A model generated the notes under the pieces. That model did not search any database, had not been told where the DNA came from, and worked only from the letters and a program-made list of their open reading frames with translations. DNA of 64,000 nucleotides from assembly GCA_017380635.1 (NCBI GenBank), contig JAFODP010000008.1, positions 49,199 through 113,198 on the forward strand, given 5' to 3'. How positions within the stretch are numbered: position 1 is the stretch's first letter; the number at the start of each line of letters is the position of its first letter. A program made the translations under genes and the position numbers. This document shows positions 1-64,000 of this stretch, one piece after another. The stretch is from Bacteroidales bacterium (GTDB lineage: Bacteria > Bacteroidota > Bacteroidia > Bacteroidales > UBA1402).

Positions 1-411
1 GCCCAAAATACTACCCTTACTGCGCTCGCTACTGGGGTCGATAGCCAAAACAGCCAACTTCTTACCTTGACGTATCAAGCTCATTCCCAGCGCTTCGATG
101 GAGGTACTCTTTCCTGCTCCGGGCACACCGGTAATACCCCAACGCTCCGATTTTCCGGCATAAGGCAAACATCTTTCAATAATTTGGTCGGCAATTTCCT
201 GATGCGCCGGCAAAGTACTTTCTACCAAGGTAACTGCCTGACTGAGCATCACTTTATCTCCTGCCAGAATACCATTTACATATTCGTCTACCGTATACTG
301 ATGACGACGAATTTTCTTGCGATAAGGGTTTACGATAGGCAAACGTTCAACACCTTCGTTGACGGTCAAGCCCTGATAATGAGGATCGTTTTCGATATGT
401 TCTTGCATCAT
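1..411 (-). CDS. meaB: Methylmalonyl-CoA mutase-associated GTPase MeaB/ArgK, N-terminal 137 codons (3' end outside window)
   Basis: Absent from the ORF track because it runs off the window. My translation of the minus strand from ATG at 409-411 gives MMQEHIENDPHYQGL...WGITGVPGAGKSTSIEALG...LAVLAIDPSSERSKGSILG. This contains the Walker A loop and the DPSS..GSILG block typical of MeaB/ArgK G3E GTPases. Confidence 0.8.
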   Translation of the reverse strand, partial: MMQEHIENDPHYQGLTVNEGVERLPIVNPYRKKIRRHQYTVDEYVNGILAGDKVMLSQAVTLVESTLPAHQEIADQIIERCLPYAGKSERWGITGVPGAGKSTSIEALGMSLIRQGKKLAVLAIDPSSERSKGSILG

Positions 412-1472
412 TCTACTATGGTTGCGCTCACTGTGATACGATGAAGCGGATGCACAGGATCGTTGGTAATAACATCGACATAATATTTCACAGAAGACCT
501 CAACTTGGTGGCATCCAAGCGGAAAGTCAAATCGGCCGATTTGCCCACCGGAACAGCGTCTTTGGAGGCTTTCACTTGCAATTGCGCTGCCGGACAATCA
601 ATTTTGCGGATATACAGCGTTTCCGTACCCGTATTGGTCAGTTTAACAGAGAGTTCCGCCTGATTGCCTTTCTTCAGTTCGCCAAAATCGACAAGGGGAG
701 CCGTATAGTTTGCCACCGCTTTCTTGCTCGCGTTTTTCTTCTTGGAGAAATCTTCCTTCAGATAGGCATTAATCCTAATTTTTCCACTGAACTTTTGCGA
801 ACCTTCCACCGTCACATAAAAGAAATCTTCGCGACGACCGTAATCCTTGATATCACTGGCCACATAATTAACAGTGATGATAGCTGTTTCATCGGCTTCG
901 AGCACTGAATTGCTGACACTTACACGAATATGTTTGGGCACCGACTGGAAAGAAATCTTGACAGGCAAATCCTCGTTCTGATTGAACACAGGAATGGTTT
1001 CGGTACGTAGACTACCCAAAGTTACTTCACCCAGAAAAAGCTGATTGGAACGCAAACGCAATGGCCCGATTTCCTTGGGATACAAAGAAGCTGCCGTATT
1101 GTTACGACCTTCCACCGTGCCACGAATCGTCAGCGTATAAGTAGGTTGCGCTATCGCATTGCTATACACGGTAATGGTTTTGTTGAAATTGCCGGGACGA
1201 CCTTCGGTATTGTAAGCCACCTTGATGATAGCTGAATCGCCGGGCGCGATAGGCACTTTGGGATACTCCGGAGTGGTGCAGCCGCAAGAAGCCGTTACAC
1301 GACGGATGATAAGTGGCGCATCGCCGGTATTGGTCAGCACAAAATCGCCATAAACCTTACCTTCTTCGCGCACATTGCCATAGTTATACACATCGCTTTT
1401 GAAGCTGATTTCCTGCGCCATCAAGCACGAGCAAAACAGCAGCATCAAAGCACTACTCCAAAGTTTTTTCAT
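408..1472 (-). CDS. Secreted DUF1573-type (Ig-fold, PapD/HYDIN-like) repeat protein
   Basis: Signal peptide MKKLWSSALMLLFCSCLMA/QE. One canonical DUF1573 block (YNYGNV...FVLTNTGDAPLIIRRVTASCGCTTPEYP) and two further related blocks (e.g. VDFGELKKGNQAELSVKLTNTGTETLYIRKIDCP). The stop TGA overlaps the meaB ATG (ATGA at 408-411). Confidence 0.7.
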   Translation of the reverse strand: MKKLWSSALMLLFCSCLMAQEISFKSDVYNYGNVREEGKVYGDFVLTNTGDAPLIIRRVTASCGCTTPEYPKVPIAPGDSAIIKVAYNTEGRPGNFNKTITVYSNAIAQPTYTLTIRGTVEGRNNTAASLYPKEIGPLRLRSNQLFLGEVTLGSLRTETIPVFNQNEDLPVKISFQSVPKHIRVSVSNSVLEADETAIITVNYVASDIKDYGRREDFFYVTVEGSQKFSGKIRINAYLKEDFSKKKNASKKAVANYTAPLVDFGELKKGNQAELSVKLTNTGTETLYIRKIDCPAAQLQVKASKDAVPVGKSADLTFRLDATKLRSSVKYYVDVITNDPVHPLHRITVSATIVE

Positions 1473-1480
1473 TTCATTCT

Positions 1481-1960
1481 TTATTTTCTGACATAGCGAA
1501 CGTAAGAAAAAGCATAAGGCTCAGCGTCCAAATGATCTTCTCTTTCCACTTCCTGCCAAATATTCAAATCAATTTCAGGGAAAAATACATCAGCTTCGAA
1601 TTCATGGTGTATCCATGTGATGTACAATGTGTTGACATATTCCATTGCTTGACGGTAAACCATTGCGCCTCCCATAAAGAAAACCTTGTCGTCGTTCTTG
1701 CAAAGTTCCATGATTTCGGGGAATGAATGAGCCGTTTCGCAACCGGGAAAAGTTTTTTCTTCGGGAAACAACACGATGTTGCGACGATTGGGCAAAGCAC
1801 CTTTGGGCAAAGAATAGAAGGTATTGCTACCCATCACCACCGTATGTCCGCTCGTAATTTCCTTGAAATGTTTCAAATCCTGCGGCAAATGACAAAGCAA
1901 TTCGTTGTTCTTGCCAATGCCGTAATTCTTGGCAATAGCCACAATTGAAGCGATTTCCAT
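1481..1960 (-). CDS. folA: Dihydrofolate reductase
   Basis: 159 aa. The N-terminus IVAIAKNYGIGKNNELLCHLPQDLKHFKEITSGHTVVMGSNTFYSLP...LPNRRNIVL matches DHFR signature blocks. Confidence 0.9.
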   Translation of the reverse strand: MEIASIVAIAKNYGIGKNNELLCHLPQDLKHFKEITSGHTVVMGSNTFYSLPKGALPNRRNIVLFPEEKTFPGCETAHSFPEIMELCKNDDKVFFMGGAMVYRQAMEYVNTLYITWIHHEFEADVFFPEIDLNIWQEVEREDHLDAEPYAFSYVRYVRK

Positions 1961-1964
1961 GAGT

Positions 1965-2822
1965 TTAGAATTTTAATTGTTTAACGTAGTTGGTAAATTT
2001 TTCCGCATTATTGAGCTCGGCTTCTTTTTCTCCGGCAGATACCACTTTGGTTTTGTAATGTTTGCAAGGCTTAGAGATAAGCATCACTGCATTCTTGGTA
2101 ACTTTCTTCTGTTCCAAAGTGCCGGGCTTATACACCATACCTCCACCAATGTTGATAGGATTTTTGCTCACATCGGCCGGATGACGACCCCAGGTAGCAA
2201 TATGCGCTTCGTCGGTGAAGAGTTCTTTACCATCGTGGAAATTGACACCGGTAACGAACTGAACCTTACCGCCTTTCTTGCTGAAAGCTTCCACGATAGC
2301 TTCGCGCTGGCCATCAAGCATGGTAACACGAATAAGGATATCCACTTTCTTGTTCTTGTAAGGAATGCCTTTGGCCAACATTTCTGCCACAGCACCATTC
2401 TTGATTTTCTTCACACTGGCCGTACGACCTTCGGTAGCCGTCAGTTTAATCACTTCCTTGCCATCCCAAAGATTGTAACCGCCCAAACCCACGGTAGAAC
2501 CTACTTTATATTCGTCGCAGCCATAACCTTGAGCCTGCATTTCGAGCGTGGGATACCAATGTGCCGTTGCCAATTCCAATTGAGGTTTCTGCTTAGAATA
2601 TACATCGATAGAACCACTGTGGTTGAAGTAGATACGCAAAGCCATATAATCGTTTTCGACCGCCGGACCATGATGTCCCACCTTACGATACAAATCGCCT
2701 TCCGGACTGAAAATTTCACTCACCTGAACACTGTCAGAACGCCAGAAAAGGCTGATATCGGTTTGCGCGTTCATCGAGAACGCCATGATGGCCAACAAAG
2801 AGCCTACAATCATCTTTCTCAT
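1965..2822 (-). CDS. Secreted hypothetical protein (family not recognised)
   Basis: Signal peptide MRKMIVGSLLAIMAFSMNA/QT. Tight spacing with folA (4 nt) and argH (4 nt). No motif I can assign. Confidence 0.5.
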   Translation of the reverse strand: MRKMIVGSLLAIMAFSMNAQTDISLFWRSDSVQVSEIFSPEGDLYRKVGHHGPAVENDYMALRIYFNHSGSIDVYSKQKPQLELATAHWYPTLEMQAQGYGCDEYKVGSTVGLGGYNLWDGKEVIKLTATEGRTASVKKIKNGAVAEMLAKGIPYKNKKVDILIRVTMLDGQREAIVEAFSKKGGKVQFVTGVNFHDGKELFTDEAHIATWGRHPADVSKNPINIGGGMVYKPGTLEQKKVTKNAVMLISKPCKHYKTKVVSAGEKEAELNNAEKFTNYVKQLKF

Positions 2823-2826
2823 ATCA

Positions 2827-4164
2827 TTATGCTTTTAAAAGTTCTTTAATTGCTTGATTTACTTTATCAAAACCAAAATCTTCGTACACTTCCTGCATAC
2901 GCTGACGTATTGCCTCGTTGCACAAATTGCCAATGCTACCTTCGTGTGTGTGATGCACTTGCTTGTCCGTACGGAATGCTCCGGCCTCGATTTCCAAGCC
3001 CACCTGACGATAAGCTTCGCGGAAAGGCACGCCGGCCAACACGCGCTTGTTCACTTCTTCAACACTGAAAAGATAGAGATATTTATCGTCGGCAAGAATA
3101 TTTTCCTTCACTTGCAATTTCGACATCATGGCAGCCGTCATGTTCAGACAATCGATCAATTCGTCGAAAGAAGGCAGGAAGACTTCCTTGATAATCTGCA
3201 AATCGCGGAAATAACCCGAAGGCAAATTCTGGATAATGCTGGAAATCTGCTGCGGAATAGCCTGAATCTTATTGCATTTGGCGCGCGTCAGTTCGAAAAC
3301 ATCGGGATTCTTTTTGTGCGGCATGATGCTAGATCCCGTGGTAAATTCGGCCGGCAAACGAATAAAATCGAAATTCTGCGAATTGAACATACAAGCATCG
3401 AAAGCCAATTTGGAAACAGTTCCCGCCATAGCCGCCAAAGCAAAAGCCGTCAGACGTTCCATCTTGCCACGGCCCATCTGCGCATACACCACGTTATAGT
3501 TAAGACCCTCGAAACCAAGCAAATCGGTCGTCATCTGGCGATTCAGCGGGAAAGACGAGCCATAACCGGCGGCCGAGCCCAAAGGATTACGATTGCAGAT
3601 TTTGTACACCGACTGCAGCAGCTGCATATCGTCCACCAAAGATTCCGCGTAAGCACCAAACCACAAGCCGAAAGACGATGGCATGGCAATCTGCAAATGC
3701 GTATAACCCGGCATCAATACCTCGCGATAACGCTCGCTTTGCTCGCTGAGCACCTGGAAAAGATGCATCGCCGCCTGCGCCACTTCTTCTATCTTGGCAC
3801 GCATAAACAAACGCAAATCCACCAACACCTGATCGTTGCGCGAACGACCGCTGTGAATCTTCTTGCCCATATCACCCAAAGCGCGGGTCAGTTGCAATTC
3901 CACCTGAGAATGAACATCTTCCACGCCTGCCTCGATACAAAAATCGCCCGCTTTGATCTGGGCATGAATCTTGCGCAATTCATCCAAAAGTACAGGCAAT
4001 TCTTCGCTCTCGATAAGACCGATACTTTCCAACATACGAATATGCGCCATCGAGCCAAGCACATCGTACTCAGCCAGATACATATCCATTTCCGTATCAC
4101 GACCCACTGTAAAGCGTTCGATATCTTTATCAACAACCGTATTTTTCTGCCAAAGTTTATTCAT
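2827..4164 (-). CDS. argH: Argininosuccinate lyase
   Basis: 445 aa. Fumarate-lyase superfamily blocks GYTHLQIAMPSSFGLW and GSSIMPHKKNPDVFE. The N-terminus KLW...RF is typical of ArgH. Confidence 0.92.
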   Translation of the reverse strand: MNKLWQKNTVVDKDIERFTVGRDTEMDMYLAEYDVLGSMAHIRMLESIGLIESEELPVLLDELRKIHAQIKAGDFCIEAGVEDVHSQVELQLTRALGDMGKKIHSGRSRNDQVLVDLRLFMRAKIEEVAQAAMHLFQVLSEQSERYREVLMPGYTHLQIAMPSSFGLWFGAYAESLVDDMQLLQSVYKICNRNPLGSAAGYGSSFPLNRQMTTDLLGFEGLNYNVVYAQMGRGKMERLTAFALAAMAGTVSKLAFDACMFNSQNFDFIRLPAEFTTGSSIMPHKKNPDVFELTRAKCNKIQAIPQQISSIIQNLPSGYFRDLQIIKEVFLPSFDELIDCLNMTAAMMSKLQVKENILADDKYLYLFSVEEVNKRVLAGVPFREAYRQVGLEIEAGAFRTDKQVHHTHEGSIGNLCNEAIRQRMQEVYEDFGFDKVNQAIKELLKA

Positions 4165-4178
4165 CGTCTAAAATTCTA

Positions 4179-4595
4179 TCAGTAAGGCAAATGTGCCAAA
4201 GTTTCGGCAATCTTGTCCATTCCTTCCTGCAAAGGTTTGGAAACCATAGCCTTCAACATAAAAGGAATATCAGCTCTAAGTGTCAGTTTGATATAGCAAG
4301 AGGCCTCGTCTTTTTCCTTGATCTGTATCCAAAGCGTAAAGGCAATGGGCGAAGCTTCCGAACTGATCTTGATGGTTTTGAAAGGCTCGCGATCGATAAT
4401 ACGCAACGCGATTTTTCCCACGCCCATCGCATTCACCTGAAAGCTACAAGAATCGGCATCGTACTGAAAATCCTGCACTTTATCGCTCGGTAAAAGCGGA
4501 GCCACCTGCGCAAGATTGTTCCAATCGGACAACTTGGCATAGACATCCTGCGCCGGAGCGTTAATATATTTTATCGGACTGACAAATTCGTTCAT
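4179..4595 (-). CDS. SRPBCC (START/polyketide-cyclase-like) family protein
   Basis: 138 aa with the size and pattern of an SRPBCC ligand-binding fold (INAPAQDVYAKLSDWNNL...). Assignment by overall resemblance only. Confidence 0.5.
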   Translation of the reverse strand: MNEFVSPIKYINAPAQDVYAKLSDWNNLAQVAPLLPSDKVQDFQYDADSCSFQVNAMGVGKIALRIIDREPFKTIKISSEASPIAFTLWIQIKEKDEASCYIKLTLRADIPFMLKAMVSKPLQEGMDKIAETLAHLPY

Positions 4596-4597
4596 AA

Positions 4598-5254
4598 TCA
4601 GATACCCCAGTTGGCGGGATCTTTACGCCATTCTTTCAAAGTTTCCACATCGGAAGCAGCAATATAGTTGGTTTCAACAGCAGCTTCCAGCACCGCATTG
4701 TAATTGCTCAAAGTGGTCAGAGTAACACCGGCTTCTTTGAATTGTTGTTCGGCCAAGGGGAAACCATAAGTAAAGTTGGCCACCATACCCAAAACTTCGC
4801 AACCTGCTTGACGCAAAGCATCTACAGCCTTCAAACTACTCATACCGGTAGAGATCAAGTCTTCAATAACCACCACTTTTTCACCGGCTTTCAATTCTCC
4901 TTCAATTTGGTTGCCCATACCATGATCCTTGGGCTTGGGACGAACATAAGCAAAAGGCATCGACAATTCTTCGGCCACCATGGCACCTTGCGCAATGGCA
5001 CCGGTAGCCACACCGGCAATAGCCGTTGCTTCGGGATAAAGTTCGCGCACCAAACGAGCCAATTCAATCTTGATGAGGTTACGCACGAAAGGATAAGCCA
5101 AGGTTTTACGGTTGTCGCAATAAATGGGCGATTTCCATCCGCTGGCCCAAGTGAAAGGATTTTCGGGTTGCAATTTTACAGCCTTGATTGCCAGCAACTT
5201 TTCGGCAATCATTTTTTCTACAGTTTTCATATTTCTACTAGTTTGATTTGACAT
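4598..5254 (-). CDS. pyrE: Orotate phosphoribosyltransferase
   Basis: KAVKLQPENPFTWASGWKSPIYCDNRKTL and the PRPP loop VVVIEDLISTGMSS. The internal ATG at 5230 (MKTVEKMIAEKLL) is a plausible alternative start. Confidence 0.9.
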   Translation of the reverse strand: MSNQTSRNMKTVEKMIAEKLLAIKAVKLQPENPFTWASGWKSPIYCDNRKTLAYPFVRNLIKIELARLVRELYPEATAIAGVATGAIAQGAMVAEELSMPFAYVRPKPKDHGMGNQIEGELKAGEKVVVIEDLISTGMSSLKAVDALRQAGCEVLGMVANFTYGFPLAEQQFKEAGVTLTTLSNYNAVLEAAVETNYIAASDVETLKEWRKDPANWGI

Positions 5255-5294
5255 TTTTTATAGAGGTGCAAAAATAACAATTCTTTTTGCGATA

Positions 5295-5981
5295 TCAAGC
5301 CAAAGCCAAAGCAAAAAAACTCAGTTTTGCAGGATTCGCTCGCCAAAGTTCACGACCGCAAGCACTCAGACTCGCTCCGGTAGTCAAAACATCGTCCACC
5401 AAAAGCACATGCTTGCCACTCAAATTAGCTTCAGGAAGTAGCGCAAACACCTCATTCACACTCTCTTGTCGTTGCCAACGATTTTTTCGCGTCTGCGTAT
5501 CGGTAGCCTTGACACGCCGTACAATATTTTCATCTACCGGCAAAGCACTGAGCGAAGACAAGGCCTGCGCAATACAAGCAGCCTGGTTGTAACCTCTCAT
5601 TTTCAATTTCTTATCGTGCAAAGGCAATGGCACAATAACATCTATATCATCGAAAAAAGATTGTTGATACAAAGGCCGCGCCGCCACTTTGGCCAAATAA
5701 TAAGCCAAGTCTTTGTTTCCCTGATATTTAAAAGATTCGAACAAAGTTTGCACACTCGATTCTTTCTGATAACGCAAAGCCGCCACCGCCTTGTCAAAAG
5801 GCAAACGTCCGGCCAATCGTGCCACCGCCTCATTTTCACGAAAAGAAGCATATGATAAATGGGGCAAATGATACAGACAGGACAGGCAGATATGTGTTTC
5901 TGTTTCCAAAAGCGGTCGTCCGCACACCAAGCAACAAGGCGGATACCAAAGGTCTAAAAATCGTCTGAAAAGTTGATACAT
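5295..5981 (-). CDS. comF: ComF family protein (phosphoribosyltransferase-fold competence protein)
   Basis: N-terminal Cys cluster YPPCCLVCG...HICLSCL and C-terminal PRT loop VLLVDDVLTTGASL. The ATG at 5981 overlaps the recX 3' end by 28 nt. Confidence 0.8.
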   Translation of the reverse strand: MYQLFRRFLDLWYPPCCLVCGRPLLETETHICLSCLYHLPHLSYASFRENEAVARLAGRLPFDKAVAALRYQKESSVQTLFESFKYQGNKDLAYYLAKVAARPLYQQSFFDDIDVIVPLPLHDKKLKMRGYNQAACIAQALSSLSALPVDENIVRRVKATDTQTRKNRWQRQESVNEVFALLPEANLSGKHVLLVDDVLTTGASLSACGRELWRANPAKLSFFALALA

Positions 5982-6415
5982 TGTCGGATGTGTTCTGGCT
6001 CAAAGCCGCGTCCATAAGCGAATCTGAGCAATTTCATGGTATATTCGTAATCGTTTTTCGCGGTAATTTTCTTTTGTTTTTCCTGCAGCAAATGCCTCAG
6101 CAGCTGCATATATTCTTCATGAGGAATTTCTTCCAAGGCATTTTGAATATTTTGATCACTTATTCGCTTCATTCTCAGCGCTTGAGCTATTTTCAAACGT
6201 CCCCAATGCGCAAAGCGAAACTGATCCATGGCATAAGAGCGAGCGTAGCGAGCTTCGTCCAGATATTTCTCTTGCTCCAAATAAGCTATAAGTCGCTGTG
6301 TTTCAGCCGACGACAATTCATACTTATCCAGTTTGGCCAAGACATCGGCAGCACAATGTTCCGACTTGGAACAATAAGCGGCCGCCCAAGACAATGCATC
6401 GTTATACGCACTCAT
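5954..6415 (-). CDS. recX: Regulatory protein RecX
   Basis: Helical repeats YCSKSEHCAADVLAKLDKYELS...IAYLEQEKYLDEARYARSYA...GRLKIAQALRMKRI. Start taken at ATG 6415, which forms ATGA with the prmC stop. The track's longer ORF to 6469 looks like an extension. Confidence 0.8.
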   Translation of the reverse strand: MSAYNDALSWAAAYCSKSEHCAADVLAKLDKYELSSAETQRLIAYLEQEKYLDEARYARSYAMDQFRFAHWGRLKIAQALRMKRISDQNIQNALEEIPHEEYMQLLRHLLQEKQKKITAKNDYEYTMKLLRFAYGRGFEPEHIRQCINFSDDF

Positions 6416-7251
6416 AGACAAACTTTTATCATTCTGTCGCGTCCCGATAAATCTTGACGCAAAACACATTCTCTATAACCAGCCCTACGGAAAACATCGA
6501 GCGTTGCTTCGCCGAACAACTCATTGATTTCCACATACAAACAGCCATTTTCCCTCAAAGCACGACGACCCAACTGCGCCAAAGCCTCGTAATATTTCAG
6601 GGCATCATCGTCGGGAACAAAGAGCGCCAAATGCGATTCGTGCGACAGAACATTTTCTTGCATATCAGCCGCTTGACTCTGACAAACATAAGGCGGATTA
6701 CTTACAATAATATCGTATTTTTTCGGCAAATCGAGCGTAAGCGCCTCAAATAAATCCTGATGATGAACATCGACACAAGCGCCCAAAGCGGCAGCATTTT
6801 CAGCACTGAGCGACAAAGCCTGCGGCAGAATATCCCAAGCTTCCACCTGCAAACTTGTATGCAAAGCCAAAGACACTGCTATACAGCCACTTCCAGTTCC
6901 AACATCCAAAAGAAAACCCCTACAACCGGCTTGCTCTTTAACTATCCAATCGACCAGTTCTTCGGTTTCGGGACGCGGAATAAGCACCGGCGGACGCGTC
7001 TTGAAAATTGCGCCATAAAACTCACATTCCCCCAAGATATATTGCAAAGGTTCGCCCTGCGACAATCGCACCAAAGCGCCCTGCAGAGACTTGCGCTGTT
7101 CTTCGGAAATATTTATATCTTTGCCGGCGTAAAAATCGCTGGAGGAACAGTGGCAGAAATGCTGCAGCAAACACTTCGACAAAGCCCTGATTTCGCGGCT
7201 GTCGTAGCGTGATTGCAAACTTTCCTGAGCAAGAGATAATATCGTTTTCAT
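6412..7251 (-). CDS. prmC: Peptide chain release factor N5-glutamine methyltransferase
   Basis: SAM motif LDVGTGSGCIA and catalytic IVSNPPY. The track start at 7272 is a TTG codon, so ATG at 7251 (MKTILSLAQ) is preferred. Confidence 0.88.
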   Translation of the reverse strand: MKTILSLAQESLQSRYDSREIRALSKCLLQHFCHCSSSDFYAGKDINISEEQRKSLQGALVRLSQGEPLQYILGECEFYGAIFKTRPPVLIPRPETEELVDWIVKEQAGCRGFLLDVGTGSGCIAVSLALHTSLQVEAWDILPQALSLSAENAAALGACVDVHHQDLFEALTLDLPKKYDIIVSNPPYVCQSQAADMQENVLSHESHLALFVPDDDALKYYEALAQLGRRALRENGCLYVEINELFGEATLDVFRRAGYRECVLRQDLSGRDRMIKVCL

Positions 7252-7277
7252 ATCGCCGATTTTAGAGTACAAACATA

Positions 7278-8363
7278 ATGCTTCAAGCCCCGATTTCCAA
7301 GTCTGAAGAAGACAAAATTTTCATGCAGCGTTGCCTTCAACTGGCCTATCATGCTGTGGATACTGCCGCCCCCAATCCTATGGTGGGAGCCGTGGTGGTG
7401 CATCAAGGAAAAATTATCGGAGAAGGCTGGCATCGCAAGGCCGGACAGCCTCACGCGGAGCCCAATGCCATCAGAAGCGTCAAAAACCAATCATTACTCA
7501 AAGAATCAACACTTTACGTCAGTCTGGAACCTTGCTCGCATTATGGCAAGACACCACCTTGCGCCGACCTTATCATCGAGAAAGGAATCCCGCGTGTGGT
7601 CATTGGCTGCGAAGACCCATTCCCTGAGGTTAGCGGTAGAGGCATTCGAAAATTGCAAGAAGCTGGTATCGAAGTAGTTGTCGGCGTAGAGCGAGAAGCG
7701 TGTCTTCAACTGAACAGAGCCTTCATCACCTACCATCTACAGCATCGTCCGTACATCACTTTGAAGTGGGCTCAGACGGCCGACAGCAAGATAGACCGCA
7801 TCCGCGAACCGCAAGAAAGCGCCTTGCAAATTTCCGACCATTACACCGCCATGATGGTACACAAACTACGCCACGAAAGCGATGCTATTCTGGTGGGCCG
7901 AAACACCGTCTACATGGACAATCCATCTTTATCCATACGTCATTGGCCATCGGAAAACAAGCCTCTTCGCATCCTTTTCGACCGCAACAATCAACTTTCT
8001 GCCCAAGCCAAGATTTTCGACGGCAGTCAGGCTTCGCTGATTTTCACAGAACAAGCCTCGAAACAGGAAGAAAACAACGAATGGATACAGGCTTACACCT
8101 GGCCCGAAATCATGGAAATTTTGTACCGAAAAGGCATTCAAAGGCTTTTGGTGGAAGGCGGCAGAAAAATCCATCAATCTCTGATAGACAGCAACTTGTG
8201 GGACGAGATTCAAATAGAGACCGCGCCATTCGAGATAGGCGATGGCATCGATGCTCCTCAACTGCATTTGACTGAGAAAAAAGACGATTTCATCATCGTC
8301 CAAAAACAGGCCGGAAGTTCCGATAGACAGATATGCCACATCGTCCGCAAAATTTATAAGTAG
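7278..8363 (+). CDS. ribD: Bifunctional riboflavin biosynthesis protein RibD (deaminase/reductase)
   Basis: Deaminase zinc motifs HAEPNAI and PCSHYGKTPPCA, followed by the reductase domain (ITLKWAQTADSKI...LLVEGG). Confidence 0.9.
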   Translation: MLQAPISKSEEDKIFMQRCLQLAYHAVDTAAPNPMVGAVVVHQGKIIGEGWHRKAGQPHAEPNAIRSVKNQSLLKESTLYVSLEPCSHYGKTPPCADLIIEKGIPRVVIGCEDPFPEVSGRGIRKLQEAGIEVVVGVEREACLQLNRAFITYHLQHRPYITLKWAQTADSKIDRIREPQESALQISDHYTAMMVHKLRHESDAILVGRNTVYMDNPSLSIRHWPSENKPLRILFDRNNQLSAQAKIFDGSQASLIFTEQASKQEENNEWIQAYTWPEIMEILYRKGIQRLLVEGGRKIHQSLIDSNLWDEIQIETAPFEIGDGIDAPQLHLTEKKDDFIIVQKQAGSSDRQICHIVRKIYK

Positions 8364-8446
8364 ATACATACCTAATATAAAAAAATTCACTATCTTTGCG
8401 CCTTATTATGCAAAAATCGCACACACCATCAAAAACCAAAAGATAG

Positions 8447-9766
8447 ATGAATCAGTTTTATACAGTGACAAAGAGTATCGTTATCATATTGAGCCTTTGT
8501 ATTTTATCCATTTTTTACAGCGCTTGTAACAAAAGTCGCGACAACGATTACAACCCGGCCGAAGTGAGCCATTTCGGATTCGACTCTTTCCCGAAATTCA
8601 AAGAATACGCTTTTTACATCGACAACTTCGGTAATCAGATCTACAACAAGGATTCATTTCCTTTTCAGTCGGATGTAGATTCGTTATTCCCCTCGATTAC
8701 AACACTTTCCACCAACGACAAAATCACCATCGACGGAGAAGCCTGGAAAGACAAAGGTATCCGCGATTGGAGCACGGGCGGTCCTTTCGAGTTGGTAAAC
8801 CATTCAGAAGACGGCACTTACACTAAAACTTACCAAGTGTATGTAAACATCCATCAAGTGGATCCCGATTCGATGCGTTCCAAAGAAATTGCAGGACAAT
8901 ATCCCGCCTACGAAGGTCAGCAAAAATTGCTGCAAGTAGGTGATTATCTGCATTGTTTCTATATCAACAGTCAGGACAACAGCTTGGTTCATTATCAATC
9001 GGGCGATGCCATGCAATGGTCGGCAGCCGCCGCAGCCAAGGGTTTGGAAGGCGAGATTCTTGTTGCTTCACTTTGCGCTTATCAGGATAGTTTCTATGTT
9101 ATCAACAAAAGCGGCGCGATGTTTGCCAGCAGCGATTTCATTCAATGGAACAAAAGCAGTCTAGCTTACAAAGTAATCGATCTTCACGGAGAATTACGCG
9201 GCAGAAAACATTTGAGCAACAATGCCCTGATTGGTATCGTGGAAGCCAGCGACGGCACTTGGCATTTTGCCCGCTACGAACAATCCTGGACACTGGGCGA
9301 CGTGGTTCCCGCCGATTTCCCCATCAGTGAATACGCTTCCGTACAGAGTACCACCGTTACCGATGTAGATTTTATCGTCATCACCACCGGCCTGACACGC
9401 GACAGCGCTTACGCTCAAAGCACTTGGTCGAGCATGGATGGTTTGTATTGGGCGCGCATCTCCAACAACGAAAGCAACGATTTACTCTTGCGCGGCGCTT
9501 GCATGTTTTATTACGACAGCAACTTGTATTTGTTGGGCGGAGCCAACGAGAATGGTGCGTACAAAGAACTGTATATCTCTGAAAACCACGGCATCAACTG
9601 GGAATTGGCCGAAAGCCGCAAGCAATTGAAAGCCATCACAACTCCGTTGACCAACGCACAGATTATCAGCGACGAAAACTACATCTATGTATTCGGCGGC
9701 AACGAAGGAAGCGACAAGAAAATCTGGCAAGCCTGGTTGAACCGCATGTTGTTTGAACAAAAATAA
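8447..9766 (+). CDS. Lipoprotein with Kelch-like beta-propeller repeats (function unknown)
   Basis: Lipobox LSIFYSAC/NKS. C-terminal blocks LYLLGGANENGAYKELY and IYVFGGNEGSDKKIW resemble Kelch repeats. A TATCTTTG box lies at 8391-8398. Confidence 0.55.
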   Translation: MNQFYTVTKSIVIILSLCILSIFYSACNKSRDNDYNPAEVSHFGFDSFPKFKEYAFYIDNFGNQIYNKDSFPFQSDVDSLFPSITTLSTNDKITIDGEAWKDKGIRDWSTGGPFELVNHSEDGTYTKTYQVYVNIHQVDPDSMRSKEIAGQYPAYEGQQKLLQVGDYLHCFYINSQDNSLVHYQSGDAMQWSAAAAAKGLEGEILVASLCAYQDSFYVINKSGAMFASSDFIQWNKSSLAYKVIDLHGELRGRKHLSNNALIGIVEASDGTWHFARYEQSWTLGDVVPADFPISEYASVQSTTVTDVDFIVITTGLTRDSAYAQSTWSSMDGLYWARISNNESNDLLLRGACMFYYDSNLYLLGGANENGAYKELYISENHGINWELAESRKQLKAITTPLTNAQIISDENYIYVFGGNEGSDKKIWQAWLNRMLFEQK

Positions 9767-9786
9767 TTTCGCAAAAGTTATTCCGC

Positions 9787-10476
9787 ATGAAATCTTTCGT
9801 TGTGTTTTTCGTCATTCTGTTATCCGGAGCTTACGGCGCGCTGCAAGCTCAGGGTTATCGTGCAGAATTGGGAGCCATGGGCGGACTTTCCTCCTATATG
9901 GGCGATGCCAACGCGAAGTTCATGCACAATAGCGAGCCGGCTTTATCTTTAGTGGGTCGTTATCATCTGAACCAACGTTTTTCACTCAAAGCCGATTTAG
10001 GCTACGCGGCCATTTCGGGCAACACCATCGGTCGCAGCGAACTTTATCCTAATGGCAAGGAAATCAGCTTCCACAACAATCTTTTGGACGCCACTTGCCA
10101 AATGGAATTCAATTTTTACGAATACGGCGCTCCCGACTACAAACCCGGTTCGAGCAGAATATCGCCCTACGTGACAGCCGGCATCGGCATGCTGCTTTTC
10201 GAAAAAGGCGAACAATGGAAAACAACGGCCTGCATGCCCATCGGCATCGGCATCAAATACAAAACGCCCTTCCGCGTGAACATCGGATTGGAACTGTCTT
10301 ACCGCATGAGTTTCAGCGACCAGCTCGACAACGAAGCATCTTCGGCAGATTTCCAGTTGGATACTCCTTGGATGGGACAAAGCGCGTGGAACAAGAACAA
10401 CGACCACTTCGCCGAATTGAAATGTTTTATCACTTACGACCTATGGTACATAGGTTCAAATTGTTATAAAGAATGA
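9787..10476 (+). CDS. Small outer-membrane beta-barrel protein (DUF6089-like)
   Basis: Signal peptide ...GALQA/QG and an alternating beta-strand pattern. It sits directly upstream of uppS-bamA and overlaps the uppS start by 4 nt. Confidence 0.55.
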   Translation: MKSFVVFFVILLSGAYGALQAQGYRAELGAMGGLSSYMGDANAKFMHNSEPALSLVGRYHLNQRFSLKADLGYAAISGNTIGRSELYPNGKEISFHNNLLDATCQMEFNFYEYGAPDYKPGSSRISPYVTAGIGMLLFEKGEQWKTTACMPIGIGIKYKTPFRVNIGLELSYRMSFSDQLDNEASSADFQLDTPWMGQSAWNKNNDHFAELKCFITYDLWYIGSNCYKE

Positions 10477-11228
10477 AAACCTTTAAGGATCAGATAGACC
10501 AAGCGCGTTTGCCGCGTCACATCGCCATCGTGATGGACGGTAACGGACGTTGGGCCAAGGCTCAGGGTAAGGAACGTGTTTTCGGACACATCGAAGGTGT
10601 TGCCAGTGTCAGAACCATCGTGGAAGCAGCCCGCAGCATCGGGGTTTCTTATTTGACGCTCTATACTTTTTCTACCGAGAACTTCAATCGTCCGCAAGCC
10701 GAAGTGAGCGCTTTGATGGATTTATTCATCGACGCCATCAACCGCGAAACCGACGACCTCATCAAGAACGACGTGAAAGGACTGATTATCGGCGATTTGG
10801 ATAGATTATCGCCCTCGGTAAGAGCCAAAGCCGACGAATTCATGCAACGCACAGCTCATTGTCAATCGCTTACTTTGGTGTTGGCCATCAGCTATTCTTC
10901 TCGTTGGGAAATCTGTCAGGCAGCCAAGCTTATCGCTCGCGATGTGAAAGCCGGCAAGATAGACGAAAACGCCATCGACGAAAAGTTGTTCAGTTCTTAT
11001 CTGACCACCGCCCAAATTCCCGATCCCGATTTGATGATCAGAACCGGCGGCGAATACCGTATCAGCAACTATCTGCTCTGGCAAGCTGCTTATTCGGAAT
11101 TGTATTTCTGCCAGACACCATGGCCCGCTTTCAAGGAAGAGGCCTTTTACGAAGCTATCGTCGATTTCCAATCGAGAGAAAGACGTTTCGGTAAAACCAG
11201 TGAACAAATTCAACATGATGCACAATAA
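10473..11228 (+). CDS. uppS: Isoprenyl transferase (undecaprenyl diphosphate synthase)
   Basis: LPRHIAIVMDGNGRWA, TLYTFSTENFNRP and IRTGGEYRISNYLLWQAAYSELYF are cis-prenyltransferase signatures. Confidence 0.93.
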   Translation: MKTFKDQIDQARLPRHIAIVMDGNGRWAKAQGKERVFGHIEGVASVRTIVEAARSIGVSYLTLYTFSTENFNRPQAEVSALMDLFIDAINRETDDLIKNDVKGLIIGDLDRLSPSVRAKADEFMQRTAHCQSLTLVLAISYSSRWEICQAAKLIARDVKAGKIDENAIDEKLFSSYLTTAQIPDPDLMIRTGGEYRISNYLLWQAAYSELYFCQTPWPAFKEEAFYEAIVDFQSRERRFGKTSEQIQHDAQ

Positions 11229-13830
11229 GATAATACCATTCTGCCTGAAGACCTTATGTCTATGGATGCTGTCGGCCTGCACACTTGTTGCATGGGCGCA
11301 AGACAGCCCTCAAATCTACTATTCATCGCCCAGAGAATACAAGATTGCCGATATCGCCGTAGAAGGCATCGACAACTACGAAGACTATGTATTGATTGGT
11401 ATTTCCGGCTTGTCGGTGGGACAAACCATTGCGGTGCCCGGTACGGACATCACCGATGCCATCAAACGTTTCTGGCGTCATGGATTGTTTTCCGATGTGC
11501 AGATTTTGGCCGACAAAACCGAAGGCAATAATATCTGGTTGCGCATCAAGCTTAGTCCTCGTCCCAGAATTTCGGCTGTCAACTACAACGGCATGAAGAA
11601 ATCGGAACGCGAAGATTTGGAAACTCGTCTCAACATGGTGGTAGGCAATCAGATTACGCCCAACATCATCCAACGCGCCGAAACGCTCATCAAGAAATAC
11701 TACGACGACAAAGGCTTCAAGAACGCCGAAGTTTCTGTTATTCAACGCGATGACATCACCAAAGACAATCAGGTGATAGTAGACATCAACGTGGACAAGC
11801 ACGACAAAATCAAGGTGAACGACCTGATTATCGAAGGCAACCATGCTTTCACCGACAGCCGCATCGACTGGGTAATGAAGAAAACCAACCGTCGTGGCAA
11901 GGTGCTCAACTTCTTCCGTTCGAAGAAATACATCGACAAAGATTTCACCAACGACAAGTACACGCTTATCGACAAATATAACGAATTCGGTTATCGCGAC
12001 GCTATCATTTTGGAAGACTCTGTTTACGCCTACGACGACAAGAGCGTCAACGTGTACATGAAAATAGACGAAGGTCGCCAATATTTTATCCGCGACATTT
12101 CTTGGGTGGGCAACACGCTCTACTCCAGCGATTTCCTGGACGAAGTACTGCAAATTAAAAAAGGCGATGTCTACAACCAAAAGCGCATCAACAAGCGACT
12201 GAAAGAAGACGAATACGATGCCATCCAGACGCTTTACATGGACAATGGTTATCTATTCTACCAAATCAATCCGGTGGAAGTGCGCGTAGATGGCGACTCT
12301 ATCGATTTGGAAATGCGTATGTTCGAAGGCGATCCTGCCACCATTTCTCGCATCGAAATCAGCGGTAACGATCGTTTGTACGAACATGTCATCCGCCGAG
12401 AATTATACATCAAACCCGGACAGTTGTTCAATATGTCGGCGCTGCGTCGTTCGGCTCGTGAAATTGCCCAGACAGGACACTTCAACCCTGAAACCATGGG
12501 TATCAACCCGATTCCCAATTACGAAGACGGAACGGTGGATATCGATTTGAGCTTGGAAACCAAGGCCAACGACCAGGTGGAATTTTCTTTGGGTTATGGT
12601 ACAACGGGTATCATCGGTTCGGTGAGCTTGAAATTTACCAACTTCTCTTTGCGCAATCTGCTCAACTTGGGCACTTACAAGATTTTGCCACAGGGCGATG
12701 GCCAAACCTTAAGCCTGACGGGCCGCACCAATGGACGTTATTATCAATCATATAGCTTCTCGTTCACCGAACCTTGGTTGGGCGGCAAGCGACCCAATGC
12801 TTTCTCGTTGGGTGCTTTCTTCTCTTACCAAACCGGTGTGAGCGACCGTTACTACAAGAATTATTACCAGAACATGGCCAACTACTACAACAATTATTAT
12901 GGTGGTTATGGATATGGCTATGGCGGCGGTTACGGATATGGCTATGGTTACGACGACGGAAGCTATTACGAAATGGAATCAGACCCCAACAAATCCATCA
13001 AGCTTTGGGGCGTTTCGGCCGGTATCGCCCAGCGACTCACTTGGCCCGACGACTATTTCCAATTGTATACCGAATTGGCCTTCCAACAGTACAACATGCA
13101 CGACTGGGCCTATTTCGTTATCAACAATGGTTTGAGCAACGACTTCCACTTGGGTATCACGCTGAGTCGTAATTCTATTGATAATCCCTTGTTTACGCGT
13201 AGCGGTTCTACCTTCACGCTGTCGGCAAGTTTGGCTCCGCCCTACTCTTTGTTCGACGGATTGGACGACAAGGATTATGCCAAGATGACCAACGAAGAAT
13301 TGATGCTTTGGCAAGAAAATTACAAGATTACTTTCAAATCCAAAACTTTTACCCCAATTTCGCCCGACAAGAAATTGGTCTTGGCAACCCGCTTCGACTT
13401 GGGATTGTTGGGTTCGTATAACAAACGCAAGCTGACGCCTTTCGGAGCTTATTACATGGGTGGTGACGGTATGACCGGTTATTCCAGCGCCTACGCTTAC
13501 GACGTGATTGCCTTGAGAGGTTATGGAAATGGTTCACTCGGTGTAGGTTATCTCTATGAACGTATCGGCATGGAATTGCGTTATCCGTTGCTCTTGGAAG
13601 GAAGCACCACCATTTGGGCCTCAGCCTTCTTGGAAGCCGGTAATCTTTGGAGCGACGTGAAGAAGTTCTCGCCCTTCGAGTTGAAGCGTTCTGCCGGTGC
13701 CGGTATCCGTATCTTCTTGCCAATGATTGGTTTGATGGGTATCGACTGGGCTTATGGTTTCGATTCGGTAGATGGTACGGGCAAGGCCAATGGTGGAGAA
13801 TTCCACTTTGTTTTGGGACAAGAATTCTGA
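11215..13830 (+). CDS. bamA: Outer membrane protein assembly factor BamA
   Basis: Signal peptide ...LVAWA/QD, POTRA-type N-terminal repeats, an Omp85 barrel and a C-terminal ...FHFVLGQEF. The track start at 11200 is GTG, so the first ATG at 11215 is used. It follows uppS and precedes two skp genes. Confidence 0.9.
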   Translation: MMHNKIIPFCLKTLCLWMLSACTLVAWAQDSPQIYYSSPREYKIADIAVEGIDNYEDYVLIGISGLSVGQTIAVPGTDITDAIKRFWRHGLFSDVQILADKTEGNNIWLRIKLSPRPRISAVNYNGMKKSEREDLETRLNMVVGNQITPNIIQRAETLIKKYYDDKGFKNAEVSVIQRDDITKDNQVIVDINVDKHDKIKVNDLIIEGNHAFTDSRIDWVMKKTNRRGKVLNFFRSKKYIDKDFTNDKYTLIDKYNEFGYRDAIILEDSVYAYDDKSVNVYMKIDEGRQYFIRDISWVGNTLYSSDFLDEVLQIKKGDVYNQKRINKRLKEDEYDAIQTLYMDNGYLFYQINPVEVRVDGDSIDLEMRMFEGDPATISRIEISGNDRLYEHVIRRELYIKPGQLFNMSALRRSAREIAQTGHFNPETMGINPIPNYEDGTVDIDLSLETKANDQVEFSLGYGTTGIIGSVSLKFTNFSLRNLLNLGTYKILPQGDGQTLSLTGRTNGRYYQSYSFSFTEPWLGGKRPNAFSLGAFFSYQTGVSDRYYKNYYQNMANYYNNYYGGYGYGYGGGYGYGYGYDDGSYYEMESDPNKSIKLWGVSAGIAQRLTWPDDYFQLYTELAFQQYNMHDWAYFVINNGLSNDFHLGITLSRNSIDNPLFTRSGSTFTLSASLAPPYSLFDGLDDKDYAKMTNEELMLWQENYKITFKSKTFTPISPDKKLVLATRFDLGLLGSYNKRKLTPFGAYYMGGDGMTGYSSAYAYDVIALRGYGNGSLGVGYLYERIGMELRYPLLLEGSTTIWASAFLEAGNLWSDVKKFSPFELKRSAGAGIRIFLPMIGLMGIDWAYGFDSVDGTGKANGGEFHFVLGQEF
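12850..12975 (+). repeat. Gly/Tyr/Asn low-complexity insertion inside the BamA barrel region
   Basis: Encodes YYKNYYQNMANYYNNYYGGYGYGYGGGYGYGYGYDDGSYYEM. The DNA is built from imperfect ggctat/ggttat/tactac units. Confidence 0.85.
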
Positions 13831-13858
13831 TAACTTTAACCTTTAAATATCAAACATT

Positions 13859-14368
13859 ATGAAAAAGTTAGTTGTAAGTGCCATGATTGCCTTGATGGCT
13901 ATGGGCAGCAGTTTTGCACAGAAGTATGCTTTGATCGATATGGAATACATCTTTTCTCGTATTCCTAGTTACGAAATGGCCAACGAGCAGTTGAACCAAA
14001 TCTCCAAGAAATGGCAAGCCGAAGTGGACGCTTTAGCCAAAGAAGCCAAAGAAATGTACGCCAAATATCAATCGGAAATGGTTTACCTGTCGGCAGAAAT
14101 GAAGAAAACCAAAGAGAATGAAATCTTGGCCAAGGAAAAGGAAGTTTCCGACCTCAATCGCAAGTATTTCGGTTCGGAAGGAGAACTTTACAAGAAAAGA
14201 GAAAGTCTGTTGGCGCCTATTCAAGACGAAGTATATAATGCGGTGAAGACTCTGGCCGAAGAAAAAGGTTATGTGCTGATTCTCGATCGTGCTTCGGGCG
14301 TAAATATCGTCTTTGCTTCGCCCACCATCGATGTAAGCGAAGATGTTCTTAAAAAAATGGGATATTAA
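13859..14368 (+). CDS. OmpH/Skp family periplasmic chaperone
   Basis: Signal peptide ...GSSFA/QK. A coiled-coil-rich 169-aa protein immediately downstream of bamA. Confidence 0.85.
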   Translation: MKKLVVSAMIALMAMGSSFAQKYALIDMEYIFSRIPSYEMANEQLNQISKKWQAEVDALAKEAKEMYAKYQSEMVYLSAEMKKTKENEILAKEKEVSDLNRKYFGSEGELYKKRESLLAPIQDEVYNAVKTLAEEKGYVLILDRASGVNIVFASPTIDVSEDVLKKMGY

Positions 14369-14387
14369 ATTTTAACTACATATTGAC

Positions 14388-14891
14388 ATGAAAAAATTTT
14401 TAGTAATGATGCTGTGCATCTTGCCCATGATGGCTTTTGCACAAGAGTTCGGTATTTTCAACAGAAATGAAATCTTCCAGGCTATGCCTGAAACCCAGGA
14501 AGCTATCAAGAAAATGGACCAATTGGCCAAAACGCTCGAAGACGAATTGTTGGTAATGCGTACCGAATACCAAAAGAAAGGTTCTGAATTTATCGCTCAA
14601 AAAGATAGTCTGCCCGAAAGCATCCGTGCTCGTCGTATGGCTGAAATTCAGGATTTGGAACAACGTATTCAGGAATTCTATCAAGACGTTCAAACCCAAT
14701 TGCAACAGAGAGAACAAGAATTGTTGGCTCCTATCAGCGACAAGTTGATGAAAGCTGTTGAAAGCGTGGGCGAAGAACAAGGCTTGGTATACATCTTCGA
14801 CATTTCTACTCCCAGCGCCTTGATGTATTACTCTAAGTCTAAATGCAAGGATGTCACCAATGCCATCCGTACTAAATTAGGTATCAGATAA
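14388..14891 (+). CDS. OmpH/Skp family periplasmic chaperone (second paralog)
   Basis: Signal peptide ...MMAFA/QE. 167 aa with the same architecture as the preceding gene. Confidence 0.85.
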   Translation: MKKFLVMMLCILPMMAFAQEFGIFNRNEIFQAMPETQEAIKKMDQLAKTLEDELLVMRTEYQKKGSEFIAQKDSLPESIRARRMAEIQDLEQRIQEFYQDVQTQLQQREQELLAPISDKLMKAVESVGEEQGLVYIFDISTPSALMYYSKSKCKDVTNAIRTKLGIR

Positions 14892-14900
14892 TTTTCCCTT

Positions 14901-15716
14901 ATGGGTCCGATAGGTGTTTTCGATTCCGGCTACGGTGGACTGACCATTTTGGAAGCATTCCAGAAAAGTCTGCCCCAATACGACTATCTCTATTTAGGAG
15001 ACAACGCCCGAACACCTTACGGAAGCCGCTCATTCAGAGTGGTATACGAATATACTTTGGAGGCAGTCCGCTACTTATTCAGTAGGGGCTGCCCCTTGGT
15101 TATTTTAGCCTGTAACACCGCCTCGGCCAAAGCCTTGCGCAGCATTCAACAACTCGATCTTCCCCAAATGGATCCGCAGCGCAGGGTGCTCGGCATTTTA
15201 CGCCCAACTGTGGAAGCCTTGGATAAAATTACTCGTAGCCGTCATGTGGGGCTTTTGGGCACGGAAGGCACAGTGCAATCGGGCTCTTATCCCATCGAAA
15301 TAAACAAGCTTTATCCTGATATCCAAGTGGTTTCGAAGGCTTGTCCCATGTGGGTACCACTGGTGGAATGCGGCGAACATCACTCCAAGGGTGCCGACTA
15401 TTTTGTGCAGAAGTACTTGGACGAACTTTTTGCCGTCGATCCGAAAATTGACAGTTTGATTTTGGGCTGCACGCATTATCCGCTGCTCATCGACAGCATT
15501 CGCAAATTTGTTCCCGAAAAAGTTCAGATTATTACACAAGGTGATTTAGTGGCCGAAAGTCTGAAAGATTACCTGCAACGACATCCCGAGATGGATGAAC
15601 GATGCAGCAAAAATGGTGTAACACAATATCTTACCACCGAAGCTTCCAAGAAATTCGAAGACATGGCTTGCGTGTTCAGCCATGGAAAAATCAGCGTTTC
15701 ACAAGTGAAACTGTAA
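14901..15716 (+). CDS. murI: Glutamate racemase
   Basis: IGVFDSGYGGLT, LVILACNTASA and LILGCTHYPLL contain the two catalytic Cys motifs. Confidence 0.92.
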   Translation: MGPIGVFDSGYGGLTILEAFQKSLPQYDYLYLGDNARTPYGSRSFRVVYEYTLEAVRYLFSRGCPLVILACNTASAKALRSIQQLDLPQMDPQRRVLGILRPTVEALDKITRSRHVGLLGTEGTVQSGSYPIEINKLYPDIQVVSKACPMWVPLVECGEHHSKGADYFVQKYLDELFAVDPKIDSLILGCTHYPLLIDSIRKFVPEKVQIITQGDLVAESLKDYLQRHPEMDERCSKNGVTQYLTTEASKKFEDMACVFSHGKISVSQVKL

Positions 15717-15730
15717 GAACACGCAACAGA

Positions 15731-16525
15731 CTAAAATCCTCTTTGACGCATGGCTTCAAAAGCCAAAACCGCCGTCGAAACAGACACATTCAAAGAATCT
15801 ATCAAACCGCGCATGGGAATCTTGATGCGCGCATCGGCATGATCGAGCCAAAACTGACTGAGGCCGTCGGCTTCGGTACCCATAACGATGGCCGATGGCG
15901 TGGTATAATCGTTCAGATGATACCAGTTGGAAGCCTGTAATTCAGCCGCATAAGTTTTAATATTTCTCGCCTTCATCCAAACAAGCGCTTCTTGCGAAGT
16001 AGCCACTGCCACGGGCACAGAAAACAAACAACCTATACTGGAACGCACCACATTGGGATTGTACAAATCGGTGTGCGGATCGCAAACAATCACAGCATCG
16101 GCTTCGGCGGCATCGGCCGTACGCAAAATGGCACCCAGATTGCCAGGTTTTTCCACTGCTTCAAGTACAATAAGGAAAGGATTATCAGAGAGTTGCAAAG
16201 CATCCAGTTCGTGCGATTTGGGTCGCAGCAAAGCCAAGATACCATCGGAGGCCTCACGATAAGCGATTTTCTGAAAAACTTCGGGCGTCAAAGCGGTCTG
16301 CAAACTCGGTTTAATCCGCTCGAGCAAATTGGGATAATCGCTCTTGGCAAAGAATTCGGGACAGACATAAACGGCCTGCGGCTGATAGCCGTTTGACATG
16401 GCGATAGACAACTCGCGAGCGCCTTCCACCACTACCAATTGCTGCTGACGACGTTCTTTAGCCTTGGTTTGCAACTTAACCAGATTCTTGATTTTCGGAT
16501 TCTGTAAACTACTGATAATTTCCAT
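15731..16525 (-). CDS. TrmH/SpoU family RNA 2'-O-methyltransferase
   Basis: SpoU blocks LEAVEKPGNLGAILRTADA, IVMGTEADGLS and SLNVSVSTAVLAFE. Confidence 0.85.
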   Translation of the reverse strand: MEIISSLQNPKIKNLVKLQTKAKERRQQQLVVVEGARELSIAMSNGYQPQAVYVCPEFFAKSDYPNLLERIKPSLQTALTPEVFQKIAYREASDGILALLRPKSHELDALQLSDNPFLIVLEAVEKPGNLGAILRTADAAEADAVIVCDPHTDLYNPNVVRSSIGCLFSVPVAVATSQEALVWMKARNIKTYAAELQASNWYHLNDYTTPSAIVMGTEADGLSQFWLDHADARIKIPMRGLIDSLNVSVSTAVLAFEAMRQRGF

Positions 16526-16629
16526 TGGAGGGAGTCTTAGTGCATTTCCTTAATCGGAGCACAAAAGTACAGATTAAATTTATTATCTTTGCAAGTTTTT
16601 AGTTTGATTATAAAACAAATACCATCATA

Positions 16630-19600
16630 ATGAAACAATTTAAACTGTACAACAACATTTTTGGATGGGTAGCCTTTGCTATTGCAGCCATTACCTATCT
16701 AATGACCATCGAACCGACAGCCAGTTTCTGGGACTGCGGTGAGTTTATTGCAGCCGCCTTCAAACTCGATGTCGGACACCCGCCAGGCGCACCTTTCTTC
16801 ATGCTCACCGGACGCATGTTTGCACATTTTGCCTCGAGCCCCGAAATGGTAGCCATGTGCATCAACGCCATGTCGGCCATTTTCAGCGCCTTGACTATTC
16901 TTTTCCTATTCTGGACCATCACTCATTTGGCCCGCAAGATTGTTTTCAAGAACGAAGACCAACCCAGCTTGGCTGAAATTATCACCGTGTTGGGCGCAGG
17001 TATGGTAGGCGCTTTGGCTTACACCTTCAGCGATACTTTCTGGTTTTCGGCTGTGGAAGGCGAAGTTTACGCTTATTCGTCCTTATTTACCGCCGTGGTT
17101 TTCTGGGCCATCCTTAAATGGGAAGATTGCGCCGACGAGCCTTTGGCCGAACGTTGGATCATCTTCATCGCTTATCTGATGGGACTTTCTATCGGCGTAC
17201 ACTTGCTCAACTTGCTGTGTATTCCCGCTTTGGTATTGGTTTTCTACTACAAGAAATACGAAGAACCCAACTTGAAAGGCACTTTGCTGGCGCTGCTGAT
17301 TTCGTTCGTGCTGGTAGCCGTGGTGCTTTACGGCATCGTTCCCGGATTCGTGAACATGGCCGGTTGGTTCGATTTGTTGTTTGTAAATGTGTTGGGTTGC
17401 AGCTTCAACACGGGCGCTGTTGTTTACATTCTGTTGATGATAGCCGCCATCGTTTGGGGATTGTGGGAAAGCTACAAAGGCAAAAGTGAACTGCGCTCAC
17501 GTATCGCCTTCTGCGTAAATATGATTTTCGTGGGCATTCCTTTTGTCGGCTACAAGGCTTGGTTGTGGATCGTGCTGATTGCCGCCATCGTTGTGTTCGC
17601 TTTCAAATGGAAAAAACTCAGCGGCAGCCTCATCAACACCATTTTGCTTTCGTTGATGGTGATGCTGATTGGTTATTTCTCTTACGGACTTACCGTTATC
17701 CGCTCTTCGGCACAGCCGCCTATGGACCAAAACTCGCCCGACAACATGTTCTCGTTGGAACGCTATCTGAACCGCGAACAATATGGCGAAACGCCGCTGC
17801 TCTACGGCCAGACTTTTGTTTCTGAAGTAAAATGGAAACGCAGCGGCAACAACTGCATCCCCGTTTACGAAAAACGCGGAGCTGTTTGGAACAAGAAAGC
17901 CAAAAACTCGCCCGACGAGAAAGATCGTTACGAAATTACCGGCTACAACGAACGCCCGGTGATGGCCGACGAACTGAACATGTTCTTCCCGCGTATGCAC
18001 AGCGGTCGCGAAGATCACATTGCCGCTTATAAGGCATGGAGCAATTTCCAAGGCAAAAAAGTTACTTACGACAAATGCGGACAGAAAGAAACGGTGATGA
18101 AACCCACCATGGTGGAAAACCTTCGCTTCTTCTTCTCGTATCAGGTGAATTATATGTACTGGCGTTATTTCATGTGGAACTTCGCCGGACGTCAGAACGA
18201 TATTCAAGGCACCATGGGCGAATTGCACGCCGGCAACTGGATTACCGGTATCAAATTCATCGACAGAATGTTGGTGGGAGACATGGACGAAATGCCCGAC
18301 GAATTGAAACAAAACAAAGGCTACAACCGCTATTACATGCTTCCCTTGATACTTGGCTTGCTGGGTATTTTGGCACAAGCTTACGGCGGCAAGAAAGGCG
18401 TTCAAGGATTCTGGATTACCTTCTTCTTGTTCTTCATGACAGGTTTGGCCATTGTGCTTTATCTGAACCAAACGCCCAATCAGCCCCGTGAACGCGATTA
18501 TGCTTATGCCGGTTCGTTCTATGCATTCTGTATTTGGATAGGATTGGCCATTCCCGCCTTGGTACGTTTAGTGGAAAAAATCATGCCCAAGACCGTAGCC
18601 GCCATTTTGGTTAGCGTTCTTTGCTTGGGCGTTCCTACGCTGATGGCTTGCGAAAACTGGGACGACCACGACCGCAGCGGACGCTACACTTGCCGCGACT
18701 TTGCTTACAACTATTTGGTTGGTTGCGAAGAAGATGCCATCATCTTTACCAATGGTGACAACGATACTTTCCCGCTTTGGTACATTCAAGAAGTGGAAGG
18801 TGTTCGCACCGACGTTCGCGTCTGCAATATGTCTTACCTGCAAACAGACTGGTACTACAGCCAGATGTTGCGTCCTTACTACGAATCGGAAGCCTTCCCG
18901 GTGGATTGGACCGAGCCCATGTACAAGAACGGCAAACGCGATGTGGCACGCATCATTCCGCGTCGTCAGGATTCCATTTCCTTGCAGCAGGCCATGTCGT
19001 GGTTGGAAAGCGACAAGGAATTCACCAAGCGCATCCAAGGCTATCAGGAAGATATCGACTACATCCCGGCCAATCGTCTGTATCTCAACATCGACAAACA
19101 ACAAGTACTGGACAACAAGTACGTGGACGAAAAATACGCCAACAGAATCGTTGAAAAGATGGACTTCAACTTCAACGGAAAATCTTACTTGGGCAAACAC
19201 GAACTGATGCTGCTCAAGCTCATCGAAGAAGGCGAATGGAAGCGTCCGCTCTACTTTGCTGTAACGGTCGATCCCGCGCTGATGCGAAGCTATCAACGTT
19301 ATTTCATTCACGAAGGTCTGGTATACAAAATCGCACCCGTAAATCGTTGCGTAGATACCGACAAGATGTACGACAATCTTTGCAACAACTTCCGTTGGGG
19401 TAACATCCAGGATTCTACCGTTTATTTGGACGAAAACAACCTGAGAATGTGTCGCACGCAGCGTCAGATGTTCGGTACTTTGATTAAGGCACTCTGTCAG
19501 GAAGGCAAGTTTGAAAAGGCCGAAGCCGCCATTGCCCGTTGCGAAGAAATCTTCCCCAAAGACTTGTTCCCCGTGAACTTCGTCGATGCCGGATTGTCCG

Positions 19601-19875
19601 GTTATCAGGAAATCATCGAAGCCTATTATATGATGGGTAAAACGCAGGAAGCCAGAGCTTTGATTGCCGAAGCCTTCAGCACCAGCGAAGATTGTCTCAA
19701 CTGGGTATTCAGTCAAAGAGAAGGCTTGTGGGCATCAGGTTTGCGTCTGGCCAACAATCAGTTGTATGTGATGCAAGATTTGTTGAGCAACATGGGCAGC
19801 AAAGATCCTGAACTCATCAAGATTTACGGCGACATGTTCCAGCAATACGCACGTCTGTATCAATCTATCAGATAA
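16630..19875 (+). CDS. DUF2723 / GT117-type polytopic membrane protein (GT-C-like glycosyltransferase, TMEM260 relative)
   Basis: 1081 aa. The N-terminus YLMTIEPTASFWDCGEFIAAAFKLDVGHPPGAPFFML is characteristic of DUF2723. Many TM segments are followed by a large soluble C-terminal half. A TATCTTTG box lies at 16584-16591. Confidence 0.8.
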   Translation: MKQFKLYNNIFGWVAFAIAAITYLMTIEPTASFWDCGEFIAAAFKLDVGHPPGAPFFMLTGRMFAHFASSPEMVAMCINAMSAIFSALTILFLFWTITHLARKIVFKNEDQPSLAEIITVLGAGMVGALAYTFSDTFWFSAVEGEVYAYSSLFTAVVFWAILKWEDCADEPLAERWIIFIAYLMGLSIGVHLLNLLCIPALVLVFYYKKYEEPNLKGTLLALLISFVLVAVVLYGIVPGFVNMAGWFDLLFVNVLGCSFNTGAVVYILLMIAAIVWGLWESYKGKSELRSRIAFCVNMIFVGIPFVGYKAWLWIVLIAAIVVFAFKWKKLSGSLINTILLSLMVMLIGYFSYGLTVIRSSAQPPMDQNSPDNMFSLERYLNREQYGETPLLYGQTFVSEVKWKRSGNNCIPVYEKRGAVWNKKAKNSPDEKDRYEITGYNERPVMADELNMFFPRMHSGREDHIAAYKAWSNFQGKKVTYDKCGQKETVMKPTMVENLRFFFSYQVNYMYWRYFMWNFAGRQNDIQGTMGELHAGNWITGIKFIDRMLVGDMDEMPDELKQNKGYNRYYMLPLILGLLGILAQAYGGKKGVQGFWITFFLFFMTGLAIVLYLNQTPNQPRERDYAYAGSFYAFCIWIGLAIPALVRLVEKIMPKTVAAILVSVLCLGVPTLMACENWDDHDRSGRYTCRDFAYNYLVGCEEDAIIFTNGDNDTFPLWYIQEVEGVRTDVRVCNMSYLQTDWYYSQMLRPYYESEAFPVDWTEPMYKNGKRDVARIIPRRQDSISLQQAMSWLESDKEFTKRIQGYQEDIDYIPANRLYLNIDKQQVLDNKYVDEKYANRIVEKMDFNFNGKSYLGKHELMLLKLIEEGEWKRPLYFAVTVDPALMRSYQRYFIHEGLVYKIAPVNRCVDTDKMYDNLCNNFRWGNIQDSTVYLDENNLRMCRTQRQMFGTLIKALCQEGKFEKAEAAIARCEEIFPKDLFPVNFVDAGLSGYQEIIEAYYMMGKTQEARALIAEAFSTSEDCLNWVFSQREGLWASGLRLANNQLYVMQDLLSNMGSKDPELIKIYGDMFQQYARLYQSIR

Positions 19876-19877
19876 TT

Positions 19878-20483
19878 ATGTTTATCGAACAAATTCCTGT
19901 GTGGTTGCGCTTTATCAAAGGCATCAAATGGCGTTTTTCGCACAAGAAGAAAACGATATATCTCACTTTCGACGACGGCCCGATACCCGAGATTACGCCT
20001 TGGGTATTGGACCTCCTCGACAAGTACCACATCAAGGCAACATTCTTTTGCGTGGGCGAGAATGTGAGCAAACATCCGCAGTTGTATCAGGAAATTTTGC
20101 GCCGCGGACATCAGACAGGCAATCATACTTACAAGCATATCAAGGCTTTATGTACGCCCAACGAGGAATATTTTGCCAATGTAGAAAAAGCCGCCTCGCT
20201 CATTCACAGCAAGTTGTTTCGTCCGCCGCATGGCTTGATGCGATATTCACAGATAAAAGAATTGCGCAAGCATTATCGTATCATCTTGTGGGATGTAGTG
20301 CCGCGCGATTACAATCGCAAGTTGTCGCCCGAAAAAGTATTGCAAAAAGCTTGTCGCTATACGCGCAACGGCAGCATCATCGTTTTTCACGATTCGATCA
20401 AGGCCGAGAAGAACATGACTTATGCCTTGCCGAAATACATTGAATACTGTTTATCAAAAGGTTATCAATTCGAATTGTTGTAA
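19878..20483 (+). CDS. Polysaccharide deacetylase (CE4/NodB-homology) family protein
   Basis: IYLTFDDGP, the metal motif GNHTYKH and FRPPHG. Starts 2 nt after the previous stop. Confidence 0.85.
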   Translation: MFIEQIPVWLRFIKGIKWRFSHKKKTIYLTFDDGPIPEITPWVLDLLDKYHIKATFFCVGENVSKHPQLYQEILRRGHQTGNHTYKHIKALCTPNEEYFANVEKAASLIHSKLFRPPHGLMRYSQIKELRKHYRIILWDVVPRDYNRKLSPEKVLQKACRYTRNGSIIVFHDSIKAEKNMTYALPKYIEYCLSKGYQFELL

Positions 20484-20486
20484 ATT

Positions 20487-21203
20487 ATGGCTCTTCTGCA
20501 TATCATCACGCCCGTCAAGGATTCCATTGATAGTACGCGACAAACCATTGCCGCAGTGAGTGGGTCGACCTTGGACATTCCTTACAGCTATCGTATTTTC
20601 AACGATTACAGCAGCGAGGAAAACACCGCCATTCTGCAGCAACTTTCGCAAGAATATGCTTTCGATTTGGTGAATCTAAAAGAGCTCACCGATCATCCTT
20701 CGCCCAATTATCGCCTGACTTTGCAACTTTCGCAAGAACGCGCTTTGGCGGAAGAAGCTTATTTGCTGCTGATTGAATCGGATGTGGTGGTAAAGCATGA
20801 CACTTTGCAGAAAATGTATCAATGCGCACAATCGCAAGAAAAAGCCGGCATGGTGGCCGCCGTCACCGTGGACGAAAAGGGCGACATCAACTTTCCTTAT
20901 CTTTACGCGCAGAAATGGTCGCGCCGCACGCACAAAACCAACAAACGTCTGAGTTTCTGCTGCACTTTGCTGACGCCCGCGTTTCTGAAAGCCATCGATT
21001 TCCACGAATTGGATCCGGAGAAAAATTGGTACGATGTGTTTATTTCGCATCAATCTTGCGCGCTTGGCTTCGACAATTTCCTGATGTGCGACAACACCGT
21101 TTTGCATAAACCGCACGGCAGCCGTCCTTGGAAACAGTTGAAATACACGCATCCGCTTAAATATTATTGGTTGAAATTTACCAAAGGGCTCGATAAAATC
21201 TAA
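20487..21203 (+). CDS. Glycosyltransferase family 2-like protein
   Basis: Resembles a GT-A fold: LHIITPVKDSIDST...IFNDYSSEENT...LLLIESDVVV. The assignment is weaker than for the next gene. Starts 3 nt after the previous stop. Confidence 0.55.
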   Translation: MALLHIITPVKDSIDSTRQTIAAVSGSTLDIPYSYRIFNDYSSEENTAILQQLSQEYAFDLVNLKELTDHPSPNYRLTLQLSQERALAEEAYLLLIESDVVVKHDTLQKMYQCAQSQEKAGMVAAVTVDEKGDINFPYLYAQKWSRRTHKTNKRLSFCCTLLTPAFLKAIDFHELDPEKNWYDVFISHQSCALGFDNFLMCDNTVLHKPHGSRPWKQLKYTHPLKYYWLKFTKGLDKI

Positions 21204-21206
21204 GAC

Positions 21207-22700
21207 ATGGCAAGCGAATCTACCTTTGTATCTGTCGTAGTGCCCATCTATAATATGCAGCGCTACCTAGCCGAAACCATCACTTCCATCCTGGCTTCGC
21301 ATTACGATGCCTTCGAAGTAATCCTCATGGACGATGGTTCGCAAGACGATTCTTTGGCCATCGCCCGCGAATTTGCCCAAAAAGATTCGCGCATCAAGGT
21401 ATTTTCGCAAAGCAATGCCGGTGCTTCTGCCGCACGCAATCACGCCATTCGTCTGGCACAAGGTCCTTATATTCTGCCAGTTGATGCCGACAACAATATC
21501 ACGCCCGATTATATCCGCGAAGCGGCCGCTTATTTAGATGCGCATCCCGAAGTAAAAGTGGTGAGCTGTCAGGTGGACTATTGCGGCGACAAATCGGGCC
21601 CGATGCATTTTGTGCCTTTCAGCCTGCCGATGCTGGCGCGCAAGAACATGATAGACAATTGCGCCATGTATCGCAAGCAAGATTGGGAAGCTTGCGGTGG
21701 CTATACCGAACACATCAAAGGAAGAGAAGATTGGGCTTTCTGGATTGCCATGTTCAAAAGGGGCGGCGAGTTTCATCGTCTGCCAATGCTGGGATTTCAT
21801 TACCGCGTGCATGCCAATTCCAAACGCAAAGCTACACAAAAACGCAAACATCAACTTATCGAAGAACTGAACGAATTGCATCCCGAATTTTACGAAGCCA
21901 TGCTGCTGGGACCTTTGCATTATCATCGTTCCTGGTCGAAGTTCCTGAATGTTTGTCATCGTTGCTTGCATCCGCGCAAATGGAAAGTGTCCGAAGCCTA
22001 CCCTGCCCTAGAAATGTTCGTCAAAACTTTGCCGCGTCAGTTTGAGTACAACAAAGGTGAAATCATTTACCAAGGTCGTAACGAACTGAGACGCTTCGAG
22101 ATAGATGGAAAAAGTTATGTAATAAAATCGTTCCGAAAACCCAATCTGGCCAATCGCATCGCCTACGGGTTCCTGCGTAAATCCAAGGCACAACGATCGT
22201 ACGAATACGCCGAAAAACTTTTGCAACTGGGCATTCTCACACCGCAGCCCGTGGCTTATTATCAAGAACGCAGCGGCTTGCTTTTCGACAAGAGTTATTA
22301 TGTCAGCTTGGCTTCTGAAAAGACGATACATTTCAAGGACATCGATAGTTTGAGCCCCGAACAGCAAGATTGTTTCCTGAAAGCCGTAGGCATTCTCACC
22401 GCCCGTTTGCACGAAGCCGGCATCTATCACAAAGATTATTCCGGTGGAAATATTCTGGTAAGTTTTCATCATGAAGAAGCGCAGCCTTTGCAAGCCGAAC
22501 TGGAAATTCTCGATTTGAACCGCATGCGCTTTGGAAAAGTTTCAGTAGAGCGCGGCTGTGCGAATTTCGACCGATTCCATATCAACGAGGAAGCACTCAA
22601 AGTTATGGTAACAGCCTACGCCCAGGCACGTGGCGCCGACACGGAAACCTGCATAGAGAAAGCGCTTTATTATCATCGTCTAAGCCACCCACAAGCATAA
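21207..22700 (+). CDS. Fusion protein: N-terminal GT2 glycosyltransferase + C-terminal lipopolysaccharide kinase (Kdo/WaaP/InaA family) domain
   Basis: N-terminus: VSVVVPIYNMQRYLAETITSIL...VILMDDGSQDDS...LPVDADN. C-terminus: IYQGRNELRRFEIDGKSYVIKSF...LHEAGIYHKDYSGGNILV...EILDLNRMRF. Confidence 0.75.
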   Translation: MASESTFVSVVVPIYNMQRYLAETITSILASHYDAFEVILMDDGSQDDSLAIAREFAQKDSRIKVFSQSNAGASAARNHAIRLAQGPYILPVDADNNITPDYIREAAAYLDAHPEVKVVSCQVDYCGDKSGPMHFVPFSLPMLARKNMIDNCAMYRKQDWEACGGYTEHIKGREDWAFWIAMFKRGGEFHRLPMLGFHYRVHANSKRKATQKRKHQLIEELNELHPEFYEAMLLGPLHYHRSWSKFLNVCHRCLHPRKWKVSEAYPALEMFVKTLPRQFEYNKGEIIYQGRNELRRFEIDGKSYVIKSFRKPNLANRIAYGFLRKSKAQRSYEYAEKLLQLGILTPQPVAYYQERSGLLFDKSYYVSLASEKTIHFKDIDSLSPEQQDCFLKAVGILTARLHEAGIYHKDYSGGNILVSFHHEEAQPLQAELEILDLNRMRFGKVSVERGCANFDRFHINEEALKVMVTAYAQARGADTETCIEKALYYHRLSHPQA

Positions 22701-22781
22701 AAAAATTGGCACGACTGCGATGAGCCATGCCAATATTCTTGAAGCGGAAATCTTCCGCGTTACTGCCAAAAGTACTGAAAC

Positions 22782-23174
22782 TTACAAAGCTTGTCTGATT
22801 TTTTCGGCAATCGCCTGCATCTGTTCGGGCGAGAATTGTTTTTTCGGATTGGTGAAAATCATATCCTTTTCTGTCTTGATGGGCACCAGATGAATGTGTG
22901 CATGAGGCACTTCCAAACCCAACACAGCCACCGCCACGCGCTGACAATCGATGCTGGCTTTCAAAGCCTTGGCAATTTGTTTGGCAAACACCATAATATC
23001 GGCTATCGTTTCATCATCGTAGTCGAAAAGATAATCTTGTTCTTGCTTGGGAATCACCAAAGTATGACCTTCTTGCAAAGGATTGATATCCAAGAAAGCA
23101 AAAAATCGTTCGTTTTCTGCAATTTTATAACAGGGAATTTCGCCTGCGATAATGCGTGAAAAAATGCTTGCCAT
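22782..23174 (-). CDS. HIT (histidine triad) family protein
   Basis: GHTLVIPK and the triad HAHIHLVP. The track start at 23180 is TTG, so ATG at 23174 (MASIFSRII) is preferred. Confidence 0.88.
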   Translation of the reverse strand: MASIFSRIIAGEIPCYKIAENERFFAFLDINPLQEGHTLVIPKQEQDYLFDYDDETIADIMVFAKQIAKALKASIDCQRVAVAVLGLEVPHAHIHLVPIKTEKDMIFTNPKKQFSPEQMQAIAEKIRQAL

Positions 23175-23185
23175 AAACAAATAAA

Positions 23186-23659
23186 TTAGTCGATAGTGAT
23201 ATTCTTGATAGTAAAAGTGAGCACGCCGGCAGGAACGTTAACATCCACGGTTTCACCCACTTTGTGACCCAAGAGACCTTTAGCGATAGGCGAACCTACA
23301 GAAATCTTCTTTTCGCGCAGATTGGCTTCCGTTTCGGGCACGATGGTGTAAGCAATTTCCTGGTTGTTCTTCACGTTGAGCAAATGAACCTTGGTAAGAA
23401 TCTGCACCGTGCTGGTATCAATTTTGCTAGGATCCAAAATACGGGCGTTCACCACCAACTCTTTCAATTGAGCAATTTTCAACTCGAGCATACCTTGTGC
23501 TTCTTTGGCCGCATCGTATTCGGCATTTTCAGAAAGGTCGCCCTTTTCGCGTGCTTCAGAAATCTGCTGAGCCACTTCGGGACGCTTCACGGTTTCGAGG
23601 AACTCGATTTCCTCTTGCAGTTTTTTGTAACCGCTTTCGGTCATGTAATTGATAGCCAT
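23186..23659 (-). CDS. greA: Transcription elongation factor GreA
   Basis: 157 aa with a GreA coiled-coil (REKGDLSENAEYDAAKEAQ) and a C-terminal globular domain. Confidence 0.92.
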   Translation of the reverse strand: MAINYMTESGYKKLQEEIEFLETVKRPEVAQQISEAREKGDLSENAEYDAAKEAQGMLELKIAQLKELVVNARILDPSKIDTSTVQILTKVHLLNVKNNQEIAYTIVPETEANLREKKISVGSPIAKGLLGHKVGETVDVNVPAGVLTFTIKNITID

Positions 23660-23809
23660 CTTATTTTTTGATAAAATTTGTTAATACTATTTCCACAACA
23701 AACAGAAAAAGAATCCCGGCCGGCATCTTACCGGTCGGAACCCAAATCATCATACGCAGGCAAAAGTAGTTAAAGTTTTGAGTATAAAAAACTTTATACC
23801 TAAATATTT

Positions 23810-24967
23810 TTACTTTCTGAGCAAATCGACAATTTCTTTAGCCAAATCCTTGATGGTCTCGTCGCGGGCCACCAAATGACCTTCTTTATCGATGAGGAAG
23901 AAGGTAGGAATCTGCTGCACATTATACATACGCAAGTAAGGCGATGCCAAACTTCTGCTGTCGCGTACGCAAACCCAGGGCAAATTCAAAGCCGAAGTTT
24001 TCCAGAAATGTTCGTCGGTATCGAGCGACACTTGGTAGATTTCGAAACCGCGACCTTCGAACTGCTGATACAATTCGCGCATCTGCAAAGTGCGAGCAGC
24101 CGAATAATCGGTCTGATAAGCCGTAAAATCGAGCAGAATCACCTTGCCTTCCAAATCGGACAAAGCCTGTTTTTCGCCGAAAATATTGGGCAACGCGATG
24201 GGGAAATACGACAAATATTCTATTTCGTTGATAATGATATCCTGTTGCGGAGCAGCCTCAGCTTCACGCTGTTTGCGAATATCGGCCAAACCAGAGAGCG
24301 TCAATTGTTTCAGGTTCTGGGTACGCTTGGCCTGCGGATAGAACAATTCCCAAGAGGTGGCTACGGCAGCAAACAATTTAGAATCTTCCTTGTCGCTGGG
24401 ATTGAAAATAAGATAGCGATGCAGACGCTGATACAGCGCATAATAAGCTGCCGGCGATTTCGGATCGTTATAAATATAGTTGGTAGCTTCGGTTTTGTAT
24501 TCTTCCACGCAAGCCAACATCTGCGCCAAACAATCTTCGCGTTTCAATTTACCTGATACCCAAAGCGCATCGATGGAATCGAACTTGGCCAAAGTTTGTT
24601 TTTGCAACAGGAACAATTCGCGCAAATATTGCGTTTGCAAAGATCCTTCTACCAGATAATTCGTGTTGAATTGAGCGGAATCTGTTTTGATAACAATCTG
24701 ACAAACAGAATCTACCGCAAGAGGAATGCTTTGTTTTCCCAAACGGAGACGATAAAACTCGGGGCTTTCGGGCATAGCCTGTTTGAAAGAGAATTTTCCG
24801 TCGGCCTTCAACACCACAGAGTCAAGCAATTGAGTGCCTTCCAAAGATTGCCACTCGAAATAAAGCGTTTGCTTCTCTGCATTTTCCACGCAACCTTCCA
24901 CGCTGAAACGGTCTTGGCAAGCCGTAAGCAACAAAAGCAAAGAGCAAGCAAAAAGTAATTTTTTCAT
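23810..24967 (-). CDS. TlpA/AhpC-like thioredoxin-fold lipoprotein with DUF4369-type N-terminal domain; CXXC motif absent
   Basis: Lipobox LLLLTAC/QD. The C-terminal thioredoxin fold reads GKVILLDFTAYQTDYSAAR where relatives have DFWASWCGPCR. Confidence 0.7.
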   Translation of the reverse strand: MKKLLFACSLLLLLTACQDRFSVEGCVENAEKQTLYFEWQSLEGTQLLDSVVLKADGKFSFKQAMPESPEFYRLRLGKQSIPLAVDSVCQIVIKTDSAQFNTNYLVEGSLQTQYLRELFLLQKQTLAKFDSIDALWVSGKLKREDCLAQMLACVEEYKTEATNYIYNDPKSPAAYYALYQRLHRYLIFNPSDKEDSKLFAAVATSWELFYPQAKRTQNLKQLTLSGLADIRKQREAEAAPQQDIIINEIEYLSYFPIALPNIFGEKQALSDLEGKVILLDFTAYQTDYSAARTLQMRELYQQFEGRGFEIYQVSLDTDEHFWKTSALNLPWVCVRDSRSLASPYLRMYNVQQIPTFFLIDKEGHLVARDETIKDLAKEIVDLLRK

Positions 24968-24979
24968 ATTATTTGATGT

Positions 24980-25858
24980 TTATTTATTGACAAAACGAGC
25001 ATACACACTCAAAGGAAGTCGACGGCCGGCACGATCCACAAAACTTAAATCACCATTTTCAACTTCTTGAGCATTAGGAAAATAACACTTAATTAAATTG
25101 TCGGCCACCCAAGAAGAGAAGCCCATGGAATAAAGATTCAGAATCAGGAAACCATGCTGCGGATCGAGCAATTGCGAACAAGCTTCCATGAGCGGCGCGA
25201 TGCCTTCTTCCAACACCCATTTTTCACCTTTCGGGCCACGGCCATAAGCCGGCGGGTCCATGATAATGCCCTGATAACGCTTGCCGCGCTTGGCTTCGCG
25301 ACGCACATATTGCAAAGCATCTTCCAGCATCCAGCGGATATTGTTCTGGTTGGAAGCTTCCATATTTTCGTGCGCCCAATTGAGCACCTGTTTCACGGCA
25401 TCCAAATGCGTCACATCGGCACCGGCAGCCTTGGCCGCCAAAGAAGCGCCGCCCGTATAAGCAAAGAGATTCAGCACTTTAGGAGCCTCGGCAGCCTGAT
25501 AATTTTTCAGATTGTCGTAGATAAAATTCCAGTTGTAAGCCTGTTCGGGGAAAATGCCCACATGCTTGAACGAAGTCATTCCCAGACGAAAACGCAGCTT
25601 CATATCTTGCGGACGATAGGAAATCCACCACTGATCGGGCATGGACGAACGCTTTTGCCATTGGCCGCGTTCTTCGCTGGCATTGGCCGAACTTCGCTTG
25701 AAATAGGCATCGGCAGCTTGCCAGTCTTTTTCCGGCAAAGCCTTTTTCCATACGGCTTGCGGCTCGGGACGACGCAGCACATAAGCGCCAAAACGTTCCA
25801 ATTTCTCGAAATCGCCACTGTCTATCAATTCGTAATCTTTTCCGAAATCTACTACCAT
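24980..25858 (-). CDS. Class I SAM-dependent methyltransferase (RlmI/COG1092-like)
   Basis: VLNLFAYTGGASLAAKAAGA-VTHLD and IIMDPPAYGRGPKGE. Confidence 0.7.
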   Translation of the reverse strand: MVVDFGKDYELIDSGDFEKLERFGAYVLRRPEPQAVWKKALPEKDWQAADAYFKRSSANASEERGQWQKRSSMPDQWWISYRPQDMKLRFRLGMTSFKHVGIFPEQAYNWNFIYDNLKNYQAAEAPKVLNLFAYTGGASLAAKAAGADVTHLDAVKQVLNWAHENMEASNQNNIRWMLEDALQYVRREAKRGKRYQGIIMDPPAYGRGPKGEKWVLEEGIAPLMEACSQLLDPQHGFLILNLYSMGFSSWVADNLIKCYFPNAQEVENGDLSFVDRAGRRLPLSVYARFVNK

Positions 25859-25904
25859 CGTCCTAAAAATTTTCTGAAAGCTGCAAAGTTAATACATTTT
25901 TATG

Positions 25905-25912
25905 TAACTTTG
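25905..25912 (+). promoter_or_regulatory. Bacteroidota -7 promoter box (TAACTTTG) for metK
   Basis: Exact match to TAnnTTTG about 115-125 nt upstream of the metK start. No clean -33 TTTG was seen. Confidence 0.5.
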
Positions 25913-25914
25913 CG

Positions 25915-25975
25915 GCGTTTTTGTGGAAGGATTTGAACGCTTGCAACCACGTGAAAAAAATGCTAAAGACTCACG
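25915..25975 (+). promoter_or_regulatory. Structured metK 5' leader, candidate SAM-responsive riboswitch (SAM-II-like blocks)
   Basis: GCGUUUUU-GUGG (25915-25926) can pair with CCAC...AAAAAUGC (25947-25963). The enclosed and trailing sequence GGAUUUGAACGCUUGCAACC...AAAAAAAUGCUAAAG recalls the U-rich, GCUU and A-rich-GCUAAAG blocks of SAM-II as I remember them. GGAAGG (25925-25930) is complementary to CCUUCC (25986-25991). No covariance model was run. Confidence 0.35.
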
Positions 25976-26027
25976 CAAACTTTCCCCTTCCCTATAACTT
26001 TATGTTTTACCTGCCAAATGGCTATAA

Positions 26028-27302
26028 ATGAATGATGTTATGGGATATTTGTTTACCTCAGAATCCGTGTCGGAAGGACATCCCGACAAAGTAGCAGACC
26101 AGATTTCAGACGCGCTTGTCGATCGTTTTCTGGCTTACGACCCTCAATCTAAAACCGCTTGCGAAACCATGGTGACTACCGGCCAGGTGGTTGTCGTTGG
26201 CGAAGTTAAGTCTAAAGCTTATGTAGATGTGCCCGAAGTGGCCCGTCAAGTGATTAACAAAATCGGTTATACCAAGAGCGAATATCAGTTTGATGCTTCG
26301 TCTTGCGGTATTTTGTCGGCTTTGCACGAACAATCGGAAGATATCAACCGCGGCGTGGATGGCGCTGCTCAGGTAGATCCGATGAATCAGGGCGCCGGCG
26401 ACCAAGGTATGATGTTTGGTTACGCTTGCAAAGACACCGATAGTTATATGCCGCTGCCGCTGGATTTGTCGCACCGCCTGTTGTTGGCTTTGGCCGAAAT
26501 TCGTCGCGAAGGCAAGGAAATGACCTACCTGCGTCCCGACTCGAAATCGCAAGTAACCGTTGAATACGACGATAACGGCAATCCTTTGCGCATTCACACC
26601 ATCGTTATCTCTACCCAGCACGACGAATTCTTGCCCGACGACAAGGCCATGCTCGACCAGATTTACGCCGATGTAAAGAATATTCTGCTGCCTCGCGTTT
26701 TCAATGCCGATGCCAAAATCAAAGCCCTGCTCGACGACAAACTTATTTTGTGGGTGAATCCCACGGGAAAATTCGTGATTGGTGGTCCTCACGGCGATAG
26801 CGGCCTCACCGGACGCAAAATCATCGTCGATACTTATGGTGGTAAAGGTGCTCATGGTGGCGGTGCATTCTCCGGAAAAGACCCCTCGAAAGTAGACCGT
26901 TCTGCTGCTTACGCGGCCCGTCATATTGCTAAAAACTTGGTAGCTGCCGGCGTGGCCGACGAAATGCTGATCCAAGTTTCTTACGCCATCGGTGTGGCCG
27001 AACCCGTGAATATTTACGTGAACACTTACGGCAAGTCGAATGTAGCCATCAGCGACGGCGAGATTGCCCAAAAAGTGGCCGAAATTTTCGACCTTCGTCC
27101 CAAGGCTATCGAAGAACGCCTGCAATTGCGCAAACCCATCTACACGGAAACGGCTGCCTACGGCCACTTCGGACGCGAACCGCAGAAAATCACCAAGCAT
27201 TTCCGCTCGCGCTACGAAGGCGACATCGACATCGAAGTAGAACTCTTCACCTGGGAAAAACTCGACTACGTCGACAAAGTAAAAACCGCTTTCGGGTTGT
27301 AA
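26028..27302 (+). CDS. metK: S-adenosylmethionine synthase
   Basis: [35 protein letters not shown] and [22 protein letters not shown] at 26040 (MGYLFTSE) is an alternative start. Confidence 0.95.
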
Positions 27303-27325
27303 AGAAAGACATTAATCCTATTTGT

Positions 27326-27356
27326 AGAGTCACTTTCGGGTGACTCTATTTTTTAT
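27326..27356 (+). terminator. Rho-independent terminator after metK
   Basis: AGAGTCAC-tttcgg-GTGACTCT is a perfect 8-bp stem, followed by ATTTTTTA. Confidence 0.8.
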
Positions 27357-27371
27357 ACCACTCCTTATTAT

Positions 27372-28001
27372 TTACAACTCGCCTTGTTCGATTTTGGTGG
27401 CAATTTTTTCGATGAGAGCGTCTTTGCCGTCGGGATTGTAGTCCATTTTGAGGTCGGCAGTGAATAGGCGGGCAATGGCTTGCCAGAAGTCGGCAGCGAA
27501 GTTGCCCAAATAGGCTTGCAGAATTTCGTAAGGTGTTGAGTTACATTCGCGTACAATAAGCTTCAAGAGAACTTTTCCCTGACTGTAGGTCATTTTGCGC
27601 AACACAGGTTCGTACTCTTTCACCAAATCTTTTTCCATCTTTCGCAGGTGTTTTTCGCGTTCTTCTTGCGTGGGCAGCGTGCGGATATACTCGGTGGTTT
27701 CAATCATCGTGCTTGCAGCCAACTTAGCCAATGGCAGACACTTACGCACGTCGCGCACCAATTTCCAATAATAACGTTCTTGCTTGGCCGACATATTTCC
27801 GTCGTTGCCATATTTAACATAGGGACGCAACAAAATAGTAGGAATGGTATCGCCCGCAATATCAATATAGGCAGGAACACGCTGATTGCGAGAAATTTGC
27901 TTTTCGCTTTGAGGAGAAAACTCCGTTTGAGAATAAGACACAAAAACCTTCGCCAACAAACATAGCAGGCAGCCTATTTTTATGTATCGTATTCCTTTCA
28001 T
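27372..28001 (-). CDS. DUF4294 family secreted protein
   Basis: Signal peptide ...VFVSYS/QT. Central block ERYYWKLVRDVRKCLPLAKLAA...MTYSQGKVLLKLIVRECN resembles DUF4294. Confidence 0.6.
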   Translation of the reverse strand: MKGIRYIKIGCLLCLLAKVFVSYSQTEFSPQSEKQISRNQRVPAYIDIAGDTIPTILLRPYVKYGNDGNMSAKQERYYWKLVRDVRKCLPLAKLAASTMIETTEYIRTLPTQEEREKHLRKMEKDLVKEYEPVLRKMTYSQGKVLLKLIVRECNSTPYEILQAYLGNFAADFWQAIARLFTADLKMDYNPDGKDALIEKIATKIEQGEL

Positions 28002-28132
28002 GTTTTTCTAATGATCTTGGGGACGAAGATACGGCAAAAGATGCATAATCTTGTCTTCTTGGTTGCAAGTTTGCGTTTTTTCACTTTGAGTTACTATTTT
28101 TTCTCCTCAGTTATTTTTATGAAGCGAGAGTG

Positions 28133-28165
28133 TTTGCAAAAGGCTGCTTGGTCATCTTAATTTTG
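28133..28165 (+). promoter_or_regulatory. Bacteroidota-type promoter (TTTG-N21-TAATTTTG)
   Basis: TTTG at 28133-28136 and TAATTTTG at 28158-28165, about 40-50 nt upstream of the 28204/28213 start. Confidence 0.55.
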
Positions 28166-28203
28166 CAGCAACCAATACGTCTATACCGACAGCCTTATGA
28201 TAG

Positions 28204-28986
28204 ATGCTCGAAATGAAAACACTGATTCTTTTCGTCGGCTTGCTCCTACCCTTGTTTGTAGCAGCTCAGATTAGTTCTCCTTCGTGGATTTTAGGCGACA
28301 CCCGCAGCTTGGCTTTGGGCGAAAACGACTGCGCGGCAGAGCATTATGCACCCATCGATAGTACATTGCATGAGCATGCTTGGCAATGGCAAACGTATGT
28401 ACCTTACTTACAGGGCGCATTGTGGCAAAATACACTTGCTTATCAATATCAGAAATCGACAGGACGCTTGCGTTGCGACCTAGCTCTTGATGGTCATGAT
28501 TGGCTTCGCTTGGGACTTCGTAAAGAACATCTTTTCAGCGATTATTGGCAAGCGGGCTTAGCACTGCACTATGGATATTGGACAAAAGCGAGCGCTTCGG
28601 CGAGTTTGTTGGAAGGTCATTGCTTGTATCGTCCTCGTCCTTACTGGCAAATTCATGTATTGCTTTGGCATTTGGCATGGTGGCAGAAAAAAGATGGCGC
28701 ATGGCAAAGCGGGTTTCAACTTGCAGGCATGTACGAAAATGAGCGTTTAAGCCTCTGCGCTGCTTTAGCTTACGATGGAAAACAGCCTTTATCTTCGCAT
28801 TACGGACTTGCGTTCACGTTTGAGAAAGCCTCTGTGCAATTGGGTTGTAGCTTGCCGCAAGCGCGTCCTTCTGTTGGAGTAAGCTGGCCATTCAAACAAT
28901 TGAGATTGGATTCAGCCTTGGTTTACGATTGGCATTTGGGATTATCCGCCTGCTTGGGCATCAGCTACCATTACCGCCATGAATAA
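28204..28986 (+). CDS. Trp/His-rich secreted protein, probable small outer-membrane beta-barrel (unknown family)
   Basis: Signal peptide MKTLILFVGLLLPLFVAA/QI (probable start ATG 28213). Alternating aromatic/polar strands (GLALHYGYW, WQIHVLLWHLAWW, LGLSACLGISYHY). The 3' end overlaps the next start by 8 nt. Confidence 0.5.
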   Translation: MLEMKTLILFVGLLLPLFVAAQISSPSWILGDTRSLALGENDCAAEHYAPIDSTLHEHAWQWQTYVPYLQGALWQNTLAYQYQKSTGRLRCDLALDGHDWLRLGLRKEHLFSDYWQAGLALHYGYWTKASASASLLEGHCLYRPRPYWQIHVLLWHLAWWQKKDGAWQSGFQLAGMYENERLSLCAALAYDGKQPLSSHYGLAFTFEKASVQLGCSLPQARPSVGVSWPFKQLRLDSALVYDWHLGLSACLGISYHYRHE

Positions 28987-30913
28987 GAAGTTTTGGCTGT
29001 GTTTATTGTGTTGTTGGATGAGCTATGGCAACTTGCTTGCGCAAGATTTTGAGAGCTACTTGGAAGATTATGCGGAAGTGCTTGGCGAAGACAACCTGAG
29101 CCACCTATACGATGAACTTCTCTTCCTGTGGGAAAATCCTATCGATTTGAACCATTGCAAAGAGGAAGATCTTCAGGAATTGTTCATGCTGACACCCCAA
29201 GAAAAAGAGGCCTTGCTCGATTATCTAACACGTTACCGACCTTTGGATGCTGTGGCCGAATTGCTTTTGGTGAAAGGATGGACAGCGCTCAGTTTGCAGA
29301 AAGTGAGATCTTTCGTCTGCGTAAGCGATGCGGACAAAGCTGAGGATCGGCATCATACACCTGGCATCGGTGCTTGGCAAGTGAAGCAAAAGCTGAATTA
29401 TCGCATCGGAGAAGGGGTGAGAGACAGCGCATATCGTGGTAGTATCCTGAGTCATTCTTACCAGTTGTCCTATCGGCAGCATCAGCACTTGCGTGCAGCT
29501 TTCTGTTTTGACAAGGACGAAGGTGAAGTGTGGGGCGATCATAGCGGCGGTTACGTGGAAATCGGCAAGTACAAAGCGCTGCAACAACTGATTTTGGGCG
29601 ATTACCGAGCTTATTTCGGTCAGGGATTGGTGTTTTCGGGGGCTTTATTCGGTGGAAAGAGCCATGCCGGCACTTCTCTGCTGAACAGGAACAAAGTGTT
29701 TCGCGCACAGAATTCCTATGCCGAAAGCAACTATTTGAGAGGAATTGCTGCGTTGGTGGATGCGCCGACTTTGCCTTCTGCCAAGAAAGCGTCTGTGGCG
29801 ATAAGTGCAGCCTGGCAAAGGATAGATTGCAACCTGAAAGACAGTGTTTTCAGCTCGATAAAAACGGACGGGAAGCATGCCTACGAAAAGGACATGTATA
29901 AACGAAAGAATGTCTGGCAATTGACATCTGCTTTGCGCTACGAGTCGATGCATGAGCAGTTTCAATGGGCACTAAACGGATTGTTTTATCATTTCAGTCA
30001 TGCTTGGATGCCGGAATGGCAAGCCTACAACAATTACTATTTTCGTGGCAAGGTGGGCGCAAATTTCTCGGTAGACTGGCGATGGCGCTGGAAACAATGT
30101 TTTCTGGGTGGAGAGTATGCTTTAGACCATAACGGACAAAAGGCTTTCATTATGCACCTGAATGCCAAACCGCATGGAGACATCAATCTGTTTGCGTCAT
30201 TACGGCGTTTTCAGCGAGCTTATCAAGCGCCTTTTGCGATGACTTTCAGCGAGAAAAGCATGGTAAGCAATGAAGAGGGTTTGTTTCTGTCTGCCGATTT
30301 CCGAATGCTGCGACACTGCATTGTGCGCTGTTATGTGGACGCTTATCGTTTTCCGTGGTTGCGTTACGGTGTTTCTGCACTGAGTGTCGGTTGGGACGCA
30401 CAAATAGAATCCGAGTGGAGGATTGATAAGATGTTCAGCATCAAGTGGCGACACAAAGCGAAACATCAACAAAAGAATGTGGCTGCAGACTTGTCAGGAA
30501 TTGGCGTACGGCCTTTGCAACAACTGTGCACGCAATCGGGACGTGTACAGCTAATGATGACATCGGAAGAATTTAGGCTCCAGTCGTCGCTGCTATATGC
30601 CACAAGTGAGAAAAAAAGGGCTTGTTGCTTTTCGCAAGAACTGCGTTACCAACAAAGGAATAGTCGCTTGAGTTGCTTTTTGCAACATGCGGTTTTCGAC
30701 GGAGATCAGGGCTTGAGCACCTATCTTTATTCTAACGATTTGGCGGGCGGAATGCCTTTTGTCAATCTAAGTGGAAAAGGTCAAATGACAAGTCTTATGC
30801 TGAAATACCAATGTTCGAAGTACTGTCAGTGGCAGCTACGCGTGCGACATCAAGCTTATCACGAAAAAAACGCTCTGACAAGCCTTGGCATGCTTCTTAC
30901 ATTTAAGTTTTGA
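28979..30913 (+). CDS. Outer-membrane protein with N-terminal degenerate ComEA-like helix-hairpin-helix domain and C-terminal beta-barrel
   Basis: Signal peptide ...YGNLLA/QD. PIDLNHCKEEDLQELFMLTPQEKEALLDYLTRYRPLDAVAELLLVKGWTALSLQKVRSFV aligns by eye to the ComEA pattern iNiNtA..eeL..LpGIG...A..Ii.yR...G.F....eL..VkGIG.k..ekik. The two GIG hairpins are replaced by LTP and KGW. The C-terminus ...GMLLTFKF is a classical OMP beta-signal. Confidence 0.55.
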   Translation: MNKKFWLCLLCCWMSYGNLLAQDFESYLEDYAEVLGEDNLSHLYDELLFLWENPIDLNHCKEEDLQELFMLTPQEKEALLDYLTRYRPLDAVAELLLVKGWTALSLQKVRSFVCVSDADKAEDRHHTPGIGAWQVKQKLNYRIGEGVRDSAYRGSILSHSYQLSYRQHQHLRAAFCFDKDEGEVWGDHSGGYVEIGKYKALQQLILGDYRAYFGQGLVFSGALFGGKSHAGTSLLNRNKVFRAQNSYAESNYLRGIAALVDAPTLPSAKKASVAISAAWQRIDCNLKDSVFSSIKTDGKHAYEKDMYKRKNVWQLTSALRYESMHEQFQWALNGLFYHFSHAWMPEWQAYNNYYFRGKVGANFSVDWRWRWKQCFLGGEYALDHNGQKAFIMHLNAKPHGDINLFASLRRFQRAYQAPFAMTFSEKSMVSNEEGLFLSADFRMLRHCIVRCYVDAYRFPWLRYGVSALSVGWDAQIESEWRIDKMFSIKWRHKAKHQQKNVAADLSGIGVRPLQQLCTQSGRVQLMMTSEEFRLQSSLLYATSEKKRACCFSQELRYQQRNSRLSCFLQHAVFDGDQGLSTYLYSNDLAGGMPFVNLSGKGQMTSLMLKYQCSKYCQWQLRVRHQAYHEKNALTSLGMLLTFKF

Positions 30914-30939
30914 GGTTGCAGACTTTTGTTATACTTTTG
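30909..30939 (+). promoter_or_regulatory. Bacteroidota-type promoter for purD (TTTG-N19-TACTTTTG)
   Basis: TTTG at 30909-30912 and TACTTTTG at 30932-30939, 56 nt upstream of the purD ATG. Confidence 0.6.
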
Positions 30940-30994
30940 CAGACTTGGTCATTTTTACGCAAATACTAAACGCATTTTATAAAAACATATTCCT

Positions 30995-32263
30995 ATGAAT
31001 ATTCTTCTGCTCGGTTCCGGCGGCCGCGAACACGCCTTGGCATGGAAGATTGCCCAAAGTCCTAAAGTTGAAAATCTTTATATTGCTCCGGGTAACGCGG
31101 GCACTTGCTTGGTGGGCAAAAATGTAAACATCAAAGCGGACGATTTTCCCGCATTGAAAGAATTTGCTCTGAGCAATGCCATCGATATGTTGGTGGTGGG
31201 TCCGGAAGATCCGCTGGTGAAAGGTGTTGCCGACTTTTTTGTACAAGACGAAGCATTGAAGCACATTCCGGTGATTGGTCCCTCTAAGAGCGGTGCCCGT
31301 CTGGAAGGAAGCAAGGACTTCTCGAAAGCTTTCATGATGCGTCATAACATTCCTACCGCCGGATACATGAGTGTCAGCGCCGAAAATATCGAAGAAGGTG
31401 TTGCTTTTCTGAAAAGTTTGAAGGCGCCTTACGTGTTGAAAGCCGATGGTTTGGCCGCCGGTAAAGGCGTACTCATTCTGGACGACATCAACGAAGCCAT
31501 TGACGAACTCAAAACCATGTTGGAAGGAAAGTTTGGCGATGCCAGCAAGACCGTTGTCATTGAAGAATTCTTGTCGGGAATTGAATGCTCTGTATTTGTA
31601 GTGACCGACGGCAAGCATTATCAGATTCTGCCCGAAGCCAAAGACTACAAGCGCATCGGCGAAGGCAATGTTGGTTTGAACACTGGTGGTATGGGTGCTG
31701 TTTCACCCGTTCCGTTCGCAGACGAAGTATTCATGAAGAAAGTGGAAGACCGCATTATCCGTCCCACAGTGGAAGGTTTGGCCAGCGAAAACATCGACTA
31801 TAAAGGCTTCATCTTCTTCGGCTTGATCGAAGTGGGCATGGAACCCTACGTGATTGAATACAACGCTCGCATGGGCGACCCTGAAACCGAAGTGGTGATG
31901 TTGCGTCTGAAATCGGATATCGTCGATTTGTTCGAAGGCGTTGCCGAAGGAAATCTCGACAGCAAACAAGTGGAATTCGATGAAAGAGCTGCCGTTACCG
32001 TGATGATGGTATCGGGCGGTTATCCCGAAGCATACGAAAAAGGCAAAGTAATTAGCGGTTTGGAACAAGTTGAAAATAGTGTCGTTTTCCACGCAGGAAC
32101 CAGCTTGAAAGACAATCAGACCCTGAGTGCCGGTGGCCGCGTTTTGGCTGTCAGCTCTTATGGCAAGGATAAAGAAAGTGCACTGGCTCAATCGTACGAA
32201 AACGTCAAGAAGATTCACTTTGACGCTGCTTACTATCGCCGCGATATCGGTTTCGACCTTTGA
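30995..32263 (+). CDS. purD: Phosphoribosylamine--glycine ligase
   Basis: [45 protein letters not shown] and [13 protein letters not shown]. Confidence 0.95.
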
Positions 32264-32281
32264 TTCTGCGAAAACGGAAGT

Positions 32282-33196
32282 ATGGCTCATCGGCTGACAC
32301 GTGCGAATTGGTTATGGCAAGTAGCCTTCCTGCTTTTTATGCTAAGCAGTGGGCTATTTGCCTTCTTTCGTAGCGATTTAGCTTGGTGGCGCATCTTATT
32401 GCACGCCGTATTGGTGGGCGGAAATGCCGTTTTATTGCAATTATTGGTAAGACAATTCGAACTATTGGGATCGCTCAGTATTTTCCCGGCCACCATCTAT
32501 TTCCTGTTAAACGCCTTCTGCCCCAACTTCATTCCGGAGCCGCAAGCCTACCTGGCCTCGGCCTGCCTGATGATGACCTGCCTGAGTATTTTCAATTGTT
32601 ATCAGCAGAACGAATGTCGGGTAAAAGTGTACAATGCTTATTTCTTCTTGTGCATGGCAGGCATTTTCATTCCGGGTTTACTGCTACTGATTCCCATCAT
32701 CTGGATCAGCTTCAACCTAATCAACACACTGAATATCAAAAGATGGCTAGCCTCTTTATTGGCCGTCATCACGGTAGTTGGAAGCATCTGCGCCCTGGCC
32801 TTTGTCTTTGATGCCGAACAGCGCCTACTCCTGATTTTCACCCGCAGTGTAGAGAATTTCTATGCCGCCATCTTTCTGAAAGCCGAAGAATGGATATTTC
32901 TGGCCGGCCTAACAGTGCTATCCATCATCGGGATTTTTCACTTTTTGAATCAAGGACAACGCAGCCGACGCAACAGCATTCGCTATTTCAACAGTTTCCT
33001 GATTATCATCGGATTGTTTTGCGTGGCCATGATGTTCCTGTTTTCGCCGCTGCGACATCAATACCTGATTTTGGCCGCACTGCCCTTCTCCATCATTTTG
33101 GGGATGTACTTCAACGACGTGCAACATCTATTCAGCCGAATACTGATAATACTTTCGCTGGCTGTTGGCTGTGTCTATTGTCTGAGTTTTATTTGA
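32282..33196 (+). CDS. Polytopic integral membrane protein (unknown function)
   Basis: 304 aa and hydrophobic throughout, with about 8-9 predicted TM segments. No catalytic motif recognised. Confidence 0.5.
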   Translation: MAHRLTRANWLWQVAFLLFMLSSGLFAFFRSDLAWWRILLHAVLVGGNAVLLQLLVRQFELLGSLSIFPATIYFLLNAFCPNFIPEPQAYLASACLMMTCLSIFNCYQQNECRVKVYNAYFFLCMAGIFIPGLLLLIPIIWISFNLINTLNIKRWLASLLAVITVVGSICALAFVFDAEQRLLLIFTRSVENFYAAIFLKAEEWIFLAGLTVLSIIGIFHFLNQGQRSRRNSIRYFNSFLIIIGLFCVAMMFLFSPLRHQYLILAALPFSIILGMYFNDVQHLFSRILIILSLAVGCVYCLSFI

Positions 33197-34832
33197 CGCG
33201 AATCACCATGCGTTCGCTTGCGCTTTCTTGATGCAGACGGTTGAAAGCGCTGACATGATATACCCACTCTCCGGCATGCGGATGTGAAGGCAAACTAAAA
33301 TACGGCTGACGAACAATGCCCACAATAGCTCGCGGATCTTGCAGATTTTCAGCCTCTCCCAAAGGGAAACGATAGATAACGAAATATTTGGCGCGTTTCA
33401 TTTCTTGACGCGAACGAAGCGTCTTCCATGCCAAATGCGTTCCCTTTTCAAAATCGTAATGCAAGTCCAAAGCGTAAACAGGCTCGGGAAGCACCTGATA
33501 ATCACGGTTGTCGGCGGGAACCAAAGCCGGATAAGCATGCCAGGTATTTTTCAGACTATCACAAACACCGCCATAATCGGCTTCCAACTCGTAAGCCGGA
33601 AAAAAGCAATTGCCCTGCACACCTGCCTGCTCACGCGCTTGTAACATCTTGGCACTCAGCTGATGAGGCTTCATCGTACGAACCACATCCTGACCAATAT
33701 ACATCGCAGCTCCAAAACTGTGATTGGCCCACCATTCAAGCAAAGTACTATAATCGGCAAGCGGATGACCAATTTCCCAATAAAGCTGTGGAATACAATA
33801 ATCTATCCATCCTTCACGCATCCAGGTGAGCGCATCGGCATAAAGATCGTCGTAATTGCTCAGGCCATTCGTGCGACTGCCATCCGGATCTTGTTTCAGA
33901 TTGCGATGAATACCGAAAGGACTGATACCAAAACGCACCCAAGGCTTCTCTTCGCGAATGACACGATGCAAATCGCGCACCAAAGTGTTCACATTGTTTC
34001 GTCGCCAATCGGCCTTCTGCGAAGAAGTAAATCCCTGTGACGCAGCATATTTGGCAAAACTTTTATCGTCGGGAAATTCCAAACCGGCCTGCGGATAAGG
34101 ATAAAAATAATCGTCCATGTGGATACCGTCGATATCGTAATTGCGGACAATCTCGCGCACCACTTTCAGAATATGCTGCTGCGACTCGGGCAAACCCGGA
34201 TCCAACCAAAGACTGCGTCCGTAATGCAACATCAAATGACGGTTCTTGCGCACGAAAGGCTCCTTATAATCAGCCTCTTTCACCGTCAACTTGACACGAT
34301 AAGGATTAATCCAGGCATGAATATCCATATTGCGACGATGACAAGCTTCGGTAAGATAAAAGAGCGGATCCCAGCCGGGGTTCTTGCCTTGCTTGCCCGT
34401 GATAAAGCAACTCCAAGGCTCGTAGGACGATTTATACCAGGCATCGCATTGCGGACGCACCTGAAACAACACCACATTGATACCGGCACTTTGCAGACTA
34501 TCCAGCAGATTCTCAAAATAAATCATCATCTGGAAGTCGGTCATCTGCGCATACTTAGTTTGGTTGATGGTACTGATCCACGCACCTCGAAATTCCGCTT
34601 TCGGCGGAAGCACAGACTCCGTTGAAACCGAAGCAGACAAAGACAAAGCAGAAGCAGACACCGAAGCCGAAGCTGAAACCGAAACCGAAACCGCCGAAGA
34701 CGAAGCAGAAGCAGAAGCTGACGCAGACGAAGCAGAAGCTGACGCCGCCGAAGACGAGGAAGCCGAGGCCGGTAATAAAGTCATCAGCGAAAGCAAAATC
34801 GTAAGTATCAGACTTTTACCATTCATAAACAT
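33189..34832 (-). CDS. Glycoside hydrolase-like family 10 (GHL10/DUF187, YngK-type) secreted protein
   Basis: FRGAWISTINQ..., TIM-barrel-like blocks IDGIHMDDYFYP and GISPFGI. Start taken at ATG 34832 (MFMNGKSLILTILLSLMTLLPASA). The track's extension to 34898 would overlap rnz. Confidence 0.7.
   Translation of the reverse strand: MFMNGKSLILTILLSLMTLLPASASSSSAASASASSASASASASSSAVSVSVSASASVSASALSLSASVSTESVLPPKAEFRGAWISTINQTKYAQMTDFQMMIYFENLLDSLQSAGINVVLFQVRPQCDAWYKSSYEPWSCFITGKQGKNPGWDPLFYLTEACHRRNMDIHAWINPYRVKLTVKEADYKEPFVRKNRHLMLHYGRSLWLDPGLPESQQHILKVVREIVRNYDIDGIHMDDYFYPYPQAGLEFPDDKSFAKYAASQGFTSSQKADWRRNNVNTLVRDLHRVIREEKPWVRFGISPFGIHRNLKQDPDGSRTNGLSNYDDLYADALTWMREGWIDYCIPQLYWEIGHPLADYSTLLEWWANHSFGAAMYIGQDVVRTMKPHQLSAKMLQAREQAGVQGNCFFPAYELEADYGGVCDSLKNTWHAYPALVPADNRDYQVLPEPVYALDLHYDFEKGTHLAWKTLRSRQEMKRAKYFVIYRFPLGEAENLQDPRAIVGIVRQPYFSLPSHPHAGEWVYHVSAFNRLHQESASERMVIRVK
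34610..34765 (-). repeat. Ser/Ala(/Val) low-complexity linker encoded by trinucleotide-type repeats
   Basis: Encodes SSSSAASASASSASASASASSSAVSVSVSASASVSASALSLSASVSTESV directly after the signal peptide. The plus strand shows reiterated gaagc(a/t)ga units. Confidence 0.85.
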
Positions 34833-35730
34833 CACCCTCCTGTGCAGCAAAACTTGATGGAAAAACACTTCGTGCCTCGTCCAACAAAACTTTTTCATCG
34901 GGATAACGAGCCGAATAATGACCGAGAATCAATTTTTCCACAGCAGCGGCCTTGGCAATCTGAGCCGCCTGCAAAGCCGTGGAATGTTGGGTATATTCCG
35001 CCAAAGACAAATGTTCCTGAGAAAAAGTTGCTTCGTGATAGAGCATTTGCACACCTTGTAAATAAGGAATAAGTTTCTCATTATAAGCCGTATCTGAGCA
35101 ATAAGCATAAGACTTGGGAGCCTCAGCCTCGCGTACCAAAAATCGATTTGGAATCACTTCGCCATCGGGCGTTACGAAATCAGCACCTGCTTTAATGGCC
35201 GGATATTGCGGCAATGGAATCTGATAAAAATCGGCTTTATCCTTGATAATGTGCGGCATACGAGGCTTTTCCTTAATAAGAAAACCGGTGGAACAAACTC
35301 GATGAATCAAAGGCAAAGTGTAGACTTCCCAATTGCGATCCTCGTAAATGAGCGCATATTCCCGAGGGTTAAATGGCTGAAACTGAACCTCAAACTTATT
35401 TTCGCGACAGAAATAATCCATCTGCGGACGAATCAAAGCCTCCAAATCGGGATGAGCATGAATGCGCAAAGGCGCCGTCCGACCCAGCAAACTCAACGTT
35501 GAAATCAGGCCAATCAGACCAAAACAATGGTCGCCATGCAAATGCGAAATAAACACATCGCTTATCTGATTGTAATTGAGCCGAGTCTTACGAAACTGAA
35601 GCTGCGTACCTTCGCCACAATCTATCATAAACAACTTACCTCGCAAGTCGAGAACCTGCGAGGATAAGTGATGTTTACTGGTCGGTAAAGCCGAACCACA
35701 ACCCAAGATATGGAGTTTGATTTTGCTCAC
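34816..35730 (-). CDS. rnz: Ribonuclease Z
   Basis: Metallo-beta-lactamase motif ISHLHGDHCFGL. N-terminus KLHILGCGSALPT. 304 aa. Confidence 0.92.
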   Translation of the reverse strand: MSKIKLHILGCGSALPTSKHHLSSQVLDLRGKLFMIDCGEGTQLQFRKTRLNYNQISDVFISHLHGDHCFGLIGLISTLSLLGRTAPLRIHAHPDLEALIRPQMDYFCRENKFEVQFQPFNPREYALIYEDRNWEVYTLPLIHRVCSTGFLIKEKPRMPHIIKDKADFYQIPLPQYPAIKAGADFVTPDGEVIPNRFLVREAEAPKSYAYCSDTAYNEKLIPYLQGVQMLYHEATFSQEHLSLAEYTQHSTALQAAQIAKAAAVEKLILGHYSARYPDEKVLLDEARSVFPSSFAAQEGDVYEW

Positions 35731-35738
35731 CTATTTAA

Positions 35739-37142
35739 TTAGAATTCAGCGTTACGCGGCGTTCTGGGGAAAGGAATCACGTCGCGGATATTCGACATAC
35801 CCGTTACGAAAAGCAACAATCTTTCAAAACCAAGACCGAAACCGGCATGAGGACAAGAACCATAACGACGGGTATCGAGATACCACCACATATCTTTCAT
35901 GGGGATATTCATTTCTTCGATACGGGTCATCAGCTTGTCGTAATTTTCTTCACGCACGCTACCGCCAATGATTTCGCCAATCTGCGGGAAGAGAACGTCG
36001 GTACCTTGTACGGTTTTGCCATCTTCGTTCTGCTTCATGTAGAAAGCCTTGATTTCCTTGGGATAATCGGTCATGATGACGGGCTTCTTGAAATATTCTT
36101 CCACCAAATAACGTTCATGTTCAGAAGCTAAATCGCAACCCCAATACACAGGGAATTCAAACTTCTGGCCATTGGCTACAGCCTTTTCCAAAATAGAAAT
36201 ACCTTCGGTGTAAGGCAAACGAACGAATTCTGTATCAACTACCGACTGCAAGCGTTCCAACAAACCCTTGTCGATCATCTTGTTGAGGAATTCCAAATCG
36301 TCTTTGCAATTGTCCAATGCCCAACGAACACAATACTTGATGAAGTCTTCTTCCAAATCCATCAAATCGTCCTTGTCGGCGAAAGCCACTTCGGGTTCAA
36401 CCATCCAGAACTCGGCCAAGTGACGAGGCGTGTTAGAATTTTCAGCACGGAAAGTAGGACCAAAAGTATAGATCTGACCCAAAGCCGTAGCTGCCAATTC
36501 GCCTTCCAACTGACCCGACACCGTCAAGCTGGCCTGTTTGCCAAAGAAGTCGCTGTCGTAAATAATGGAGCCGTTTTCATCTTTCTTCAAATCGTAGAGA
36601 TTCATCGTGGTTACCTGGAACATCTGACCGGCACCTTCGCAATCGGAAGCGGTGATGATAGGCGTATGGAAATAGAAGAAACCTCTTTCGTGGAAATATT
36701 GATGAATGGCGATGGCCATGTTGTGGCGGATACGAAGCACCGCGCCGAAAGTATTGGTACGAGGACGCAAATGCGCAATGCTACGCAAATATTCCATCGA
36801 GCAACCTTTCTTCTGCAAAGGATAAGTATTGTCGCAAGTACCCAGCACTTCAATTTCACGAGCCTGGATTTCAACAGCTTGGCCGCTACCAGGAGAAGCC
36901 GTCAACTCACCGTTCACACTAATACAAGCACCGGTGGTGATATCTTTCAGCGATTCTTCCGAGAAGTTTGCCAAATCGACAACAATCTGAATATTATTGA
37001 TGGTAGAACCGTCGTTAAGGGCAATGAAATTCACTTGCTTGTTGCCGCGGCGGGTACGCACCCAACCTTTGGCATTTACCATGCTGCCATAGTCGTTGCG
37101 TTGCAGCAAATCGACCACTTTGGTTCTTTTAATTTTTTCCAT
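35739..37142 (-). CDS. asnS: Asparagine--tRNA ligase
   Basis: OB-fold N-terminus ([25 protein letters not shown]) and class II motifs [21 protein letters not shown] and [16 protein letters not shown]. Confidence 0.95.
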
Positions 37143-37154
37143 AATTATCTGATT

Positions 37155-38555
37155 TTATGCGAATACTCCCATTTTGAGCAAACCAACTTCGCGTTCTGTC
37201 AAATGTCTCCATTTACCGCGAGGAAGATTCTTTTTGGTCAAACCGGCAAAGTACACGCGATCGAGTTTATACACTTTGTAACCGAATTTTTCGAAAATAC
37301 GACGTACTACACGATTTTGGCCTGAGTGAATTTCCAAACCAATCACATTGGGCTTTTCGTTCACGTAGCTAATTTCGTCGATAGCAATCATTTCGCCTTC
37401 CAAATCAACACCTTTGGCAATTTCGTCCATCACTTCCTGAGGCAGATCTTTGTCGAGCGTAGCCTGGTAGATTTTGCGCTTTTCGTATTTGGGATGAGCC
37501 AATTTAGAAGCCAAGTCGCCATCGTTGGTCAGCAAGAGCACACCAGTGGTATTGCGGTCGAGACGACCCACAGGATAAATACGTTCGTAGCAAGCATTCT
37601 TTACCAGATCCATCACGGTAAGACGTTCTTGGGGATCTTCGGAAGTAGTCACACAATCCTTGGGCTTGTTCAAAAGCACATACACCTTACGTTCGATGCG
37701 TACGGGCTGATCGTGGAACATCACCTCGTCGGTAGGCATTACCTTAACACCCAATTCGGTAGCGATTTCGCCATTCACTTTTACCACACCAGCCTGGATA
37801 TATTCATCGGCTTCACGACGAGAACAGATACCTGCGTTAGACAAGAATTTGTTCAAGCGGATAGGCGTTGTGGGATCCAAGTTGGGCGCATATTTAGGTG
37901 CTTTGAAATCGTTTTCGGCCAACCATTCGGGGTTTTCTCTCTTACCACCGATTCTGGGGCGACGAGGACGATCGAAATTATTCTTGTCGAAAGAACGACG
38001 TTCGCCGTTGAAAGAGCGTTCACCATTGAAAGAACGATCTCTGTTGAAGGTACGTTCCTTACCGATAGCACGTTCGTTGTTGTTATACGATTTGCGTTCG
38101 CCACCATTGTACGAGCGACGTTCGCCAAAATTGCGTTCGCCGTTGAAATTGCGTTCGCCACCTTCGTTATTGAAACTGCGACGAGGACGATCGTTGTTGA
38201 AACTTCTGCGTTCGCCAAAATTGCGTTCCGAATTGAAAGAACGTTCACCGCCATTGTACGAGCGACGTTCGCCGAAATTGCGTTCGCCACCTTCGTTATT
38301 GAAACTGCGACGAGGACGATCGTTGTTGAAGCTTCTGCGTTCGCCAAAATTTCGTTCTGAATTGAAAGAACGTTCACCGCCATTGTACGAGCGACGTTCA
38401 CCATAACTGCGTTCGCCACCTTCGCGGAAATTACGACGCGGACGATCAAAATTTCTTTCTCTTCCGTAACTGCTACGGAAATCATTACCTTCACGGCCGG
38501 CATTGTAGGCACCTTCCTCAGGCTTTCCCTGCCATTTTTCGTTTCCAGTTGTCAT
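37155..38555 (-). CDS. rluB: Pseudouridine synthase (RluB/RsuA family) with ~215-aa N-terminal Arg/Gly/Glu/Asn/Ser/Phe-rich repeat extension
   Basis: S4 domain IRLNKFLSNAGICSRREADEYIQAGVVKVNG and catalytic block VGRLDRNTTGVLLLTNDG. The N-terminus is built of GERRSYNGGERSFNSERNFGERRSFNNDRPRRSFNNEGGERNF units. Confidence 0.88.
   Translation of the reverse strand: MTTGNEKWQGKPEEGAYNAGREGNDFRSSYGRERNFDRPRRNFREGGERSYGERRSYNGGERSFNSERNFGERRSFNNDRPRRSFNNEGGERNFGERRSYNGGERSFNSERNFGERRSFNNDRPRRSFNNEGGERNFNGERNFGERRSYNGGERKSYNNNERAIGKERTFNRDRSFNGERSFNGERRSFDKNNFDRPRRPRIGGKRENPEWLAENDFKAPKYAPNLDPTTPIRLNKFLSNAGICSRREADEYIQAGVVKVNGEIATELGVKVMPTDEVMFHDQPVRIERKVYVLLNKPKDCVTTSEDPQERLTVMDLVKNACYERIYPVGRLDRNTTGVLLLTNDGDLASKLAHPKYEKRKIYQATLDKDLPQEVMDEIAKGVDLEGEMIAIDEISYVNEKPNVIGLEIHSGQNRVVRRIFEKFGYKVYKLDRVYFAGLTKKNLPRGKWRHLTEREVGLLKMGVFA
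38090..38409 (-). repeat. 129-bp tandem duplication (~2.5 copies) within the rluB 5' region
   Basis: 38152-38280 and 38281-38409 are near-identical, with a few substitutions over the first ~115 nt. A partial copy precedes them at 38090-38151. The period is 129 nt, i.e. 43 codons. Confidence 0.9.
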
Positions 38556-38585
38556 TGTTTAAGCACTTAAAAATTAATCGATTAA

Positions 38586-39932
38586 TTACATACCGGTATA
38601 AGTATCCGGCTTAATATTGCGTAATTCGGCCTTCACGGCTTCAGATACGTTCAAAGTTTCGATGAAAGCAGCGATTGACTGCTCGGTGATAGCTTCGTTG
38701 GTGCGGGTAAGCGCCTTCAAAGTTTCGTAAGGATTGGGATAAGCTTCGCGACGGAGAATGGTCTGGATACCTTCCGCCACCACTGCCCAGTGATTTTCCA
38801 AGTCGTTCTGCAAAGCTTTTTCGTTGAGCAAGAGCTTGTTCAAACCTTTCAAACTGCTGGTGAAAGCAATCAACGAATGAGCGAAAGGCATACCGATGGT
38901 ACGAAGTACGGTAGAGTCGGTAAGGTCGCGCTGCAAACGAGATACAGGCAATTTAGAAGCCAGATAATCGAGCAATGCGTTGGCTACGCCGATATTACCT
39001 TCCGAGTTTTCAAAATCGATGGGATTTACCTTATGAGGCATGGCCGACGAACCCACTTCGCCCGCTTTGATTTTCTGTTTGAAATATTCCATAGAAATAT
39101 ACATCCAGAAGTCGCGGTTCATATCCTTCACGATAGTGTTGATGCGCTTCATGCCGTCGAAGATAGCGGCCAGATTGTCGTAGTTTGAAATCTGTGTGGT
39201 GTACATTTCGCGCTTCAAGCCCAATTTTTCAGACAAGAACTTAGCACCAAATTCGGGCCAATTTTCGTTGGGATAAGCCACATGATGTGCGTTGAAATTA
39301 CCGGTGGCACCACCAAACTTAGCAGAGAAAGGCAATTGTTTCAGTAAAGCCAACTGTTCGTTCAAACGATAAACGAAGACCTTAATTTCCTTGCCCAAAC
39401 GTGTGGGAGAAGCCGGCTGACCATGCGTCTTTGCCAACATTGCCACATTCGACCAATCGTTGGCATATTTATCCAAACAGTCGATAAGTTCTTGCAAAGC
39501 AGGATAATACACATCTTCCAAAGCTTCCTTGATAGAAAGAGGCACCGAAGTATTGTTGATATCCTGAGAAGTGAGACCAAAGTGAATGAATTCCTTGTAT
39601 TCAGCCAAGCCCAAACGATCGAAAGCTTCCTTGATGAAATATTCCACCGCCTTCACATCGTGATTGGTAGTAGCTTCGATGGTTTTCACGCGTTGCGCAT
39701 CGTCCAAGCTGAAATGACGATAAATATCGCGCAAAGATTCCAATACATCTGCGGGAACCGTTTTTAACTGAGGAAGAGGCATTTCGCACAATGCGATAAA
39801 ATATTCCACCTCTACGCGAACACGATAACGGATAAGGGCGTATTCCGAAAAATAATGGCCAAAGGCTTCGGTTTTACTGCGATATCTTCCATCCACAGGA
39901 GTAATGGCAGTCAAAGAATTCAAATTCATCAT
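38586..39932 (-). CDS. purB: Adenylosuccinate lyase
   Basis: LTAITPVDGRY and the fumarate-lyase signature GSSAMPHKVNPIDFEN. 448 aa. Confidence 0.95.
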   Translation of the reverse strand: MMNLNSLTAITPVDGRYRSKTEAFGHYFSEYALIRYRVRVEVEYFIALCEMPLPQLKTVPADVLESLRDIYRHFSLDDAQRVKTIEATTNHDVKAVEYFIKEAFDRLGLAEYKEFIHFGLTSQDINNTSVPLSIKEALEDVYYPALQELIDCLDKYANDWSNVAMLAKTHGQPASPTRLGKEIKVFVYRLNEQLALLKQLPFSAKFGGATGNFNAHHVAYPNENWPEFGAKFLSEKLGLKREMYTTQISNYDNLAAIFDGMKRINTIVKDMNRDFWMYISMEYFKQKIKAGEVGSSAMPHKVNPIDFENSEGNIGVANALLDYLASKLPVSRLQRDLTDSTVLRTIGMPFAHSLIAFTSSLKGLNKLLLNEKALQNDLENHWAVVAEGIQTILRREAYPNPYETLKALTRTNEAITEQSIAAFIETLNVSEAVKAELRNIKPDTYTGM

Positions 39933-39970
39933 AATAAGCTTATTAATATACCTTGTATAAATAGGGGGTG

Positions 39971-40001
39971 CAAAATTAGTGCAAACCGAGCGGAGAACAA
40001 A
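39971..40001 (-). promoter_or_regulatory. Bacteroidota-type promoter for purB (TTTG-N19-TAATTTTG on minus strand)
   Basis: Plus-strand caaaatta at 39971-39978 and caaa at 39998-40001, with 19-nt spacing, about 40 nt upstream of the purB ATG. Confidence 0.6.
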
Positions 40002-40020
40002 ATAAATTGTATGATATTTT

Positions 40021-40320
40021 CCAGATTCGAGCGAAGATAAAGCGATAGCTTGCTATCGAACTTTATCGAGGCTCAGATGAGACGATAGCTCGCTATCGGA
40101 TTTTATTGAAGCCGATATAAAGTGATAGCTTGCTATCAAACTTTATTGAAGCCGGTATAAAGTGATAGCTTGCTATCAAACTTTATAGAGGCTTTGATAA
40201 AGTCGGGAAGCTTGCTTCCCGCTTTATTGAGCAAAAATAAAATTGAAATACTGCTTCCGGCTTTATCGAAGCGAGAAATAAAACGGATAGTCAGCCTCAT
40301 ACTTTATCGAAGCGAGAAGA
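40021..40320 (+). repeat. Tandem array A: ~40-bp unit x7 with internal hairpin (GATAG-CTTG-CTATC type) and conserved CTTTAT(C/T)GA(A/G)GC block
   Basis: The CTTTAT motif recurs at 40061, 40101, 40141, 40181, 40222, 40261 and 40302. Palindromes: 40043-40058 cgatagcttgctatcg, 40083-40098 cgatagctcgctatcg, 40123-40138 and 40163-40178 tgatagcttgctatca, 40204-40221 cgggaagcttgcttcccg. The last two units are degenerate. Confidence 0.85.
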
Positions 40321-40324
40321 TGGA

Positions 40325-40354
40325 GAAAAACAAAAACGATGGTTTTTGTTTTTC
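40325..40354. other. Perfect 13-bp A/T-rich inverted repeat (GAAAAACAAAAAC-gatg-GTTTTTGTTTTTC), terminator-like on either strand
   Basis: Read directly from the sequence. It lies exactly between repeat arrays A and B. Confidence 0.7.
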
Positions 40355-40370
40355 CGAGGTGCAGCCTAAT

Positions 40371-40560
40371 TCGCGAGTCCCGCAGGGGCGAGAAAATTAG
40401 TGTAAAGCTCGAAAAAAACGCAGTGAGCGAAAAGAGGTTTGCATCGCGAGCCCCGCAGGGGCGAGAAAATTAGTGCAAAGCTCAAAAAGAACGAAGTGAG
40501 CGAAAAGAGGTTTGCATCGCGAGCCCGCAAGGGCGAGAAAATTAGTACAAAGCCCGAAAA
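40371..40560 (+). repeat. Tandem array B: 73-bp unit x3 (third truncated/diverged) with GC hairpin and a 14-nt copy of the purB promoter core
   Basis: Units start at 40371, 40444 and 40517 (tcgcgag...). Units 1 and 2 differ at about 5-6 of 73 positions. Hairpins are GCCCC-gca-GGGGC (unit 2), GUCCC-gca-GGGGC with a U.G pair (unit 1) and GCCC-gcaa-GGGC (unit 3). Each unit carries aaaattagtgcaaa or a one-mismatch variant, identical to 39972-39985. Confidence 0.85.
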
Positions 40561-40644
40561 CACCCCCATCACTGACGAAAAACACAGTGCCAAAGCCAAA
40601 AAAACGCCCAAAACAACATTTTTTCAAAAAAAATCATCAAATAA

Positions 40645-40675
40645 TTTGCAGATATAAAAATAAGCCGTATCTTTG
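40645..40675 (+). promoter_or_regulatory. Bacteroidota-type promoter for tRNA-Val (TTTG-N19-TATCTTTG)
   Basis: TTTG at 40645-40648 and TATCTTTG at 40668-40675, 22 nt upstream of the tRNA 5' end. Confidence 0.65.
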
Positions 40676-40697
40676 CACCGCTTTTCGAAAGAAACAC

Positions 40698-40772
40698 GGG
40701 CGCTTAGCTCAGCTGGTTCAGAGCATCTGCCTTACAAGCAGAGGGTCGGCGGTTCGAATCCGTCAGCGCCCA
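40698..40772 (+). tRNA. tRNA-Val (anticodon UAC)
   Basis: Manual cloverleaf: acceptor GGGCGCU/AGCGCCC, D-arm GCUC...GAGC, anticodon arm UCUGC-CUUACAA-GCAGA, T-arm GGCGG-UUCGAAU-CCGUC, discriminator A. 75 nt, no encoded CCA. Confidence 0.95.
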
Positions 40773-40778
40773 CAACCC

Positions 40779-40820
40779 AAAGCAGTTACAACGATGTTGT
40801 AGCTGCTTTTTCTTTTTATC
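40779..40820 (+). terminator. Rho-independent terminator after tRNA-Val
   Basis: 14-bp stem AAAGCAGTTACAAC-gat-GTTGTAGCTGCTTT (one G.U pair), followed by TTCTTTTTAT. Confidence 0.8.
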
Positions 40821-41013
40821 CTGAAAACCAACGCCAAAACCTCCAAGAATCTGAATTTATCATCTAAAAATCCATCCACACCATTAATACAAATTGGTAC
40901 ACTTTAACATTTCTGAACAATTTTACACCTTTTTAGTTAAAATTATCCCTACATTTGCCACCGAAGAAATTACAATTTAACTAAATTGGCTGATTCTGTT
41001 ATTGAAAGAGAAG

Positions 41014-41589
41014 ATGGAGAAAGCTACACTTTATTACGAGAAAATCAAAAAGGCCGTCGAAAATACCATCGGCCGAAGCATGCATACTACCAAAGATTTC
41101 GACTATCTGGCTATTTGTATACGAGAACGCACCAACTGCAGCATCAGCGCCATGACGCTGAAACGTTTTTGGGGATATTTAGGAAAAAAGAATATGCGTC
41201 AACCGCGTCTGGATACACTCAACATCTTGGCGCAGACCTTAGGCTACACCGATTGGTATAGCTATTGCAGTAGCGATTCACATCACACCAAATCGCAAAG
41301 CGACTTTATACTCAACAACTATCTGAGCAGTTCTTCCCTGGAAGCCGGCGCAGAACTCCGCATCATGTGGCATCCCGATCGCTGCCTGCATGTACGTTAC
41401 GAAGGGAACAACAACTTCACCATCATCGAAAGCATCAACAGTAAGCTTAGCGCGAACGACACCTTCACTTGCAGCTTGATTCTGGAAAACGAACCGCTCT
41501 ATCTCAGCAACCTGATTCACGAAGGCGGAGAGCCTTGTCATTATGTATGCGGCAGAATTGATGGAGTTAAATATCTCATTATCAAATAA
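41014..41589 (+). CDS. Hypothetical protein with putative N-terminal HTH-like domain
   Basis: The track ORF starts at a TTG (41002); the first ATG is 41014. The N-terminal block FDYLAICIRERTNCSISAMTLKRFWGYLG...LDTLNILAQTLGYTDWYSY looks HTH-like. The C-terminal ~100 aa are unassigned. A TACATTTG box lies at 40949-40956. Confidence 0.5.
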   Translation: MEKATLYYEKIKKAVENTIGRSMHTTKDFDYLAICIRERTNCSISAMTLKRFWGYLGKKNMRQPRLDTLNILAQTLGYTDWYSYCSSDSHHTKSQSDFILNNYLSSSSLEAGAELRIMWHPDRCLHVRYEGNNNFTIIESINSKLSANDTFTCSLILENEPLYLSNLIHEGGEPCHYVCGRIDGVKYLIIK

Positions 41590-41613
41590 AATGAGGGGAG
41601 GGGGGATTTTAGC

Positions 41614-42423
41614 ATGGCTACATCCGAATTTCTTAAGGAAACGGAGCCTTTCGAGCAAATCGAGAGTCTTCCCTGCGGAGGCAGCACTTCGCTCTGCTAT
41701 CGCGTGCGCAAGGACGGGAAAGACTACTTCATGAAAAAACTCCGCCCAGAGTTCAGGGATAATCAACGCTATCGCATGCTTTTCCACAAAGAACTCGAAA
41801 TCGGAAAAAACCTTCGCAACAAGTATTTTGCCAACTATCTCTCTTTACACGAGAACAAAGATGATATCTATTTAATTATGGATTTTATCAACGGACAATG
41901 CCTGGAAGAAACACTCAAGGTTAATCCTGGCTATTTTACCCTAGCCCACAACTACGAAAAATTTTTCATTCAGCTACTGAAGGGGCTTCGCATATTGCAC
42001 AGCAAAAACATCGCCTATCTCGACCTGAAGCCGGAAAACATTCTCCTGACGCAAGTCAACAACGACGTAAAAATCATCGATTTAGGATTCTGTTTGGACG
42101 ACACTTACGGTCAAACTGCCGGATACAACAAAGATTTCGCCGCACCCGAACTATTCAACAACAACGGCAAAGATATTGATGCTCGCAGCGACATCTATTC
42201 TTTTGGAAAGTTGATGCTTCATATCAACAAAATCTGTGTCATTAAGCACATTTCATTATTCCGAAAGAAAATTCTGAATAAATGCACACAAGAAAATCCG
42301 GAAGACAGATTCTCCAGCGTTGATGAGATTTTGCGCTACATCAATCGCAGAAAACAAATTTTAGCATTTACCGTTTTCTCGATGATTATCAGCATAGCAG
42401 GATTCTTCTTCGGATTCTATTGA
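41614..42423 (+). CDS. Hanks-type Ser/Thr protein kinase with single C-terminal transmembrane anchor
   Basis: Gly loop LPCGGSTSLCYRV, Lys in DYFMKKL, catalytic loop IAYLDLKPENILL, IIDLGFC (DFG-like) and FAAPELF (APE). C-terminal TM segment ILAFTVFSMIISIAGFFFGFY. Confidence 0.8.
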   Translation: MATSEFLKETEPFEQIESLPCGGSTSLCYRVRKDGKDYFMKKLRPEFRDNQRYRMLFHKELEIGKNLRNKYFANYLSLHENKDDIYLIMDFINGQCLEETLKVNPGYFTLAHNYEKFFIQLLKGLRILHSKNIAYLDLKPENILLTQVNNDVKIIDLGFCLDDTYGQTAGYNKDFAAPELFNNNGKDIDARSDIYSFGKLMLHINKICVIKHISLFRKKILNKCTQENPEDRFSSVDEILRYINRRKQILAFTVFSMIISIAGFFFGFY

Positions 42424-42427
42424 TCTC

Positions 42428-43978
42428 CTAAGAAAAATCGGCCAAAATCGTAGCTCGGTCTTTAGCCAAACGCGCTTGCAGTTCGTCCAAAGAAGCAAAA
42501 GGACGCTCTTCGCGCAAATAGTGCAGAAACTCGATACGGATATTCTGATGGTAGATATCTTGTTCGAAATCAAAGATATGCACCTCGATACTGGCTTCGC
42601 CGCCATCGCACAAAGTGGGACGCGTACCGATGTTGAGCATTCCCAGATAATTTTGTTCGCCGACAAACACTCGCACCGCATACACACCACGAGCCGGAAT
42701 CAGTTTGTTTTCGTCTTCCACACGAATATTGGCCGTCGGGAACCCCATTTTCTTACCATTGCCATAACCTTGACAAACTTTTCCTTGCAAGAAATAAGCA
42801 TAGCCCAAAGCCGCATTGGCCGCCTCGATATCGTGCGCTTGCAAAGCAACGCGAACAAAGGACGAACTGATCAGTTCCTGGCCTTGATAATAAGGTTCAG
42901 CACGCAACACTTCAATACCCAATTCTTGTCCATATCGCTGATAATCTTCAAATTGCAATTGTCGTCCATCTTTTCCGAAATGATGATCGTGGCCCATCAG
43001 CAAACAACGCACATGATAGGTATCGCGCAAGATTTTTTCCATAAAATCGCGGGCCGACATGACAGACATTTCTGCGGTAAAAGGCAAGATTTCTACTTTA
43101 TCGGCCGCCGTCTGACGCAAAGCTTGCTTCTTTTCTGCCTGGGTTGACAAAAGCTGCGGACAATAATCGGCTTGCAAAACCTTGCGAGGATGCGGCCAGA
43201 AAGCCAGCAGCAGCGAGGGCATACGTTTCTTGTCGGCCAAGTCTTGCAACTTGTTTATCAGGAATTTGTGTCCTTGGTGAACACCATCGAAAAAGCCCAT
43301 GGTAGCCACGCATGCCTGGAAAGGCGGCGCCTGAAAATCTTCACTCATGATGTAAGCCGTTTCTTCGGGAAAGAGATCTTCGCAAAAATCTTCCGAAGTG
43401 CCCGGACAATAGGTTTTCCAACCCAAACTGGCAGCCGCAGCGCAATTCTTGGGACTATCATCCACCAAAAGCGTTTCTTCGGGCAAAACGCCGGCATCAT
43501 CGGTTACATGACGAAAAATTTCCAAACTGGGCTTAGAATGACGAATCTGGAACGAATAATAGGGCTTTTCTACGCATTCCTTATAGGGAAATCCCGCCTG
43601 ATCGAAAAGGCTAAAACTCTTGATATGAATAGGATTGGTATTGCTCAGAATAAAAATGCGGTATTTCTTCAACAAGGCATACACCAATTTCAATTTCTTG
43701 TAGGGAATATTTTCCAAAAACTTGGCCCATGCATTTTCCACGTCGATATCTTCGCAATCGAGATGAAATTGTTCGCGTACGCCGCGACAGAAAGTAGGCA
43801 GATCGACATCGCCGTTTTCGAATGCGCCGAAAATACCCACATGCCCGTATGCCGTCAGGTAATCTTCGATATTAGGAACGCCCAATCGCGTCAATTCGTC
43901 CATACATGCCTGCTGATTGAGATTCACCAACACGCCGCCAAAATCGAAAACAATGTTCTTGATGCCGCTTAAATCCAT
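42428..43978 (-). CDS. ribF: Fusion protein: N-terminal HAD-superfamily phosphatase + bifunctional FAD synthetase/riboflavin kinase (RibF)
   Basis: HAD motif I NIVFDFGGVL and motif IV LLVDDSPKN. Then the FMN adenylyltransferase block ATMGFFDGVHQGHKFLI and the riboflavin kinase block GKKMGFPTANI...ASIEVHIFDF in one uninterrupted frame. Start at ATG 43978. Confidence 0.8.
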   Translation of the reverse strand: MDLSGIKNIVFDFGGVLVNLNQQACMDELTRLGVPNIEDYLTAYGHVGIFGAFENGDVDLPTFCRGVREQFHLDCEDIDVENAWAKFLENIPYKKLKLVYALLKKYRIFILSNTNPIHIKSFSLFDQAGFPYKECVEKPYYSFQIRHSKPSLEIFRHVTDDAGVLPEETLLVDDSPKNCAAAASLGWKTYCPGTSEDFCEDLFPEETAYIMSEDFQAPPFQACVATMGFFDGVHQGHKFLINKLQDLADKKRMPSLLLAFWPHPRKVLQADYCPQLLSTQAEKKQALRQTAADKVEILPFTAEMSVMSARDFMEKILRDTYHVRCLLMGHDHHFGKDGRQLQFEDYQRYGQELGIEVLRAEPYYQGQELISSSFVRVALQAHDIEAANAALGYAYFLQGKVCQGYGNGKKMGFPTANIRVEDENKLIPARGVYAVRVFVGEQNYLGMLNIGTRPTLCDGGEASIEVHIFDFEQDIYHQNIRIEFLHYLREERPFASLDELQARLAKDRATILADFS

Positions 43979-44055
43979 TGCCGTAAGCTTAAATTCTACT
44001 ACCGAAAGCCTTAATAATAAGAAAAGCACTCCAGAAAGACTCCGAGTGCTTGGGG

Positions 44056-44130
44056 TGGGCCCAACAGGGCTTGAACCTGTGACCCCCTGATTATGAGTCA
44101 GGTGCTACTAACCAACTGAGCTATAGGCCC
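44056..44130 (-). tRNA. tRNA with CAU anticodon (Met, or Ile2 if lysidine-modified)
   Basis: Minus strand GGGCCUAUAGCUCAGUUGGUUAGUAGCACCUGACUCAUAAUCAGGGGGUCACAGGUUCAAGCCCUGUUGGGCCCA. Anticodon loop CUCAUAA. The acceptor and D-arm resemble tRNA-Ile. One C.U mismatch in the D-stem. Confidence 0.85.
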
Positions 44131-44249
44131 GATGTCACTTTATTCGGTGAAATCGAGGGCAAAAGTAGTACAATTTTTCGCGAAATGCAATATCTTTACA
44201 GCCAATTTTAGCAGGTGCTGGGAAATGCACTGCAGCCAATCGACGAAAC

Positions 44250-46115
44250 ATGAAACATCAGCAAATTCCCTATATCGGCATCAGTGGAAACTTCAACGAG
44301 GAGCAAGGTCAGCATTTGCTGGCCAAGACCTATGTGAACGCCATTCTGAAAGCCGGTGCTTGCCCGGTCATTCTGCCGGCATTTCCTGCCGCCAACACCG
44401 ACCCAACTTTTTCGCAAGCCCTCATCGATAAGATATTGGCTCCGCTTGACGCCATCGTTTTCAGCGGTGGCGGCGATTTTACGCCGGAACTCATCGGAGA
44501 AGAACGCATCGAAGCTTTGGGCAGCCTCAATCCTTTGCGCGACGAATTTGAATTTCCATTGATACGCAGGGCCTTAGATCTGCAAATGCCTATTTTGGGA
44601 ATATGTCGTGGCGAGCAATTGCTCAATTTGGCTTTGGGTGGAAAAATTTACCAAGACTTGCCCAGTGAATACAAAGCCGATGCAGAAAGCTTGTTGCAAC
44701 ATAGCCAAAGCCAGGCGCGCGAAGAGTGCTCACACAGCGTAGAATTGGCCGAAGACAGTTTGTTATTTTCGATATTCGACTCTTATCTTTCGAAACATCA
44801 GCAGACAGGCCTCGAAAATTTCGCCAAGAATAAAAATCTGAGAGTGAACAGTTTTCATCATCAGGCGGTGAAGAGCGTCGGCAAAGGATTGCGCAGCGTG
44901 GCCTGGAGCAAAGATGGCGTCATCGAAGCCGTAGAATCGACAGAGGGCAAAGCTATCATCGGTGTTCAATGGCATCCCGAATGTTTGGTAGACAGCCAAT
45001 TAGAGATGCGAGCGTTGTTTGAATGGTTGCGCAACGAAGCCTTGCTCTATCGCAACACGCGCGAAGTTATGAAGCGTTCCATCAGCATAGACTTGCATTG
45101 CGACGCTCCGATGTTCTTCGAAGGAAACTACGATTTACTGCGCGGTGGCAACATCGAAAGAGGCAAGATTGATTTTGACGCGCAAGGCGAAGAGGCTTTG
45201 GAACTGGTTGATAATCGGGTGGATTTGCAGAAAATGCAAGACGGCGGCCTGGATGCCGTTGTCATGGCGGCTTACATCAAGCAACTGGGAAGAGACGAAG
45301 CCGGCTTGCAAGCGGCCACAGAAAAAGCCCGTAGACTGCTCCACGAAACGATTGCCCGCACACAAGCTTTGTCCGACGATTGCGAGCTTGTGTGCGACGA
45401 GGGCGGGCTGCGAGCCTGCAAGGCGAGCGGCCGCCGAGCTGTTCTTTTGGGCATCGAGAATGCTTACGCCTTGGGAAAAGATGCCAGTCTGGTGGACGAA
45501 TTCGCCAAGTTGGGCCTTTGCTACATCACCCTTTGTCACAATGGCCACAACGACGTCTGCGATTCTGCTTCACAGGCCAACGAACCCGAACATAACGGCA
45601 TCGGAGCTTACGGACAAGAAATTGTTGAACGCATGAACCGCGCCGGCATCATCGTCGATTTGTCCCACGCGAGCGAAAAGTCCTTCTACGATGCCTTGCA
45701 ATATTCACAAACACCCATTATCTGTTCGCATTCTTCGGTATGGCAGCTTTGCCAACATCGTCGCAATCTGAAAGACGAGCAAATCAAGGCTTTAGCTGCA
45801 AAAGGCGGTGTGATGGGCATTTGTCTCTACGGAGGCTTTTTGGCCAAAGGTCGCGAGGCTAACATCAAGGACGCCGTGGCGCATATCAATTATGTACGAA
45901 ATTTAGTGGGCATCGATTACCTTGCCATCGGTAGCGATTTCGATGGTGGCGGCGGCATTGTCGGATGCAATCACAGCGCTGAAATTTTCAACTTGGTACG
46001 CGAATTGCTGCGCGAAGGTTACAGCCAGGAAGACTTGGATAAACTATTGGGAGGCAACTTCCTAAGAGTGTGGAACAAAGTAAAATCATACGCCAAATCC
46101 TATCAACATGAATAA
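44250..46115 (+). CDS. Fusion protein: N-terminal peptidase C26 / class-I glutamine amidotransferase-like gamma-glutamyl hydrolase (PuuD-like) + C-terminal M19 membrane dipeptidase
   Basis: N-terminus: PILGICRGEQLLNLALGG, NSFHHQAV and IGVQWHPE. C-terminus: SIDLHCDAPMFF, LCHNGHNDVCDSA, IVDLSHASEKSF, ICSHSS and AIGSDFDGGGG. Confidence 0.75.
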   Translation: MKHQQIPYIGISGNFNEEQGQHLLAKTYVNAILKAGACPVILPAFPAANTDPTFSQALIDKILAPLDAIVFSGGGDFTPELIGEERIEALGSLNPLRDEFEFPLIRRALDLQMPILGICRGEQLLNLALGGKIYQDLPSEYKADAESLLQHSQSQAREECSHSVELAEDSLLFSIFDSYLSKHQQTGLENFAKNKNLRVNSFHHQAVKSVGKGLRSVAWSKDGVIEAVESTEGKAIIGVQWHPECLVDSQLEMRALFEWLRNEALLYRNTREVMKRSISIDLHCDAPMFFEGNYDLLRGGNIERGKIDFDAQGEEALELVDNRVDLQKMQDGGLDAVVMAAYIKQLGRDEAGLQAATEKARRLLHETIARTQALSDDCELVCDEGGLRACKASGRRAVLLGIENAYALGKDASLVDEFAKLGLCYITLCHNGHNDVCDSASQANEPEHNGIGAYGQEIVERMNRAGIIVDLSHASEKSFYDALQYSQTPIICSHSSVWQLCQHRRNLKDEQIKALAAKGGVMGICLYGGFLAKGREANIKDAVAHINYVRNLVGIDYLAIGSDFDGGGGIVGCNHSAEIFNLVRELLREGYSQEDLDKLLGGNFLRVWNKVKSYAKSYQHE

Positions 46116-47085
46116 GAAAATTTTTCTCTATACCCTACTTTGTTTATTGATTTTCAGCGCTTGCCAAAGCAACAAAAAAAGCAAGCCGAGCGTTTCGGCC
46201 AAGCCACTTCCCAAGATTGAATTCTCTGCCGACAGCGCTTATCGCTACATTGCCGAACAAGTAGCTTTCGGACCAAGAACGCCGGGCAGCAAAGCACATC
46301 GGGATTGCGGCGATTATTTGTACGCCAAAATGCAAAGTTTCGGTGCGCAAGTGCAGGAACAAAAGGCCGACATCACCACTTGGGATGGAAAAACTTTCCC
46401 CATGCGCAATATCATCGCCAGTTATCAGCCTGAGAAACAAGAGCGTGTACTGCTTTTTGCTCATTGGGATTGTCGCCCGTGGAGCGATATGGAAAGCGAT
46501 GCCAAAGAGCGAATGAAGGCCGTGCTCGGCGCCAACGACGGCGCCAGCGGCGTGGGTGTCTTAATGGAAATTGCCCGACAATTGGGAAAACAGCAAACTC
46601 TGCCCATCGGTGTAGATATCATCTTTTTCGATTTGGAAGATTACGGCGTGCCCGATTGGGAACGTGACGTGAAGAATTCATGGTGTCTGGGCTCGCAATA
46701 TTGGGCCAAGCATCCGCACAAAAACGCTTACAACGCCCGTTATGGCATCCTGCTGGATATGGTTGGCACCAAGAATGCTTGTTTCATGTGGGAATTATTC
46801 TCGAAACATTATGCTTCCCAGGCGCTATATAAAGTTTGGAACCAGGCACAAGCCTTGGGCTACGGACAATATTTCATCCAGGGAGACGGCGGCGTGCTTA
46901 CCGACGATCATTTGTATATCAACACTTTAGCGGGAATCCCAAGCATCGACATCATCGATTATGACGAAAGCCGAGGCGGTTTCTTCGAAGGATGGCACAC
47001 GCAACACGACGATATGCGCCACATCGACAAAGCCACGCTGCAAGCGGTGGGTCATACGGTTTTAAGTGTACTTTACTCGGAATAA
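46108..47085 (+). CDS. M28-fold zinc protein, probable glutaminyl-peptide cyclotransferase (type II QC) lipoprotein
   Basis: Lipobox [52 protein letters not shown] and [10 protein letters not shown]. The size (325 aa) and lipidation match what I recall of Bacteroidota QCs. Overlaps the previous gene by 8 nt. Confidence 0.6.
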
Positions 47086-47086
47086 T

Positions 47087-47770
47087 ATGCTGGAAGCTTA
47101 TTTACAACAAGGTAGAATCGAAGCCGGTTGCGACGAAGCCGGAAGAGGATGTTTGGCCGGATCGGTGTTTGCAGCGGCCGTCATCTTGCCCGAAGATTTC
47201 CACAACGATTTGCTCAACGACTCCAAGCAACTAACAGAAAAACAACGCTATAGCCTGCGACCCATCATCGAGCGGGAAGCTTTGGCCTGGGCGGTGGGAG
47301 AAGTGACCGCGCAAGAAATCGACAAACTGAATATTCTGAATGCTTCGCTTTTGGCCATGCACCGCGCCGTGGCGCAACTGAAACTGCGGCCCGAGCACCT
47401 GCTCATCGATGGCAACCGTTTCCGTCAGCCGGCACAACTGCAACTGCATCGTCTCAGCGAAGATGGCAAATCGAAAGCGACAGCCTTGCAAAGCGGATTA
47501 CCCGACGATTATCCCGAAATTCCTGCTACCACCATCGTCAAAGGCGACGGAAAATTTCTATCCATTGCTGCTGCCTCGGTTTTAGCCAAGACTTACCGCG
47601 ACGACGCCATGCTGGCGCTGCATGAGCAATTTCCTCCATATCAATGGAATGAAAACAAAGGCTATCCCACTCCGGCCCATCGTCGGGCGATAGCAGAAAC
47701 CGGCAGCAGTCCGTATCATCGTTTGAGTTTCAGACTCTTGGACGAAGATGATCAACTATCTCTATTTTAA
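47087..47770 (+). CDS. rnhB: Ribonuclease HII
   Basis: [54 protein letters not shown] and GYPT..H. Start taken at ATG 47087 (MLEAYLQQG). Confidence 0.9.
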
Positions 47771-48599
47771 GATCTTCGGCATCGGCCTTGATTTGCAGGT
47801 AGCCATGAGGCTCGGCGCCCATTTTCAAAGGATTGGTCTGCACATAGCGCACACCCTTGAAATACAAATATTCGGCACGATGATCGTGGGCTTGCAGACA
47901 GGCATCCACATGGTAGGTTTGAAATAAATCTGTGAGGCGAAGCACTTCATTTACAGGCGGATTGCTTCCGAACAAATTAGAGTTGTCGGTATCGAAAAAA
48001 TTGGCATGCGTAGCCACGATGCAATAACGATATTGGGGACGAATTTCTTTCAGCACATGTAACAACCACTCGTTCTGATATTTACCCAAAGTGGACGTAG
48101 TCGATTCCAAGCAAATGATCAAATCTTGCGCCTCAGGCGTACGAAGACTGACCGTATAAATGGAACTTCCGAAATATTTCAGGTACAAAGGCCAACCATT
48201 ATAATAAAGTTCGTGGTTGCCGGCAATGGTAAAAACCGTATCGCCGCCTTGACGATAATGTTCTTGAAGACGTTCATAGACAAGAGGATAAGCTTCGTTC
48301 ACCGAAACAATATCACCTAAAAACAAATTGCAGACAGTGAGAGAATCTTGTCGCGTCAGAAACAAAAACGAATCCAAACGAGCCGTTTCATCCACCACAT
48401 GAATATCGCCCGCCACATTGATATGATAGCCATCGTGCGGAAGTTCCAACACCAAATCGCCAAGCCGTTCATTGTAAGCCATCGACTGATGGAAACGTTC
48501 TTCTGCATCGTACTGACAAGGAATAATCAATCCCAGAAGATCCAATTCTTGACAGGATGTCAAAAGCAGGAAAGAGACAAGAAAGATTAAATTTCGCAT
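47730..48599 (-). CDS. Metallophosphoesterase lipoprotein
   Basis: Lipobox LLLTSC/QE. Motifs VAGDIHV, LGDIVS, AGNHE, ATHANF and QAHDH. Confidence 0.75.
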
Positions 48600-49324
48600 A
48601 CTACCCCCATTCTAATATAGCATTCATACACCGACGAGGCCAGATTGAAAACGCCCGATGGCATGTACATCAATTTGGAAATCAAACGACTACGTTCCGA
48701 AAATTTCCATTCACCATAAAGCGAAACATTAGGCGTATAGATTCTCTCCCACAAAAAATCGTCGTAATCGGACAAAGCAAAACCCAGGTTCCATGCGGGG
48801 GATGTTCGCGGATCGCGACACTGGAATGCCAATTTGTACACCAACCCGAAAGGCTCGTTCAGATATCGTGCCGATGCATCATGTCCCGTCCAATGAATAT
48901 CCTGCAAAATGCGATGCATGCAACCGATTTCGCCATACCACCTGGCCCGACGATACGACAGACTCAAGGCCGCATTGTACTCGTATATGCCCCACACCGA
49001 CAAATCGCGGAAAAGAAATTTCTGATGCAAAGCCAGACTGTTGAAATGACGGGTTGAAGATTCGTTCAATGGAAAATACGCAAGTCCCTGAACAGCAATG
49101 GCATGAGTGGCATCATAAGAGCCGGCCTGATTGTCTTCCCATTGAAATGAGAAAGCGGCACTCAGATCGTAATTGACAGCCAAGGGATAATTGTAAAGCG
49201 CTGAATACGAAGCATAAAAACCTTGTTTAGTTCCCATATCGAGCCAGGTTTTCACATATTCCTGCGCCCGCAAAGGAAAGACAAACAAGCAGAAGGCAAA
49301 GATCCACAACGAAAATTTCTTCAT
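48587..49324 (-). CDS. Secreted hypothetical protein, probable outer-membrane beta-barrel
   Basis: Signal peptide ...FVFPLRA/QE. Aromatic-rich alternating pattern. The 3' end overlaps the next gene's start by 13 nt. Confidence 0.45.
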   Translation of the reverse strand: MKKFSLWIFAFCLFVFPLRAQEYVKTWLDMGTKQGFYASYSALYNYPLAVNYDLSAAFSFQWEDNQAGSYDATHAIAVQGLAYFPLNESSTRHFNSLALHQKFLFRDLSVWGIYEYNAALSLSYRRARWYGEIGCMHRILQDIHWTGHDASARYLNEPFGLVYKLAFQCRDPRTSPAWNLGFALSDYDDFLWERIYTPNVSLYGEWKFSERSRLISKLMYMPSGVFNLASSVYECYIRMGVVCEI

Positions 49325-49341
49325 AGAGTAACTATCCGATT

Positions 49342-51183
49342 TTAAGACAATTGCAAATCGTACAAGCGTTTAAAGGCGCCCTCTTGCTGCATCAACTGTT
49401 CGTGCGTACCGCGTTCCACAATTTCGCCATCGCGCAACACGCAGATAAGGTCGGCATTGCGAATGGTAGACAAACGATGCGCAATAACAATGGTGGTGCG
49501 GTTTTTCATCAGATTTTCCAAAGCTTCTTGCACCAGACGTTCCGATTCGGTATCGAGGGCCGAAGTAGCTTCGTCCAGAATGAGGATAGGCGGATTTTTC
49601 AGAATGGCACGTGCAATGCTGATACGCTGACGCTGACCTCCGGAAAGTTTGCCGCCACGATCGCCGATATAAGTGTCGTAGCCATGTTCGCTGGCCATGA
49701 TAAAGTCGTGAGCATTAGCAATTTTGGCCGCTTCTATCACTTGTTCCATCGTAGCATTTTCCACACCGAAAGCGATATTATTGAAGAAGGTATCGTTGAA
49801 CAAAATGGCTTCCTGGTTCACATTGCCCATGAGCGCGCGCACATCCTTCACGCGATAATTGCGAATATCCTCGCCGTCGATGCTAATACCACCATTTTCA
49901 ACATCGTAGAAGCGCGGCAACAAATCGACAAGGGTAGATTTTCCAGAGCCCGATTGTCCTACCAAAGCCACCGTTTTTCCCTTGGGAATCACCAAGTTGA
50001 TATCTTTCAAAACCAAATCGTTCTGATAACGGAAATCCACATGCTTGTACTCGATTTGCGAAGCGAATTGCGTCAAGGTTTTGGGCTGCGCAGGATCTTG
50101 AATCTTGTTTTCAGCCTGCAAAATCTTATCGATACGTTCCATCGAAGCCAAGCCTTTTTCTATGCTGTACCAAGCTTGCGAAAAGGATTTGGCGGGATTG
50201 ATAATACTATAGAAAATAATCAGATAATAGATGAACACTTGCGCCGACAGACCGGTATTATTGCCCAAAATGAGCGTTCCACCAAACCACAACACGATGG
50301 CAATGATAAAGGTGCCCAAAAACTCACTCATCGGATGCGCCAACTGCTGACGACGGAAAATGCGAGCCGTGATACGACGCAATTGATTGTTCTGTCTTTC
50401 AAAATTATCGAAGATACGCTTTTCGGCGTTGAAAGCCTTAACGATACGAAGTCCGGACAAAGTTTCTTCGATTTGCGAAAGAATTTCGCCCCACTTGTTT
50501 TGTCCATCGCGCGAAGGTTTTTTGAGTTGCTTGCTGACGCGTCCCAGGAAAAAGCCGGCAATAGGCAGCAAAACCAGCACGAATAGGGTTAACTCCCAAC
50601 TCAGGAACACCATCGTCGCAAAATATATCACCAACATTATCAGGTTCTTGAACAACATATCCAAAGAACTCATGATGGAAGCTTCCACTTCGGTTACGTC
50701 GCCCGACATACGCGCAATGATGTCGCCTTTGCGTTCTTCCGAGAAAAAGCCCAAGGGAAGAGTTAAAATCTTGGCATAGATAGTGTTACGCAAATCTCTA
50801 AGCACCGAGGTGCGAATAGCAATCATATTGACCGAAGCCAGGTACATAAAACCCGTTTTCAGCAAAGTCATCACCACCAAGAAAGATCCGAGAATAAGCA
50901 AAGTGAAGCCTCCGCCCTTGGTTTCCACAATATTCAGCAAAAAGCAATAGAAATTATCTTTGAGCGCAGTGCCCAAATCGGCCAAGGGCAAAGACCAGAT
51001 ATTTTCGTGATAGGTATAGCTCGCGCCCTCGTTCAGCTGGAAAAGGATCTCCAGAACGGGAATAATCAGCGCAAAAGAAAACAGACTGAAAATGGTAGAT
51101 AAAAGGTTGTTCAACACGTTGAAAAACACGTATTTCTTATATGGTGGCACCAATCGCCACAACAAGCGGAAAAATTCTTTCAT
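49342..51183 (-). CDS. ABC transporter permease/ATP-binding protein (MsbA-like exporter)
   Basis: N-terminal six-TM domain. Walker A GQSGSGKST, signature LSGGQRQR, Walker B ILILDEATSALD. Start at ATG 51183 (MKEFFRLLW). Confidence 0.88.
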   Translation of the reverse strand: MKEFFRLLWRLVPPYKKYVFFNVLNNLLSTIFSLFSFALIIPVLEILFQLNEGASYTYHENIWSLPLADLGTALKDNFYCFLLNIVETKGGGFTLLILGSFLVVMTLLKTGFMYLASVNMIAIRTSVLRDLRNTIYAKILTLPLGFFSEERKGDIIARMSGDVTEVEASIMSSLDMLFKNLIMLVIYFATMVFLSWELTLFVLVLLPIAGFFLGRVSKQLKKPSRDGQNKWGEILSQIEETLSGLRIVKAFNAEKRIFDNFERQNNQLRRITARIFRRQQLAHPMSEFLGTFIIAIVLWFGGTLILGNNTGLSAQVFIYYLIIFYSIINPAKSFSQAWYSIEKGLASMERIDKILQAENKIQDPAQPKTLTQFASQIEYKHVDFRYQNDLVLKDINLVIPKGKTVALVGQSGSGKSTLVDLLPRFYDVENGGISIDGEDIRNYRVKDVRALMGNVNQEAILFNDTFFNNIAFGVENATMEQVIEAAKIANAHDFIMASEHGYDTYIGDRGGKLSGGQRQRISIARAILKNPPILILDEATSALDTESERLVQEALENLMKNRTTIVIAHRLSTIRNADLICVLRDGEIVERGTHEQLMQQEGAFKRLYDLQLS

Positions 51184-51235
51184 CGGATAGGTGATTTGTC
51201 GCGCGAAGATAACACGAAGCCTCAGCAAAAACAAA

Positions 51236-51275
51236 TTAAAACAAAAAAGAACGCAGCTCCTAAAAACTGCGTTCT
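51236..51275 (-). terminator. Rho-independent terminator after the FKBP gene
   Basis: 9-bp stem AGAACGCAG/CTGCGTTCT (51248-51256 and 51267-51275), followed on the minus strand by TTTTTTGTTTT. Confidence 0.75.
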
Positions 51276-51301
51276 TCGTATGCTTGAAGCAAATTTTTGT
51301 C

Positions 51302-52051
51302 TTATTTCAAGATTTCGAGCAATTCAACTTCGAAAATCAAAGTAGTACCAGGAGCAATCATCTGACCGGCACCCTGATCGCCGTAAGCCAAATCTGAAGG
51401 AATCACGAAGCGAACCTTTGAACCAACATTCATCAGCTGCAAACCTTCTTGCCAACCGGCAATAACCTGAGTAACACCGAATTCTGCGGGAGTACCACGT
51501 TCGATAGAGCTATCGAAAACAGTGCCATCCAACAAAGTACCATGATAATGAACCTTTACGCGGTCGCTGGCAACGGGCTTAGCACCTTCGGCAGGAGTCA
51601 AAATTTCATATTGCAAACCTGAAGCGGTGGTAACAACGCCATCTTTCTTGGCATTTTCAGCCATATATTCGGCACCCATCTTCTTGTTGTTCTGAGCTTC
51701 TTTTTCCATCACGGCCATCATGCATTGTTGGAATACCTGATAAGCTTCTTCGGGCTTGATGCGCAATTTGCCATCTTGTCCTTTCAAAGTGAGTTCGAAA
51801 GCCTTGAGGAACATATCCAAGTTCAGATCCACGGGCATTTGTTCGAAATTCTGACGGAGATTGTCACCCAAACCTACACCATAAGCATAGCTCAATGAAT
51901 CTTCGAGAGAACCGATAGATTTAGCTTTTACAACTTTCTGAGTTTCAACTGCGCCTTCTGCATCAGTAGTGGCCTTATTGCCACAAGAAGTCAGTGCGAT
52001 GGTAGAGATAGCCAAAACCATAGCTACTGCTTTAAAGAGATTCTTTTTCAT
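51302..52051 (-). CDS. FKBP-type peptidyl-prolyl cis-trans isomerase lipoprotein (FkpA/Mip-like)
   Basis: Lipobox IALTSC/GN. C-terminal FKBP domain [18 protein letters not shown]...[27 protein letters not shown]. Confidence 0.9.
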
Positions 52052-52163
52052 GTGTTTTGTTATTTTAAATTGTCGTTAATGTGTCGCAAAAAACTCCGCA
52101 AAGATAACATAAAGAATGGAAAATAATACTACTTTAGTGGCATCGTTAACAAATATTTGAATC

Positions 52164-53846
52164 ATGTCTAAGAGCGTCAAAATCAATTGCAGCAACATCG
52201 GCCAAAGCCGTTTGTTCCCCATCGGAGTTTCTTTGATGGAAATGAGTGAAATCTTGCAGGAAGAAAAGGGCCTCGACTTCGAGCCCATCGCTGCACTTGT
52301 CAATCATAAATCGGAAAATCTGAACACAGAGCTCTATCATCCCGCTTTGGTGGAATTCATCGATATTCGCCACGCGGAAGGCATGCGCGTGTACACACGA
52401 ACGCTCAGTTTTCTGATTGCCGCCGCCGTGAACGAACTCTATCCCGGAAGCCGATTCTGCATAGAACATTCCGTATCGAATGGATTCTTCTGTCATTTAT
52501 ATCTTGGAAAAACATTGGAAAACAACGATTTGGAAGCAATCAAACAACGCGTGAGAACTTTGGCGGAAGCCGATATTCCCATACTGAAAATTGAAGACGA
52601 AACGGCCGACGTGCTGGAAATTTTCCGCAGCAAAGGACGTCAGGATCTGGTGAAATTGCTGAGTCATTATGGACATTTGTACACGCATTACATCAAAATG
52701 GGCGAACATCTCGACCATTATTCCGGACCTTTGGCCGCCTCTACCAAATATATCCGCACTTTCGATTTGAGTTTGTATCCCGATGCCGAAAACGGCTGCC
52801 TGCTGCGACTTCCCAATCCGGAAAAGCCTGAGGAATTGAAGCCTTACGTGGAGCAACCCAAGATGTTTGGCATTTTCAAGGAGTTTGTACATTGGAACGA
52901 AGTCTTGGGACAAAGCACCATCGGCGACATCAACGAAAGTTGCGCCAAAGGCGAAGCCGAAGCGCTGATAAAAGTGTCGGAAGCCTTGCAGGAAAAGCGT
53001 GTTTCGCAAATCGTGGACAACATGCTCTCGCAGCCGCAGCGCAAACGCATCATTTTGGTTTCGGGACCTTCGTCTTCGGGAAAAACCACTTTCAGCAAAC
53101 GTCTTTCGGTACAACTGGCCGTGATGGGTATCAAGCCTTTGGCTATTTCTTTGGACGATTATTTCCTGGAACGTCATCAGACGCCCCGCGACGAAAAAGG
53201 CGACTACGACTACGAATCGCTCTACGCGCTCGACCTAGAGCTGTTCAACCAACAACTGAACGATTTGCTGCAAGGCAAAGAAGTGATAGTGCCGCGATAC
53301 AATTTCGCTTCGGGACAAAAAGAATTTCTCGAAGAAAGAAAGATTCATCTGGAAGACAATCAGGTACTTATCTTGGAAGGTATTCATGCCTTGAACCCGG
53401 AACTTCTGCCTTCTGTACCGCAAGAAGTGCTGTATAAAATCTACGTTTCTGCCCTCACGTCCATTTCGCTGGACGATCACAACCGCATTGCCACCACCGA
53501 CAACCGACTCATTCGTCGCATGATACGCGATGCACAATATAGAGGCACGCCGGCGCGCTCAACTATCGCACGCTGGAAAAGTGTCCGCGCCGGCGAAGAC
53601 AAATGGATCTTCCCCTATCAGGAAAATGCCGACGTGTTCTTCAACTCGGCCATGGCCTTCGAACTTTTGGTGTTGAAACGTTATGCCGAACCCTCTTTGC
53701 GTACCGTGCCGCAGAATTGCCCCGAATATGCCGAAGCCGAACGTTTGCTGCGCTTTTTGGATTATATCGCCACCATTCCCGACAACGATATTCCTCCCAC
53801 TTCGCTCTTGCGCGAATTTGTGGGCGGCAGCTCGTTTAATTATTAG
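52164..53846 (+). CDS. Uridine/nucleoside kinase family protein with N-terminal TGS/ThrRS-like domains
   Basis: P-loop ILVSGPSSSGKTTFSKRL in the C-terminal half. The N-terminal ~270 aa resemble ThrRS-type TGS/second-additional domains. Confidence 0.65.
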   Translation: MSKSVKINCSNIGQSRLFPIGVSLMEMSEILQEEKGLDFEPIAALVNHKSENLNTELYHPALVEFIDIRHAEGMRVYTRTLSFLIAAAVNELYPGSRFCIEHSVSNGFFCHLYLGKTLENNDLEAIKQRVRTLAEADIPILKIEDETADVLEIFRSKGRQDLVKLLSHYGHLYTHYIKMGEHLDHYSGPLAASTKYIRTFDLSLYPDAENGCLLRLPNPEKPEELKPYVEQPKMFGIFKEFVHWNEVLGQSTIGDINESCAKGEAEALIKVSEALQEKRVSQIVDNMLSQPQRKRIILVSGPSSSGKTTFSKRLSVQLAVMGIKPLAISLDDYFLERHQTPRDEKGDYDYESLYALDLELFNQQLNDLLQGKEVIVPRYNFASGQKEFLEERKIHLEDNQVLILEGIHALNPELLPSVPQEVLYKIYVSALTSISLDDHNRIATTDNRLIRRMIRDAQYRGTPARSTIARWKSVRAGEDKWIFPYQENADVFFNSAMAFELLVLKRYAEPSLRTVPQNCPEYAEAERLLRFLDYIATIPDNDIPPTSLLREFVGGSSFNY

Positions 53847-53891
53847 AATCTGATGGAAGTTTTGTAACTTTGCGACTCTAAATTTATCACC

Positions 53892-55373
53892 ATGGCGTTG
53901 AAACAACAACAAGTATTGAAACAGCAGCAAGGGCTCACCCAAATGCAGATCCAACAGATTAAACTGCTGGAGATTCCTGCTTTGGAAATGGAAGAACGCA
54001 TCTTGCGCGAAATTGACAATAACCCCGCCTTGGAATTGGGCGAAGAACTGCCTGATCCGCAGGTCAATACCGAAGAAGATTTCGATTTGGGAAACGAATA
54101 TCCCGACGAAAACAATCAGAGCGAAAGCCAAAACGAGCTCAGCGATTACGACGACGATTACGACGATCGCGCTGCCGATTATGCCGAAACCCAAGCGTAC
54201 GATCCTAATGCCGAAAGCGACCGTAAGACTTTCTTGGGTGTTCAGACCGATAGTTTGCAAGACTTTCTGCGTCGTCAGTTGTCGGATTTGGATTTGGAAG
54301 AAACGGAAAACTGGATAGGTGAATACATCATCGGTTGTCTCGACGACGATGGCTATCTGCGCATTCAATTGGACACCATCGCCGACCAGCTCTCGTTTCA
54401 TCGTTCGCTCGATGTGGAAGAAAGCCAAATGGAAGAAGTCTTGACCATGATACAGGATTTTGAGCCGGCCGGCATCGCAGCACGCAATTTGCAAGAATGC
54501 CTGTTGTTGCAGTTGCAGCGCAAGAATCCTACCAAAGAAGTGCAGAACGCCATCCGTCTGCTGGAAGATTATTTCGAGGATTTTTCTTCGATGAAGTTGC
54601 AGAAAATCAGTCAGCAATGGGGCATCAGCGAAGCCGATTTGGACGCTGCCAAAAAAGTGATCAGTCGTTTGAATCCCAAGCCCGGCAACGATTGGGAAAG
54701 CTCGCTGATGAACGAAACCGGACGCGCCATCACACCCGACTTTCTGGTTGACAACATCGATGGAAAACTGGTGCTAAGCCTGAACGACACCAACTTGCCC
54801 GACTTGCACGTGAGCGCCTATTATAAAGAGCTGATACGCAGTAGCAAACAATCGAAGAACATCAGCCGCGAGCAGAAAGAAGCCGTGGTATTTGCCAAAC
54901 AGAAAGTGGAAGCTGCCAACTGGTTTATCAACGCCATCAGACAACGTCAACAAACACTGATGAACAGCATGCAAGCCATTCTCGACCGTCAGGAAGCCTT
55001 TTTCCTGAGTGGCGAAGAGCGCAAATTGCGTCCCATGCGATTGAAAGATGTGGCTGCCGACACCGGTTTGGATATTTCCACCATTTCGCGCGTGAGCAAT
55101 AGTAAATATGTGCAGAGCGAATTCGGCATTTTTCCCTTGAAGTTCTTTTTCTCCGAATCGATGCAAACCACCGAAGGCGAAGAAGTTTCGGTGCGCGAAA
55201 TAAAGAGCATCATCAAAGAACTCATTGAGCAAGAAGACAAAAACAACACGCTCACCGACGATGCTTTGGTAAAACTTTTGCAGGAAAAGGGCTACAAAAT
55301 TGCCCGTCGTACGGTGGCCAAATACCGCGAACAATTGCACATTCCCACTTCCCGTCAACGATCTAACGCTTAA
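53892..55373 (+). CDS. rpoN: RNA polymerase sigma-54 factor
   Basis: Gln-rich region I (LKQQQVLKQQQGLTQMQIQQIKLLE), an acidic linker, an HTH and the RpoN box ARRTVAKYRE. A TAACTTTG box lies at 53865-53872. Confidence 0.93.
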   Translation: MALKQQQVLKQQQGLTQMQIQQIKLLEIPALEMEERILREIDNNPALELGEELPDPQVNTEEDFDLGNEYPDENNQSESQNELSDYDDDYDDRAADYAETQAYDPNAESDRKTFLGVQTDSLQDFLRRQLSDLDLEETENWIGEYIIGCLDDDGYLRIQLDTIADQLSFHRSLDVEESQMEEVLTMIQDFEPAGIAARNLQECLLLQLQRKNPTKEVQNAIRLLEDYFEDFSSMKLQKISQQWGISEADLDAAKKVISRLNPKPGNDWESSLMNETGRAITPDFLVDNIDGKLVLSLNDTNLPDLHVSAYYKELIRSSKQSKNISREQKEAVVFAKQKVEAANWFINAIRQRQQTLMNSMQAILDRQEAFFLSGEERKLRPMRLKDVAADTGLDISTISRVSNSKYVQSEFGIFPLKFFFSESMQTTEGEEVSVREIKSIIKELIEQEDKNNTLTDDALVKLLQEKGYKIARRTVAKYREQLHIPTSRQRSNA

Positions 55374-55379
55374 AACAAA

Positions 55380-55760
55380 ATGAATATTCCCAACGATTTA
55401 CTTTATAGCCGCGACCACGAATGGTTGCGCATCGAAGGCGAAACTGCCACGCTCGGCATCACGGAATTTGCCCAAGACGAACTGGGCGAAATTGTTTTTG
55501 TCGAAGTGAACGAAATGAACAGGCCTTTGCAGAAAGACGATATTTTCGGCTCGGTTGAAGCCGTCAAAGCGGTTTCCGATTTATTTATGCCTTGCGCCGG
55601 CGAAATCATCGCCATCAACAACGACCTGGAAGAACATCCGGAATGGGTGAACGAAGATCCTTACGGCAAAGGTTGGATGATACAGATTCGTCTGATGGAT
55701 GCCGCCACCGCCGCAGATGCTTTGATGGACGCCGCTGCTTATCAAGATTTAATACAGTAA
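55380..55760 (+). CDS. gcvH: Glycine cleavage system protein H
   Basis: 126 aa. YSRDHEWL and the lipoyl-lysine block GSVEAVKAVSDLFMP. Confidence 0.93.
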   Translation: MNIPNDLLYSRDHEWLRIEGETATLGITEFAQDELGEIVFVEVNEMNRPLQKDDIFGSVEAVKAVSDLFMPCAGEIIAINNDLEEHPEWVNEDPYGKGWMIQIRLMDAATAADALMDAAAYQDLIQ

Positions 55761-55773
55761 AATTCAAATAATT

Positions 55774-56277
55774 ATGAAAGCTATTGTCAGCATTATCATG
55801 GGTAGCACTTCCGATCTGCCCATCATGGAAAAAGCAGCCAAGCTGCTCGACGAATTCAAGATTCCTTTTGAAATGCATGCTTTGTCGGCTCATCGTACGC
55901 CCAGCGAGGTGGAAACTTTTGCCAAAGAAGCTGCCGATCGTGGTATCAAGGTGATTATTGCAGGCGCCGGTATGGCTGCTGCTTTGCCCGGTGTGATTGC
56001 CGCCAACACCACACTTCCCGTTATCGGTGTGCCCATTGCCGCCACGCTGAGCGGTATGGATGCTCTTTTGGCCATCGTACAAATGCCTCCCGGTATTCCC
56101 GTAGCCACGGTTTCCATCAATGGTACCATGAACGCTGCCATCCTGGCCGTTGAAATGTTGGCCTTGGCCGACGCTGACTTGGCTGCCCGTTTCGCCATCT
56201 ACAAAGAAGGTCTGAAAAAGAAAATCGTCAAAGCCGACGAAGAATTACAAGCTGTTCATTACGAATACAAAGTGTGA
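55774..56277 (+). CDS. purE: 5-(carboxyamino)imidazole ribonucleotide mutase
   Basis: IIMGSTSDLPIM, SAHRTP, IIAGAGMAAALPGV and PVIGVP. Confidence 0.93.
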   Translation: MKAIVSIIMGSTSDLPIMEKAAKLLDEFKIPFEMHALSAHRTPSEVETFAKEAADRGIKVIIAGAGMAAALPGVIAANTTLPVIGVPIAATLSGMDALLAIVQMPPGIPVATVSINGTMNAAILAVEMLALADADLAARFAIYKEGLKKKIVKADEELQAVHYEYKV

Positions 56278-56281
56278 CATT

Positions 56282-58108
56282 ATGTCTTATTGCAAAGATT
56301 ATTTCCATTATCAAAAGCGTCAGAGCCGAGAAGTAAAAATCGGCTCGCTGCTTTTGGGCGGATCGAATCCGGTTCGTCTGCAATCGATGACCAACACTTC
56401 CACCCTCGACACCGAAGGCAGCATCGCTCAAGCGCAAGCCATTATCGAAGCGGGTGGTGCCTTGGTCCGTCTCACAGCCCAAGGCGTGAAAGAAGCAGAA
56501 AATCTGGCTAATATCCGTCAAGGATTGCGAGAGAAAGGATACACCACGCCTCTGGTGGCCGATATTCACTTCAATCCAAAAGCCGCCGAAGCAGCCGCCT
56601 GTCATGTGGAAAAAGTACGCATCAATCCGGGCAACTTTGCCGATCCCATGCCGGCCGGCGTACAAAGCGAAGACGACGTGCAAGCCGCCATCCGTGCCCG
56701 TTTCGTGCCCTTTCTTAATCTTTGCAAAGAACATCAAACCGCTATCCGCATCGGTGTGAACCATGGTTCGCTTTCGGCCCGCATGATGAAACGCCATGGC
56801 GACACGCCGCAAGGCATGGTGGCTTCCTGCATGGAATATCTGCGCATCTGCATCGAGGAACAATTTTACAACGTGGTGATTTCTATCAAGGCGTCCAACA
56901 CTTTGGTGATGGTGCAGACCGTACGACTGCTCGTTCAGGAAATGGAAAAAGAGGGCATGGATTTTCCCTTGCATCTGGGCGTTACCGAAGCCGGAGACGG
57001 TGAAGACGGACGCATCAAATCGGCAGTGGGCATAGGCGCCTTGTTGGCCGACGGCATCGGCGATACCATTCGCGTCAGCCTGAGCGAAGATCCGCAAGTG
57101 GAAGTGCCCGTTGCGCGACAGTTGCGCGACTACATTGCCCGACGCGAAAATCATGCTACCATTGCAGCCGAAGCTTACGAGCCTTTCGACCCATTCCAAT
57201 TTCATAGACGCGACAGTTATCGTTGCGGCATCGTGGGCGGCGCACAAGCGCCCGTGGTGATTGCAGATATCAGCCATATCCAAACCGAAGAAAAAAGCCA
57301 AGCCGCGCTGGAAGCCGATTTCTATTATGTCGGACAACACTTGCCCGAGCAAGCCGAAGCAGGCAAACGTTATCTCTGCGACAGCCAAGTGTATCAGCAA
57401 CAAGCACAGACTTATCCCCTGTTTACCCTGGCGCAATGGGAAGCGCTCCAGCAAAGCCAAGCCGACATCCGTTTCTTGCAACTGAGTTATCAAGAACTTG
57501 ACGACCAGTTGTTGTCATGGCTTTCGCAGCAGGAAAATGTAGTGCTGTTGCTTCGTTCTTCGCATATCAATCCGGTGGCAGAAATGCGTGCTCTTTTCCA
57601 TCGTCTGTTGCGTGAAAATTGTCTTTGTCCGGTGGTGTTGCAGGCCGATTATCAAGTGAAAACGCTGGAAGAATTGCAATTGTTTGCGGCCGCCGATTTC
57701 GGTGCTCTCCTACTCGATGGTTTTGGCGACGGATTGATGCTTCAGGCCGATAGTCAGAGTACACAAAGTTGCATCAGTACGATGTTTGCCATTTTGCAGG
57801 CAGCCCGTCTGAGAATTTCGCGCACGGAATACATTTCTTGTCCCAGCTGCGGACGAACCCTTTTCGATTTGCAGAAAACCATTGCGCACGTAAAAGCCGG
57901 CACCGCCCATCTGAAAGGCTTAAAAATCGCCATCATGGGTTGTATCGTGAATGGCCCGGGCGAAATGGCCGATGCCGATTATGGTTATGTAGGTGCGGGA
58001 CGCGGAAAAATCAGCTTGTACAAAGGACAAAACTGCATCGAAAAGAATATTCCCGAAGAAGAAGCCCTGGCCCGATTGCTCGAATTGATACAGCAATACG
58101 AAGGCTAA
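56282..58108 (+). CDS. ispG: 4-hydroxy-3-methylbut-2-en-1-yl diphosphate synthase, long form with inserted domain
   Basis: N-terminal TIM-barrel blocks VRLQSMTNT, VADIHFN and RINPGN. C-terminal 4Fe-4S blocks ISCPSCGRT and MGCIVNGPGEM. About 250 extra residues lie between them, as in the long IspG class. Confidence 0.92.
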   Translation: MSYCKDYFHYQKRQSREVKIGSLLLGGSNPVRLQSMTNTSTLDTEGSIAQAQAIIEAGGALVRLTAQGVKEAENLANIRQGLREKGYTTPLVADIHFNPKAAEAAACHVEKVRINPGNFADPMPAGVQSEDDVQAAIRARFVPFLNLCKEHQTAIRIGVNHGSLSARMMKRHGDTPQGMVASCMEYLRICIEEQFYNVVISIKASNTLVMVQTVRLLVQEMEKEGMDFPLHLGVTEAGDGEDGRIKSAVGIGALLADGIGDTIRVSLSEDPQVEVPVARQLRDYIARRENHATIAAEAYEPFDPFQFHRRDSYRCGIVGGAQAPVVIADISHIQTEEKSQAALEADFYYVGQHLPEQAEAGKRYLCDSQVYQQQAQTYPLFTLAQWEALQQSQADIRFLQLSYQELDDQLLSWLSQQENVVLLLRSSHINPVAEMRALFHRLLRENCLCPVVLQADYQVKTLEELQLFAAADFGALLLDGFGDGLMLQADSQSTQSCISTMFAILQAARLRISRTEYISCPSCGRTLFDLQKTIAHVKAGTAHLKGLKIAIMGCIVNGPGEMADADYGYVGAGRGKISLYKGQNCIEKNIPEEEALARLLELIQQYEG

Positions 58109-58121
58109 GCCAAGTAAATTT

Positions 58122-60425
58122 TTAGAAAGGATAACCGATGGCAATGTGAGCGGCAAAGTCGTTCCAGCTGTCGATGTGTTTGATGCGCCATCTTTCGTCT
58201 GAGGTCAATCCACTGGGATCGTAAACTTTCATACCTCCATCGATACGAATCAGGAAGAAATTGAAATTCAAACGAATACCCATTCCGACGCTGCAAGCAA
58301 TTTCTTCGTAGAAACTATTCCAATGAAATTGTCCGCCGGGTTGGTTGTCGTAATTGCGCAAAGTCCAGATATTTCCTGCATCGATAAAGTAAGCGCCTTC
58401 GAGCAACCAAAACCATTTGTGTCGTAATTCAAGGTTCAAATCGAGCTTCACGTCGCCCGACTGGTTCATAAAGTCGATGCCGCTCAAGGGTGAACGGAAA
58501 CTACCCGGACCGAGACGTCTCACCGACCATCCGCGCACCGAGTTGGCGCCACCCGAATAAAAACGTTTTTCGAAAGGAAGAATCTTGGAATTGCCATAAG
58601 GATAAGCCACGCCCACGCCGGCACGAGCTGCCAGACGCATATTTTCGGTGAGCGGAATATGGCGCGTCGCTTCCAACTCAGCTTTCAGATATTGCGAAAA
58701 AGGAATCTTACCTATATTATATTGTCCTTCGTCATCCGGATGTCCCAATTGTTTGTAAGCCAAATACAAAAGATTTCCTGCCGATTCCACATTGGCACGC
58801 AAGGTATAATAACGACGATTGTCTTTGTCCAAACCCGTGGGAATACTTGAATAACTGATGCCGTACGAAGAACTTACAATGAACTGGTCTTCATAACTAT
58901 ATCGCAAATACGAACCTTCTTTCAGATAATTAGCCTTGAAGGCCGAGTCGATGCGTTCTTCAGGCATGTGCGTGTAGGCAAAATCGATCGGATTGAAATT
59001 TTGTCGAACGCGGGGATTCTGCCAAGCATATTCCATGGAGAGCGCCGCCGTGGTTCGCCAGAATTCCGGACGCGCAAGGTTGTCGTAATTCAAAGAGAAA
59101 GTAGTAGATGAAGCCGAACGCGTCTTGCTCGTTTTTTTATCGGGGAAGAAAAGCAAATCGGGGAAAGCCAATTGCAACTCGCCGCCATATTCCCAATAAT
59201 CGTTGCTGAAAGAGGCAGACAAAGCTTCGTAAGCACCACGGGCATTGATATTGAAAACTTCACCTCCGCCAAAGATATTCTGATGCATGTAGCTTCCCAG
59301 CAAAGCCGCGCCCAAATCGCCGGCCGTATTGGTGCCTTCCACATCGATAGAAAAAACGTGATAAGGATTGGGCGACAGAACGATATACACATCCAAGGAA
59401 GGTTCTTGGGCCGAAACATCCAAAAAGCGGATATTCACATATTTCAGACATTCTATCTGATTGAAATTCGTATAGGTTCGCGACACATCGTCAACGCGGT
59501 AAAGACTGCCCGGCTCAATGAAACATTGTTGCAACAAGGTCTTGGGCGAGAGAAAAGGCTCGTTGCGATACACCATATAATTATTCTCGGCAATCTGCAA
59601 AGTATCGTAATCGGAAAGCATGAAGCGATTTTCTGCACGCGAAAAAGACGAAGTCTGAACATCTAGCAAGAAATACACTTTGTTGATGGTATATACCTGA
59701 TGTTCTTCGTATTTCACTTCGTTGGTCACCATGCGCGTGTAAGGCTTGAGTTGCAAATTTACATCCACTTGACGATGGCCCACCGCACTGTCTACCAAGT
59801 AGCTGAAATGGTCGCGATTGATGGCGTAATATCCTTGATTGCGCGCAATATTCACCAAACGGGAACGCTCTGCATTCAACAAATCGCTATTGAAAGGTTT
59901 GCCTTGCTTAATGTCGGATTGCTTCATGGAAACGTGGATAATGGAATCCAAAGCCGAAGCGTTGTTGTCGTAATGATACTGACGGAAGGAATAGGGAGCA
60001 CCGGCCTTCACCGAATACAAGGTTTTCACTTTCTGTTTGGGAAGATGATCGGCCTTCACATCGACCGAAGCATTGAAATAGCCACGATTGAACAGATATT
60101 GCTCCATGGCTCGCTGGCTGCGTTCCGACTGATGTTCGTCGTAGATAACCGGCGCGTCGCCAATCTTGCGCAAGAAACGATTCACCCATTTGCTGGTATC
60201 CTGTCCCGAAAGATTATACAGAGCCAAATCCATGTTGAACAAACCCAGAAAGCGATGGTTGGGCTGCTGACGCATTTGCGCCTTCAATTCCGATTTGGAA
60301 AGTTCCGGCTTATCGACCTTCACTTTGGTGTGAAACAGCAATTCCTCATTTTCGGGCACGTATTTAGTACTGCTACAAGCCTGCAGCAGAATGAATGCCA
60401 ACAAAAGGAAAATGAGACGTTTCAT
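58122..60425 (-). CDS. Omp85-family outer membrane protein with lipoprotein signal peptide (TamL-like)
   Basis: Start at ATG 60425: MKRLIFLLLAFILLQAC/SS (lipobox). POTRA-like N-terminus. Omp85 barrel with RFYSGGANSVRGW. C-terminus ...HIAIGYPF. Confidence 0.75.
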   Translation of the reverse strand: MKRLIFLLLAFILLQACSSTKYVPENEELLFHTKVKVDKPELSKSELKAQMRQQPNHRFLGLFNMDLALYNLSGQDTSKWVNRFLRKIGDAPVIYDEHQSERSQRAMEQYLFNRGYFNASVDVKADHLPKQKVKTLYSVKAGAPYSFRQYHYDNNASALDSIIHVSMKQSDIKQGKPFNSDLLNAERSRLVNIARNQGYYAINRDHFSYLVDSAVGHRQVDVNLQLKPYTRMVTNEVKYEEHQVYTINKVYFLLDVQTSSFSRAENRFMLSDYDTLQIAENNYMVYRNEPFLSPKTLLQQCFIEPGSLYRVDDVSRTYTNFNQIECLKYVNIRFLDVSAQEPSLDVYIVLSPNPYHVFSIDVEGTNTAGDLGAALLGSYMHQNIFGGGEVFNINARGAYEALSASFSNDYWEYGGELQLAFPDLLFFPDKKTSKTRSASSTTFSLNYDNLARPEFWRTTAALSMEYAWQNPRVRQNFNPIDFAYTHMPEERIDSAFKANYLKEGSYLRYSYEDQFIVSSSYGISYSSIPTGLDKDNRRYYTLRANVESAGNLLYLAYKQLGHPDDEGQYNIGKIPFSQYLKAELEATRHIPLTENMRLAARAGVGVAYPYGNSKILPFEKRFYSGGANSVRGWSVRRLGPGSFRSPLSGIDFMNQSGDVKLDLNLELRHKWFWLLEGAYFIDAGNIWTLRNYDNQPGGQFHWNSFYEEIACSVGMGIRLNFNFFLIRIDGGMKVYDPSGLTSDERWRIKHIDSWNDFAAHIAIGYPF

Positions 60426-60479
60426 TTCTGAGAATGTTTGCGCAAAAATACAATTTCTTTTGTACATTCGCTGCCCAAA

Positions 60480-61238
60480 ATGAATGTTATGCTCAGCAAA
60501 GCCAAGATAAAATGGATTCACAGCCTCGAAATGAAAAAGTTTCGCAACGAATACGGGCTGTTTTTGGCCGAAGGTCATAAGTTGGTAGGCGATTTGCTTC
60601 CCTTACTCTCTTGCAGATTTCTGGCAGCCACGCCCAAATGGTTGGCGCAACATCCGGCCGTCAAAGCCGACGAAATTTGCGAAGTGAACGACGAAGAATT
60701 GCGTCGAGCCAGCATTCAACAACATCCGCAAGAAGTCTTGGCCGTTTTCGAAATTCCTCAGCATCAACTCTCTATCGACGAATTGAACAATAGTTTATCG
60801 TTAGCGCTGGATGGCGTACAAGATCCGGGCAATCTGGGCACCATTATCCGCATTGCCGATTGGTTCGGTATTGAAAATGTGATTTGTTCGAAAGATACGG
60901 TGGACGCTTACAATCCTAAAACCATACAGGCCAGCATGGGCGCCATCGGTCGAGTAAAAGTGCATTATGGCGTGCTGCCGGAATTGTTCAAGCAAGTGCA
61001 AGTGCCCCTCTTTGGCACCTTTCTGGAAGGAGAAAATATTTACCGCAAAACGCTGCCAGCTCAGGGCATCATCGTGATGGGCAACGAAGGCAAAGGTGTA
61101 TCCAAGGAGGTGGCTGCTTTGGTGGACGAGAAACTTTTCATTCCCAATTTCCCGCTCGAACGTCAAGGTTCGGAATCGCTCAATGTATCAACGGCTACGG
61201 CGATCGTCTGTTCGGAGTTCCGTAGGCGCATCCAATAA
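60480..61238 (+). CDS. TrmH/SpoU family RNA methyltransferase
   Basis: LDGVQDPGNLGTIIRIADWFG, IVMGNEGKGVS and SLNVSTATAIVCSEF. The track's 5' extension to 60438 is uncertain; ATG 60480 or 60489 are candidate starts. Confidence 0.85.
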   Translation: MNVMLSKAKIKWIHSLEMKKFRNEYGLFLAEGHKLVGDLLPLLSCRFLAATPKWLAQHPAVKADEICEVNDEELRRASIQQHPQEVLAVFEIPQHQLSIDELNNSLSLALDGVQDPGNLGTIIRIADWFGIENVICSKDTVDAYNPKTIQASMGAIGRVKVHYGVLPELFKQVQVPLFGTFLEGENIYRKTLPAQGIIVMGNEGKGVSKEVAALVDEKLFIPNFPLERQGSESLNVSTATAIVCSEFRRRIQ

Positions 61239-62066
61239 CAGTTCCCGACCGGTATTCAACTGATTGATAGAGCGCAAAGGCTGTATAGAATCTTTGGCTT
61301 TGAGTTCCATCTTAGGCTTTTCTATTTGCTTGAGCGCTTCTTTTGCGGGCTCAGCATCGATGGTTGCCAAAGTATCGTTATGCGATAATGTATCGTTCTC
61401 CAAGCTCAAAGCATAGCGCGTGGCACTGGAAATCTGCTGAGTCAAATCATTATCGTTCAACCAATAAGCATAATATTGAGCCACATAATCGAGCGAATCC
61501 AGACGCGGCAAACTATCGACAGCCAAACTATCGTAAGGCAAAGCGGCCAGTGCGAGCGTATCTGCGGCCACACTATCGGGATAACAACGTAAACTCTTGG
61601 CCCAGAGCGCCACAAAATCTTCATCAATGGAAACCGTCTGCCATTTCTTATCGAATTCCGCTTTTTCGCGAGCGGCAATCTCGGCTTGTTCGCGAATCGC
61701 CAAATCTTGTTGCATCTTCTTCAGCGCTTCGGTGGTGAGATCGAGCACTTCTATCATTGTTTTCGCATGACGCGAATAATGCGATATCGAAGCATAAAAA
61801 TCATCTTCGCTTATCTGATGCTTATCTAGAATCCAATGATAAGAAACGTCCTGAAAATAATCGTTGCGCATGCCTTTCGACCATTCTCGGCGCGTCTTGG
61901 CATCCAATTGTTTGAGCATCGTTTCGGTGAGATATACATCGCAGAGCACTTGCGAAAGCTCGCGCTTGGAAAGAATGCGAGTATCTTTCCTTTGACAAGC
62001 CGGCAAAAGCAACAACAGCGCCAAAAGCAAGGCAAGGCTTCGTATATGTTTCACGAAAAAACGCAT
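61188..62066 (-). CDS. DUF4296-type lipoprotein
   Basis: Lipobox LLLLPAC/QR. N-terminal block ILSKRELSQVLCDVYLTETMLKQ. Position immediately downstream of lspA. The C-terminal half is low-complexity. Confidence 0.6.
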   Translation of the reverse strand: MRFFVKHIRSLALLLALLLLLPACQRKDTRILSKRELSQVLCDVYLTETMLKQLDAKTRREWSKGMRNDYFQDVSYHWILDKHQISEDDFYASISHYSRHAKTMIEVLDLTTEALKKMQQDLAIREQAEIAAREKAEFDKKWQTVSIDEDFVALWAKSLRCYPDSVAADTLALAALPYDSLAVDSLPRLDSLDYVAQYYAYWLNDNDLTQQISSATRYALSLENDTLSHNDTLATIDAEPAKEALKQIEKPKMELKAKDSIQPLRSINQLNTGRELLLDAPTELRTDDRRSR

Positions 62067-62068
62067 GA

Positions 62069-62701
62069 TTACTTGGTCGTCTCCTTCTTGGGTTCGAGAT
62101 CGTCCGACAAAAATCTACGGTAAAACAGCAGCAACAATATCACCCCGATGGTAATGCAGGAATCGGCAATATTGAAAACCGGACTGAAGAAAATAAAGCG
62201 ATCGCCGCCCCAGAAAGGCATCCACGCGGGCCAATAGGTATCGATGATGGGGAAATAGAGCATATCCACCACTTTACCATAAAACCAGGGAGCGTAGCCG
62301 CCATCGGCCGGCAAGAATTGCGCCACTTGTCCGTAACTATGATCGAAAATCTGTCCGTAGAACACGCAGTCGATAATATTGCCCATGGCTCCGGCCGTAA
62401 TAAGCGAAACACAAGCAATATAGCCCATCGGTGCCTGACGTTTACACAAACGATGCAAATACCAGATAAGCACACCCGAAGCCACGATACGGAACAGCGT
62501 CAGGAAGATTTTGTCGAAGAATTCCCAACCGAAAGCCATGCCTTCGTTTTCGACAAAAAGAATGTAAAACCAATCAGTTACACGAACGCTCTCGTGCAAC
62601 TGAAAATTGGTTTTAATGTAAATTTTGACTACCTGATCTATCAATATCATCAAGCAGATGATCAGTGTCGATTTCCAAGCTTTTGATAAGGTCAGCTTCA
62701 T
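62069..62701 (-). CDS. lspA: Lipoprotein signal peptidase (signal peptidase II)
   Basis: Four TM segments. Blocks NEGMAFG, AGAMGNIIDC and FNIADSCI. Confidence 0.92.
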   Translation of the reverse strand: MKLTLSKAWKSTLIICLMILIDQVVKIYIKTNFQLHESVRVTDWFYILFVENEGMAFGWEFFDKIFLTLFRIVASGVLIWYLHRLCKRQAPMGYIACVSLITAGAMGNIIDCVFYGQIFDHSYGQVAQFLPADGGYAPWFYGKVVDMLYFPIIDTYWPAWMPFWGGDRFIFFSPVFNIADSCITIGVILLLLFYRRFLSDDLEPKKETTK

Positions 62702-62704
62702 GCT

Positions 62705-63067
62705 TTATTTACCTTTAGCTTCGATGCTCAAAGTGGCATGAGGAACTGCACGCAGTCTTTCCTTGGGAATAAGTTTGCCGGTTTCGCGACAAATTCCATA
62801 GGTCTTATTGTCGATACGAACAAGTGCAGCTTCCAAGTTTTGGATAAACTTTAACTGACGTTGCGCCAAGCGCGAGATTTCTTCTCTCTGCAAAAAGCTG
62901 GCACCATCTTCGAAAGCCTTCAAAGTGGGTGCGGTATCGGAAGTTTCGTCTCCCATGATACTCTGTTGCAACTGTTCATATTCGGCACGAGCCTTGTCAA
63001 TTTTAGCTTGAATCAGTACTCTGAATTCTTCCAATTCAGCATCTGAGTAGCGAACAATTTCTGCCAT
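62705..63067 (-). CDS. DksA/TraR family protein (zinc-finger cysteines largely absent)
   Basis: 120 aa with a coiled-coil N-terminus. The C-terminus YGICRETGKLIPKERLRAVPHATLSIEAK fits the DksA C-terminal pattern but retains only one Cys. Sits in the conserved ileS-dksA-lspA position. Confidence 0.75.
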   Translation of the reverse strand: MAEIVRYSDAELEEFRVLIQAKIDKARAEYEQLQQSIMGDETSDTAPTLKAFEDGASFLQREEISRLAQRQLKFIQNLEAALVRIDNKTYGICRETGKLIPKERLRAVPHATLSIEAKGK

Positions 63068-63094
63068 AGCGATTAAAGTTTATAAGTTAAATAT

Positions 63095-64000
63095 TTAGCG
63101 TTTACTTACCTTGATGGTCAATACAACTTCGTCCAGATTCAACTCGATACCACCTTCGATAGCATCGCAAAGTTGCAAGCTGTCGGCCAAGGTTTGCGAA
63201 GCAATGTAAGAAGCGTATTCCTGCACGGCTGCGTCGGTAGCCTGATGATGCGACAGTTCGATGCTGATGCGGTCGGTAATTTCAAATTGTTGATCTTTAC
63301 GGATATTCTGGATACGATTTACCAATTCGCGGGCGATACCTTCCGAGCGCAAAGCCTCCGAAATTTCCACTTCGAGCGCCACGGTAAGACGACCTTCGGA
63401 TGCCACCAACCATCCGGGAATATCTTCCGAGATGAATTCAACGTCGCTGCTTTCGATATGGATTTCGTTGCCTTCGACATTCAAATCGTAGAAACCGGCG
63501 GCTTCGAAAGCGAAGATAGTTTCCTGATCGAGAGAGGTGAGCATGGCGGCCACTTGCTTCATCTGCTTGCCGCATTTGGGGCCCAGGAGCTTGAAGTTGG
63601 GCTTGATACGTTTTACCAAAATACCGGCGGCATTTTCCACGAAGCGCAATTCTTTCACATTCACTTCGCCCAGAATCAAATCTTTCACGGCTTCGATAGC
63701 GGCTTGTTGCTTGGCGTCCAAAGCGGGAATGATGATAGCTTGCAGCGGCTGACGCACCTTGATGTTCACCTTGCGACGCAAGGCCAATACCATGGACGAA
63801 ATCTGCTGCGCCATCTGCATACGTTCGTTCAAATCTTCGTTGATGAGCGCTTCGTCGGCCACAGGATAGAGTGCCAAGTGAACAGATTCGCTCTTGTCGC
63901 GTGCGCTCATGGCATTCAAATCGAGGAACAACTTATCGGCATAGAAAGGAGCGATGGGCGCCATCAAACGGGCCACGGTATCCAAACAGGTGTAAAGCGT
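63095..64000 (-). CDS. ileS: Isoleucine--tRNA ligase, C-terminal part (5' end outside window)
   Basis: The reading frame is open to the window edge. The anticodon-binding/C-terminal region (FYADKLFLDL...ALRRKVNIKVRQPL...) and the position upstream of dksA-lspA support IleS. Confidence 0.85.
   Translation of the reverse strand, partial: TLYTCLDTVARLMAPIAPFYADKLFLDLNAMSARDKSESVHLALYPVADEALINEDLNERMQMAQQISSMVLALRRKVNIKVRQPLQAIIIPALDAKQQAAIEAVKDLILGEVNVKELRFVENAAGILVKRIKPNFKLLGPKCGKQMKQVAAMLTSLDQETIFAFEAAGFYDLNVEGNEIHIESSDVEFISEDIPGWLVASEGRLTVALEVEISEALRSEGIARELVNRIQNIRKDQQFEITDRISIELSHHQATDAAVQEYASYIASQTLADSLQLCDAIEGGIELNLDEVVLTIKVSKR

Follow-up and report, generated by a model that had tools for sequence, protein, structure and literature searches.

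The window, by which we mean the whole stretch of 64,000 nucleotides that was analyzed, belongs to an uncultured member of the Bacteroidales from ruminant-gut metagenomes whose sister lineage is represented by the MAG Bacteroidales bacterium RGIG4528. Within the window, purB and a tRNA-Val gene are separated by a spacer of 765 bp that contains two tandem arrays and two A/T-rich hairpins (Table 1). The surrounding genes are housekeeping ones and encode AspS, an RluB-like pseudouridine synthase, PurB, a Ser/Thr kinase, RibF, peptidases and RNase HII. The 10 ORFs scanned within about 7 kb around the 40-bp array include no cas, transposase or recombinase gene, and no partition or regulator genes were found near it. 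An adjacent orphan gene for a 191-aa protein, which has no match in Pfam, NCBIfam or PDB, has 50 homologs in related gut Bacteroidales, in each case with a Ser/Thr kinase gene following it; a link between this gene and the array was rejected because no arrays are present upstream of these homologs.

Transcription signals were sought with the consensus TTTG, 17-23 nt, TAnnTTTG, a pattern that promoters of alternative sigma factors would escape. There are just five perfect matches in the 64-kb window, and two of these are the purB and tRNA-Val promoters. Between positions 39900 and 40720, these two are the only consensus matches, and neither strand has one directed into the array. The array lies upstream of the purB promoter, with about 30 bp between them, in agreement with the original prediction, which had placed it between this promoter and tRNA-Val. 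Downstream of the tRNA-Val gene lies a conventional T-run terminator hairpin (approximately 40780-40818); the array hairpins, unlike this one, have no T-run and were rejected as intrinsic terminators. Judging from these signals, the part of the spacer that holds the array between the divergent promoters is apparently untranscribed.

Table 1. Features of the purB-tRNA-Val region (positions within the window)
Feature	Coordinates	Strand	Details and source
purB, adenylosuccinate lyase (Lyase_1 + ASL_C)	38586-39932	-	transcribed away from the array
purB promoter, Bacteroidetes type	39971-40001	-	TTTG 40001-39998, 19-nt spacer, TAATTTTG 39978-39971
Degenerate A/T hairpin AAAATA..TATTTT	39999-40020	.	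between the purB -33 element and the array; sequence read
40-bp array	40033-40313	.	sequence, TRF, repeat finder, pattern, folding, covariance model
Unit U1 of the 40-bp array	40033-40072		
Unit U2	40073-40112		
Unit U3	40113-40152		
Unit U4	40153-40192		
Unit U5	40193-40232		
Unit U6	40233-40272		
Unit U7	40274-40313		
Perfect 13-bp A/T-rich hairpin	40325-40354	.	GAAAAACAAAAAC-GATG-GTTTTTGTTTTTC; closes the 40-bp array
Second tandem array, 73-bp unit, 2.6 copies	40371-40560	.	TRF, repeat finder, sequence, promoter scan
tRNA-Val promoter	40645-40675	+	TTTG 40645-40648, 19-nt spacer, TATCTTTG 40668-40675
tRNA-Val(TAC)	40698-40773	+	transcribed away from the array

Direct reading of the sequence shows seven head-to-tail units of 40 or 41 bp, all in direct orientation. 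Each unit consists of a spacer of 4-5 nt, an outer arm (ATAAAG), an inner arm, the apex AGCTYGCT, the second inner arm, the second outer arm (CTTTAT) and the box NGARGC. The units abut; the segment between consecutive hairpins is the conserved box, and the hairpin is the variable part. The previously noticed spacing of 39-41 bp stands, as do six of the seven reported CTTTAT blocks (starting at 40061, 40141, 40181, 40222, 40261 and 40302), whereas the block at 40101 reads TTTTAT, with one mismatch. Perfect palindromic arms around CTTG or CTCG are indeed present in five of the seven units, with the three arm types that had been described: CGATAG/CTATCG in U1 and U2, TGATAG/CTATCA in U3 and U4, and CGGGAAG/CTTCCCG in U5. 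The outer stem ATAAAG/CTTTAT lengthens each hairpin to about 12-13 bp. The CUUG loop was also recognized correctly, as G(CUUG)C on the plus strand, and is equally a feature of the DNA. With abutting units, no cas genes within about 7 kb and no conserved ORF, the absence of unique spacers, cas genes and a plausible ORF is borne out, and a CRISPR array was rejected on the first two of these grounds together with the lack of unique spacers. A coding repeat was likewise rejected, the 40/41-bp period being out of frame, and so was a 54-aa minus-strand ORF (40136-40300), which is called only in the window-type allele and is gone in the other alleles.

The array was recovered by several procedures. 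TRF detects an array with a period of 40 at 40035-40186 (3.8 copies, 82% matches, score 185), and the repeat finder gives a copy spacing of exactly 40 bp and, in addition, a 41-bp pair at 40235-40316. Allowing up to 1 mismatch, the window contains the pattern ATAAAG-N18-CTTTAT five times, always within the array, compared to 0.16 occurrences expected and none in 100 shuffles. A covariance model built from the units of all alleles, those of the window among them, and run with filters off, matched exactly seven consecutive plus-strand units at 40033-40313 with E values of 5e-10 to 8e-6, and over the 64-kb window there was no copy beyond the array (next best E about 0.85). In folding calculations, the whole array reaches z-scores of -11.3 on the plus strand and -9.0 on the minus strand relative to shuffled sequences. 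Units U1-U5 fold well; U6 and U7 are decayed and have no hairpin (z about 0).

Both A/T-rich hairpins and the second array resemble the 40-bp array in their behavior. The hairpin at 40325-40354 (DNA fold of -11.9 kcal/mol, z -5.2) is found in all lineages, with a compensated variant in one of them, AAAAACAAAGC-AATT-GCTTTGTTTTT in L002, and it looks like a terminal unit of the 40-bp family because it is followed by the box-like CCGAGGTGC. The hairpin at 39999-40020, degenerate in the window, is a perfect 10-bp palindrome, AAAATAAAAC-NN-GTTTTATTTT, in L002, L017 and L030. The 73-bp units each contain a short hairpin of their own (TCCCGCAGGGG, CCCCGCAGGGG and CCCGCAAGGG) along with a minus-strand sequence, TTCG-N19-TAATTTTC, that is a degenerate version of the purB core promoter; there are 1-4 copies of this unit among strains, and its stems covary (GGCAC-AAA-GTGCC and GGTAC-GAA-GTACC). 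Stem turnover like that of the 40-bp array is thus seen in the 73-bp units and in both A/T hairpins, suggesting a mutational process that acts on the region rather than one selected element.

The two arrays are found at the same borders in three lineages, namely, lineage A (the window, which is identical to L001, L004 and L010, together with L003 and L005-L009), lineage B (L002 and L231-233) and lineage C (L017 and L030, from the sister MAG RGIG4528). Strains with identical PurB proteins, in which the third-position identity of purB is 93-96%, have one unit (L009, L002), four (L005), five (L006), seven (the window) or eight (L003), with a spacer of 379-765 bp and 1-4 units of the 73-bp array. 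One-unit alleles are common (L009, L002, L231-233). These alleles come from short-read metagenome assemblies, often broken in repeats, so that some of the mosaics described below could be assembly chimeras; for the window allele as well as for the L005 allele, three different samples gave identical assemblies. In the sister lineage (PurB 98% identical, purB third-position identity 73%), the array occupies the same borders and consists of 6-7 different units of 33-45 bp, several of which have no right arm. The next relative (L035-L043; PurB 91%, third-position identity 57%) retains the purB/tRNA-Val synteny with a spacer of 175 bp that contains neither the 40-bp nor the 73-bp array, and neither array is present in relatives at 81-85% PurB identity. 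By eye, no terminal inverted repeats are seen at the borders of the approximately 600 bp of extra DNA relative to L035, and a MITE-type insertion was therefore rejected. Two clusters at 98% PurB identity, P0001 and P0002, whose contigs stop 56-296 bp upstream of purB, inside the repeats, contributed lineage-B single-unit alleles only.

Searches beyond these lineages produced little. A scan of 185,579 species, one genome each, with the unit pattern yielded 19 matches compared to about 17 expected by chance, and the sole genuine match was the same locus in RGIG4528; the pattern catches only about one unit in seven, and some 20 or more dispersed copies would probably show. Thus, the array is a single-locus element of one narrow clade and is evolutionarily young. 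The original prediction had named units confined to this one locus of this one strain, with no conservation, as an outcome that would count against it, and most of this outcome is observed: the array is limited to a single locus and to a narrow range that does not extend to the next relative, although the sister MAG also carries it. Rfam models at E <= 10 over positions 38500-42000 gave the tRNA as the only real match, three miRNA models lying far below threshold; this upholds the earlier statement that the array matches no known ncRNA family, and an Rfam RNA family was rejected since nothing besides the tRNA came near the gathering score. A plasmid or phage origin was rejected because blastn found no match to the array in plasmid and phage records, and a replication origin or terminus because the cumulative GC skew declines steadily from one end of the window to the other and never switches. 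Scans of metagenome and viral contigs anchored on the loop (AGCTYGCT, three times) retrieved, among the matches listed, unrelated tandem repeats and nothing homologous to the array. In the metagenome scan, tandem 32-41-bp arrays of GTAG-tagged hairpins with the apex GAGCTTGCTC were observed in unrelated bacteria (L052, L065, L083, L151); these were selected by the loop pattern of the scan itself and have no sequence in common with the array beyond the loop.

This distribution bears on the possibility that the array is a local cluster of REP/BIME-like mobile hairpins, built by a hairpin-specific HUH/tyrosine transposase of the RAYT kind. The array resembles REP elements in consisting of extragenic imperfect palindromes of 20-40 bp that may cluster, and the GTAG-tagged arrays mentioned above show that REP-type elements form tandem arrays, with the reservation that they share just the loop used to find them. 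The functions proposed for REP elements, in supercoiling or mRNA stability, are just as unproven for the array. REP palindromes, however, are marked at one end by a conserved GTAG or CGTC tag (PMC3733652), and such a tag is found on neither strand of the array. Moreover, the array is not a high-copy or dispersed family, being present at a single locus in the 64-kb window and, with a pattern that catches about one unit in seven, at a single locus in the RGIG4528 genome; its units are directly oriented with stems that differ between adjacent units, and no transposase is encoded within about 7 kb. A match to a known REP family, which the original prediction had listed as an outcome that would refute it, thus fails on tag, dispersal and the lack of a nearby transposase, and an origin of this type appears very improbable.

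Comparison of the units across alleles reveals clear covariation of the arms. Among 13 distinct 18-nt cores, 81% of the cells are paired, compared to 71% in shuffles; both sides change in four of the seven pairs, and the covariation score was reached by none of 500 shuffles. Further perfect inner stems include CCGACAG/CTGTCGG in L002 and AAAAGCCTG/CAGGCTTTT in L017 versus AAAAGCTTG/CAAGCTTTT in L030, and the outer stems across alleles are ATAAAG/CTTTAT, CAGATGA/TCATCTG or GGC/GCC. Conservation is higher in the apex AGCTYGCT and the box NGARGC than in the stems, and the 13 distinct cores show little or no variation in AGCTTGCT. An orthologous comparison, L017 unit 5 versus L030 unit 4, shows one C-G to T-A change. 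The claim that the arms always change together is correct for the window but fails across strains, where we observe mismatched stems (CGATAG..CTATCA in L003, CAGATAG..CTATCAG in L030 and CAGATAG..CTATCGG in L017) and, in L017 and L030, some units of 33 bp that lack the right arm altogether. Only about half of the 30 distinct units reach z <= -2.5, the others being decayed or truncated hairpins, and 3-4 of the 6-7 units of the sister species have no hairpin. G.U pairs are limited to stem ends.

These features could in principle belong to a structured RNA, that is, a transcribed multi-hairpin ncRNA or a long purB leader that starts from the promoter-like 73-bp units on the minus strand. The constant loop (AGCUUGCU; AGCAAGCU on the minus strand) and the single-stranded box would then bind a partner, as in a protein-sponge RNA, and the stems would vary freely provided that pairing holds. 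G(CUUG)C is a stable RNA tetraloop, and its presence fits this explanation, as do the covarying arms, the greater conservation of loop and box, the folding z-scores of about -11 and -9, and the fact that the array has lasted since the sister lineage split off. A path from C-G through C.A to T-A (L003 unit 3 versus U3/U4 of the window) would use a U.G wobble on the minus strand, and the TTCG-N19 element of the 73-bp units faces purB, with a box that shifts together with the real promoter in L002 (TATCTTTG alongside TATCTTTC). Against this, no consensus promoter leads into the array on either strand and both neighboring genes diverge from it; the promoter-like boxes of the 73-bp units deviate from the consensus at the G of each TTTG element, and an A/T hairpin stands between these units and the array. 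The array also lacks a T-run terminator comparable to that downstream of tRNA-Val, it is missing from the relative at 91% PurB identity, one-unit alleles are common, half of the units are decayed, and G.U pairs are not found inside stems. Inference of the strand from wobble pairs was rejected because the cases are few and the hints from the 40-bp and 73-bp units conflict. All things considered, a structured RNA seems unlikely. The interpretation of the covariation as selection for RNA pairing, put forward in the original prediction, is therefore unsupported: the promoters point away from the array, it occurs in one narrow clade with one to eight units, half of them decayed, and template switching mimics the pattern.

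The same conserved positions might be read as protein-binding DNA. The quasi-palindrome GRNAGC-TT-GCTNYC would be an operator- or centromere-like site for a dimeric protein, and the repeats would tune the expression of purB and tRNA-Val or organize the local DNA in a layout like that of the F plasmid sopC. This possibility is compatible with the near invariance of AGCTTGCT in the 13 distinct cores, with the exact 40-bp distance between sites in the window and with the location of the array next to two promoters, regulators being known to bind directly upstream of promoters. However, half-site positions -4, -5 and -7 vary and covary between the arms, which is not what independent half-sites of a dimer predict, and the units of the sister species, at 33-45 bp, do not maintain helical phasing. 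Furthermore, partition or regulator genes are lacking nearby, the adjacent orphan gene occurs elsewhere without such an array, and the number of sites ranges from 1 to 8, with the array missing in close relatives. We regard a protein-binding array as rather improbable.

The alleles themselves provide clues to the origin of the units. Unit U6 of the window is composed of the left part of L003 unit 6 and the right part of L003 unit 7, with the junction in the shared TGCTTC, and at this junction the window and L003 differ by one 41-bp period. The single unit of L009 combines the left part of U1, the core of U5 and the right part of U7, and U2 of the window joins a left half of the L005 unit 2 type to a standard right half. 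The alleles thus are in-register mosaics, as would result from slippage or from units exchanging unequally. In L005 unit 2, the usual right flank (..TTTATTGAAGCC) is replaced by TCATCTGAGCC, which is an exact 11-nt reverse complement of the left flank GGCTCAGATGA, including the box of the previous unit, and about 10 differences are clustered in 21 nt. The same inverted copy is found in L003 and L006, with one later mismatch in each. This perfect 11-bp inverted copy appears to have been gained in one step, leaving a footprint like that of template switching. Template switching during replication yields compensatory-looking changes without selection (PMC8794818). As in that study, one arm was made an exact reverse complement of the other, perfect at first and then decaying; unlike the conserved RNA genes analyzed there, the array is non-coding and apparently untranscribed repeat DNA. 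Given the neutral divergence of about 4% between strains with identical PurB, paired point substitutions arising independently would be much too infrequent to account for the stem turnover.

With moderate confidence, we interpret the array as a young, lineage-specific palindromic minisatellite (VNTR) that is shaped by slippage and hairpin-templated copying and has no specific product. These two processes explain the array better than a conserved structured RNA does. We infer both mechanisms, as well as the lack of function, from the arrangement of the alleles and the sequence context. Units would be gained and lost in register through slipped-strand mispairing or unequal recombination between neighboring units, probably favored by hairpins arising at the replication fork, where the DNA is single-stranded. 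The arms would be kept or made complementary by template switching within a strand, the polymerase using one arm as the template for the other, and this could create perfect inverted repeats in one event that resembles compensatory substitution. The perfect palindromes would subsequently decay through ordinary point mutation and deletion. No sequence-specific product would be needed, and the only likely phenotypic effect would be the variable length and variable cruciform potential of the DNA upstream of two promoters.

Several observations run counter to the minisatellite interpretation. The arm covariation is clear and the apex and box are conserved, and a selected hairpin with a recognized loop would look alike. 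The array has persisted since the split of lineages A and C (73% third-position identity), a long time for a neutral, unstable repeat. The template-switching component is based on one clear footprint. We assign a low probability to a functional, fast-evolving multi-hairpin element made up of the array and its 73-bp neighbor, either a decoy or the product of an undescribed hairpin-specific array-building enzyme. In the decoy version, a lineage-specific RNA or single-stranded DNA could be read by a protein through the AGCTTGCT apex and the NGARGC box, with the stems drifting under the pairing constraint. If this were the case, the GCTTGC apex in the unrelated metagenome hairpin arrays would reflect a shared structural requirement.

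Among known repeat systems, the array falls by definition under the bacterial VNTRs or minisatellites, exemplified by the MIRU-VNTR loci of Mycobacterium tuberculosis. The array shares with them head-to-tail intergenic units of tens of base pairs (within the range of about 10-100 bp), a copy number that is polymorphic among close strains, and in-register gain and loss. It differs in that its units are hairpin-forming quasi-palindromes with stem turnover, that it occupies a single locus instead of forming a dispersed family, and that the 40-bp period is not a multiple of three, with no embedded ORF. The boxB module of the pneumococcal BOX elements is about 45 bp long, intergenic and present in variable tandem copies with a predicted stable secondary structure, and the array is a similarly long, structured, intergenic tandem unit of variable copy number. 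BOX elements, however, occur in more than 100 dispersed copies in which boxB is flanked by boxA and boxC modules, whereas the array is found at one locus, in a different phylum and without such modules.

The F plasmid sopC site consists of 12 tandem 43-bp units, located beside sopAB, each with an inverted repeat bound by SopB. The units of the array, of about 40 bp and each centered on a short inverted repeat, are similar in layout; in sopC, however, the binding sequence is constant and the period strict, whereas the arms of the array differ, its period varies in relatives, and there is no adjacent cognate partition gene. Sponge RNAs of the CsrB/RsmZ type likewise combine a series of stem-loops, a constant loop motif and variable stems with the status of discrete transcripts that have their own promoter and terminator and are conserved across genera. 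For the array, neither promoter, terminator nor such conservation was found, and, judging from the promoters, it does not appear to lie inside a transcription unit.

The main value of this locus is cautionary. Arms that change together are observed here in a young, unstable, apparently untranscribed and half-decayed element, and because template switching and in-register recombination give the same picture, covariation among paralogous repeat units is no proof of a selected RNA structure. Should the array prove to be transcribed or bound by a protein, it would add a new lineage-specific regulatory element to a phylum in which few non-coding elements have been characterized. In either case, the locus could be employed as a strain-typing marker for this ruminant-gut Bacteroidales lineage and as a natural system for the origin and decay of palindromes between divergent promoters.

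Every unit of the 73-bp tandem array in the purB/tRNA-Val spacer contains a small hairpin with stems that covary between strains (CCCC-GCA-GGGG, GGCAC-AAA-GTGCC and GGTAC-GAA-GTACC forms) and, on the minus strand, a degenerate copy of the purB promoter (TTCG-N19-TAATTTTC; the promoter itself is TTTG-N19-TAATTTTG, related site 39963-39985). In L002, the lineage B allele that encodes a PurB protein identical to that of the window, three of its four 73-bp units share one variant with the promoter (TATCTTTG / TATCTTTC), which suggests that the promoter either has been duplicated repeatedly or is engaged in gene conversion with these units. The unit copy numbers given here, including the 1-4 73-bp units found between strains, come from short-read assemblies and call for confirmation by long reads, as short-read contigs repeatedly stop inside the repeat region. 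In particular, the ends of contigs L225-L233, which carry the PurB variants P0001 and P0002 (98% clusters), fall 56-296 bp upstream of purB, within the repeats, and this locus is a recurrent assembly breakpoint in the short-read data for this species.

The 40-bp array is flanked by two A/T-rich hairpins, which may serve as insulators or terminate transcription weakly in both directions. The left hairpin is a perfect 10-bp palindrome (AAAATAAAAC-NN-GTTTTATTTT) in L002 and in L017 and L030 of the sister lineage (MAG RGIG4528), and a compensated variant of the right hairpin is present in L002.

Features in and around the purB/tRNA-Val spacer (window positions)
Feature	Position	Strand	Remarks
Imperfect coding tandem repeat, GAAGC-rich	34630-34768		periods 18-27 bp
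GHL10-family gene	33189-34898	-	
RluB-like pseudouridine synthase gene	37155-38555	-	S4 + PseudoU_synth_2
129-bp in-frame tandem repeat in RluB-like gene	38145-38424		2.2 copies, 95%
A/T-rich hairpin, left of 40-bp array	39999-40020		degenerate in the window
A/T-rich hairpin, right of 40-bp array	40325-40354		perfect 13-bp stem
73-bp tandem array	40371-40560		2.6 copies, 91% matches
Orphan protein gene	41014-41589	+	191 aa
Ser/Thr kinase gene	41614-42423	+	

Sequence searches of Pfam, NCBIfam and PDB returned no match for the orphan protein encoded beyond tRNA-Val. Its 50 homologues apparently belong to related gut Bacteroidales, and the Ser/Thr kinase gene follows the orphan gene in the window and in all homologue loci examined; the kinases encoded at L237 and L239 have lengths of 542-545 aa and contain LRR_5. 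The two genes constitute a conserved module with no assigned function. The motif TTGGTACA, a candidate operator of this module, recurs upstream of the 191-aa gene, with a single copy in the window (~40893-40902), and forms the direct repeat TTGGTACAnTTTGGTACA downstream of tRNA-Val in L017 and L030 and upstream of the 190-aa gene in L239.

The metagenome contigs L052, L065, L083, L151, L162 and L056 contain GC-rich tandem arrays, unrelated in sequence, in which a unit of 32-41 bp is repeated up to 12 times. Each unit is a hairpin that shares the apex GAGCTTGCTC with the 40-bp array, a recurrence that is not evidence of enrichment because this loop was demanded by the search pattern. The arrays of L052, L065, L083 and L151 have GTAG ahead of the hairpin, a REP-like feature, and the L151 array also includes inverted copies. 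An AT-rich non-coding region of the 260-kb IMG/VR contig L203 (~1010-1140) contains four hairpins spaced ~35 bp apart, with the common apex AAGCTTGCTT and different stems (AAAAAGC.., GGAAAAGC.., GGGAAAGC.., GGAAAGC..); the architecture is that of the 40-bp array and the sequence is unrelated.

Tandem repeats are also present in coding sequences of the window. The 129-bp repeat, a second variable repeat 1.5 kb away from the 40-bp array, is located in the N-terminal low-complexity region of the RluB-like protein, which consists of 448, 461, 466 or 473 aa in strains with identical PurB, some of which have a shorter or split gene call. In the GHL10-family gene, the GAAGC-rich repeat is located close to the 5' end, and its product is probably an acidic linker of low complexity.

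Follow-up and report, generated by a model that had tools for sequence, protein, structure and literature searches.

What is the 73-bp tandem array that lies between purB and a tRNA-Val gene in an uncultured Bacteroidales bacterium, and is it used for anything? The array was located in a stretch of 64 kb (the window, that is, the whole stretch of DNA that was analysed), and the closest named relatives of the PurB protein of this host are merely ~77% identical. A sequence-only reading of the window had offered three explanations, namely promoter or decoy modules directed towards purB, a purine-rich structured RNA directed towards tRNA-Val, or the remnant of a local duplication. Based on the analysis of the spacer, of its alleles in related contigs and of genome, metagenome and viral sequences, the array is a locus-specific and evolutionarily young VNTR between the divergent promoters of purB (minus strand) and tRNA-Val (plus strand), and a dedicated function for it is most likely absent.

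The purB–tRNA-Val spacer and its repeats

The purB gene, encoding an adenylosuccinate lyase of 448 aa (38586..39932, minus strand; Pfam Lyase_1 and ASL_C, with the same name in the source), and the tRNA-Val gene (anticodon TAC; 40698..40773, plus strand; ARAGORN and Rfam) were separated in the window by a 765-nt spacer, which houses the 73-bp array. The genes neighbouring the array were purB, an RluB-like gene, asnS, a 191-aa gene of no known identity and a kinase gene, and a terminator-like hairpin was detected 3' of tRNA-Val (40779-40809) by the terminator scan. Promoters of the primary sigma factor of Bacteroidota (sigma-ABfr) carry TTTG at -33 and TAnnTTTG at -7 (PMC7366714). Positions 39900-40720 were scanned for TTTG, a spacer of 17-21 nt and TAnnTTTG, with mismatches allowed, and only two perfect matches were obtained. 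One was the purB core promoter on the minus strand (39971..40001), with its -33 TTTG at 40001-39998, a 19-nt spacer and the -7 box TAATTTTG at 39978-39971, and the other was the tRNA-Val promoter on the plus strand (40645..40675), with TTTG at 40645-40648, N19 and TATCTTTG at 40668-40675.

Tandem Repeats Finder (TRF) reported a period of 73, 2.6 copies, 91% matches and a score of 317 for 40371-40560, and together with the repeat search it recovered the three units, arranged head-to-tail with starts at 40371, 40444 and 40517, that the sequence-only reading had described. Unit 1 (40371..40443) and unit 2 (40444..40516) were 93% identical in the repeat search with 5 differences, within the range of about 5-6 given before, and three copies of a 37-nt core were spaced 73 and 72 nt apart. 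Unit 3 (40517..40560) is truncated, and unique sequence stands in place of the 3' half of the unit; the unit covariance model scored 97.3, 101.2 and 27.4 bits for units 1, 2 and 3, respectively. The small GC hairpin at the head of each unit took the forms already described, that is, G-TCCC-GCA-GGGG-C with a T.G pair in unit 1 (40377-40389), G-CCCC-GCA-GGGG-C in unit 2 (40450-40462) and G-CCC-GCAA-GGG-C in unit 3 (40523-40534). In unit 3, a C deletion on one arm had been regarded as matched by a G-to-A change; both changes were present, but they are separable and represent two steps, as each was found singly elsewhere (unit 4 of allele L005, CCCCGCAAGGG; unit 3 of allele L118, CCCGCAGGGG).

The 14-mer AAAATTAGTGCAAA was found exactly at 39972-39985 and in unit 2 (40466-40479), and with one mismatch in unit 1 (40393-40406) and in unit 3 (40538-40551). 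At 39972-39985 it overlaps the -7 box of the perfect purB promoter, so the claim that the units and the purB -7 region have this sequence in common was upheld. With up to one mismatch, 4 matches to the 14-mer were found in the 64-kb window against 0.10 expected from shuffles, none of them beyond the purB promoter and the array, and the 23-mer core gave 3 matches against 0 expected from shuffles. The open reading frames over the array were, as noticed earlier, of low complexity, with a different peptide in each unit and one frame passing through the tRNA. A protein-coding repeat was ruled out, since neither period, 73 or 40, is divisible by 3 and the translations are junk.

Two features of the spacer were absent from the sequence-only reading, namely an array of ~40-bp units (40035..40320), with 3.8 clean copies up to 40186 and degenerate sequence beyond (TRF, repeat search and strain alignment), and a perfect 13-bp A/T-rich inverted repeat, GAAAAACAAAAAC-GATG-GTTTTTGTTTTTC (40325..40354; repeat search), which lies between both arrays. 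Each ~40-bp unit was a long imperfect palindrome, such as ATAAAGCGATAGC-TT-GCTATCGAACTTTAT, and the apex AGCTTGCT was constant above variable stems, with a copy number that varied from 1 to ~7 among strains. The inverted repeat showed a DNA fold z of -5.75 and was retained in lineage L129 with compensatory changes (AAAAACAAAGC/GCTTTGTTTTT).

Several other kinds of element were considered for the array and rejected. The unit hairpins were not flagged as intrinsic terminators by the scan and are followed by GAGAAAATT on the plus strand and CTCGCGATG on the minus strand, with no T run. A replication origin with iterons was dismissed because no DnaA box (up to 1 mismatch) occurred in 39933-40697; the cumulative GC skew was declining, without a turn near 40 kb. 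An invertible promoter (inverton) was also discarded, as long-range flanking inverted repeats were missing and only the local A/T hairpin was present.

Copy number and distribution of the repeat

The number of 73-bp units was determined by unit parsing and covariance-model search in contigs encoding the identical PurB protein (L001-L010) and in L118, which came from the metagenome scan, and 30+ related contigs were compared overall. Counted wholly on short-read metagenome assemblies, in which several contigs break inside the region, the array comprised 1 unit in L003 and L009, 2 units in L006, 3 units in the window, L001, L004 and L010, 4 units in L005, L007, L008 and L002 (three 62-nt variant units and one standard unit in the last), and 5 units in L118. 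The comparison of copy number across related strains, which the sequence-only reading had proposed as a check, thus gave a range of 1 to 5 units, and the units were also shuffled among the strains. The spacer between purB and tRNA-Val was 379 to 765 nt long in the identical-PurB alleles, and the purB DNA of these alleles differed by 15-41 nt in 1347 nt (~1.5% in summary).

Identical purB alleles from independent assemblies carried identical arrays (the window, L001, L004 and L010; L005, L007 and L008; L112-L115), although the samples and the assemblers were different; the differences in copy number are therefore reproducible and not assembly noise. The exception was the pair L003 and L009, in which the purB DNA was identical, yet 7 and 1 units of the 40-bp array were counted, respectively, a difference that stems either from a deletion of very recent date or from collapse of the repeat during assembly. 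Additionally, L002 was a recombinant with a window-like purB, an L129-like left part of the spacer and a window-like last unit. In this way, the array is a minisatellite or VNTR, with a unit of 10-100 bp repeated head-to-tail and a strain-polymorphic copy number.

In lineages with 98% PurB identity (88-91% in DNA), the order of parts was retained, consisting of the palindrome(s), the A/T hairpin, the segment CCGAGGYGCAGCCTA and the unit(s), with one unit in L112-L115 and at least two in L129. This basal architecture, with a long hairpin, the A/T hairpin, the conserved segment CCGAGGTGCAGCCTA and at least one unit, is common to three lineages whose purB DNA differs by 9-12%. Its retention could reflect function rather than youth. 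In the sister species (L106-L111; PurB 91% identical), ~180 nt separated purB from tRNA-Val, and the same two promoters were present with no repeat between them; neither was the array found in relatives at 85% and 82% PurB identity. The block of ~270-650 nt is an insertion relative to the sister species, and given that the repeat is missing there and from the more distant relatives, the block is thus a recent gain within one narrow clade.

Searches elsewhere gave no sign of a dispersed family. A degenerate 18-mer of the unit was run against 185,579 species genomes (596 Gb) and gave 95 single matches against ~140 estimated by chance, none of them at a purB/tRNA-Val locus. Among JGI metagenomes a 19-mer matched at 7 loci, of which 6 were chance matches inside unrelated genes and the sole true match was L118, at the same purB/tRNA-Val locus. 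In viral contigs the matches to the unit pattern all fell inside one phage ORF, and the pattern of the 40-bp unit gave 0 matches. The unit covariance model, searched against the 64-kb window and the loci of the relatives, returned the array units only, with the next best matches at E values of 0.13-0.38. Rfam 15, which had been suggested as a further check, contained no family for the array: only tRNA matches were obtained for 39000-42000 at E <= 10, and only 2 tRNAs and one SAM-II riboswitch, distant from the array, were obtained for the 64-kb window at the gathering score.

Promoter paralogy and hairpin covariation

The purB-promoter counterpart of the 23-nt unit core was placed at 39963-39985 by the repeat search. 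On the minus strand, the promoter reads TTTG-TTCTCCGCTCGGTTTGCAC-TAATTTTG-CACCCCC and the unit reads TTCG-TTCTTTTTGAGCTTTGCAC-TAATTTTC-TCGCCCC, and the score of the local alignment between them was 29-32, compared with 13-15 +/- 2.5 for shuffles; therefore, the 73-bp unit includes a sequence paralogous to the purB core promoter from the -7 box to the -33 box. The units failed the sigma-ABfr consensus (TTTG, 17-21 nt, TAnnTTTG) in every strain, as TTCG or TGCG stood in place of TTTG at -33 and TAATTTTC or TATCTTTC in place of TAnnTTTG at -7, and both consensus-defining G residues were replaced in 21 of the 21 distinct units. The loss of both key residues makes the units unlikely to fire, and their standard promoter activity is probably dead or very weak. 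For the proposed promoter or decoy modules directed at purB, homology and orientation were thus right, and the promoter consensus did not hold in any unit.

The unit and the real promoter also changed together between lineages. Both carried AAAGATAG in the lineage of L129 and L002, and both carried AAAATTAG in the window and the other lineages, with alignment scores that were higher within lineages (29-32) than across lineages (17-22). Selection for sigma-factor binding fails to explain this match, because the lineage-specific positions are the free 'nn' of TAnnTTTG. The pattern points to gene conversion over ~400 nt, which would keep the unit core similar to the real promoter and is simpler than shared selection.

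For the hairpins, 15 distinct segments were aligned. In the mini-hairpin, 91.8% of the cells were paired and double changes were found at 3 of 5 pairs; this level of pairing was reached by 0 of 500 shuffles, and controls slid along the alignment were 23-48% paired, therefore the palindromy of the units is not due to chance. The covariation rests on just 2-3 independent stem types that were shuffled between units, comprising two main types (CCCC/GGGG and GCAC/GTGC) and one derivative (GTAC/GTAC). In the orthologous first units, TCCC/GGGG in the window stood against GCAC/GTGC in L006 within flanks that were otherwise near-identical, which indicates that stems were probably exchanged through short conversion tracts from a neighbouring unit and not through independent compensatory evolution. 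The hairpins of L112 and L129 were weak (2-3 bp), with GCGAAGC or CGC-GGA-GCG at -1.7 to -2.4 kcal/mol. Template switching during replication has been documented to produce, in the absence of selection, stems that pair perfectly and 'compensatory' changes of several bases (PMC8794818; PMC7202029), and it fits the hairpin data.

The second stem, TGCAAAGCTC...GAGGTTTGCA, was 95% paired and varied on one side only. Its one-sided changes were four, reflecting few independent events, and all of them form G.U on the plus strand, a pattern that would equally be expected of a constrained plus-strand RNA or of a hairpin in single-stranded DNA. The opposite occurred at least once, as a C.A in unit 4 of L005. 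RNAalifold on 13 units recovered the mini-hairpin alone and not the second stem, and G.U counts in local folds of the whole region revealed no strand bias and no plus-strand excess. In 7 of 8 alleles, the stability of the plus-strand fold exceeded that of the minus-strand fold by ~5%, a difference that is too small, among alleles that are too non-independent, to assign a strand.

Origin of the array and comparison with known systems

We regard the array as a neutral or nearly neutral tandem duplication that evolves by slippage or unequal recombination, gene conversion and template switching, with a probability of about 60%. None of the observations puts a decoy-promoter or structured-RNA role ahead of this account. 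Among the three explanations offered by the sequence-only reading, the remnant of a local duplication is the best supported, given the promoter paralogue, the absence from the sister species, the single locus and the 1-5 copies. The copy number may have changed by replication slippage or unequal recombination, and gene conversion may have kept the unit core similar to the real purB promoter. The palindrome at the head of the unit would have been created and repaired by intrastrand template switching, and short conversion tracts would have been exchanged between neighbouring units. At most, the array may lengthen the spacer between the two promoters and add cruciform-capable DNA.

A role of the units as weak auxiliary promoters, or as decoys that bind RNA polymerase or a purB regulator, in which their number would tune purB expression, is unlikely. 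The core of the unit is truly paralogous to the purB -7 and -33 boxes, with the purB orientation and the same 19-nt spacing, it co-varies with the real promoter between lineages, and its copy number is strain-variable, all of which would suit such a role. However, both defining G residues (TTTG; TAnnTTTG, PMC7366714) are replaced in all units of all strains, shared binding accounts for the co-varying 'nn' positions less well than gene conversion does, the sister species copes without units, and the 14-mer, being missing from the remainder of the 64-kb window, gives no sign of a regulon operator. A modular structured RNA such as a protein sponge, whether it ran on the plus strand in the direction of tRNA-Val or was started by the unit promoters on the minus strand, is quite unlikely, even though the pairing survives changes on both sides of the hairpin and the loops are classically stable ones (GNA triloops and GCAA, with CUUG in the 40-bp units). 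The apex AGCTTGCT conserved over variable stems, the one-sided plus-strand G.U changes of stem 2 and the slightly stabler plus-strand fold point in the same direction, and the number of modules is known to vary in CsrB-like modular RNAs. Against this, no perfect plus-strand promoter lies between purB and the tRNA promoter and the minus-strand ones are decayed, no T run follows the unit hairpins, no Rfam match was obtained even at E = 10, and the region is missing in the sister species with no conservation outside a narrow clade. Besides, the hairpin is weak in L112 and L129, RNAalifold backs the mini-hairpin only, a G.U excess over the whole region occurs on neither strand, and a palindrome in DNA folds as well on one strand as on the other. 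The purine-rich RNA towards tRNA-Val was thus not supported, with the missing upstream plus-strand promoter, the missing Rfam family and the narrow clade all standing against it. The whole 650-nt block is made up of palindromes with CUUG loops, the A/T hairpin and the units that derive from the promoter and bear GNA-loop hairpins, and it is very unlikely that this block is a functional and fast-evolving module. It would then act either as a modular hairpin RNA that sponges an RNA-binding protein or as a cis array that binds polymerase or a regulator and trades sequence with the purB promoter through gene conversion, with the number and sequence of the units setting purB or tRNA-Val output strain-specifically.

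Palindromic modules beside a tRNA gene are typical of mobile or dispersed elements, and here such modules adjoin a tRNA gene in a block whose whole ~270-650 nt is inserted relative to the sister species. The block as a remnant of a mobile or dispersed family (a MITE, a REP/BIME-like element or a phage attachment remnant) is nevertheless highly improbable, as no second copy was found in the scans of genome, metagenome and viral collections, in the window or in the covariance-model search, no transposase or integrase gene is adjacent, and the block sits on the 5' side of the tRNA, flanked by two promoters, and not at the tRNA 3' end. It is scarcely credible that the array or its copy-number differences arose from short-read mis-assembly. 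The data are entirely short-read metagenome assemblies, several contigs end within the region, and a collapsed assembly may lie behind the 7 and 1 units of the 40-bp array in L003 and L009; against this, three alleles each gave one and the same array in independent assemblies that differed in sample and assembler, and the units differ in sequence within the array and hence are resolvable at k = 141.

If the neutral tandem duplication is the true account, the array is an ordinary but instructive case, in which a segment of a bacterial promoter can duplicate and expand into a tandem array and short palindromes show textbook covariation without an RNA function, which calls for care when RNAs are sought in repeats by covariation. 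Metagenome assemblies break at such arrays, and in this uncultured Bacteroidales lineage the locus serves well as a strain marker. A greater importance would follow only if the units bind polymerase or a regulator, or are transcribed.

The array has partial likenesses to several known systems. With CRISPR arrays it has in common a partly palindromic repeat and regular spacing, and it was rejected as one because the inter-hairpin 'spacers' are the same sequence in each unit (93% identity) and no cas genes are nearby. REP/BIME elements and MITEs are likewise clustered extragenic palindromes with stable loops, but they are dispersed in tens to hundreds of copies with conserved stems, whereas the array occupies one locus with variable stems and conserved flanks. 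The sponge RNAs CsrB and RsmZ also consist of tandem hairpin modules that vary in number between relatives. Unlike them, the array is not delimited as a transcript by any promoter or terminator, its loops are GCA, GAA, AAA or GCAA and not GGA, and its region is missing in the sister species; to our knowledge, no CsrA partner is known in Bacteroidota.

The likeness to sigma-ABfr promoters (PMC7366714) has the purB orientation and takes in both boxes, -7 and -33, with the 19 nt between them, but the units lack both invariant G residues (TTCG; TAATTTTC), while the purB and tRNA-Val promoters fit perfectly. The hairpins resemble those made by template switching at quasipalindromes (PMC8794818; PMC7202029) in their short perfect stems, in both arms changing together, in the single-step intermediates seen in other strains and in their position in otherwise unconstrained DNA; the difference is that here the mechanism is suggested by the pattern alone. 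The closest known kind is the bacterial intergenic VNTRs such as MIRUs (PMC3635867), which have in common with the array head-to-tail intergenic units of tens of bp (73 and 40 here), a copy number that differs between close strains and is stable within a clone, and no established function per locus. MIRUs occur at many loci per genome, whereas the 73-bp unit was found at one locus, is derived from the adjacent promoter and carries a palindrome in each unit.

The palindrome array and the A/T-rich inverted repeat

A second tandem array, composed of ~40-bp units (window 40035-40320), was found to adjoin the 73-bp minisatellite. All of its units are long, imperfect palindromes, in which the apex AGCTTGCT, a CUUG-type loop, was conserved, and the stems beneath it varied among units and strains, the variants being GATAGC, GGGAAGC, GACAGC and GAGAAGC. 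The copy number of this array ranged by strain from 1 (the related alleles L009, L118 and L002) up to ~7 (L003). The two arrays are separated by an A/T-rich inverted repeat with perfectly matching 13-bp arms (window 40325-40354), GAAAAACAAAAAC-GATG-GTTTTTGTTTTTC, for which the DNA fold gave a z of -5.75. In the L129/L002 lineage the inverted repeat was retained with both arms altered (AAAAACAAAGC/GCTTTGTTTTT), and it was degenerate in lineage L112.

Recombination and assembly breaks at the repeat block

The allele L002 (locus coordinates ~2350-3000) is a recombinant. Its purB was window-like (97.5% nt), and the purB-proximal part of its spacer, in which the promoter carries TATCTTTG and the units are three 62-nt variants, matched the L129 lineage, of which the purB was 91% identical at the nucleotide level; window-like sequence resumed at the last unit and continued on the tRNA side. 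The repeat block upstream of purB also breaks metagenome assemblies. Many short-read contigs carrying the PurB variants P0001 and P0002 (L123-L131) stopped 56-296 nt upstream of purB, and their break points coincided exactly with the start of the palindrome and unit arrays.

Other repeats and elements in the window

Downstream of purB, a minus-strand gene (window 37155-38555) encoding an RluB-like protein with S4 and PseudoU_synth_2 domains was found to hold a 129-bp in-frame tandem repeat (window 38145-38424; 2.2 copies, 95% matches). The length of its product varied among strains with identical PurB (448, 461, 466 and 473 aa), and this was a second length-polymorphic repeat, 2 kb from the 73-bp minisatellite. 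Overlapping short-period repeats of 18, 21 and 27 bp, rich in GAAGC/GACGAAG, were detected at window 34630-34757 and presumably specify an acidic segment of low complexity within a coding region.

On the plus strand, window 25917-25976 matched the Rfam model of the SAM-II riboswitch aptamer, long-loop variant RF01726, scoring 59.4 bits where the gathering cutoff is 44. When window 40774-41000 was compared with the sister-species locus L106 (~2500-2740), synteny was lost directly 3' of tRNA-Val, which is followed in the window by a gene for a 191-aa protein of unknown function and then by a Ser/Thr kinase gene, whereas in the sister species it is followed by a ResB/cytochrome c assembly gene.
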